32,000 bases of DNA from Candidatus Heimdallarchaeota archaeon (GTDB lineage Archaea; Asgardarchaeota; Heimdallarchaeia; Heimdallarchaeales; Heimdallarchaeaceae). Made by a program: the position numbers and the translations under genes. The notes under the pieces are model-generated. The model did no database searches, was not told the DNA's origin, and worked only from the letters and a program-made list of their open reading frames with translations. Shown in pieces: positions 1 to 32,000 of the stretch (position 1 is the first letter of the stretch; every line of letters starts with the position of its first letter). Where the stretch lies: the NCBI GenBank assembly GCA_030668875.1, contig DAOVER010000005.1, positions 60,001 through 92,000 of the forward strand, read 5' to 3'.

Positions 1-82
1 GTCAGAATATTCTTTGTTGTCTTTTAGTATTAGTTTTCATAGAAACTATGCTTAGTTAAAAGTGATGCAAAAGAATGACCCT

Positions 83-145
83 AAAGAAGAGGACCAATGA
101 AGCATCCTTTCCCTTCAGCAACCCATAATGGGGGTCCTCTTCCTT
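83..145. other. Candidate structured RNA/DNA element (three-way junction)
   Basis: Perfect 10-bp inverted repeat GAAGAGGACC (86-95) / GGTCCTCTTC (133-142) enclosing two small hairpins, TGAAG/CTTCA (98-102/113-117) and CCCA/TGGG (122-125/129-132). GC-rich relative to its flanks. I recognise no family. Confidence 0.3.
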
Positions 146-206
146 CTTCCACTTTAACAAAATCTTAAATAATTGTAAGATAGGTCGATTTTATTCGTGG
201 TAATCT

Positions 207-956
207 ATGTATAATATAACATTTGTACCTAAAATTAACGAAATCGGTCTCGATGAGAAAATCAAATTCTCTTCGCTTATTGATTATATGCAACATGCAG
301 CATATATGCATGCAGATCAATTGGGGGTGGGGCACCATCAGATTTTTCATAAAAATTTAACTTGGTTGCTTCTAAGATATGCAGTAGAAGTTCTTCGTCA
401 TCCCACATTAGATGAAAAACTTAGGGTAGTCACATGGGTAGCTGAATCTGAAAGCCCGAAATTCACCTTAAGAGATTTTGAAATCTATGATGAGAGGGAT
501 AATATCATTTGCAAAGCAACAACAAGCTGGTTGCTATATAATTACAGAAAAAGACAAATTGTGAATTTCGTAGATTATTGGTCAAATTACGATGCAAGAG
601 AAAAAAGAGCTTTAGATTATGATTTTCCAAAACTAGGATTACCTGAAAAAGTTTCTACAAAGAGAACCATAAAGGTCAGACTACATGATTTAGATATTAA
701 TCAGCATGTAAATCATCGAATGTATATAGAGTGGATAATAGAGGGATTACCACAGAAAATATTCAAAAAATATGAATTGGAAAAACTGGAAATTAGTTTT
801 AAGGATCAAGCGCTCTATGAAGATGAAGTTCTGGTGGAAACCGAAGCAGAAAAAATAAAGGGCACAGGACAAATTAAAGCGATTCATCAAATCACAAAAG
901 GAAAGAAAAAGAGCCTTGTTTCCAAAGCTGTTACCTATTGGGGAGCGCAGAAATGA
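207..956 (+). CDS. Acyl-ACP thioesterase family protein (FatA/FatB-like double hot-dog)
   Basis: N-terminal 'LIDYMQHAAYMHADQLG...WLLLRY...P...LRVVTW...RDFEI' and catalytic-half motif 'DLDINQHVNH..YIEW' match the acyl-ACP thioesterase family. Confidence 0.85.
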   Translation: MYNITFVPKINEIGLDEKIKFSSLIDYMQHAAYMHADQLGVGHHQIFHKNLTWLLLRYAVEVLRHPTLDEKLRVVTWVAESESPKFTLRDFEIYDERDNIICKATTSWLLYNYRKRQIVNFVDYWSNYDAREKRALDYDFPKLGLPEKVSTKRTIKVRLHDLDINQHVNHRMYIEWIIEGLPQKIFKKYELEKLEISFKDQALYEDEVLVETEAEKIKGTGQIKAIHQITKGKKKSLVSKAVTYWGAQK

Positions 957-1017
957 AGAGAAAAGACTCCTAACTAGTTTGAAGTAGATTTATATTATAG
1001 ATTGTCATAAACAAGTT

Positions 1018-2811
1018 ATGGGGTACGAAGCAGTCACTTTTCTATTATTTGCCGCTTATTTGCCGCTTGTTTGGATTCCAATCCGTTTAGCAATCAAGAA
1101 ACAAACAGGATACAAAATCGCTCCTGTAGTTCTTGCTCTCTTTCTGATGAGTGTATGGATAGTCGGTTTTATCGGTCGAACAATATTAGTTACAGCTGTT
1201 GAGCATTTAATTTTCGCAGGATCGCTCTCTATTATAGCAGTAATTGTCTTCGAGATAGTTCGAGGTAAAACTAGGTTTCTTAGGAAATTCAAGACAAGAA
1301 GACGTTTGACAGGACTTATCATAATTGTTCTTATCATTGTTGTTGGTGGGAATTCATTATTGGGTATAAACAAAACCATGCAAAGTGCAAGATATTTTGA
1401 GAATATGGTAACCTATGATTCTACCAATTTGCCATTTATTGTTCTTGATGAAGTAAATGAGATAGATAAGAATATGCGACTTGTTACTAAAGAATTTGCA
1501 ATAAGCAAAGCAGAACAAAACAAGGCAGTTTTTGGTTCTAACGCTGAATTAATGGAAGCTAATGTCATACTGGTTAACGATTCTATTTACTGGTGTATGA
1601 TTTACGCACCTAAAAGTTCAGCACAATTCTGGACTCCAGGACAATTTAACCATGCTTGGGGATTGATATTGGTTGAAGTTAACAACCCAAACGCTGAACC
1701 TGTAACAATTAATTTTCCAGAAGGAGAGTTTAATTATGCTGATGGTTTATGGCGCAACCACGATATTGTTCTTAAGAATTACCGCCGGGACCAAGGAGCA
1801 AAATACTGGCGTTCATATCCAGCTTGGACAGGTACTGAATGGGTTTACGTTGTTACTCGAACTACAAGAGATGTTTATGGAGCATGGTATTCCGATGGGA
1901 TAGACATTCTTGATATTAAAACAGGCGGTTTAATCACGCATTATACAGCTGAGGAATTAGACACAACCCCCAACTATATCATGCAGATTTATTCTGAAAG
2001 ATTGGTTGAAGAAAAATGGATCTGGAACTGGGGTGATAAGAGAGATACGACAGCAGAAGGCAACATACGTTTCTTTAGTGGTTTTCCATATTATAGTTCA
2101 GATAGGATTGGTTTTTATGGAGACGGAGTTGAAGATATCCGTTATGTGAAATATCAAAATTCTACAATAGCTTTCTTTGCCACACATCCTTTTGATTCTT
2201 CAGAGACTCTCGCAGGTATTGGTGTAATGACAAAAAATGATGTTACGTTTTATGACCTTAGAAAACGAGGATTCATTTCAGCTAATACAGCAGCTACGCT
2301 AGCTGAGGGGCAGCTTACTGCACCAAATGAAGGTGGTTACATTGTTCAAATGCCAGTACCATATACACTTAACACTTCTATCGGATTGAGATTATCTTGG
2401 TTCATACCCATCTATTGGCAAAGTGGCGCCATACAAAGATTATCTCACGTCTGTGTTATTGATGCCTTAGACTCAAGTTATGTAGCTATAGCTGAAGCAG
2501 AGGGACTATCGGGTTCTCAAGTAGTAAAAGAAGCACGCTTACAATTCAAGTCCTTTTTCACAAGTGAAATTGTCGAAGACCAATATGAAATTGCACAAAT
2601 AGAAGATGTTGGAAGCTACGTAGAAAATGGCGATAGTATTTTTGTTTATCAATTGAATGATAGTCGAACAATACGTTGTTCACAAGATTATCTGAATGCA
2701 ACTCATTGGAATCAAGTTGTTCTAGCGGATATAGGAGACGATATACGATATACATTCACTGAAGATGACGAAGGAATATTTTGGGCAACAGAGTTCTTTA
2801 TTTTAACTTAA
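1018..2811 (+). CDS. Hypothetical membrane-anchored protein (about 4 N-terminal TM helices, large extracytoplasmic domain)
   Basis: 597-aa ORF. Hydrophobic segments are confined to the first ~115 aa, followed by a Tyr/Trp/Gly-rich soluble region. No family confidently recognised. Confidence 0.7.
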   Translation: MGYEAVTFLLFAAYLPLVWIPIRLAIKKQTGYKIAPVVLALFLMSVWIVGFIGRTILVTAVEHLIFAGSLSIIAVIVFEIVRGKTRFLRKFKTRRRLTGLIIIVLIIVVGGNSLLGINKTMQSARYFENMVTYDSTNLPFIVLDEVNEIDKNMRLVTKEFAISKAEQNKAVFGSNAELMEANVILVNDSIYWCMIYAPKSSAQFWTPGQFNHAWGLILVEVNNPNAEPVTINFPEGEFNYADGLWRNHDIVLKNYRRDQGAKYWRSYPAWTGTEWVYVVTRTTRDVYGAWYSDGIDILDIKTGGLITHYTAEELDTTPNYIMQIYSERLVEEKWIWNWGDKRDTTAEGNIRFFSGFPYYSSDRIGFYGDGVEDIRYVKYQNSTIAFFATHPFDSSETLAGIGVMTKNDVTFYDLRKRGFISANTAATLAEGQLTAPNEGGYIVQMPVPYTLNTSIGLRLSWFIPIYWQSGAIQRLSHVCVIDALDSSYVAIAEAEGLSGSQVVKEARLQFKSFFTSEIVEDQYEIAQIEDVGSYVENGDSIFVYQLNDSRTIRCSQDYLNATHWNQVVLADIGDDIRYTFTEDDEGIFWATEFFILT

Positions 2812-2831
2812 TCGTTTGAGAGTAACGATTA

Positions 2832-2847
2832 TTTTTTCTTTTTTCTT
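2832..2847 (+). terminator. Oligo-T archaeal terminator candidate
   Basis: TTTTTTCTTTTTTCTT about 20 nt after the stop of 1018..2811. Confidence 0.45.
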
Positions 2848-2923
2848 ATCACTTAACTCTTTTATATTTCTAATTTAAATTAAACCATAGAAAGCATTAA
2901 CAAAGTAGGGTGTTTGAAAATCG

Positions 2924-3946
2924 ATGAACAAGGAAAAAAAGACGTTTGATTTAGTAAGTCTTGGTTCTTGCACTATGGATATGATTGTTTCCGTTGAAGA
3001 CGTATTGAGAATGGAACTTGTAGATAAGAACCTAATTGATAAAAAATATTTAGCAATCGAGCATTCTTCAAAATTGAATGTTAGCAACATCAAATTTCAT
3101 CCTGGTGGTTCAGCAGCAAATATCTCCTGTGATCTATCCAGCATTGGTTTTAATACGGCATATATAGGGGGAGTTGGAGAAGACTTCAATGGTAAAGCAT
3201 GTTTAGAAGATATGCAAAACCATGGAGTAGATACTTCAGGTGTTAAAATATTTGGTGAGGATGTAACAGCTATTTCTGTGATTATACTAACGCCTTGGGG
3301 TAGAGATAGTTCAATATTAGCATACAAAGGAGCAAACAACCTCTTCTCTGAAGAACACATACTAGATGAGATGTTATTATCTACAAGGTGTTTTGTTTGG
3401 ACATCATTAACTTCTAACAACGGCATTAAAGCAATAGAAAAATGCATAAAACTAGCTAAATCAATTAATGGTTTAATTGTTGGGGCACCATCGATTTCAA
3501 TCATAAAAAATCGTTCAGAGGAAGTAATTAACTTGCTTCGACAAAGCGATATTACAAGTTTAAATGAAGAAGAACTTATTGCTCTCACTAATGAAACTGA
3601 TATAAAAAAAGGAATGGAGAAATTATTTGATTTAGGCATTAATATTGTTAATGTCACATTTGGAAAAGAAGGTCAGTGGTTGAGCGATGGAAAGACAATT
3701 ATAAAGACCAAGCCTCCAAAGGTCTTTGCAGCTGATACAACAGGTGCTGGTGACGCAACTATCAGCGGCATCATTTATGGTATATTAGAGGAAAAGAGTA
3801 TTGTAGAAACAGCTAGAATAGCTGCTTCATTAAGCGCAATGGAAATTGAATCTCCAGGTGTGAGAGTAGGAACACCAGTAAAATATACAGAATTAGAGGA
3901 ATTCATGAAAAAGCATCCAATCACTCAGACAATAGTTGATTTCTGA
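2924..3946 (+). CDS. PfkB/ribokinase-family carbohydrate kinase
   Basis: 'PGGSAANISCDLSSIG...YIGGVGEDFNG' (PfkB signature 1) and 'DTTGAGDAT' (signature 2). Confidence 0.92.
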   Translation: MNKEKKTFDLVSLGSCTMDMIVSVEDVLRMELVDKNLIDKKYLAIEHSSKLNVSNIKFHPGGSAANISCDLSSIGFNTAYIGGVGEDFNGKACLEDMQNHGVDTSGVKIFGEDVTAISVIILTPWGRDSSILAYKGANNLFSEEHILDEMLLSTRCFVWTSLTSNNGIKAIEKCIKLAKSINGLIVGAPSISIIKNRSEEVINLLRQSDITSLNEEELIALTNETDIKKGMEKLFDLGINIVNVTFGKEGQWLSDGKTIIKTKPPKVFAADTTGAGDATISGIIYGILEEKSIVETARIAASLSAMEIESPGVRVGTPVKYTELEEFMKKHPITQTIVDF

Positions 3947-3988
3947 ATGAAGAATATTTGTGTGAATCCTATTGCATTTTCAATGCAT

Positions 3989-4717
3989 TCAGCTTCCAGG
4001 GAACAGATTCATTAAATCTACAAGTGATGAAATTATAAAATCAGGACTTTCTAGCTCAAGTCTAGATCGAGTGAAATCTCCTAGATCCCCTAAGATCCCC
4101 ACAGTTTTTGTTCCTCCAGCTTTACCAGCTCTGATATCTTGAGGAAAATCCCCAATCATAGCACACATTGAGGGATCCTTACCTAGTTCCATACACGCTA
4201 GCAATAAAGATTCTGGATAAGGTTTGATTTTCTTAACTTTATTTCGTGTAATTATGACATCAAAGTTATTTAAGAATTCAATATGTTTCTTAACTTTGTT
4301 AACAGTCTTGTCACCAGCATTTGTAACAATGGCTAAATCGTAACCTCGGGAATGAAGAACTTCCAAAATATCATTTACACCATCAAGTGGAACTATGTTT
4401 CTAAAAGCCATTGGATCAGATTTAACATTTCTTAACACCTTAACAACATCAATAAGAGATAGTTTCAATGCTCGGGCTGACTTCCACACCATTTGTAGTT
4501 TTAATAGTTTTGAACTACCTTGTGAGGTTTCCATTACTTGAGTTATCATGTCTTCTAGAACCTCTTGCCGTTTTTGTTTATCATAATCTGGTTTAACCTT
4601 GTCAAAAGCTCTTATGAATGGATACCACCATCTTTCACCAAGATCAATAAGTGTACCATCCATATCAAAAAGCAGAGCATCCACTTCATCTATTGGAATC
4701 ATATCTAACTGCACCAA
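3989..4717 (-). CDS. HAD-superfamily hydrolase (phosphoglycolate phosphatase-like)
   Basis: Motif I 'FDMDGTLID', motif II 'VTN', motif III 'KP.P', motif IV 'IGDFPQDIRAG'. An ATG at 4702 is an alternative to the TTG at 4717. Confidence 0.9.
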   Translation of the reverse strand: MVQLDMIPIDEVDALLFDMDGTLIDLGERWWYPFIRAFDKVKPDYDKQKRQEVLEDMITQVMETSQGSSKLLKLQMVWKSARALKLSLIDVVKVLRNVKSDPMAFRNIVPLDGVNDILEVLHSRGYDLAIVTNAGDKTVNKVKKHIEFLNNFDVIITRNKVKKIKPYPESLLLACMELGKDPSMCAMIGDFPQDIRAGKAGGTKTVGILGDLGDFTRSRLELESPDFIISSLVDLMNLFPGS

Positions 4718-4808
4718 AAGTATGATTATAATAATGTTATTAATCTATCAAAATCATCTGATTTGTTAACCAGAAGTCTTTTTAGATAACGCTATTTGTG
4801 TTGTAACA

Positions 4809-5429
4809 ATGAAAGTCTTTATTCTAATAGGGTTGCAAATAAGTGGCAAATCATCTCATGGCTATAGATTAAGAGAAGAAGAAGGAATACCAATGGTAGA
4901 GACCGGGCACGCGGTTTATCATGAGCTGAAACGATTGAATTTAGAAGTTAATCATGAGAATAGTAGCAAAGTTATAATTGGTTTGTTAGCCCAAGACCCT
5001 ACAGCTTTTACTCGTACAATACTAGATTATGAAAAAAAAACCTATGAGGGAGCTAAGTGTCTTATTTTAAATGGCGTAAAATCACCAGCAGAAGTTGAGT
5101 ATACACAGAGTCGATTCGGTAAAGAGAACGTAACAGTCTTTGGATTTCATTGCAGTCAACAGACACGTTTTAGCAGAGTAACTAACCCTGATAGGTTCGA
5201 GGTATCGGGTCAATTTCACGAAAAAACACAAGAAGATCAAGATTTGGCAAAATGGGAGAACTTCAAGAGTAGAGATTTAAGAGAGATTGGCTTAGGGATA
5301 GGAAATGCTCTCGCTTTTGCGAATGAAATAATCTGTACAGAGGATAATTTTTGGCCATATAATTCATTTGAGAGTTCATATAAACAGTTTCATAAGCATA
5401 TTTTTGATAGACTAACAAAGTCTACTTAG
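4809..5429 (+). CDS. P-loop nucleoside/nucleotide kinase, archaeal COG0237 (dephospho-CoA kinase-like) family
   Basis: N-terminal Walker A 'GLQISGKSS', 'GVKSPAEV', 'RFSR', and 'F..RDLREIGLGIG..LAFA', typical of this archaeal family. Confidence 0.7.
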   Translation: MKVFILIGLQISGKSSHGYRLREEEGIPMVETGHAVYHELKRLNLEVNHENSSKVIIGLLAQDPTAFTRTILDYEKKTYEGAKCLILNGVKSPAEVEYTQSRFGKENVTVFGFHCSQQTRFSRVTNPDRFEVSGQFHEKTQEDQDLAKWENFKSRDLREIGLGIGNALAFANEIICTEDNFWPYNSFESSYKQFHKHIFDRLTKST

Positions 5430-5450
5430 CGCTTTCATTATCTGCAATTG

Positions 5451-7985
5451 CTATTTTTTTGGAGAGCTTGGATAAGTTCCGATTGGCATTAGCACTCGCT
5501 TTACACTAGAGACTATACCGTGTTCCTTTTCAGGAAGAGTTATTGCATCAATCTGTGCTTCACCTAATGCAACCAATTCATTCTTCAAGGTATAAATCGC
5601 TACCATGTCGCCTGCTTTGAATTCTTCTGAATACCTTGAAACACCTGGTAAAGCTAATGGGGCACCATGACAGATAGTATTAACCGCACTGTCTTTGATA
5701 ATAACTTGTGGTATATGTCTCACCCCATATTCCATAGGTAGAATAATGTTTCGTAAGGGATTTTCATCTTTTTCTTCTCTATACCATGCAAAAGCATCAT
5801 ATAAATCATGGAGAGTGGATAAGAAATCATTTTCCGAAAATGGTCCAGAGCGCGTTCGTCTAAGTTCCTTCATATGAGCGCCACACGATAAACTTTGTCC
5901 AATATCATGGCAATTAGAAGACACAAAACCTGTTTCAATGAGAAAATTATGAGTTTTTGGTACAGTCATATCATAAACATAACCAGTACTTTGGACATTC
6001 TCAATTGATTCTATTTTTTCAATAATGAAATCATCCAGTTCTGGTAACATTATGTGTGTAGAAGCAGTTTTGTAGAACCCTCGCGTCATAGGGATATTTT
6101 CTTTTAAAATTCTATCCAAATTTCCACCCATTATTTTTTTCAATTCTGTTTTATGGGAAATTAAATAATTCGCAAAATGAAAACCAATATGATATTTATC
6201 TCCATATTCATGATCAGAATTCAGTTCTTCGAACTCAGTGAATTTTCTGATTTTCTCTGGATGGTTAGAACCAATTTCATTGATGAATTTCAACTCTGCA
6301 CCTATCGTACCAACAGACACTATATACATTGTAGTGATATAATTCTTAAAATTAACTTCTCTTGAAAAAATAGTATTTTCAATTTCTAATTTAAGTAGTA
6401 ATTTATGAAGTATTATTGCTTCACTTCTGTTAACCGTGTATAAAGAAATACGAGATTTAACACTATGAGAATATGTTTTTATTTGTACAGACCCATCCCC
6501 ATCAAAATAACCTCGTAAGTAGGAACAAATCAATTTAGGTTCAAGTTGGAGCAAAGGAGAAAAATCAGCATTCTTTTTTGGGCTTCTTATTCCTAAAGAT
6601 GCTGCTATAGTAGCAAGAAGAGAGTTTGTAAGAGATACACCCCAAACACCATTTTTATCTTGATTAACCGAATAATGTGAATTTGGGAATAATTCTTTGT
6701 AAATTTCAACATACTTATCAATTAGTTCCTTATTTGTATTATTAAAAATTAATCTTGTATAACGTACTGTATTTTTCTCTTTTGAATTATTTCCATCTGA
6801 AGCAATTAATCCTAAAAGATAAAATAAAGATTCATTTAGCTCTCTTAGCTTAATGATTTGACCTTTTACTTGCTTAAATCTATAAATTTGTTCTTTAACA
6901 TCTTCATATATTCCAGCTAGTTTAAGATGTTTTATTTTTATCGAGTAAGAAGAGTTTGAAACAAATGGCTGCCTACTAACATCTAGTTTTCTGCTCATTT
7001 CTCTAATACTACCATATTTTTTAATGAAGGCGTTTTTACATTTTTCCTTTATTTCATCTTGTTCTATAAGGTACTCATCATCCAAAAGATCTGACACAAT
7101 TAGTTTTTTACTAGTTAAGTTTGGTTTAAAACTTTTAACTAAAAAATCACCAACTCTTAATTTTCTAGCTTCAGTCATATTATAACCAACATCTGTAGAT
7201 TTCAACATTTCATGGTCTGGTGTAATAATTATTGAAATACCAGTTTTCATTTTTAGTTTAATTAAAACTGGAGGGGAAGGGATGGTTTGAACTGCAGATG
7301 GATCTTTTTGATCTATTTTTCCATCAACAAAAGAAAAGATTGTTTTTGGACTTTCAACGAAATCTTTAGCTGAAACTGATCCTTCAGCTGTAAGAATCTG
7401 AGTATTAGGATGTAAACAATATTTTCTAACATAAAATCCTGCTTGAGAGCTTATCCTAAAAAGAACTTCTCTTTCCCTTATATCAAGAATCTCTGAATTA
7501 TAGATGGTTCGAATTCTTAATACTCTTTTTACACTTGCCCTTAATGGGGGTCTTTGATACAAATCACCAACATAATCACCAACAATAGATCTTATTCTTT
7601 CTTCATCAATATCGGCGTGTAATCGCATATTTCCAACGTATTCCTTTCCAGCGAGGAGAAGTGTATCCAATATTCGAGTTGCTTTTCCTAAAGCCGTAGG
7701 AAGAACACCGGTTACCTGTGGGTCCAAGGTTCCAGAATGACCCGCTTTTGGAATGCCAAGAATCTTTTTTACATAACTAACTACTTCATGGCTAGTTGGA
7801 TTAGGAGGTTTGTCCAAGTTGATGATACCATAATTCAATAATTCTGCAATTGTTCGATTTGAAGGCTTTTTTCCCCATTTAAAATCAGTTGTATCTCTGG
7901 AAAGTATCTTTAAGGGGTACTTATTGTCATCAAATGATAACTTTGGGGTGGAAAAAACTAATGTCATGATATCATCACGGAGCAC
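5451..7985 (-). CDS. cbf5: Cbf5/TruB pseudouridine synthase (H/ACA RNP catalytic subunit) interrupted by an intein
   Basis: 'GIINLDKPPNPTSHEVV', 'GHSGTLDPQVTGVL' (catalytic Asp), 'YQRPPLRASVKR', 'LRRTRSGPF' and a C-terminal PUA domain. Exteins total about 342 aa (336 from the ATG at 7967). Confidence 0.97.
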   Translation of the reverse strand: MLRDDIMTLVFSTPKLSFDDNKYPLKILSRDTTDFKWGKKPSNRTIAELLNYGIINLDKPPNPTSHEVVSYVKKILGIPKAGHSGTLDPQVTGVLPTALGKATRILDTLLLAGKEYVGNMRLHADIDEERIRSIVGDYVGDLYQRPPLRASVKRVLRIRTIYNSEILDIREREVLFRISSQAGFYVRKYCLHPNTQILTAEGSVSAKDFVESPKTIFSFVDGKIDQKDPSAVQTIPSPPVLIKLKMKTGISIIITPDHEMLKSTDVGYNMTEARKLRVGDFLVKSFKPNLTSKKLIVSDLLDDEYLIEQDEIKEKCKNAFIKKYGSIREMSRKLDVSRQPFVSNSSYSIKIKHLKLAGIYEDVKEQIYRFKQVKGQIIKLRELNESLFYLLGLIASDGNNSKEKNTVRYTRLIFNNTNKELIDKYVEIYKELFPNSHYSVNQDKNGVWGVSLTNSLLATIAASLGIRSPKKNADFSPLLQLEPKLICSYLRGYFDGDGSVQIKTYSHSVKSRISLYTVNRSEAIILHKLLLKLEIENTIFSREVNFKNYITTMYIVSVGTIGAELKFINEIGSNHPEKIRKFTEFEELNSDHEYGDKYHIGFHFANYLISHKTELKKIMGGNLDRILKENIPMTRGFYKTASTHIMLPELDDFIIEKIESIENVQSTGYVYDMTVPKTHNFLIETGFVSSNCHDIGQSLSCGAHMKELRRTRSGPFSENDFLSTLHDLYDAFAWYREEKDENPLRNIILPMEYGVRHIPQVIIKDSAVNTICHGAPLALPGVSRYSEEFKAGDMVAIYTLKNELVALGEAQIDAITLPEKEHGIVSSVKRVLMPIGTYPSSPKK
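5913..7418 (-). mobile_element. Intein with LAGLIDADG homing endonuclease (502 aa) in Cbf5
   Basis: Begins at Cys (TGT 7416-7418, 'CLHPNTQILTAEG'). Block B 'ITPDHEM', LAGLIDADG motifs 'LLGLIASDG' and 'YLRGYFDGDGS', block F 'VYDMTVPKTHNF', end 'GFVSSN' then +1 Cys. Removal restores 'GFYVRKY-CHDIG'. Confidence 0.95.
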
Positions 7986-8017
7986 TAAGAAAAATAGAGA
8001 TATAAGGTTTGAGGAAA

Positions 8018-8299
8018 TTAAATCTGTGGAACTACGACTTCTTCCATGAATTCCTTAAAACCCGCTTCATTGATAGCAGCAGAAACATCGTCATCATTAG
8101 CATCTCGTTTTACTGAAACTAGTTTATCGGTTGGTTCTAAATGCATAACATTGCATTTTCTTCTTCTAACTGATGTTAGTTCTTTTGGACCTGTAACTAA
8201 AACATAATTTTGATTAATTAAATCCACGATCACAGCTTTCTTTCCTGCTTCTCTTCCGTTTGTTTTTACTATAATTCTTCCAATTTGAATTGCAGTCAC
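8018..8299 (-). CDS. rpl14e: Ribosomal protein eL14
   Basis: 'IGRIIVKTNGREAGKKAVIVDLINQNYVLVTGPK'. GTG start. Usual position between cmk and cbf5. Confidence 0.95.
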   Translation of the reverse strand: MTAIQIGRIIVKTNGREAGKKAVIVDLINQNYVLVTGPKELTSVRRRKCNVMHLEPTDKLVSVKRDANDDDVSAAINEAGFKEFMEEVVVPQI

Positions 8300-8301
8300 T
8301 T

Positions 8302-8841
8302 TTATTCACCTTTTGTTATTTTCTTAACTGATGCCATTATTATATCAACACACTCAGCTGCATCATATTTTTTTGTGTTGATTATTACATCATAGATGGA
8401 CAAATCAGAGATGTCAATATTATAGAGTTTTTGATATCTGTCTCTTTCTGATTCTTCTCTCATCAACGTCTCTTTTTTGATTTCTTCTATAGATCTGTTT
8501 TCTCTTTCAGCAATGCGTTGAATTCTTGTCTTTACAGGTGCTGTAATGTAGATTATCAAATCAGCAACCTTTCTTAGAACCCATCCACCTAATTGAGCGT
8601 CAACTATAATGCCATTTTCTACTTTTGCAAGTTCTACAGTTTTATTGTCTATGTATGTATCAATTTCATTGTTGGTTTCTGCAAGCTTGCTAAATTCTTC
8701 AATGGTCATGCCTTTTTCTTTAGCCATTTCTCTAAACAGTTGTCCAGCTGATACGTATGTATAATTCAACAACTCTGCTACAGTTTTTGCAGCTGTGCTT
8801 TTCCCTGAACCATGTGGACCAGAAATAGCTATTATAGGCAA
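8302..8841 (-). CDS. cmk: Cytidylate kinase (archaeal type)
   Basis: 'IAISGPHGSGKSTAAK', 'SAGQLFREMA', 'RYQKLYNIDISDLSIYD'. TTG start. Syntenic with eL34/eL14. Confidence 0.92.
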   Translation of the reverse strand: MPIIAISGPHGSGKSTAAKTVAELLNYTYVSAGQLFREMAKEKGMTIEEFSKLAETNNEIDTYIDNKTVELAKVENGIIVDAQLGGWVLRKVADLIIYITAPVKTRIQRIAERENRSIEEIKKETLMREESERDRYQKLYNIDISDLSIYDVIINTKKYDAAECVDIIMASVKKITKGE

Positions 8842-8855
8842 AATCGTTACTTCCC

Positions 8856-9113
8856 TTAGCTTCGAACATCCGCTTTAATTGCACTTTTTAAACATCGAGA
8901 GCATAAATGACCCGCATGTTGTCTACTAGGGAGATGTTCAGAACGGGACATTTTTCTTACTTTATTCTGAGATCCAAATGCAACACCATGGAGGATAGCC
9001 CCACATTGTGAGCAATGAGGTTTTTTAGTTCGCTTGGAAATTTTCTTTAATCTAGTTTCAGATGGGGTTCGTACTAGTCTTGTTTTTGAAACACGTAATG
9101 ATGGTCTAACCAT
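8856..9113 (-). CDS. rpl34e: Ribosomal protein eL34
   Basis: 'RTPS...PHCSQCGAILHGV...RQHAGHLCSRC' zinc ribbon. The ATG at 9113 is preferred over the longer ORF-track start inside the upstream gene. Confidence 0.9.
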   Translation of the reverse strand: MVRPSLRVSKTRLVRTPSETRLKKISKRTKKPHCSQCGAILHGVAFGSQNKVRKMSRSEHLPSRQHAGHLCSRCLKSAIKADVRS

Positions 9114-9123
9114 AAATATCTCC

Positions 9124-9834
9124 TCATTTGTTTGTCTTAGATTGAGGTTTGTTCTTTGCAAGTTGTTCTTTTTTAGAAACAGTTGCTGTCTTTAAAGGTT
9201 CAATTTTTTTGCTCTTTTTCTTTGTATGAGTTGCTCCAGAGGGAGTTGCTCCAAATATTCTACTAAGCAATGAACCAAAAGCAAAAGATACCATAAAATA
9301 CCAGAGAGTAAAAGGCGCTTTTGAGTATCCATGATATTTTAGGGGTAAAGTTGTATCCACTACACCAGATGGGTATGATATACCAGATACTTGGAACCAT
9401 GGATTTCCTATCCAGGGAAAATCACCCAGATTAAAGGGTAACCATGCATAGTTATGATCAGTTGTAAAAGCGGTTCTAAGTATAGCAAATAAAATCAAGA
9501 AGGGAATGGTTGTGATAAGCATTGGTTTCATTCTTTTGAACATCATGGAGGATTGTAATTTCTTTACTCTTTCTTCATCTCTTTTGACACTCAACCATAA
9601 TTTCTTATCAGCGGTTTGCATTGCTGTTTTTCTCTTTTGATTCCAATCGTTAACTTTCTGCATACTTTCTTTTAATGCATCAGTATCAAGTATCAATCGA
9701 GTAGCCAGTGTAGATATGCTTGCAAGCATGATTGAAGTTAGGGCTATAAATAGTGCAGAGTTAGGAAGTTGATTCCATCCCATACTAGTTATCCATTCTG
9801 CAATTCCTGTAAACCATGGGTCCCAAAATGCCAT
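9124..9834 (-). CDS. DUF106 / EMC3-TMCO1 (Oxa1 superfamily) membrane insertase
   Basis: TM1, a coiled coil ('LKESMQKVNDWNQKRKTAM...KKLQSSMMFKRMKPMLITTIPF'), and 'WYFMVSFAF' in the last TM. Canonical position upstream of eL34. ATG at 9834 follows a GAAGTGA RBS-like sequence. Confidence 0.88.
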   Translation of the reverse strand: MAFWDPWFTGIAEWITSMGWNQLPNSALFIALTSIMLASISTLATRLILDTDALKESMQKVNDWNQKRKTAMQTADKKLWLSVKRDEERVKKLQSSMMFKRMKPMLITTIPFLILFAILRTAFTTDHNYAWLPFNLGDFPWIGNPWFQVSGISYPSGVVDTTLPLKYHGYSKAPFTLWYFMVSFAFGSLLSRIFGATPSGATHTKKKSKKIEPLKTATVSKKEQLAKNKPQSKTNK

Positions 9835-9876
9835 ATAAATCACTTCTTTTGCTTACTTACTCCACAAATAACTCAC

Positions 9877-9890
9877 TTTTAAAAGCTTTT
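9877..9890 (-). promoter_or_regulatory. BRE-TATA candidate for the DUF106-eL34-cmk-eL14-cbf5 unit
   Basis: AAAAGC-TTTTAAAA about 43 nt upstream of the DUF106 ATG. Confidence 0.5.
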
Positions 9891-9919
9891 GTAACTAGAG
9901 TTTTTAATAATCTAATTCT

Positions 9920-10720
9920 TTAGATGTTGGGGAGAGAATCTTTTTTCAGTAAAACAAAGAAGTTATCTTTTCCACCTTTCCCACCGCATATTGAGAGATC
10001 AATTATGTTCAGATTAGTTTTCTCTAATATAGAAACAAGTTCTCTTTTGGTGAAAAGATGGTAAAATCTCTTTGCAATGATATTTCTATTTTCATCGCGC
10101 CAGGGGAGATAAATATCACCATGTCGCCAATCCTTATTTTTCAATTTCATAATAGGGTAGATTAAGAAATCGCCAATCAATTTTTTTCTAGTATCTGGCT
10201 TCCATCTTCTCCAGCAAGATAAAATAAGATATCCATCTTCTTTTAGCAAGGTTGACAGATGTTTAAGACATGAAACTGTTTCTTCCTTCACTCGTAGATG
10301 ATGTATAGTCGCAATAGATAAAACTAAGTTGGCAAAATTGCTACGCAAACTTAAAGATTTCATATCGTTATTTATTGTGAAATGATTCCCTGCTTGAATA
10401 TCAACTGAAGCTTGTAATAATTCTAAGGATATATCAGTGGCAATGAATTGTAAACTAGAACTATCAAAATGAAGAAGGTTTCTGCTGTTACCTGCACCAA
10501 TATCAACAAGGATACCTGAGGAAGGCAAAGAATGTATTTTGGAAATCTTATTCATGTACGTTTGAAAATCTTTCCAAGGCTTTCTTTTTACTCGTGCATA
10601 CTTTGGAGAGATTTTCTTATAAGCTTCTATTAGCTCCTTATCACTATTCTTGTTACTAGTAAACAATGCATAGAATTTAGATATACAAAGTATATCAATT
10701 TTCTTCTTATTTCTGAACAT
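9920..10720 (-). CDS. Class I SAM-dependent methyltransferase, Trm9/ALKBH8-like
   Basis: 'AYKKISPKYARVKRKPW', 'DIGAGNSRN', 'SIATIHHL', 'LILSCW', 'DIYLPW', 'RFYHLF..REL' parallel the Trm9/ALKBH8 motif order. Exact start uncertain. Confidence 0.78.
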   Translation of the reverse strand: MFRNKKKIDILCISKFYALFTSNKNSDKELIEAYKKISPKYARVKRKPWKDFQTYMNKISKIHSLPSSGILVDIGAGNSRNLLHFDSSSLQFIATDISLELLQASVDIQAGNHFTINNDMKSLSLRSNFANLVLSIATIHHLRVKEETVSCLKHLSTLLKEDGYLILSCWRRWKPDTRKKLIGDFLIYPIMKLKNKDWRHGDIYLPWRDENRNIIAKRFYHLFTKRELVSILEKTNLNIIDLSICGGKGGKDNFFVLLKKDSLPNI

Positions 10721-10756
10721 TAAACAATGATTTTTATACTCTATAAAAAATCAAAA

Positions 10757-10782
10757 TTTGTGTTTATGTTTGTGTTTATGTT
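10757..10782. repeat. Tandem 12-nt direct repeat in the divergent promoter region
   Basis: TTTGTGTTTATG twice (10757-10768, 10769-10780), followed by TT. Confidence 0.7.
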
Positions 10783-10787
10783 GAAGG

Positions 10788-10805
10788 CAAAAATGCTTAT
10801 AAATA
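10788..10805 (+). promoter_or_regulatory. BRE-TATA candidate for secY
   Basis: CAAAAA-TG-CTTATAAATA about 40 nt upstream of the ATG at 10846. Confidence 0.45.
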
Positions 10806-10845
10806 GAAGCACACCTATCACATTAAAGCCACACCGGTGAATTAC

Positions 10846-12291
10846 ATGGTTTCAAAGTTCTTGATGCTATTCAAACCGTTTCAACGTTTTACCTTTGAGG
10901 TAAAGAAGCCAGCAAGAAAACCTTCTTTTAAAAGAAAGTTAGCTTGGACCTTCGGAATCCTAGCCCTCTATTTAGCTATGCTAAATATTCCTATTTTCGG
11001 TATACCTGAATCAGGTGGAACCGATCCCTTCTTCGCCATGAGGGCAATATTAGCTTCACAAAGAGGAAGCTTAGCAGAATTAGGTATAGGACCTATTGTA
11101 ACTGCTGGTTTGATTATGCAGTTACTTGTGGGATCACAAATTATCAAAGTTGATTTTACTAATCCTGAAGAACGTGCTCTATACACCGGAACACAAAAAA
11201 TACTTGCTATATTGATGACCCTATTCGAAGCTTTAGCATATATTCTTGGTGGAGCTTATGGAGAGTTAGGTTTCCAAGCACAAATGATTGTATTATTGCA
11301 ATTAATTGTTGCAGGTTTTACCATTCTTCTTATGGATGAAGTTATCCAGAAAGGTTATGGACTTGGAAGCGGTATTAGTTTATTCATTGCTGCAAGTGTT
11401 TCATATACTATCTTTGATGGCATGTTCAGTTTAACGCAAGAAAGAATTGGAGGTTTTGATTGGTACAGAGGTTGCGTTCTCGCATTCTTTCAAGGTATCT
11501 TCAAAGAAAATCCAGACATACTAACACCACTCAGTAGACCTGGTAGAACCCCCGATGTAATTGGTTTACTGGCAACAATAGTTGTTTTTGCAATGGTTAT
11601 CTATGTAGACTCTATGAAAATTGAGATACCTGTCCAACACAGCCAATATAAGATGCCAGCCAGATATCCAATAAAATTCTTATATACGTCAAATATCCCT
11701 GTAATCCTTGTAAGCGCCTTATTTGCAAACATCTACTTCGTTTCAAACCTAATGCACAACTCTTGGAGTGATATAACAACGGGTTATCAAGGATTCTTGG
11801 TCGACTTTTTCGGTAGATGGGATACGATAGAAGGCACGGAACAACTAACTCCAGTTTCGGGGCTAGCAGCTTTTACAACGGCACCGTATGGACCTGAACA
11901 AATTGCGGAGCAACCGTGGCATGCCCTAGTGTATTTACTATTAATGGTTGCACTTTGTGGTATCTTCTCGCGTATTTGGATAGATACGGCTGGGATGAGT
12001 TCAAAAAATGTTGCGAAACAACTGTTAGATGCAAATATGCAAATACCTGGTTTTAGGCGTAATCCAAGGATTGTAGAAAGATATCTAGAAAGATACATTC
12101 CTACAGCAGCCTGGCTCGGAGGTTTCTTTATAGGTGTTCTAGCAGCAGTAGCGGACTTTCTGGGAGCTCTTGGTACGGGTACTGGTATTCTGTTAACAAC
12201 GGGTATTCTCCGTCAGTACTATGAAATCTTCGCTAGTGAACAAATTAGTGAAACTGTTCCAGCTTTAGCTGGAATGTTAGGAATAAAATAA
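10846..12291 (+). CDS. secY: Preprotein translocase SecY/Sec61-alpha (canonical copy)
   Basis: 'FEVKKP', plug region 'ASQRGSLAELGIGPIV', 'KGYGLGSGISLFI', 'YPIKFLYTSNIP', 'QIPGFRR', 'GTGTGILL'. The ATG at 10846 follows a GGTGA RBS. Confidence 0.97.
   Translation: MVSKFLMLFKPFQRFTFEVKKPARKPSFKRKLAWTFGILALYLAMLNIPIFGIPESGGTDPFFAMRAILASQRGSLAELGIGPIVTAGLIMQLLVGSQIIKVDFTNPEERALYTGTQKILAILMTLFEALAYILGGAYGELGFQAQMIVLLQLIVAGFTILLMDEVIQKGYGLGSGISLFIAASVSYTIFDGMFSLTQERIGGFDWYRGCVLAFFQGIFKENPDILTPLSRPGRTPDVIGLLATIVVFAMVIYVDSMKIEIPVQHSQYKMPARYPIKFLYTSNIPVILVSALFANIYFVSNLMHNSWSDITTGYQGFLVDFFGRWDTIEGTEQLTPVSGLAAFTTAPYGPEQIAEQPWHALVYLLLMVALCGIFSRIWIDTAGMSSKNVAKQLLDANMQIPGFRRNPRIVERYLERYIPTAAWLGGFFIGVLAAVADFLGALGTGTGILLTTGILRQYYEIFASEQISETVPALAGMLGIK
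11407..11544 (+). repeat. secY segment nearly identical to 17405-17542 in the paralog
   Basis: Hand alignment gives 121/138 nt identical, including the perfect 28-mer TTGGAGGTTTTGATTGGTACAGAGGTTG. Confidence 0.9.
11809..11879 (+). repeat. secY segment nearly identical to 17807-17877 in the paralog
   Basis: Hand alignment gives 65/71 nt identical, with shared GC-ending codons (ACG, GGC, TCG, GGG). Confidence 0.9.
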
Positions 12292-12331
12292 AATTCCTCC
12301 CCCTTTTTTTACTTTTATTTTAGTATCCCTA

Positions 12332-13282
12332 CTAAAGATGTAGGTCTATCACTTTGTTTGTCTCGATACTTTCGATAGATGCGAGAGCAATCTTTAAAGC
12401 TTTAAGCCCATCGACCGAAGTTACAACAGGTTGTTTATTTTCTAAACATGCTTCCGCGAAAGAATTCATTTCTCTGCTTAATGGTTCTTGCCAAGTTGAT
12501 TTTGTATTTCGTAACCACTCATCGTCTTCAATGATATATTCTTGTGTGATGTAATCAGCTTCTACTATCCCTTGCTCACAAGTAAGCATCAATTTTCTAT
12601 ATCTGTGAGGTGTTAAATAATTAGATTCAATGAAACCAGTCAACCCATTATCAAAATCAAGTAATATTTCAGCATAATCAATATAGCTATGACGTAATTT
12701 TCCTCCACGAGCATACACGGAAATAGGATCTTTTGAAGTTAAATATCTGAAAGCATCAATATCATGGATACTCACATCACGAATAACATCAACATCTTTT
12801 AACCTATCAGGCCAAAATGGGCCTAGCCTTCTTGCACTCAACAATACAAGTTCACCTAGTTCCCCACTCCCTATGAGAGTTAGTGATTTGCCAATTATTG
12901 GATTGAAACGTTCGATAAAACCTACAGACACAATAACGTTTGAGCTTTTAGCTGCATCAATAATTTTCTCTGCTTCTTCTAAGGTACTTGTCATAGGCTT
13001 CTCTATCATAACATGTTTTCCATGCTCTATAGCTTTGAGCGCTATTTCCCCGTGAGTAGAAGTAGGAGAAGCTATACTAACCGCATCTATTTCATTTAGA
13101 CTCAATAGCTCATCTAAATCTGAAAAAGCTCTAGCACGATGTATCACTGCCAACTCTTTAGCCTTTTCAAGCTGAATATCATAAATACCAATAAGGTTTG
13201 TTTTTTCCATTTCTTTAAAAGCTCTTGCGTGGTTTTTACCCCAGCTTCCTACTCCGATAACTGCCATATTGAGTTTTTTCAT
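12332..13282 (-). CDS. Gfo/Idh/MocA-family NAD(P)-dependent oxidoreductase
   Basis: 'AVIGVGSWG', 'HVMIEKP', 'VGFIERFNP', 'DVSIHDID'. Confidence 0.92.
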   Translation of the reverse strand: MKKLNMAVIGVGSWGKNHARAFKEMEKTNLIGIYDIQLEKAKELAVIHRARAFSDLDELLSLNEIDAVSIASPTSTHGEIALKAIEHGKHVMIEKPMTSTLEEAEKIIDAAKSSNVIVSVGFIERFNPIIGKSLTLIGSGELGELVLLSARRLGPFWPDRLKDVDVIRDVSIHDIDAFRYLTSKDPISVYARGGKLRHSYIDYAEILLDFDNGLTGFIESNYLTPHRYRKLMLTCEQGIVEADYITQEYIIEDDEWLRNTKSTWQEPLSREMNSFAEACLENKQPVVTSVDGLKALKIALASIESIETNKVIDLHL

Positions 13283-13384
13283 CGAATCACTACCAACTAC
13301 ATAAATTAATTTTACTCGCTTTGAGTAAACATAAGTGAATATTTAAAATTTTTTGTATGATTATTCTAAAAAATGAATTAGAGT

Positions 13385-13404
13385 AAATAAAAAGAAAAGA
13401 AAAA
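13385..13404 (-). terminator. Oligo-T terminator candidate after uL15
   Basis: Minus-strand T-tract immediately 3' of the uL15 stop. Confidence 0.45.
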
Positions 13405-13854
13405 TTAGTTAGAGCTGCTTAGTTGAACTTTGCCACCAGCAGACTCTATTTTCTTAATTGCTCTTTTACTAGCTTCAGCAACTACAATATTCATCGCAGT
13501 GTTGACTTCGCCTTGAGCAAGAAGTTTAGTATAACCAAGCTCTGTCAAATTGACTTCGTATTTAGCACCCTTCTTTGTGACTTTTCCTTCACGTTCGAGG
13601 GTTGTGACCATTGAGTCTAAATGAGAGACATTGATTACAGTGTTGTCTTTTATGGATTCTCGAGGGCGGATGAAACCATGTTTTCCAATTGGAGGACGCA
13701 AACCTTTAATCGTTTGAATCCAGTGATGTGACTTAGGAGCAGCTTTACCTACTCCCCCGCGCATACCACTTTTTCTGTGGGTTCGTACAACTCCCCAACC
13801 ATGGGTTCTGTATCCGCGACGTTTTCCGGTTTTCTTCTTAGTTCTAACTGTCAT
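13405..13854 (-). CDS. rpl15: Ribosomal protein uL15
   Basis: 'RRGYRTHGWG...HRKSGMRGGVGKA', 'GKHGFIRP', 'KLLAQG', 'ASKRAIKKIESAGG'. ATG at 13854. Confidence 0.97.
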   Translation of the reverse strand: MTVRTKKKTGKRRGYRTHGWGVVRTHRKSGMRGGVGKAAPKSHHWIQTIKGLRPPIGKHGFIRPRESIKDNTVINVSHLDSMVTTLEREGKVTKKGAKYEVNLTELGYTKLLAQGEVNTAMNIVVAEASKRAIKKIESAGGKVQLSSSN

Positions 13855-13859
13855 TTTGA

Positions 13860-14348
13860 TCACGCCATCCTTACAATAAGCTCGTTTATAGCTGAGCCTC
13901 TATAACCTAAATCTCCGCCATCTGCAAAGCTTCTTTTAACAGATTTGTAACCTTTTCTTGCAGGATGTAATCTGAAAAATTTCTTTAGCTTAGGAACCTT
14001 TTGAATTATAGTTTCTCCTGTCATTAGAGCTTTTGAAAGTGACTTTATGGTTGGATATTCAGTATTTTCCTTAACAAACTTATCAGTCAATCTAATTTTT
14101 CCTTCAGACTCTCCTCTTTTCCTTAGGACATGTTCTAAAGCTTCTTGGTTTATTTCACCCCAAGTTACATGATCTTTTGCACGCTTTAGCATACCAAGGG
14201 TTGAAGGAGTATTAAGAAATAATGACATATAGTTTGTCTTACGAATGTTTAACATATCCAAATTTTGTTGAACCTTATAGAAGACGTTAATTCTTCCTCT
14301 AATTCTAATAACTGCCAACAATTTTAGAGTATCTTGTTTTTCACTCAT
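13860..14348 (-). CDS. rpl30: Ribosomal protein uL30
   Basis: 'AVIRIRG', 'GMLKRAKDHVTWGE', 'FRLHPARKG', 'GDLGYRG..INELIVRM'. ATG at 14348. Confidence 0.95.
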   Translation of the reverse strand: MSEKQDTLKLLAVIRIRGRINVFYKVQQNLDMLNIRKTNYMSLFLNTPSTLGMLKRAKDHVTWGEINQEALEHVLRKRGESEGKIRLTDKFVKENTEYPTIKSLSKALMTGETIIQKVPKLKKFFRLHPARKGYKSVKRSFADGGDLGYRGSAINELIVRMA

Positions 14349-14362
14349 GTTAATCACTTTCT

Positions 14363-15004
14363 TTATCTTCGTGTCCAATCGTATGGAGCCATGATTGAAT
14401 AGGTGTTTTTCAAAGCTTCAAAAGTTGCTTTTGCAAAATTTGAAGTAGTTCGTGTTTCACCAAATGTTTTGCTCCAAACATCAGATATTCCTGCTAATTC
14501 TAGAACAGTTTTAGCAGTGTTTCCAACGACTAATCCTAAACCTCTGGGTGCTGGATAAAGAATAACCTTTGTAGACCCTACCTTACCTGTTGATTTGAAA
14601 GGAACAGTGTGTGGCCCTCCACAGTTGCATTCCCACGAACCGCATCCTCTACGAACAGGTCTGATGTTCAATTTGGCATTAACCATCGCTTTCTTAATAG
14701 CTGGACCTATTTCTTTGAGTTTTGCTTCACCTACACCAACATAACCGTTTTTGTTTCCAACAACAACAGTTGCACGGAATTTACGTTTTCGACCCGCGTC
14801 TGTTTGTCTTTGAACAAGGCTTATATCAATCACATCGTCCTCTAGGGTGTCACCAAGCAGAATATCAATTATTTCAGGTTCTGCTAAAGGAAGACCTTGT
14901 TGGAATAGTTCATCGATAGTTGTAATTCTACCATCTTTTACTAATCTTCCAACACGAGTTCGAGGTTCCCATTCTTCTAAATCTAAAAACATTTTATTGC
15001 TCAT
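14363..15004 (-). CDS. rps5: Ribosomal protein uS5
   Basis: '[11 protein letters not shown]', '[13 protein letters not shown]', '[16 protein letters not shown]', 'LYPAPRGLG'. Confidence 0.98.
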
Positions 15005-15014
15005 CTTTTATACC

Positions 15015-15662
15015 TCATTCCATTGAATCAATTTTTGATTTTGTCTCTTCAAAATACTCGGTTATCTTTTCAGGTTTCTTACTTGCTGCTAAGTATTTGG
15101 CAAAGTATCTGTTATACTTGTTTTGATCTTCTTTAGCTAAGAGTTTTGCATATGATTGAATATGATCCCCTCTAATTCTATCTTCAGAAGGCAACATAGT
15201 TTCATTGCAAGGAACATCAACACCTGCGTCAACAACGCCTTTGAGGGTTGCAAAGATTTTTGTTCCAGAGTATGCGGTGTGTGTTCCGATATCCAGAATA
15301 GCATCCTTGATTTTAGCTTTCAAAGCTCTTTTTCCAGCAAGATAGCCTGTAAGGTACGATGCAGGCAAATTGGATGTTGCGATATCCCAACCATATTTTT
15401 TGAGATCACCTGATGTTATCTGAATGTAAGTTTGATCTCCACCAATTTTTGACATAACAAATTGTATCAATACTTGTTTATTGGATGCTCTTGTTACAAC
15501 CCTTATTTTACCTGATTTCAATAATCTTTTACGCTGACCATAATCAGTTTTAAGCTCTCTTCGTCTTCTAAAAGGCACTCTATACAGAGGTCCTTGCCTT
15601 TTCATCTTTTGTTGTAATTTTCTTCTCTTCTTTGGTCCTCTTTTACTTCTTCGACTTGACAT
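15015..15662 (-). CDS. rpl18: Ribosomal protein uL18 with basic N-terminal extension
   Basis: 'GPLYRVPFRRRRELKTDY', 'NLPASYLTGYLAG', 'ILDIG', 'KGVVDAG', 'RIRGDHI'. GAGGTG RBS before the ATG at 15662. Confidence 0.96.
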   Translation of the reverse strand: MSSRRSKRGPKKRRKLQQKMKRQGPLYRVPFRRRRELKTDYGQRKRLLKSGKIRVVTRASNKQVLIQFVMSKIGGDQTYIQITSGDLKKYGWDIATSNLPASYLTGYLAGKRALKAKIKDAILDIGTHTAYSGTKIFATLKGVVDAGVDVPCNETMLPSEDRIRGDHIQSYAKLLAKEDQNKYNRYFAKYLAASKKPEKITEYFEETKSKIDSME

Positions 15663-15675
15663 AACTTAACACCTC

Positions 15676-16140
15676 TTATAATTCAGGAAGTCTCTTCTTA
15701 GAGAGACCGTGTTCGGCTATATAATTTCGGAGATATCTCACAGAACGGAATAAACCACCTTTTGACTGTAAATACAGTTTTCGGTAGGTTGTAGTATCAA
15801 TGTATCCTTCGTCCCTTAATTTCTTCAAGAACTTTCTCTGGGCACGGATTTTCCCAATCCATCTATCTTTCTTTGAAAGTCTGGAATATTTTGGACCTTT
15901 ACGGCTACCAGTACCAATTCTTTGACCTCTCCTTTTCTTTGCTGCTACAGCTCGAGCTCGTCCTCTACTAACACCTTGAATTTTCCTTTTCCTAATATCG
16001 CCATCATCAATATGACGTTTTACATCTTCTCTAGTAATAGCTAGAGAAAGATCGTATAGGCTATCAGGATCAATTTTAACTCTATTGGATCCAACTTTGA
16101 GGATTTTTGCTGCTAATCTTCTTTGTGTTTTAACGTCCAT
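15676..16140 (-). CDS. rpl19e: Ribosomal protein eL19
   Basis: 'QRRLAAKILKVG', 'AITREDV', 'GVSRGRAR', 'GSRKG', 'YRKLYLQSKGG.F'. Confidence 0.97.
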   Translation of the reverse strand: MDVKTQRRLAAKILKVGSNRVKIDPDSLYDLSLAITREDVKRHIDDGDIRKRKIQGVSRGRARAVAAKKRRGQRIGTGSRKGPKYSRLSKKDRWIGKIRAQRKFLKKLRDEGYIDTTTYRKLYLQSKGGLFRSVRYLRNYIAEHGLSKKRLPEL

Positions 16141-16155
16141 AATTCTAACCTCACA

Positions 16156-16701
16156 TTAATTTTCTGCTTTGTCAGAATCTGCTAATTCATCGAGATCAAG
16201 ATCCTCATCTAATTCGAAATCGTCTTCGAAATCGTCACCAATATCATCTTCAAGTAATTCGTATTCTTCCTCAAGCGATGTTGCGTCAAGCATATCACCA
16301 ATTTCATCTATAGTTGCAGGTGGGTTCAAAACCTTAAGTCCCAAATCAGCTGCATTGTCTAGAATCATTTGCCTCTTACGAGCACCAACGGTGTGCTTAA
16401 TCATAACTGCTTCAGTTTCTTTATCTATTTCTTCAAGTTCATAGATATTAGCAACATGAACTACTTGATAACCCGAAGGATGCAGACCTCTGACAGCTTT
16501 TGGTCCCCGGTATCCTATGCTGACCATAGCAGGATAACCTTTGCGTTTTTCTTTCATTTTATTATCAATACCCTTAGGTTTACGCCAGCTTTTTTTTACT
16601 CTCTTGTAACGCCAGCTTTCTTGCCTAACAAAGTTAGGTCTACGAGCACTGATTTCTTTACGCTTTTTTAGTAAACGTTTCTTATCGACTGTCATAGGCA
16701 C
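16156..16701 (-). CDS. rpl32e: Ribosomal protein eL32 with acidic C-terminal tail
   Basis: 'FVRQESWRYKRV..SWRKPKGIDNK', 'RGLHPSG', 'VGARKR', 'KVLNP', then about 54 extra residues. Start is GTG at 16701 or ATG at 16695. Confidence 0.96.
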   Translation of the reverse strand: MPMTVDKKRLLKKRKEISARRPNFVRQESWRYKRVKKSWRKPKGIDNKMKEKRKGYPAMVSIGYRGPKAVRGLHPSGYQVVHVANIYELEEIDKETEAVMIKHTVGARKRQMILDNAADLGLKVLNPPATIDEIGDMLDATSLEEEYELLEDDIGDDFEDDFELDEDLDLDELADSDKAEN

Positions 16702-16750
16702 TCACAGTAGAATGTTACCTTATTTTGGTTAACCTATCATCTGGCTGTAG

Positions 16751-16764
16751 TTTTTAATACTTTT
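16751..16764 (-). promoter_or_regulatory. BRE-TATA candidate for the eL32-uL15 unit
   Basis: AAAAGTATTAAAAA, identical to the 14-mer at 22465-22478 upstream of uS17. Confidence 0.6.
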
Positions 16765-16833
16765 TATTGGTAAGAAAAAATGAAGTGAAAAGTTATACTA
16801 AACACAAATTTGGGGAAAAAATTAAAAAATTTG

Positions 16834-16847
16834 CAAAGGTTTAAAAT
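16834..16847 (+). promoter_or_regulatory. BRE-TATA candidate for the secY paralog
   Basis: CAAAGG-TTTAAAAT about 21 nt upstream of the ATG at 16868, implying a short or absent leader. Confidence 0.45.
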
Positions 16848-16867
16848 GTTTTAAGAGGAAATCAATA

Positions 16868-18247
16868 ATGGAATCGAAGAAATTGGACTTATTTGATTCA
16901 ATGTCTTCAAGAGTAAGTATCCCATTTAATCTTAAGGTAATTTATACTTCTTTGTTTGCTATTCTTTATCTCATATTTCTAAATATACCCATTTTCGGCG
17001 TGCCTAGTTCAGGAGGAACTGATCCTTTTTTTGCTTTCAGAGTCATTATGGCATCTCAGAGAGGAAGTTTGGCAGAGTTTGGTATTTTTCCGCTTGTATA
17101 CGCATCTTTCATTATGCATGTATTGGTGGGGTTAGGAATTTACAAAATGGATTTCACACAAGCAGAGAAGAGAAAGAAGTTTTCGATTATAGTTACTATT
17201 CTGGGGTTGTTTTTCTCTCTCACATCATCTTTATGTTATGTAATTTTTGGTGCTTATGGAGAGATAAGTGTTGATCAAGGTTTTATAATCATTCCTCAAT
17301 TATTGCTTGCTAGTACTCTTATAATAATAATTGACTATTTCATGAGAAAAGGGTACGGATTGAGCTCTGGTGTAAGCTTGTTTATAGTAGTCAGTGTTTC
17401 ACGAACTATCTTTGATGGTATGTTCAGTTTAAGTCAATTAAGAGTTGGAGGTTTTGATTGGTACAGAGGTTGTATTCTCGCATTCATTCAAGGTATCTTT
17501 AAAGAAGACCCAGATATACTGACACCACTCATCAGACCGGGTTTAACACCTGATTTTCTGGGATTCATTTTAGCAATTATAGTGTTTGGAATGACGATAT
17601 TCTTTGTATCCTTTACCATAAAGAGACCATTCTATCAGAGAGATCAAATTACAAAATCATCGATGACAGCTCAATCATTATACAACTATTCTAATTCCGT
17701 AGTAATAACCAGTTCATTTTTTGCAAATATTTCCTTCGTTTCAAATATGATGTTTAATACATGGAGCTCATTTTCAACGGGATTTAGAAGTTTGTTGGTT
17801 AGTTTCTTCGGTAGATGGGAGACGATAGAAGGCACGAATCAGCTAGCTCCAGTTTCGGGGCTAGCGGCTTTTACAACCCCTCCATATGGGGTTGAACAAA
17901 TTACACAACATCCGTGGAATACTTCGGTGTATTTTCTATTTATGATTGTATATAGTATCCTTATGTCTAGATTATTAGTAAAAACATCAGGAAAGGAAAA
18001 TGTAAGTATTCTAAAAGGAACAGACATATTTAATCAAGAAAAATATGAAGTCACTAATTTCCCTTTAGCATTATTAGCTGGTTTTTTCATGGGGTTTTTA
18101 GCAGGGTTTTTTAACATCATTTCTCCATTGGGAACAGGAGTAGGTATTCTAATAACAACGTGCATACTGAAACAACTCTTGGACATCATTTCCCATGAAA
18201 AATCCAAATGGAATGAATCAAGAAAAAATACGGAAATTAATAAATAA
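16868..18247 (+). CDS. Divergent SecY/Sec61-alpha paralog lacking cytoplasmic ribosome-binding loops
   Basis: Intact 459-aa ORF colinear with SecY ('GGTDPFF', 'ASQRGSLAE', 'KGYGLSSGVSLFI', 'GTGVGIL'). Loop 8/9 'IPGFRR' is missing, and loop 6/7 and both termini are barely alignable. Confidence 0.93.
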   Translation: MESKKLDLFDSMSSRVSIPFNLKVIYTSLFAILYLIFLNIPIFGVPSSGGTDPFFAFRVIMASQRGSLAEFGIFPLVYASFIMHVLVGLGIYKMDFTQAEKRKKFSIIVTILGLFFSLTSSLCYVIFGAYGEISVDQGFIIIPQLLLASTLIIIIDYFMRKGYGLSSGVSLFIVVSVSRTIFDGMFSLSQLRVGGFDWYRGCILAFIQGIFKEDPDILTPLIRPGLTPDFLGFILAIIVFGMTIFFVSFTIKRPFYQRDQITKSSMTAQSLYNYSNSVVITSSFFANISFVSNMMFNTWSSFSTGFRSLLVSFFGRWETIEGTNQLAPVSGLAAFTTPPYGVEQITQHPWNTSVYFLFMIVYSILMSRLLVKTSGKENVSILKGTDIFNQEKYEVTNFPLALLAGFFMGFLAGFFNIISPLGTGVGILITTCILKQLLDIISHEKSKWNESRKNTEINK

Positions 18248-18293
18248 AAAATCAAGAAACATTAAGAAAAATAAAAAAAGAAGAATTGGAAAC

Positions 18294-18845
18294 TTATTCG
18301 CTTGCCCACTTCCAGATTCCATCCATAAATGTTTCAGGATCTTTCTTTCTCTTACCCCTTAATCTACAGATTTCTTTCATGTTGGTAGTGGTTTGTCCTA
18401 CAGCTTCTTTATCGATACCTTCTATGATAACATCATCTTTGTCAACCTTAACAGTTGTATCATCTCCTACAATAGGAACAATCAAAGGTTTTCTTCCTCC
18501 ATAGAGGTTCTTGATTGTTATTAGACGTTTCTTGTTATCAGGTTCAACTGTAATTGGAAAATGGCTGAAGATTATTTTTGATCTATAGACATAACCTTCT
18601 GTTACACCTATCATCATGTTTTTGAGATGACCTACAACGGCAAGCATTTTTGCCTTTTTCTTTTTGTCAACGAAATAGGATTTGACATTGATTTTATCTT
18701 TTGACTTCTTTAGTTCTACCTTGAAACCCTCGAAGTTTTTGATAAGTTTACCTCTTTTACCTTCCATGGTAACTATAGTTCCGTCAATAGTTATCTTCAA
18801 ATCCTCAAGTAATTCAACATCTCGTTCAATATATACTTGTTTCAT
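18294..18845 (-). CDS. rpl6: Ribosomal protein uL6
   Basis: 'HLKNMMIGVTEGY', 'FSHFPITV', 'NLYGGR', 'GIDKEAVGQT', 'FMDGIW'. ATG at 18845 follows a GGTGA RBS (alternative starts 18851, 18854). Confidence 0.96.
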   Translation of the reverse strand: MKQVYIERDVELLEDLKITIDGTIVTMEGKRGKLIKNFEGFKVELKKSKDKINVKSYFVDKKKKAKMLAVVGHLKNMMIGVTEGYVYRSKIIFSHFPITVEPDNKKRLITIKNLYGGRKPLIVPIVGDDTTVKVDKDDVIIEGIDKEAVGQTTTNMKEICRLRGKRKKDPETFMDGIWKWASE

Positions 18846-18854
18846 TATCATCAC

Positions 18855-19244
18855 CTAATATATGTAAGCTAATAGCCTTCCACCTATTCCACGTTCTTTT
18901 GCATCCTCGTGGGTTATTACACCTTCAGATGTTGTCATTACAAGGATACCAAAACCTCTTGCAGGTAGGTACTTTCTTTCTTCATCTTCTAGTTTATCAT
19001 GTTTAACTGGAAATCGAGGTTTGATAACACCACATTTGTTAATCCTGCCCATCAATTGTATTTCGAACATTCCTCCACGATGATCTTCTATATATTCAAG
19101 TTCACCGAGATATCCTGCTCTTTGAACAGTTCTGAAAACGTTCGCAATTATTTTACTAGCGGGTTTAACAGTGACGGTTTTCTTACCTTTTTTTTCAGCG
19201 TTAAGTATTGCAACTAAAGCGTCTGCTAATGGATCCATTTGCAT
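18855..19244 (-). CDS. rps8: Ribosomal protein uS8
   Basis: 'DPLADAL..I.NAE', 'KPASK', 'GRINKCGVIKPRF', 'YLPARGFG', 'GGRLLAYIY'. Confidence 0.98.
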   Translation of the reverse strand: MQMDPLADALVAILNAEKKGKKTVTVKPASKIIANVFRTVQRAGYLGELEYIEDHRGGMFEIQLMGRINKCGVIKPRFPVKHDKLEDEERKYLPARGFGILVMTTSEGVITHEDAKERGIGGRLLAYIY

Positions 19245-19258
19245 TTTTCTTTACCTCC

Positions 19259-19426
19259 TTAGCCTCCTCGACTTCCTGTTTTCTTGAAGCCGATTTTGGA
19301 ATATATTTCTCTAATACAGCGTCTGCAAACATACAAACCACCACGTCTAATGATTGCCTGATGTGTTCCACAGCGTCTGCATTTTCTTGAGCCTTTTCCA
19401 TATTTAATTTCTCTTCGTTCTTGCAT
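19259..19426 (-). CDS. rps14: Ribosomal protein uS14 (55 aa, below the ORF-track cutoff)
   Basis: Manual translation MQERREIKYGKGSRKCRRCGTHQAIIRRGGLYVCRRCIREIYSKIGFKKTGSRGG with a CxxC...CxxC zinc site. GGTGA RBS upstream. Lies between uL5 and uS8. Confidence 0.95.
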   Translation of the reverse strand: MQERREIKYGKGSRKCRRCGTHQAIIRRGGLYVCRRCIREIYSKIGFKKTGSRGG

Positions 19427-19435
19427 ATCCGTCAC

Positions 19436-20002
19436 CTAAATTATTTGTACCTCAAACTCTGTTCTAACAAATTCCATAGTTTCAGATGGGGTTAGTAAGT
19501 GCTTCTTTGGTATTTTCTTTCGTTTGTGTTGCCTGTACTTTAACCTATAACCTGGTCTTTCTAACTTAACAACGACATTGAAACCGATTGTTCCTAGCAT
19601 TGGATCAAAAGGAGCATTTTCAATATCAACGTGCTCAGTTATACCAAAAGCAAAATTGCCTTGTTGGTCAAAGGAAGATTCCTTCACTTGATAATCATGA
19701 GCATAAAGAAGACGCTTCAACATTATCTTGGCTTCTTCTCCACGTAATGTTACTAAAGCTGCGATAGACTCTCCTTCTCTTATACCAAAACCTCTTTCAG
19801 ATCTTTTAGCTACACGTTCAACTGGTTCGCATTTGGTAATTTGACGAAGAATCTCTTTTGTTCTTTCAAATCTAGGACCTGATTCACCAACACAACTATT
19901 GATGATTAAAGCCTTCAATCGAGGTTTTCGCATTGGATTCTTTTTCCATTCATCAGCAAATTGCAAAGGAATTGGTTCTTGCTCGATTACTTCGTCACTC
20001 AT
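19436..20002 (-). CDS. rpl5: Ribosomal protein uL5
   Basis: 'NPMRKPRL', 'INSCVGESG', 'FGIREG', 'SFDQQGNFAFGITEH', 'LERPGYR'. Confidence 0.98.
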   Translation of the reverse strand: MSDEVIEQEPIPLQFADEWKKNPMRKPRLKALIINSCVGESGPRFERTKEILRQITKCEPVERVAKRSERGFGIREGESIAALVTLRGEEAKIMLKRLLYAHDYQVKESSFDQQGNFAFGITEHVDIENAPFDPMLGTIGFNVVVKLERPGYRLKYRQHKRKKIPKKHLLTPSETMEFVRTEFEVQII

Positions 20003-20757
20003 TTCTTATCACCTTCGTTACCAGCAATTGTTACACTTGGAGTATCATTGCCCACAATGAAAATATATCTGAACAGTGTAACGAAAATCTCACCATCAGG
20101 TGTCTTTATGGTCGCTGTTTTAGTTTTTTGTGTTCCATGAGAACTGATTTCTTCAATAGTTCCATGCTTACCCATCCACCTTCCACTAGTTACAATACCA
20201 TAATTACCTATTTTCAATTCGTATTTTTCTAAAATCTTTTGATCTGGTAAAGATATCTTAACTGTGTCATGTGTATGGTAAGGAACACTATCGCTTTCAG
20301 ATTTCTGTAAGATGATGTTTCTACCATCATGGAGATTTAGTTGTGTTAGACCTCCTTTGAGTGTAGTCTTATTCTTAATTTGGCAGAGTTTAACTTTTGT
20401 TTCATCTTCCTTAATTGGAATTGTCCTTAGACCTTTCTTCGGAGTATATACTAATCTATAATGTTCTTTTATTTTTGGGAAGGAAATAACATCCATGAAA
20501 CCTAGTGGGTATTTTCTGTTTGTTTTTATTTTTCCATCTATGAGAACATTTCTTTCAACCAATATACGTTTAACTTCACTCATGTTTCGAGCTACTCGGA
20601 ACATATCACGGAGCATAATGGCCATTGGAATACATTCATGTGCAGCATGAGGACCAGGAGAGGGTTTAACCGTATAAGTATTAGCTTTCTTTTCAATAGG
20701 TATATGTTTTGAAACAACGAATCTCTTCAGATGTCGTTTTCCACCGCCTTTTGTCAT
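19999..20757 (-). CDS. rps4e: Ribosomal protein eS4
   Basis: 'KRHLKR', 'KPSPGPH', 'YPLGFMDVI', 'KLCQIKNKT', 'QLNLHDGRN'. ATGA overlaps with both neighbours. Confidence 0.97.
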   Translation of the reverse strand: MTKGGGKRHLKRFVVSKHIPIEKKANTYTVKPSPGPHAAHECIPMAIMLRDMFRVARNMSEVKRILVERNVLIDGKIKTNRKYPLGFMDVISFPKIKEHYRLVYTPKKGLRTIPIKEDETKVKLCQIKNKTTLKGGLTQLNLHDGRNIILQKSESDSVPYHTHDTVKISLPDQKILEKYELKIGNYGIVTSGRWMGKHGTIEEISSHGTQKTKTATIKTPDGEIFVTLFRYIFIVGNDTPSVTIAGNEGDKK

Positions 20758-21530
20758 ACTAATTCCTCCTTTTTATCTGTTTTCTCAGAAAGCAAATCTT
20801 CTGCGTTAGCACTCATAGTTTTTGCTGTACCAGGACCAATACCAGGTACTTTTGAAAGCTCTTCTGAGGTTGCTTTGGCAATCTTATCAACAGTATCAAA
20901 ACCATTTTCTTTGAGAAGCATTGCGGTTTTAGCACCTATGCCCTTAATCATAGATATGTCAAGGTCAGAAACTTTGGTCTCCTCCTTGGGAGCTGCTTCT
21001 ACAACATCTTTAGGAGCATCAGTTTCGTCAAGATCTTCGAATTCTTCAAAAATATCCTCTTCAAGATCTTCATCTTCTTCTTCGACATCAGATTCTTCTA
21101 AAGGCTCATCGAATTCATCAAATAGATCTTCAGTTAATTCTTCTTCAGTAAGTTCTTTTCTAGAACGTCTCTTAATGATCTCCCTTCTCTTTTTATCACG
21201 TAAATTCAGAGAAGTAATTATGATGTTGCTTGGATGAACAGGAAAACTAGAGACTGTACCATCAGCTTTTTCCTTACTATATCCTTCGATATGAACTGAA
21301 TATTTCTGAGGTAAAACACGGATTACTTTACCTTTAATCTCTTGGTCTTCAGATTTAGCTCTGAAAACCAGTACTTTGTCATCTTTATGTACAGGAAGAC
21401 GTCGAATACCATATTTATTTCTCAATTCACGTGAGAGAAGAGCAGTCATTTGACGATTGCGAAGATGTAAAGGAGCAGTATAATACCTCTTACGTTGTTT
21501 ACGAGGTTGTTTTGTTTTTGTATATCTCAT
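20754..21530 (-). CDS. rpl24: Ribosomal protein uL24 fused to an acidic linker and a tandem helix-hairpin-helix domain
   Basis: Core 'KQPRKQRK...APLHLR', 'VHPSNIIITSL' (aa 1-125), D/E-rich linker (aa ~126-186), then 'IKGIGAKTA...GF.TV..IAKA..EELSKVPGIGPGTA' (aa ~190-247). Confidence 0.95.
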   Translation of the reverse strand: MRYTKTKQPRKQRKRYYTAPLHLRNRQMTALLSRELRNKYGIRRLPVHKDDKVLVFRAKSEDQEIKGKVIRVLPQKYSVHIEGYSKEKADGTVSSFPVHPSNIIITSLNLRDKKRREIIKRRSRKELTEEELTEDLFDEFDEPLEESDVEEEDEDLEEDIFEEFEDLDETDAPKDVVEAAPKEETKVSDLDISMIKGIGAKTAMLLKENGFDTVDKIAKATSEELSKVPGIGPGTAKTMSANAEDLLSEKTDKKEELV

Positions 21531-21541
21531 TTATATTTCAC

Positions 21542-21958
21542 CTATACTATTATTGAAGCTTGATGTGCAATCTTTGGCCACTTTTCGGCTGCCTCTTTAG
21601 CAATTGGTCCTCGAATTTCGCTTCCGAGAGGATCTCCTACTTCGTTGGTAAGAACAACAGCATTCTCTTCAAATTGTATCCAATCACCAGATCGTCTACG
21701 GTATGGAGAACGTTGTCGAACAACTACTGCTGGAAAAATTTGTTTTCTCCTTTGTGGAGTGCCTTGTTTAACAGAAACGACAACCATGTCAGAAACAGAG
21801 GCTTTTGGTACTCTGTTTAGTCTTCCTCTATAATTCTTTACGGCAATTATTTGAACTATTCTAGCACCAGAATTATCTGCGCTACGAAGTCTTGTCCCTA
21901 CAATTAAGCCCTTTGTAATATGAACTTGTGTTCGTCCTACGGATTTTCTTTTTGCCAT
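21542..21958 (-). CDS. rpl14: Ribosomal protein uL14
   Basis: 'ADNSGAR', 'AVVVRQR.PYRR', 'FEENAVV', 'GPIAKEAA'. Confidence 0.98.
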   Translation of the reverse strand: MAKRKSVGRTQVHITKGLIVGTRLRSADNSGARIVQIIAVKNYRGRLNRVPKASVSDMVVVSVKQGTPQRRKQIFPAVVVRQRSPYRRRSGDWIQFEENAVVLTNEVGDPLGSEIRGPIAKEAAEKWPKIAHQASIIV

Positions 21959-21967
21959 GATACCACC

Positions 21968-22336
21968 CTAATTTAGTTTTTGAACCACAACAAAACTTAC
22001 TGTTTTTGCAAGTGGTCTGCATTCTGCTGCTAAAACCATATCGCCTTCTTTGACATTAAGGCAAGGGGGGTTGTGTGCAGAAATCTTTCCGTGAGCACGT
22101 TCATATCTACGAAACTTTTTCACATACTTCAAGAAATCTCTTCTAATTACCACGGTACGTCTCATTTTATCGGAAATAACTTTTCCAGTAAAAATACGAC
22201 CCCTTGTTGGAAGTTGACCATGAAACGGACATCTTGGGTCATCGCACTCAGTAGCGGGAGGTTCGACTCCTTGAATACCTACATTACGTACTTTACTCAT
22301 TTGTTCTTTCACCTCGGTAATGCGTCTTGCACCCAT
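21968..22336 (-). CDS. rps17: Ribosomal protein uS17
   Basis: 'RNVGIQGVEPP...CDDPRCPFHG', 'KM.RTVVI', 'AHNPPC', 'ECRPLAKTVSFVV'. Confidence 0.97.
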   Translation of the reverse strand: MGARRITEVKEQMSKVRNVGIQGVEPPATECDDPRCPFHGQLPTRGRIFTGKVISDKMRRTVVIRRDFLKYVKKFRRYERAHGKISAHNPPCLNVKEGDMVLAAECRPLAKTVSFVVVQKLN

Positions 22337-22445
22337 GTTTCCCCATCGTTTAGAAAGGATAGAGGAACAATCTTGGCTCCTTAATCAAGGAGTAAGACGT
22401 CAATCACCTATAACTGATTCACAGTTATTTTTGTGATATTAGCAA
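22337..22445 (-). promoter_or_regulatory. Structured 5' leader of the uS17-uL6 ribosomal protein unit
   Basis: Three consecutive hairpins at 22410-22428 (7 bp), 22377-22392 (6 bp, extendable) and 22339-22367. The last one pairs the GGGGAA just upstream of the ATG. Confidence 0.5.
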
Positions 22446-22464
22446 TCCTTTCCCCGTTATAATC

Positions 22465-22478
22465 TTTTTAATACTTTT
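22465..22478 (-). promoter_or_regulatory. BRE-TATA candidate for the uS17-uL6 unit
   Basis: AAAAGTATTAAAAA, identical to 16751-16764, about 130 nt upstream of the uS17 ATG. Confidence 0.6.
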
Positions 22479-22554
22479 CATTGTTAAGAGAAAAATATCG
22501 CAAGCGAGAAAAAGGGAAATTGTGGAAATGAAGTATCCTAAAGTATTGGTTAGG

Positions 22555-23310
22555 TTAACCAAAAAAGGTAACCATACCCGCTTGAATAAGGAGAAATGTA
22601 ACTAGATAAAGCAGTGCAAGGAAACAAATGTAACCGATAATAACAAGAGGATATCGAACCCAATATCTTATTTTTTTATAATCTTCAACTTTCCTATGGG
22701 TACTAAACAACTTTGGAAAAAACATTCCGGTATTTAGACGATATTCAACATAATCATCACCAAGTTTCTTTATTAGTTTCCATTCTTCATAGTCTGACCA
22801 AAAAAATAAGATAATACTAAAAACAGACCAAGAGAGTATGTCGCCAAACCTGATGCCAAGATCAGTTGACCAAGGAACAAAGAGCGAAAGAGACAAGGAA
22901 ATGAGAATTAGACCGAGATGTTGGGGGTGACGGATTAATCGATAAGGTCCTTTTTTAACAAGACTCTCTTTTTTAAGGATAGAATTTGCTAAAGAAACAA
23001 TACCATAAACAATGAGAACAAGACCAATTAGAAAAAGTAAGAATTCAAAAACGATTAACACGATGACCCCAGGAGTGTATTCAGTACCCTGTAAAACAAT
23101 CCATGACCAACCCCAGTTTTCGGTATTAAAGAAGAAAACGACTTTCCAAGAAAGTAGAGCAAATGGATAAAGAAAGAACATAGGAGCAAGTATAATGATG
23201 ATGGTACGAAAATAGGACCAAACTATTGTTAACATATACAAAAATCTAGTTATGATATCACTGACTTGCTTCTTAATTGGTTCTGCCATGATGTGATTCA
23301 ATGATATCAC
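22555..23310 (-). CDS. Isoprenylcysteine carboxylmethyltransferase (ICMT/Ste14/PEMT)-family membrane protein
   Basis: 'LVKKGPYRLIRHPQHLG' and 'EEWKLIKKLGDDYVEYR..TGMFFP'. Multiple TM segments. Start at 23310 or 23292. Confidence 0.82.
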   Translation of the reverse strand: MISLNHIMAEPIKKQVSDIITRFLYMLTIVWSYFRTIIIILAPMFFLYPFALLSWKVVFFFNTENWGWSWIVLQGTEYTPGVIVLIVFEFLLFLIGLVLIVYGIVSLANSILKKESLVKKGPYRLIRHPQHLGLILISLSLSLFVPWSTDLGIRFGDILSWSVFSIILFFWSDYEEWKLIKKLGDDYVEYRLNTGMFFPKLFSTHRKVEDYKKIRYWVRYPLVIIGYICFLALLYLVTFLLIQAGMVTFFG

Positions 23311-23422
23311 ATATTTATATTATTTTATAATAACTATAGTATCTATAAAGTGGCGTAAATAACACCTTGTATGATAGCTGCAATATACAGATGAGGAGAG
23401 TGCCTGAAAAGAGAAGCGTAAG

Positions 23423-23437
23423 AAAAAACTTTTAAAA
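23423..23437 (+). promoter_or_regulatory. BRE-TATA of the tRNA-Ile gene
   Basis: AAAAAA-C-TTTTAAAA ending about 30 nt upstream of tRNA G+1. Confidence 0.6.
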
Positions 23438-23466
23438 TAAAGATGCAACGGAACAAATGCTAATAA

Positions 23467-23575
23467 GGGCCATTAGCTCAGTTTGGTTAGAGCGTTCGGC
23501 TGATAGTTTAACCGCTAGAGAGCGTGTAATTTCGAAACCGAAAGGTCCGTGGTTCGAATCCGCGATGGCCCACCA
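23467..23575 (+). tRNA. tRNA-Ile(GAU) with a 31-nt intron at 37/38 (23506-23536) and encoded CCA
   Basis: Acceptor GGGCCAT/ATGGCCC, D stem GCTC/GAGC, anticodon stem TTCGG/CCGAA with loop CT-GAT-AA after intron removal, T arm CGTGG-TTCGAAT-CCGCG, discriminator A, then CCA. Confidence 0.95.
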
Positions 23576-23693
23576 TTCTTCTACTTTTAAGATTTATCAC
23601 CACGAGATAGGATATTCAAACTGCTAGCGCGCAGAAGATTTTTATTCCCAAGAGGCATATTATCTATGAATAGATTATTAGTGAGGGAAATTA

Positions 23694-24257
23694 ATGAAAA
23701 AACCACTTTCCTTTGAAGAATTTGAAAAAACCAAAAGTAAAGATATGGCCAACGAATACAATAGATATAGTTGGGTTATCAATAAAGAAGAGGAATATTC
23801 TATCAGAGAGATATCAACTCACACAATAACTATGAATCTTTATCATCAAGCTTCTTTGTGCTATATCGAAGGCCTATATCTATCATGTATTTTATCTATA
23901 GGGGCAACCATTGACCAATTTATTAGGCAATTAGTTGACCCGACATACAAACAAAGAAACTGGATAGAAAAAAGTAATCTAGATAATGCTGTAGAACAGA
24001 AATTTATTGCTCAAGAGCATGAAAAGGAAATTCATGAATTTAAATACTCTATAAGAGATCCTGTTGCACATCCTAAAGTTCCTGTATTTGGAATGCTAGG
24101 TTTACCTTATGACAAGAAAAAAGGTTACTGGGGAGGTGAACATGTTAAACCAGTTTTAACAGGACCTAAACCAAGTGCCGAAAGAGGACTTGAGCTATTT
24201 TGGAAAGTAGTAAATTATTATTTTTACATATACAAAAAAGGAGCACCATCACAATAG
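23694..24257 (+). CDS. Putative HEPN-domain protein (DUF4145-like)
   Basis: 'QASLCYIEGLYLSCILSIGATIDQFIR' helix, 'NLDNAVEQKFI', and an Rx4H motif 'IRDPVAH'. Confidence 0.55.
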   Translation: MKKPLSFEEFEKTKSKDMANEYNRYSWVINKEEEYSIREISTHTITMNLYHQASLCYIEGLYLSCILSIGATIDQFIRQLVDPTYKQRNWIEKSNLDNAVEQKFIAQEHEKEIHEFKYSIRDPVAHPKVPVFGMLGLPYDKKKGYWGGEHVKPVLTGPKPSAERGLELFWKVVNYYFYIYKKGAPSQ

Positions 24258-24307
24258 TATATGTAAAATATCTAGAACTAGGAAAATAATTTGATTGAGA
24301 GAATATA

Positions 24308-24985
24308 ATGGAAATAAGCAAAGTAATAGAAGAAATTAATACCCTTTTGACAGTGTTATGCAAATATAACAAAGAAACAGATAAAGAACTTGCAAAAATT
24401 CAGTTCCCAAAAGGAGTTATCACATCTGTATACCAATATAAAATAGGAATGCCTTTCATAACAGATGAAGTTCTTCAAAGAAATTTAGCGTATCATTGTA
24501 TGTTAGATGATGTTTTTACTTGGTTACTAAGACATTTTGCATTTTATGCTGTAGTTAAGGAAATGGTAATTAAAATAGCAATTGCAAATATAGGAAATAT
24601 GATGGAAGCAATTACTCAACATATAGTAAAACAATTTCAAAGTGATAAACCAGTGGTTTTGTTTTCAAATATAATAGCGATACTATCAAAACGAATCAAC
24701 TGTTTAAGGAAAAGGAAAAAGGATAGGATAGGCACTCGTAAAGGACTCAGCAAACTAGTTAGTAATAAAATAATTACTAACAATTTAAAGAAGGAAGTTA
24801 TGGGGGTATGGGGGGTAAGATGTAAACAGCATCTTGAATCTCTTAAGAAGAGAGAATTCAATATATACAATACAGATGATTATCGTGAAGCTATTAAAAT
24901 ATGGATAAATTTTAACAAACAGCTTTTTGAATCATGTGAAAAGGATTTGATAAAAGGCTCAGAAAATATTCTTCGAGGTTTTTAA
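24308..24985 (+). CDS. Hypothetical protein, probable HEPN-like fold
   Basis: 'KIAIANIGNMMEAI', 'LSKLVSNKIITNNLKKEVMGVWGVRCKQHL' (Rx3H variant). Helical and AT-rich. Confidence 0.45.
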   Translation: MEISKVIEEINTLLTVLCKYNKETDKELAKIQFPKGVITSVYQYKIGMPFITDEVLQRNLAYHCMLDDVFTWLLRHFAFYAVVKEMVIKIAIANIGNMMEAITQHIVKQFQSDKPVVLFSNIIAILSKRINCLRKRKKDRIGTRKGLSKLVSNKIITNNLKKEVMGVWGVRCKQHLESLKKREFNIYNTDDYREAIKIWINFNKQLFESCEKDLIKGSENILRGF

Positions 24986-25070
24986 GTCCTTTATAAAATA
25001 GTTTTTCCATCTCTATTTATGTTACTTACATCTTAGTGTAAGATAGAGCAAATAAGATACAAATAATCTA

Positions 25071-25292
25071 TTACTTGCTAGAGCTATTCTTTGATTTGTA
25101 TGTGTATCTTTTTTTATTATCAATCATTTTGATTAATCGATGAGTACCATCTATTTCTTTTACACTAGCTCTAGGTTTTTCCGTCATTAAATCCTCAAGA
25201 TTCAATATTGCCATTCCCTTATCTTGTTTTGAAGCTTGTTTTGTTGCTATCTTTGGTATTGAATCTATTGCTCTTTCTATTTCATCTACCAT
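25071..25292 (-). CDS. Small hypothetical protein (73 aa)
   Basis: Occupies otherwise empty space, has an ATG with GTGAG upstream, and has protein-like composition. No recognised motif. Confidence 0.45.
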   Translation of the reverse strand: MVDEIERAIDSIPKIATKQASKQDKGMAILNLEDLMTEKPRASVKEIDGTHRLIKMIDNKKRYTYKSKNSSSK

Positions 25293-25419
25293 ATTCTCAC
25301 AAACCCAATCTATACTAGTAGAACTTGTTTCTCTTTTGATTCATTGTATTACTTGGATATTCAATTTGAGATGCAGCAAGGGACAAAAATTTATTATAAT
25401 TGTCTTTCCCTTTTTACTC

Positions 25420-25857
25420 ATGCCTCCTTCCAATGATTCTGAAGAACAAGTTAAAATTGGTGCAGATTTGTTATTGAAGGGTTGGGTGATGCTCAATCGC
25501 GCATGTCCTACCTGTTATTTACCACTTTACAAAAAACAAGATAGAGTAGTTTGTGTGAAATGTAAGCAAGATTATGTTTTAGTTGATTCACCCTCGGAAA
25601 TACCACAACAACAGAGAAATAATGCTCAACAGAAAGTGATCTCAGCTCCATATAGTAATTCTTCACCCCAATCCAATCTATCTTCACTTGACTTTTCGTC
25701 ACTCCCTCCAGCATTGGTTGATACAGCTAAAATCTTACTTGAGAAAATAGAAATGCTCAATGTCCAATTAAAGGAAACAACTGATCCTAAAGAAATCACG
25801 GATATTTCTAACTCTATTCGTTCTCTTGTTGATTCTATTCGTTCTCTGACTTCTTAG
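25420..25857 (+). CDS. UPF0148 / Sjogren autoantigen p27 (SSSCA1/ZNRD2)-family zinc-ribbon protein
   Basis: 'IGADLLLKGWVMLNRACPTCYLPLY...VVCVKC' followed by a helical C-terminal region. ATG at 25420. Confidence 0.85.
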   Translation: MPPSNDSEEQVKIGADLLLKGWVMLNRACPTCYLPLYKKQDRVVCVKCKQDYVLVDSPSEIPQQQRNNAQQKVISAPYSNSSPQSNLSSLDFSSLPPALVDTAKILLEKIEMLNVQLKETTDPKEITDISNSIRSLVDSIRSLTS

Positions 25858-28303
25858 AATCTTGTTGAGGTTCAGGCCTTAGACTATCCAACTCCTCTTT
25901 TATTCCACTTAATTCTTTCTCTGCAGTTAGTTCATTATAATCAGCATAGATAAAATCGATAATGTCAGAAGCAATTTTTTCTCCTACTCCTCTTATCTCA
26001 AAGAAATCTTCTCTGTTTGCAGTTACAATTCCTCTGAACGACCCAAAGTGTTTCAGTAATCGTCGAGAGATTTTATGCTCAATGTGAGGTAGTGCAGAAA
26101 CTGCTTCTTCTAGTTGGATTTGTAATCCCAAGCCCTTTCTTTTACCGATAGATAATCTTCTTTTTCTTTCAACTTGTTCTCTTTTTGCAAAAGCATATAG
26201 CATTTCAGCTGTTTCTCTTTGATTCTTCGTATGGATTATAGGAATTCGAAAATCAGTAATCAAAGAGGTTAGTGCTCCAGATAAAGCATGAGGATGCAAG
26301 GTTGAACCATGAAGATTAAACTCTCCTTCAATTAATATAACTGGTTTAGCACAATTTTCTACAAGGATTTTTGTTTGAGAGAATAAACGTTTATCCATAA
26401 TAGATTTAACAAAATCATCTTGTGTCTTTCGCTCTACTATAACTTGGTCTGAACAGATATAATCGCCAATTTCTAATCTTTCGAAACCAAGGACAACATC
26501 TTTTCTCATTAATTCTTTAATAACTGTAGAGTTCCTTTCCCTACTATCACAAATTATTTTTATTTCCCCTTCATCTGCTAATTCTTTGCTCTCATCAACG
26601 TTCTCGTCTTCAATAACTGACAGTGCTTCTACCGCTTCCTCTTTTTCTTCAATTTCTGTTTTTTTGGATGATTCTGTTTCCGCTTCTTTCAGAAAATCAA
26701 GAATGCCTTTTTGTTGCTCCTTTTTCTTCATGGCTTTTACTGAGGGTGATTTTTCTAATTGTTTCACAATTTTCTTCATTTTCTGAGCCTGTCTCTTCGA
26801 CGCCCACATATAAGCTACATCCCTAGTTCCTTCAGCTATCAACATTATTACCTTGCCCTCCTTTCTTCTACCTGTACGACCTTTTCTCTGAATCAATCGT
26901 ATAGCACTAGGAACGGCATCATAAAAAATAACAAGCTCACATTCACCAATATCTAATCCTTCTTCGGCAACACTTGTTGAAACAAGAACATTGTATGTTC
27001 CATCACGGAATTCTTGCATAATTTCGATCTGTTTTTTCTGAGATAGCCCTTTTTCACCTTTCATTGATGATTGACCCACAAACCAGTGCGCATTTATTCC
27101 TTCAATTTTATTTATTTCTTTACTGATTATTTTGGCAGCGACTCTGAAATGGGAGAAGATGAGTATTCTATTGTTAGCATTGTTTTCTACTTCTTCTTGG
27201 ACTATTTCTTTCAATCGCTCTACTTTGGGATGAATTACCTTTTCCTCTTGTAATATGTGAACAGCTTCAACAACTTTTCTCATTTCATCAGAAAACATCA
27301 TGTTCTTTAGAGCTCGACTCCCTCTTCCAAACTTAATTTCATTAATATGACCTTCTAGATATTTATTAAGGGAAGGAACACCTTGAGTCTCTATTAATTC
27401 AATGGCGTGAGATATCCTAATCGAGTTCCCAACAAGAGCCATTGCTTTAAAAAAATCTGTTCTATCTTCATCAGGAGAACTAGAAAATTTCTCATTTACT
27501 CTTCCCCGTAATTTCAATAATTCTCGTCTAGGATTATTTCTAGGAACTGCTGAGTTAATAATGCCGAGCTCCTTTAATCCTTCTAAGATAATTTTAAAGA
27601 AGTCATTTAGTGTCGAGATTATCACACTAAATGCTTCAGAAAGAGGGATGATTTCCCAATTTTCTTGAATCTCGTGGATATATTGTTTAACATCATCAGA
27701 GCTTTCATCTCTCATTTCCACATTGAAAGCCTTCAAATTTTCTTGTACCTCTTCAATCCTTTCAATATTAGCTCCTGGACTTGCAGTGATGCCAAGCAGA
27801 AGAGGATTTTTTGCCTTCAAGTTATATTGTTCAGCAATGAAAACGTAACTATGGTCACCAACAGCCTTATGAGCTTCATCTAGGCACATAAAAACGAAAT
27901 CTTCAAGTTTTACTCTACGTTGGATGATATCGTTTTGAATAGTTTGAGGTGTACAGATGAATACTTGTCCCTCTTCCCAGATTTGTTTTCTTGTACTGGG
28001 ATCAGTTTGACCAGAGATTTGTATGATTTTATCTGAATCAATATTTAAAGAAGATCTAGTAGTTTGTTCATGTTGTTCAAGTAGTGGTTTAGTTGGAGCG
28101 CAAAATACAATTTTTCCCTCGGGAAATTTCTGAATGCGATGTGCAGCAATCATGATAAAAAGGATTGTTTTACCCAAACCCGTTGGTAAAATAACCAAAG
28201 AATTTTCCTTAACGCATGAAGCAAATAATGTCTGCTGGTACAATCTCGCTTCAATTTTATCAGGTTTAATCAGAGGATGGTTAATATATTCTGCTTGATC
28301 CAT
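25835..28303 (-). CDS. hef: Hef (FANCM-like) SF2 helicase with ERCC4/XPF nuclease and HhH domains
   Basis: 'EARLYQ', 'PTGLGKT', 'DEAH', 'TASPG', 'SVAEEGLD', 'QRKGRTGR', then 'ICDSRE', 'GDYI', 'VERKT', and a C-terminal 'IRGVGEKIA'. Confidence 0.95.
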   Translation of the reverse strand: MDQAEYINHPLIKPDKIEARLYQQTLFASCVKENSLVILPTGLGKTILFIMIAAHRIQKFPEGKIVFCAPTKPLLEQHEQTTRSSLNIDSDKIIQISGQTDPSTRKQIWEEGQVFICTPQTIQNDIIQRRVKLEDFVFMCLDEAHKAVGDHSYVFIAEQYNLKAKNPLLLGITASPGANIERIEEVQENLKAFNVEMRDESSDDVKQYIHEIQENWEIIPLSEAFSVIISTLNDFFKIILEGLKELGIINSAVPRNNPRRELLKLRGRVNEKFSSSPDEDRTDFFKAMALVGNSIRISHAIELIETQGVPSLNKYLEGHINEIKFGRGSRALKNMMFSDEMRKVVEAVHILQEEKVIHPKVERLKEIVQEEVENNANNRILIFSHFRVAAKIISKEINKIEGINAHWFVGQSSMKGEKGLSQKKQIEIMQEFRDGTYNVLVSTSVAEEGLDIGECELVIFYDAVPSAIRLIQRKGRTGRRKEGKVIMLIAEGTRDVAYMWASKRQAQKMKKIVKQLEKSPSVKAMKKKEQQKGILDFLKEAETESSKKTEIEEKEEAVEALSVIEDENVDESKELADEGEIKIICDSRERNSTVIKELMRKDVVLGFERLEIGDYICSDQVIVERKTQDDFVKSIMDKRLFSQTKILVENCAKPVILIEGEFNLHGSTLHPHALSGALTSLITDFRIPIIHTKNQRETAEMLYAFAKREQVERKRRLSIGKRKGLGLQIQLEEAVSALPHIEHKISRRLLKHFGSFRGIVTANREDFFEIRGVGEKIASDIIDFIYADYNELTAEKELSGIKEELDSLRPEPQQDSKKSENE

Positions 28304-28449
28304 TGGAAACCACAATCATGTCATCGTACAATGATGGTTTTTTTACTATTTAAATTTTAATTGTTCTTTGTAATATATTCTCTTTTCTTAATTATTTTGC
28401 ACAATTCTTATTAGGGGGGTACATTGAGAAGGATTGTGATTGCTTAGAA

Positions 28450-29946
28450 ATGGACAATGTTACTAACTCTTTGGCTTCATCAGATGCGTCTCTGAAGGTT
28501 CCAATTGTTCAACTTGTTAGTTCAATAGGAATAGGCACTTTCATGGCAACATTAGATGCTTCGATTGTTTTTATTATCACTAATCGGATAAAAGAGTTCT
28601 ATGTCGTAACTCCAAACATCGTTCAATGGATAGTGTTAGCTTATCTGTTAGTGATGATGGCCTTTACTGTTATTGCAGGGGACTTAGGAGACAAGTATAG
28701 TAATAAATTAGTCTTTCAGATTGGCATGGTAATTTTTGCTTTGGGGTCGCTGTTCTGTTACCTTGCTTTGAAATTTCTTGTTAATTCTATTCTTTGGTTG
28801 ATTTTTGCTAGAATCATCCAAGCTTTTGGGGCAACAGGTATGGTTAGCAACAGCATGGCTTTAATTACTATGTTCACCACTAAAAAGAATCGAGGAACAG
28901 CCGTAGGATTCAATAATCTACTCATATCAATTTCCGTAATATTAGGTCCCGTGCTTGGAGCAGTTATTGGTCAATACTGGGAAGTAGGGGGGGTTTTTCT
29001 TATCAATGTTCCAATTGGAATTGTGGGTTTCATAATGGTACATAGGAATATACCTAAAACAAAACCTTTAGAGAAAGGCAGAAAAGCAGATTACATAGGA
29101 TCTATACTGCTCGCAGCAGCTCTATCATCCTTAATATTGAGCGCCAGTTTATTTGTAGATATGGAATTATCAAGCTCAAATATCTGGGCAGCAGTTTGCC
29201 TAGGGATAGGTATTCTGCTTGTTCCTGTATTTCTTGTTTGGGAGAAAAGAGCTCCAAACCCATTAATTGATTTTAAATTGATTAAGAACAGGAAAATTTC
29301 AATCGGATTATTTACAGCTATAACAAATCATCAAGGGTATATTGTTATTATATATCAGGTTAATCTTTTTCTATTATCATTAACTATTGTTCAAAATGAA
29401 ATCCAAGCTGGTTTGATAATTGCAGGATTACCAGTAGGGATGGCTATATTTGCAGCAATTTCAGGTAAACTGTCTAACACGATTGATGCTAGATATCTTT
29501 GTACTGTAGCCATGTTTTGTGTTGCTGTGTGTTTAGGGATATTAGCTATATTCATTTCAGCAAGCGCCCCCACTTGGTTGTATGGGGTGATTTCCACAAT
29601 AATTGGAGTTTGTATTGGGTTGTTCCAGTCTCCTAATGCTAACTCTATTATGTCAGCAACGCCAAAAGAAAAACTAGGGATATCAAGTGGTCTTTTAGGG
29701 TTGACAACAAGCATAGCTATAAACTTAGGAATTGCTCTTTCAACCGCAATTTTAACATTTGTAACAACCTATCTTTCCAATTCAAATGGTTTGGATCCTT
29801 TTGCTTCAAGCAATTATGCAATAGGGTTGAAATGGGTTTTTGCAATATTTGCGGTAGTCACAGCTGCAGGAGCAATCTTATCCTATTTCAGAGGTCCAGA
29901 AGACAGAAAAGAAGAAACACTAACTTTGCGGATGGATACAATATAG
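28450..29946 (+). CDS. MFS transporter, DHA2 (EmrB/QacA) 14-TM type
   Basis: 'GTFMATLDASIV', 'GDLGDKYS', 'ARIIQAFGA', 'GPVLG', 'FLINVPIG', 'FQSPNANSIMSATP'. Confidence 0.92.
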   Translation: MDNVTNSLASSDASLKVPIVQLVSSIGIGTFMATLDASIVFIITNRIKEFYVVTPNIVQWIVLAYLLVMMAFTVIAGDLGDKYSNKLVFQIGMVIFALGSLFCYLALKFLVNSILWLIFARIIQAFGATGMVSNSMALITMFTTKKNRGTAVGFNNLLISISVILGPVLGAVIGQYWEVGGVFLINVPIGIVGFIMVHRNIPKTKPLEKGRKADYIGSILLAAALSSLILSASLFVDMELSSSNIWAAVCLGIGILLVPVFLVWEKRAPNPLIDFKLIKNRKISIGLFTAITNHQGYIVIIYQVNLFLLSLTIVQNEIQAGLIIAGLPVGMAIFAAISGKLSNTIDARYLCTVAMFCVAVCLGILAIFISASAPTWLYGVISTIIGVCIGLFQSPNANSIMSATPKEKLGISSGLLGLTTSIAINLGIALSTAILTFVTTYLSNSNGLDPFASSNYAIGLKWVFAIFAVVTAAGAILSYFRGPEDRKEETLTLRMDTI

Positions 29947-30098
29947 GCTTTATATTATTGTTCTAACTAAAGAAACTTAGCGAACTTCTTAATATTCGTG
30001 TAAATAAACCGTTATAAGAAGACGACAAATAATTTTGAGTTAGTAACCACTCAATTTTTAAATTAAGAACAATCGTCCATTACGTCAAGGTGACTTAA

Positions 30099-32000
30099 TT
30101 GAGTAAACGTGACCCTAAATTACCAGAGCGAACATATGACCCGCAGAAACAAGATATTAATCTATTTAATTCTTGGCAAAAAGAGAAGTTATTTCATTTC
30201 AATAAAGAATCGGGTAAGCCAATTTATAGCATTGATACTCCACCCCCTTATGCAAATGCCCCGTGGCATATGGGAGGAGCGATTCATTATAGTGGCATCG
30301 ATATGATTGCTCGTTATATGAGAATGAAAGGTCATGAAATTTTGTTTCCCATGTGCTTAGATCGCAATGGTTTGCCTATTGAAGTTCAAGCTGAAAAAGA
30401 ATTCAGAGTTTCTATGCACGATATTTCACGTGAAGAGTTTCTAAGTATGTGCAAACAAATTCTAGACAGAGTAGGTGACATGATTTTGAACATCTGTAGG
30501 ATTCTTGGATTTAGCAATAACTCATTTGAATGGGATGATGTGTATAAAACTGATCAGGAACAATATAGGGCACTCACACAGTCCACTTTCATTAAACTGT
30601 TTGAAGATAATCAAATCTATGAAGATAATAGACCAAATAATTACTGTACTAGATGTAAAACTACCATAGCAGATAATGAAATTGATTATAGGTCTGGTTC
30701 CCATATTCTGTATGACATAAAGTTCAAAGTAAAAGAAACAGGAGAGGAATTAATTATCTCAACGTCTCGTCCGGAACTTATTCCAGCTATTGGTGTTGTA
30801 ATTTATAACCCAAAGGATGATCGCTATAAACACTTAAAAGGCAAAACAGCTGTTACTCCAATTTTTGAGGATGAAGTACCAATCCTACCACATCATTATG
30901 CAAAAATGGAATTTGGAACTGGAATTTTAATGGTTTGCGCATATGGTGATTCTGGAGATGTACACATATTCAGAGAACTTAAACTTAATCCAAGACCAAT
31001 CATAAATACAGACGGGAAAATTACAGATGCTGTTCCTGAATTTGAGGGATTAAAGGTTAAAGAGTCTAAAAAAGAGATAGTTAAACAATTGGAGGAACAA
31101 GGATTTATCCTTGAAAAAGTAGATACAGCTCATAATTTTCCAACATGCTCAAGATGTGGGAAGGATGTCGAATTTCTAGCTATGCCTGAATATTACTTGA
31201 AACAGGTAGAATATTTACCTAAACTAAAAGAATATGCTGACACAATGAAGTTTTTCCCAGACTTTATGAAGAAAGTATGGATGGATTGGCTAAATACAGT
31301 ATCAATAGATTGGCCAATAAGTAGAAGAAGATACTATGGAACAGAAGTACCAATCTGGTATTGTAAAAAATGTAATCATCCAAACCTTCCTGAACCTGGA
31401 CCTTATTATCAACCTTGGAAAGACAATCCACCGTTCGATACGTGTCAAAAATGTGGTTTTTCAGAGGGATTTGAAGGTGACAAACGAACTTTTGACACGT
31501 GGATGGATTCATCAATAAGTGAAATTTACATTAGTCTTCATCCTCATAATAGAAGAGATGATGATTTATTTGATCAACTAAATTCCAGGGATTACATCTG
31601 TGACATTCGACCACAGGGCAAGGACATTGTAAGAACTTGGCTTCATTATACAATGTTAAGAGGTCATCAACTTTACGATAAACCCGCCTTTAACCATGCG
31701 TGGATTTCTGGACATGTTGTAAATAGAAAAGGAGAAAAAATGTCTAAAAGCAAGGGTACTACAATTTATCCCGAAGAAATGATTGAGAAATATGGTGGAG
31801 ATTCTGTTAGACTGTACGGTGCGATAGAGGCCAGTCATGGATCTGACATTAGATTCAACCAACAACGGTTACAAGGTGTTTCTAAATTCATAAACAAGTT
31901 ATATAATATCTCTAAATTTGTTAGTTCGTTTCCTTCAATCGACAATGGTGAAATGGAATTACAACCAGCAGATGAATGGATTCTCTCAGAATTAGCACAA
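30099..32000 (+). CDS. valS: Valyl-tRNA synthetase (5' part, runs off the window)
   Basis: TTG start at 30099 after an AAGGTGA RBS. Manual translation is open to the window end: 'IDTPPPY...WHMGG' (HIGH), 'STSRPEL', 'FGTG', 'DWPISRRRYYG', 'FDTWMDSS', 'PQGKDIVRTW', 'KMSKS'. Confidence 0.97.
   Translation, partial: MSKRDPKLPERTYDPQKQDINLFNSWQKEKLFHFNKESGKPIYSIDTPPPYANAPWHMGGAIHYSGIDMIARYMRMKGHEILFPMCLDRNGLPIEVQAEKEFRVSMHDISREEFLSMCKQILDRVGDMILNICRILGFSNNSFEWDDVYKTDQEQYRALTQSTFIKLFEDNQIYEDNRPNNYCTRCKTTIADNEIDYRSGSHILYDIKFKVKETGEELIISTSRPELIPAIGVVIYNPKDDRYKHLKGKTAVTPIFEDEVPILPHHYAKMEFGTGILMVCAYGDSGDVHIFRELKLNPRPIINTDGKITDAVPEFEGLKVKESKKEIVKQLEEQGFILEKVDTAHNFPTCSRCGKDVEFLAMPEYYLKQVEYLPKLKEYADTMKFFPDFMKKVWMDWLNTVSIDWPISRRRYYGTEVPIWYCKKCNHPNLPEPGPYYQPWKDNPPFDTCQKCGFSEGFEGDKRTFDTWMDSSISEIYISLHPHNRRDDDLFDQLNSRDYICDIRPQGKDIVRTWLHYTMLRGHQLYDKPAFNHAWISGHVVNRKGEKMSKSKGTTIYPEEMIEKYGGDSVRLYGAIEASHGSDIRFNQQRLQGVSKFINKLYNISKFVSSFPSIDNGEMELQPADEWILSELAQ

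Follow-up and report, generated by a model that had tools for sequence, protein, structure and literature searches.

A fast-evolving SecY/Sec61-alpha paralog with rewritten cytosolic loops between two ribosomal-protein genes of Heimdallarchaeaceae

Described SecY duplicates and the Heimdallarchaeaceae paralog

Second copies of the channel subunit SecY/Sec61-alpha are known from bacteria, yeast, and plastids. SecY2 of bacteria, a divergent second SecY beside the housekeeping copy, belongs to the accessory Sec (aSec) system, whose defining locus also encodes a dedicated SecA2 motor, the Asp proteins, and, as substrate, a serine-rich glycoprotein. Yeast Ssh1 and plastid SCY2 arose by lineage-specific duplication of the channel subunit and have specialised roles; Ssh1 has kept ribosome binding, acts cotranslationally, and possesses its own beta subunit, Sbh2, while SCY2 pairs with SECA2. 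Archaea have, to our knowledge, no SecA, which is why an archaeal route for posttranslational membrane transport is unknown. Work on Asgard translocons treats them as the forerunners of the translocon in the eukaryotic ER; in a full-text literature search of partial coverage, no account of Asgard or archaeal SecY paralogs was found.

The window analysed here, i.e., the whole stretch of 32,000 nucleotides from a Heimdallarchaeaceae archaeon, encodes a SecY paralog, P0001, in addition to the canonical SecY, P0002. P0001 has the 10 TM helices of canonical SecY/Sec61-alpha together with its plug helix and hydrophobic pore-ring positions; it differs in that loops 6/7 and 8/9 and the tails are replaced, the IPGFR motif is lost, evolution is about 25-fold faster, and most congeners do without the gene. 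It is reminiscent of SecY2 as a second divergent copy and presumably, by analogy, in serving a narrow clientele uncoupled from the ribosome. The locus is, however, devoid of SecA2, Asp proteins, and a serine-rich substrate, as the initial annotation had already pointed out for the first and the last of these, and P0001 does not match the SecY2 model NF009082; the two arose independently. Unlike Ssh1 and SCY2, P0001 has neither the docking loops nor a dedicated partner.

Second SecY-like copies in Heimdallarchaeia, labelled as hypothetical proteins at NCBI, are also found in Hodarchaeales (P0079, P0107, P0115, P0152, P0111, and others), and their loops 6/7 and 8/9 are degenerate as well. This family is nevertheless separate, with 23-29% identity to P0001 and its own insert in loop 5/6 (RYSxNPxxNxxLPSLS); in some members, the C-terminus is extended and contains an additional hydrophobic segment, and P0079 is located outside the ribosomal cluster. 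P0001 has neither the insert nor a C-terminal TM extension. A SecE fusion in the Hodarchaeales family was considered and dismissed, the Pfam SecE profile finding nothing in the C-terminal extensions at E <= 1.

The "type B" paralogs of the same genus (G004, G006, G018, P0016, P0029) belong to the same clade as P0001, which is designated "type A", and share derived changes with it, such as TM2b GIGP to GI(F/I/L)P. Their pattern is the opposite one: they retain loops 6/7 and 8/9 (IPGFRE) but have lost the exoplasmic hairpin of loop 7/8 by deletion. They reside at other genomic sites than P0001, beside recombinase-domain genes, those of G004 and G018 adjoining serine-recombinase-domain genes.

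The gene, its insertion site, and its recurrence

An intact SecY paralog antisense between uL6 and eL32 had been proposed, and this is what the sequence contains. The following features define the locus:

16868..18247, + strand: SecY/Sec61-alpha paralog P0001 ("type A"), intact ORF of 459 aa
10837..12291, + strand: canonical SecY P0002, the conversion donor, probable ATG start at 10846
16156..16701, - strand: flanking eL32 gene (Pfam Ribosomal_L32e, E = 2e-41)
18294..18854, - strand: flanking uL6 gene (Pfam Ribosomal_L6)
16780..16867, + strand: 5' part of the cassette, putative promoter and Shine-Dalgarno sequence, missing in empty-site relatives and in the spacers of G021 and G002
16702..16779, - strand: left insert border, a conserved spacer element by the eL32 start, 90-92% identical in G021 and G002
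18268..18293, no strand assigned: right insert border, a spacer flank by the uL6 stop, conserved in empty-site relatives

P0001 is antisense to both flanking genes, its neighbours are ribosomal-protein genes only, and the canonical gene lies 4.6 kb upstream on the same strand, i.e., in direct orientation. Aligned over 439 residues, paralog and canonical SecY have 49% identity (BLASTP E = 1e-147), while the canonical SecY is 80-98% identical to the SecY proteins of congeners. P0001 belongs to the SecY/Sec61-alpha superfamily by full-length homology and by its fold. It matches Pfam Plug_translocon with 40.5 bits and a Sec61-alpha chain of the PDB in phmmer with E = 1.9e-52, and its AF2 model (pTM 0.80) displays the 10-TM SecY fold with canonical helix order and a plug helix at residues 55-61; in Foldseek, the TM-score of this model is 0.82 to Sec61-alpha 7tm3_1 and 0.85 (target-normalised) to 1rh5_A. 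It is below the curated cut-offs of the SecY equivalog, that is, the housekeeping translocon subunit: NCBIfam NF006341, with a cut-off of 300 bits, gives 190 bits for P0001 (E = 7.6e-56) and 424 for the canonical copy; TIGR00967, with a cut-off of 254 bits, gives 92 (E = 4e-26) and 287; and Pfam SecY PF00344 does not match P0001 at E <= 0.01 but gives 231 bits for the canonical copy.

The insert is a single-gene cassette of about 1.49 kb with its own upstream region, located in the spacer of the arrangement ...uS8-uL6 | eL32...uL15. In empty-site relatives, the joint runs from 16779/16781 to 18268; contigs X5 and X6 resume at 18268, and a 19-nt match to the end of the G021 spacer is found there. 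Terminal inverted repeats and a target-site duplication are absent from the borders, where only low-complexity 10-mers occur. The element at 16702..16779, which is largely conserved in the P0035 host too, the remaining spacer being unalignable, is likely the promoter or leader of the eL32...uL15 unit; an Rfam search of the whole window, this element included, gave no family at gathering score. Upstream of P0001, an A/T run (16816-16832), a TATA-like tttaaaat (16840-16847), and a GAGG Shine-Dalgarno sequence (16855-16858) precede the ATG. The TATA-like element mentioned in the initial annotation is therefore present, but motifs of either type have no significance in DNA of 35% GC, and what supports it is the conservation of the 50 nt before the ATG, which amounts to 88% with G016 versus about 60% for the more distal spacer. 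The region is a putative promoter.

The source genome is metagenome-assembled (99 contigs, 92% complete, 4.4% contamination), from which a chimeric contig carrying a foreign SecY might be suspected. This explanation has a practically negligible probability. A second, independently assembled contig of 13.5 kb covers 16547-19300 including both junctions with zero differences, albeit from a run that may be the source sample of this DNA; two cold-seep runs of another study contain pieces of P0001 at 93-98% identity; and the conversion tracts described below tie the paralog to the resident canonical gene. The congener G016 has an ortholog at the same site in the same gene order, and in a distant congener (JGI/ENA contig) the intact P0035 (452 aa, 32% identical) occupies the same antisense eL32-uL6 site. 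The gene is, consequently, not confined to this assembly, a point on which the initial annotation had made its reading depend. Within the genus, a P0001-type gene is present in 2 of 24 species genomes, plus metagenomic relatives, and 18 other congeners, the nearest sister species among them, have an empty spacer of 124-210 nt at the site. Empty-site contigs co-occur with P0001-bearing ones in the same samples.

Cytosolic face, channel parts, and gene conversion

The paralog pattern that had been noticed, with rewritten cytosolic parts and similar outer loops, is confirmed, and all of the peptide strings quoted for it are present in P0001 or P0002. The paralog is 23% identical to the canonical copy in its cytosolic segments, 42% in its TM helices, and 75% in its exoplasmic segments; among canonical orthologs (G000 versus G013), the order is reversed, with 95%, 88%, and 74%, respectively. 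The segments concerned are as follows:

17609..17677, + strand: cytosolic loop 6/7 (aa 248-270), rewritten, 13% identity (canonical orthologs 96%)
17990..18034, + strand: cytosolic loop 8/9 (aa 375-389), shortened and rewritten, IPGFR motif absent
16988..17077, + strand: plug region with GGTDPFF..ASQRGSLAE (aa 41-70), 80-85% identical to the canonical copy in aa sequence
17393..17536, + strand: conversion tract 1 (aa 176-223), loop 5/6 together with the end of TM5, canonical partner 11395-11538
17807..17902, + strand: conversion tract 2, loop 7/8 (aa 314-345), canonical partner 11809-11904

On the cytosolic side, both the C-tail and the basic N-tail are replaced, as are loop 6/7 and loop 8/9, the latter including its IPGFR motif; the net charge is about +6 versus about +13 in the canonical copy. 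In the same alignment columns, loop 8/9 comprises 29 residues versus 42, i.e., it is 13 residues shorter; it has no GxR, its identity to the canonical copy is 20% (canonical orthologs 100%), and its net charge is 0 versus +4. The GxR is missing from P0001, the G016 ortholog, and P0035 alike. In the model of P0001, pLDDT is below 50 in loop 8/9 and at the tip of loop 6/7. From this specific loss of conserved docking elements, it may soundly be inferred that P0001 would have lost canonical docking, both of ribosomes and of the SRP receptor. As to the ribosome-independent variant of the initial annotation, the loss of the docking elements stands, but actual ribosome independence and channel activity are predictions.

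The channel parts present a different picture. In the plug region, silent sites between paralog and canonical copy are saturated (pS 0.8-1.1) at a pN of 0.10-0.16; hence, the plug has been kept by selection and not by conversion. By alignment, with E. coli/human numbering, the pore-ring positions, which we take to be I73, V77, V169, I173, I280, and the TM10 I/L, are hydrophobic. The change of TM7 SNIP to SNSV had been taken as loss of a pore-ring residue, which concerned the wrong position: the ring residue is presumably the second after the proline (P276, I278, F286 in E. coli numbering), and this isoleucine is still there as I280 in SNSVVIT. Plug and pore-ring positions are kept even in very divergent members. 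Polar positions of the lateral gate are changed relative to the canonical copy (TM2b T to Y, TM3 E to S, and loss of the TM7 proline).

The outer loops 5/6 and 7/8 owe their near-invariance to another process. Tract 1 differs from the canonical gene at 19 of 144 nt versus about 50% in the flanks, with a pS of 0.08-0.15, a codon-shuffle P < 0.0005, and silent-codon clustering at P = 0.003, and the contig with the canonical gene cross-maps onto it. Tract 2 differs at 13 of 96 nt, with a pS of about 0.29; the background pS between the two genes is 0.63, compared with 0.08-0.3 in the tracts. Since near-invariant loops are accompanied by near-identical synonymous sites, the likeness is the result of recurrent gene conversion by the canonical gene and not of ancient conservation. 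In G016, loop 7/8 contains a younger, independent tract with 51 nt and 54 nt, one on either side of a contig break, that are identical to that organism's own canonical gene and include species-specific silent variants; in the P0035 host, the exoplasmic loops have apparently been reset to the resident canonical sequence too. The tracts make up only about 17% of the paralog, and the cytosolic loops are untouched. The kept outer face that had been proposed is thus largely a product of conversion in loops 5/6 and 7/8, and the selected plug is the one part of it in which conservation goes together with saturated silent sites.

Selection, partner subunits, and competing explanations

Support that the paralog is intact and under purifying selection comes from the comparison of G000 with G016, in which its dN/dS is 0.24-0.29 (NG86) and, outside the conversion tracts, 0.229 (bootstrap CI 0.16-0.33). 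If the dS of the neighbouring genes, about 0.3, is taken as the scale, dN/dS of the paralog comes to about 0.5. Neutral drift or frameshifts, either of which would have spoken for a decaying gene, were not detected, the frame being open in G000, G016, and P0035. The canonical gene has a dN/dS of 0.018, about 13 times lower, and a dN of 0.006 versus 0.17 in the paralog. The composition of the latter is AT-shifted (GC1 0.36 versus 0.48) and its serine content doubled; together with the fast dN and the sub-threshold SecY scores, this fits a much-relaxed constraint. In quick tree searches with SH-aLRT as the support measure, types A and B form one fast-evolving clade (98-100), which appears to have branched off from canonical SecY close to where one Heimdallarchaeaceae genus begins. 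A recent local duplication of the resident canonical gene is rejected on the non-tract columns (AU test: type A, p = 0.0014; type B, p about 0), an outcome to which long-branch and composition artefacts may still contribute.

Profile searches of the 92%-complete genome gave a single SecE (L027:1486-1686), at 36 bits, and a single Sec61-beta (L033:1444-1635), at 49 bits, above cut-off; a second copy of either was found neither above cut-off nor adjoining the paralog. A 65-aa ORF at C95:33654-33731 scores 17 bits on SecE. P0001 is, therefore, a single-gene insert without dedicated partner and not the undescribed "system" for which it had been considered a candidate. Docking of paralog and SecE is weakly supported by prediction, with a score of 0.52 versus 0.00 for the best control, which may reflect likeness to solved SecY-SecE complexes; three runs share at least 92% of contacts, at a partner pLDDT of at least 69. 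Among solved complexes, 58 of 80 reach the docking mark, and among mismatched pairs 2 of 110; with scores of 0.60 or below, only 7 of the 80 reach it, but both mismatches do. Use of the same SecE as the canonical copy is plausible from this model.

Our preferred explanation, to which we assign as a whole a probability of roughly 0.55, is that P0001 is a functional, lineage-restricted accessory SecY/Sec61-alpha paralog, perhaps uncoupled from the ribosome. A fast-evolving paralog would have been inserted as a single-gene cassette between two ribosomal-protein transcription units; channel fold, plug, and pore ring would have been kept and the whole cytosolic surface replaced, with presumed loss of canonical docking of ribosomes and of the SRP receptor. 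Probably together with the cell's single SecE and Sec61-beta, it would form a ribosome-uncoupled channel or insertase, with a narrow clientele or as an auxiliary partner of the main translocon, while the canonical gene, 4.6 kb away in direct orientation, would repeatedly convert its outer loops 5/6 and 7/8. The core of this statement, a real gene under selection with lost docking motifs and conversion tracts, is held with high confidence; the specific role as a ribosome-uncoupled channel is tentative. Patchy presence, the lack of a neighbouring or duplicated partner subunit and of a candidate substrate, relaxed constraint, and the lateral-gate changes count against an accessory channel, as does the fact that we know of no motor for posttranslational Sec transport in archaea.

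A conflict-related accessory gene is an improbable alternative. P0001 would then be a SecY decoy or immunity variant, directed for instance at a virus or toxin that acts through the exoplasmic face of SecY, or else would owe its spread to mobile elements, and conversion would keep the outside like the host SecY while the inside is uncoupled from translation. This reading would account for the patchy presence among close relatives with empty-site contigs in the same samples, for the very fast evolution, for the exoplasmic loops being repeatedly reset in G000, G016, and apparently the P0035 host, and for the serine-recombinase-domain genes beside type B in G004 and G018. P0001 itself, however, adjoins no defence, viral, or mobility gene and has no terminal repeats or target-site duplication, its average dN/dS is well below 1, and the tracts may merely mark regions with enough surviving similarity; moreover, we are aware of no SecY-targeting virus or toxin in these archaea. 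Somewhat less probable still is a redundant duplicate degenerating under relaxed selection and patched by conversion, so that the loss of the docking loops would be decay. The AT-driven shift in amino-acid composition, the missed family thresholds, the roughly 25-fold dN, the absence from most congeners, and the lack of partner genes are all in line with it. Opposed to these are the dN/dS of 0.23 outside the tracts with an upper confidence limit of 0.33, the conserved promoter-proximal sequence, and the retention of plug and pore ring despite saturated silent sites; the frame is open even in the 32%-identical P0035, whereas it survived simulated neutral evolution in at most 0.05% of runs at 0.1 substitutions per site and lineage, and tracts covering about 17% of the gene cannot hold the remaining frame open.

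Lowest among these functional alternatives we place a non-conducting partner or regulator that pairs with canonical SecY or competes for SecE, Sec61-beta, or exoplasmic partners. The exoplasmic loops and plug common to both proteins, the single SecE and Sec61-beta, and the SecE interface with its weak docking support would suit such a role, but pore ring and plug in very divergent members are more easily explained by a working pore, and we know of no evidence for SecY hetero-oligomers in archaea.

Summarizing, if its function should prove trivial, P0001 would be a lineage-specific oddity of limited reach. The locus is a clean case of mosaic concerted evolution in a membrane protein whose conversion tracts lie in its exoplasmic loops and nowhere else, a pattern that can mislead conservation-based inference. 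As a selected protein that has kept pore and plug and shed its ribosome-docking elements, P0001 would be an expressible candidate for a ribosome-independent route and a natural separation-of-function experiment on the channel. On a wider and speculative view, which we consider unlikely, Heimdallarchaeia would have evolved a ribosome-uncoupled SecY more than once, in this genus clade and separately in Hodarchaeales, as posttranslational or insertase translocons, with conversion at the present locus keeping the outer interface matched to shared partners. If true, this would be a prokaryotic counterpart of the eukaryotic split between co- and posttranslational Sec61 translocation, in the lineage closest to eukaryotes.

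The two SecY genes and the uL6-eL32 junction

Sequence hits assign the organism to the Heimdallarchaeaceae (Asgard). On contig 68 of the 3.2-Mb genome (92% complete), the window carries two genes of the SecY/Sec61-alpha family on the same strand:

10837/10846-12291, plus strand: P0002, canonical SecY, housekeeping copy
16868-18247, plus strand: P0001, SecY paralog, uninterrupted open reading frame of 459 codons

The two proteins share 49% identity over 439 residues. P0002 is the housekeeping copy: Pfam SecY gives it 231 bits and NCBIfam NF006341, with a cut-off of 300, 424 bits, and the single SecY that congeners have is 80-98% identical to it. In P0001, Pfam recognizes the Plug domain only and NF006341 gives 190 bits; the protein is a SecY homolog that does not reach the equivalog threshold. 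All peptide strings cited in the initial annotation were found in the sequence. The ribosomal protein cluster on the minus strand comprises uS8, uL6, eL32, eL19, uL18, uS5, uL30, and uL15, with P0001 inserted on the plus strand between uL6 and eL32; uL15 is followed by a gene for a GFO/IDH-type oxidoreductase and then, on the plus strand, by P0002. In this latter region (10837-13863), the canonical gene has the opposite orientation to uL15, the oxidoreductase gene lying in between. An imperfect 34-nt tandem duplication (18216-18283; 74% identity) covers the last codons of the K/N/E-rich tail of P0001 and the downstream spacer.

An assembly artefact is excluded by an independently assembled 13.5-kb contig, which covers 16547-19300 without difference and whose run is possibly the source sample of this DNA, and by the same insert site in the congener G016. 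Pieces of P0001 are present in two cold-seep runs of another study (93-98% identity), and a 94-amino acid fragment from a JGI sample is 97% identical. Both cold-seep runs also hold contigs joining 16779/16781 directly to 18268, which come from relatives without the paralog. The empty uL6-eL32 spacer (124-210 nt) is found in 18 species genomes of the genus, two of the nearest relatives (G021 and G002) being among them. About 77 nt beside eL32 and about 19 nt beside uL6 are conserved at filled and empty sites alike, and the insert is therefore placed at approximately 16780-18267. The 50 nt upstream of the P0001 ATG, with A/T-rich TATA-like motifs and GAGG, are 88% conserved with G016, compared with approximately 60% farther upstream.

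The element beside eL32 (16702-16779, minus-strand sense, directly upstream of the eL32 start) is 90-92% conserved in G016, G021, and G002 and largely kept in a distant congener; the spacer beyond it cannot be aligned. It matches no Rfam family and probably serves the eL32...uL15 transcription unit as promoter or leader. The ancestral co-directional order eL32...uL15-SecY is kept in G003 (locus L080) and G020, both of which are broken exactly at the uL6-eL32 junction, and a different rearrangement is seen in G015 (L082). The SecY region and this junction have been rearranged repeatedly inside one genus, and the junction looks like a transcription-unit boundary and a rearrangement hot spot.

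Cytosolic and exoplasmic faces of the paralog

The AlphaFold2 model of P0001 (pTM 0.80) has the canonical order of ten transmembrane helices, with low confidence only at residues 1-15, the tip of loop 6/7 (260-268), and loop 8/9 (376-395); Foldseek matches it to Sec61-alpha/SecY structures with TM scores of up to 0.82-0.85. Compared by segment class, the constraint pattern of the paralog is inverted relative to that of canonical orthologs.

Amino acid identity by segment class (topology from the AlphaFold2 model of P0001)
Segments: paralog versus canonical; canonical G000 (this genome) versus canonical G013
Cytosolic segments: 23%; 95%
Transmembrane helices: 42%; 88%
Exoplasmic segments: 75%; 74%

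The proposal of the initial annotation that the cytosolic parts had been rewritten is borne out by these values and by loop 8/9, which lacks the IPGFR motif and has lost 13 residues in P0001 and 29 in P0035, a distant relative from a metagenomic host. The cytosolic face carries a net charge of about +6, compared with about +13 in the canonical protein. In the alignment, both P0001 and P0035 retain hydrophobic character at the plug (ASQRG) and at the positions of the pore ring. The TM7 Pro is lost in P0001, and lateral-gate polar positions are changed (T to Y in TM2b, E to S in TM3). The Ile preceding the TM7 Pro had been named as a pore-ring residue, which appears to be a mis-assignment; in the E. 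coli numbering (P276, I278, F286), the TM7 pore-ring residue is Pro+2, and this is retained as I280.

Within G000, most of the gene shows saturated silent sites between P0001 and P0002 (overall pS 0.63; plug, pS 0.8-1.1 and pN 0.10-0.16), and pS drops to 0.08-0.15 at amino acids 181-210 and to about 0.29 at 311-340. Two gene-conversion tracts have the canonical SecY as donor:

17393-17536, plus strand: tract 1, partner 11395-11538, 19 of 144 nt differing versus about 50% in the flanks
17807-17902, plus strand: tract 2, partner 11809-11904, 13 of 96 nt differing

Both a codon shuffle (P < 0.0005) and silent codons (P = 0.003) show significant clustering. In G016, two stretches of the paralog in loop 7/8-TM8, of 51 nt and 54 nt and separated by a contig break, are identical to the canonical gene of that genome; the match carries species-specific silent variants, and the G000 paralog differs there. 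This points to a recent, independent conversion from canonical gene to paralog, which also explains the break of the G016 assembly inside the paralog. Loops 5/6 and 7/8 of P0035 likewise have subclade-specific sequence in common with the canonical SecY of the nearest genome. Of the earlier claim of a kept outer face, the near-identity is real and the plug is conserved at saturated pS, but loops 5/6 and 7/8 mostly reflect gene conversion; therefore, the plug alone is clean evidence of long-term conservation on the outer side. No tract enters the cytosolic loops, which may be due to selection against restored docking or to a need of conversion for residual similarity.

Orthologs, selection, and origin

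The paralog had been open to the objections of being limited to this assembly and of evolving neutrally; neither holds. G016 has the identical gene order, its paralog lying on two contig ends (L022, 5214-6224; L023, 3241-3624) with 72-78% identity to P0001. P0035 (452 amino acids, 32% identity), retrieved by an exhaustive profile-free search, likewise sits antisense between eL32 and uL6, at the same place and in the same direction; the eL32 gene of its host shares 92% DNA identity with that of G015, which makes the host a distant congener. With the conversion tracts left out, omega between G000 and G016 is 0.229 (bootstrap CI 0.16-0.33); with dS set to that of the neighbours (about 0.3), it would be approximately 0.5, still below 1.

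Substitution rates, G000 versus G016 (Nei-Gojobori)
Paralog, N-terminal part: dN 0.17; dS 0.74; dN/dS 0.235
Paralog, C-terminal part: dN 0.12; dS 0.42; dN/dS 0.292
Canonical SecY: dN 0.006; dS 0.34; dN/dS 0.018
Neighbouring genes (ribosomal proteins and oxidoreductase): dN/dS 0.06-0.18

The paralogs of G000 and G016, P0035, and further "type B" paralogs (G004, G006, G018, P0015, P0016, P0029) form one clade (SH-aLRT 98-100, with and without tract columns), which splits off close to the base of the canonical radiation in the genus; its stems measure 1.4-2.7 substitutions/site versus 0.01-0.1 for canonical branches. These trees are quick searches and may well be affected by long-branch attraction and by the shift in composition. 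A recent origin from resident canonical subclades is rejected (AU p = 0.0014 and ~0), and P0035 plus the P0001 type as a clade is not (p = 0.52). The anatomy of type B is opposite to that of P0001, loops 6/7 and 8/9 (IPGFRE) being kept and the exoplasmic hairpin of loop 7/8 deleted. The genes lie elsewhere in the genome:

L024, 1139-2440: type B gene of G006
L025, 6890-8188: type B gene of G018
L026, 6794-8080: type B gene of G004

Possible role and related systems

The G004 and G018 copies lie near genes with a serine-recombinase "Recombinase" domain, and type B may reside on a mobile element; terminal repeats were looked for at the borders of the P0001 insert and none were found. That P0001 is a conflict-related decoy or mobile gene is unlikely. 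A nearly functionless, decaying SecY duplicate is slightly less probable still. The composition of P0001 is shifted to AT-rich codons (GC1 0.36 versus 0.48; serine 10.7% versus 5.2% in the canonical copy), and such drift is a sign of relaxed constraint. In neutral simulations, the open frame survives in 2.7% of runs at 0.05 substitutions/site/lineage, in 0.05% at 0.1, and in 0 of 4000 at ≥0.17; an open frame kept at the same site down to the 32% identity of P0035 argues strongly for a protein under selection. Least probable of these alternatives is a non-conducting regulator.

As for partners, G000 has one SecE/Sec61-gamma, in the usual uL11/Spt5 context, and one Sec61-beta; no second copy of either scores above cut-off in the 92%-complete genome. 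A 65-amino acid ORF (G000:C95:33654-33731; L029) gives a sub-threshold SecE match (17 bits, E = 0.017) that could be due to chance. Docking of P0001 with SecE is predicted weakly (score 0.52, best control 0.00), and the pass may stem from likeness to solved SecY-SecE structures; the runs share at least 92% of contacts, with a partner pLDDT of at least 69. Of 80 solved complexes, 58 attain the docking mark, as do 2 of 110 mismatched pairs; at scores of ≤0.60, only 7 of the 80 attain it, and so do both mismatches.

No published description of such a SecY paralog was found in the literature searched. A separate loop-less SecY-like family, annotated by NCBI as hypothetical proteins, occurs in Hodarchaeales (P0079, P0107, P0115, P0152, P0111, P0105, P0068; also P0081 of Promethearchaeota; loci L042/L043). 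Its loops 6/7 and 8/9 are degenerate, loop 5/6 has a family-specific insert, and in some of the proteins the C terminus is extended and includes an additional hydrophobic segment; Pfam SecE finds no match in this extension. P0079 is preceded by an HTH/MarR-like gene and a 58-amino acid ORF. The cytosolic docking elements of the paralog are erased as judged from sequence, and it is unlike yeast Ssh1, which retains ribosome binding. In its working, the paralog would be nearest to the accessory SecY proteins (bacterial SecY2, plastid SCY2), yet without the defining features of those systems.

Summarizing, the paralog is a real and intact gene, held by selection and patchy in distribution, in which fold, plug, and pore features are kept, the cytosolic docking elements erased, and the exoplasmic loops homogenised by conversion. 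It would be unable to dock ribosomes or FtsY canonically; across the domains of life, loops 6/7 and 8/9 are established as the sites of these contacts. Its role would be that of an accessory channel or insertase uncoupled from the ribosome, or that of an auxiliary partner, with SecE and Sec61-beta probably shared.
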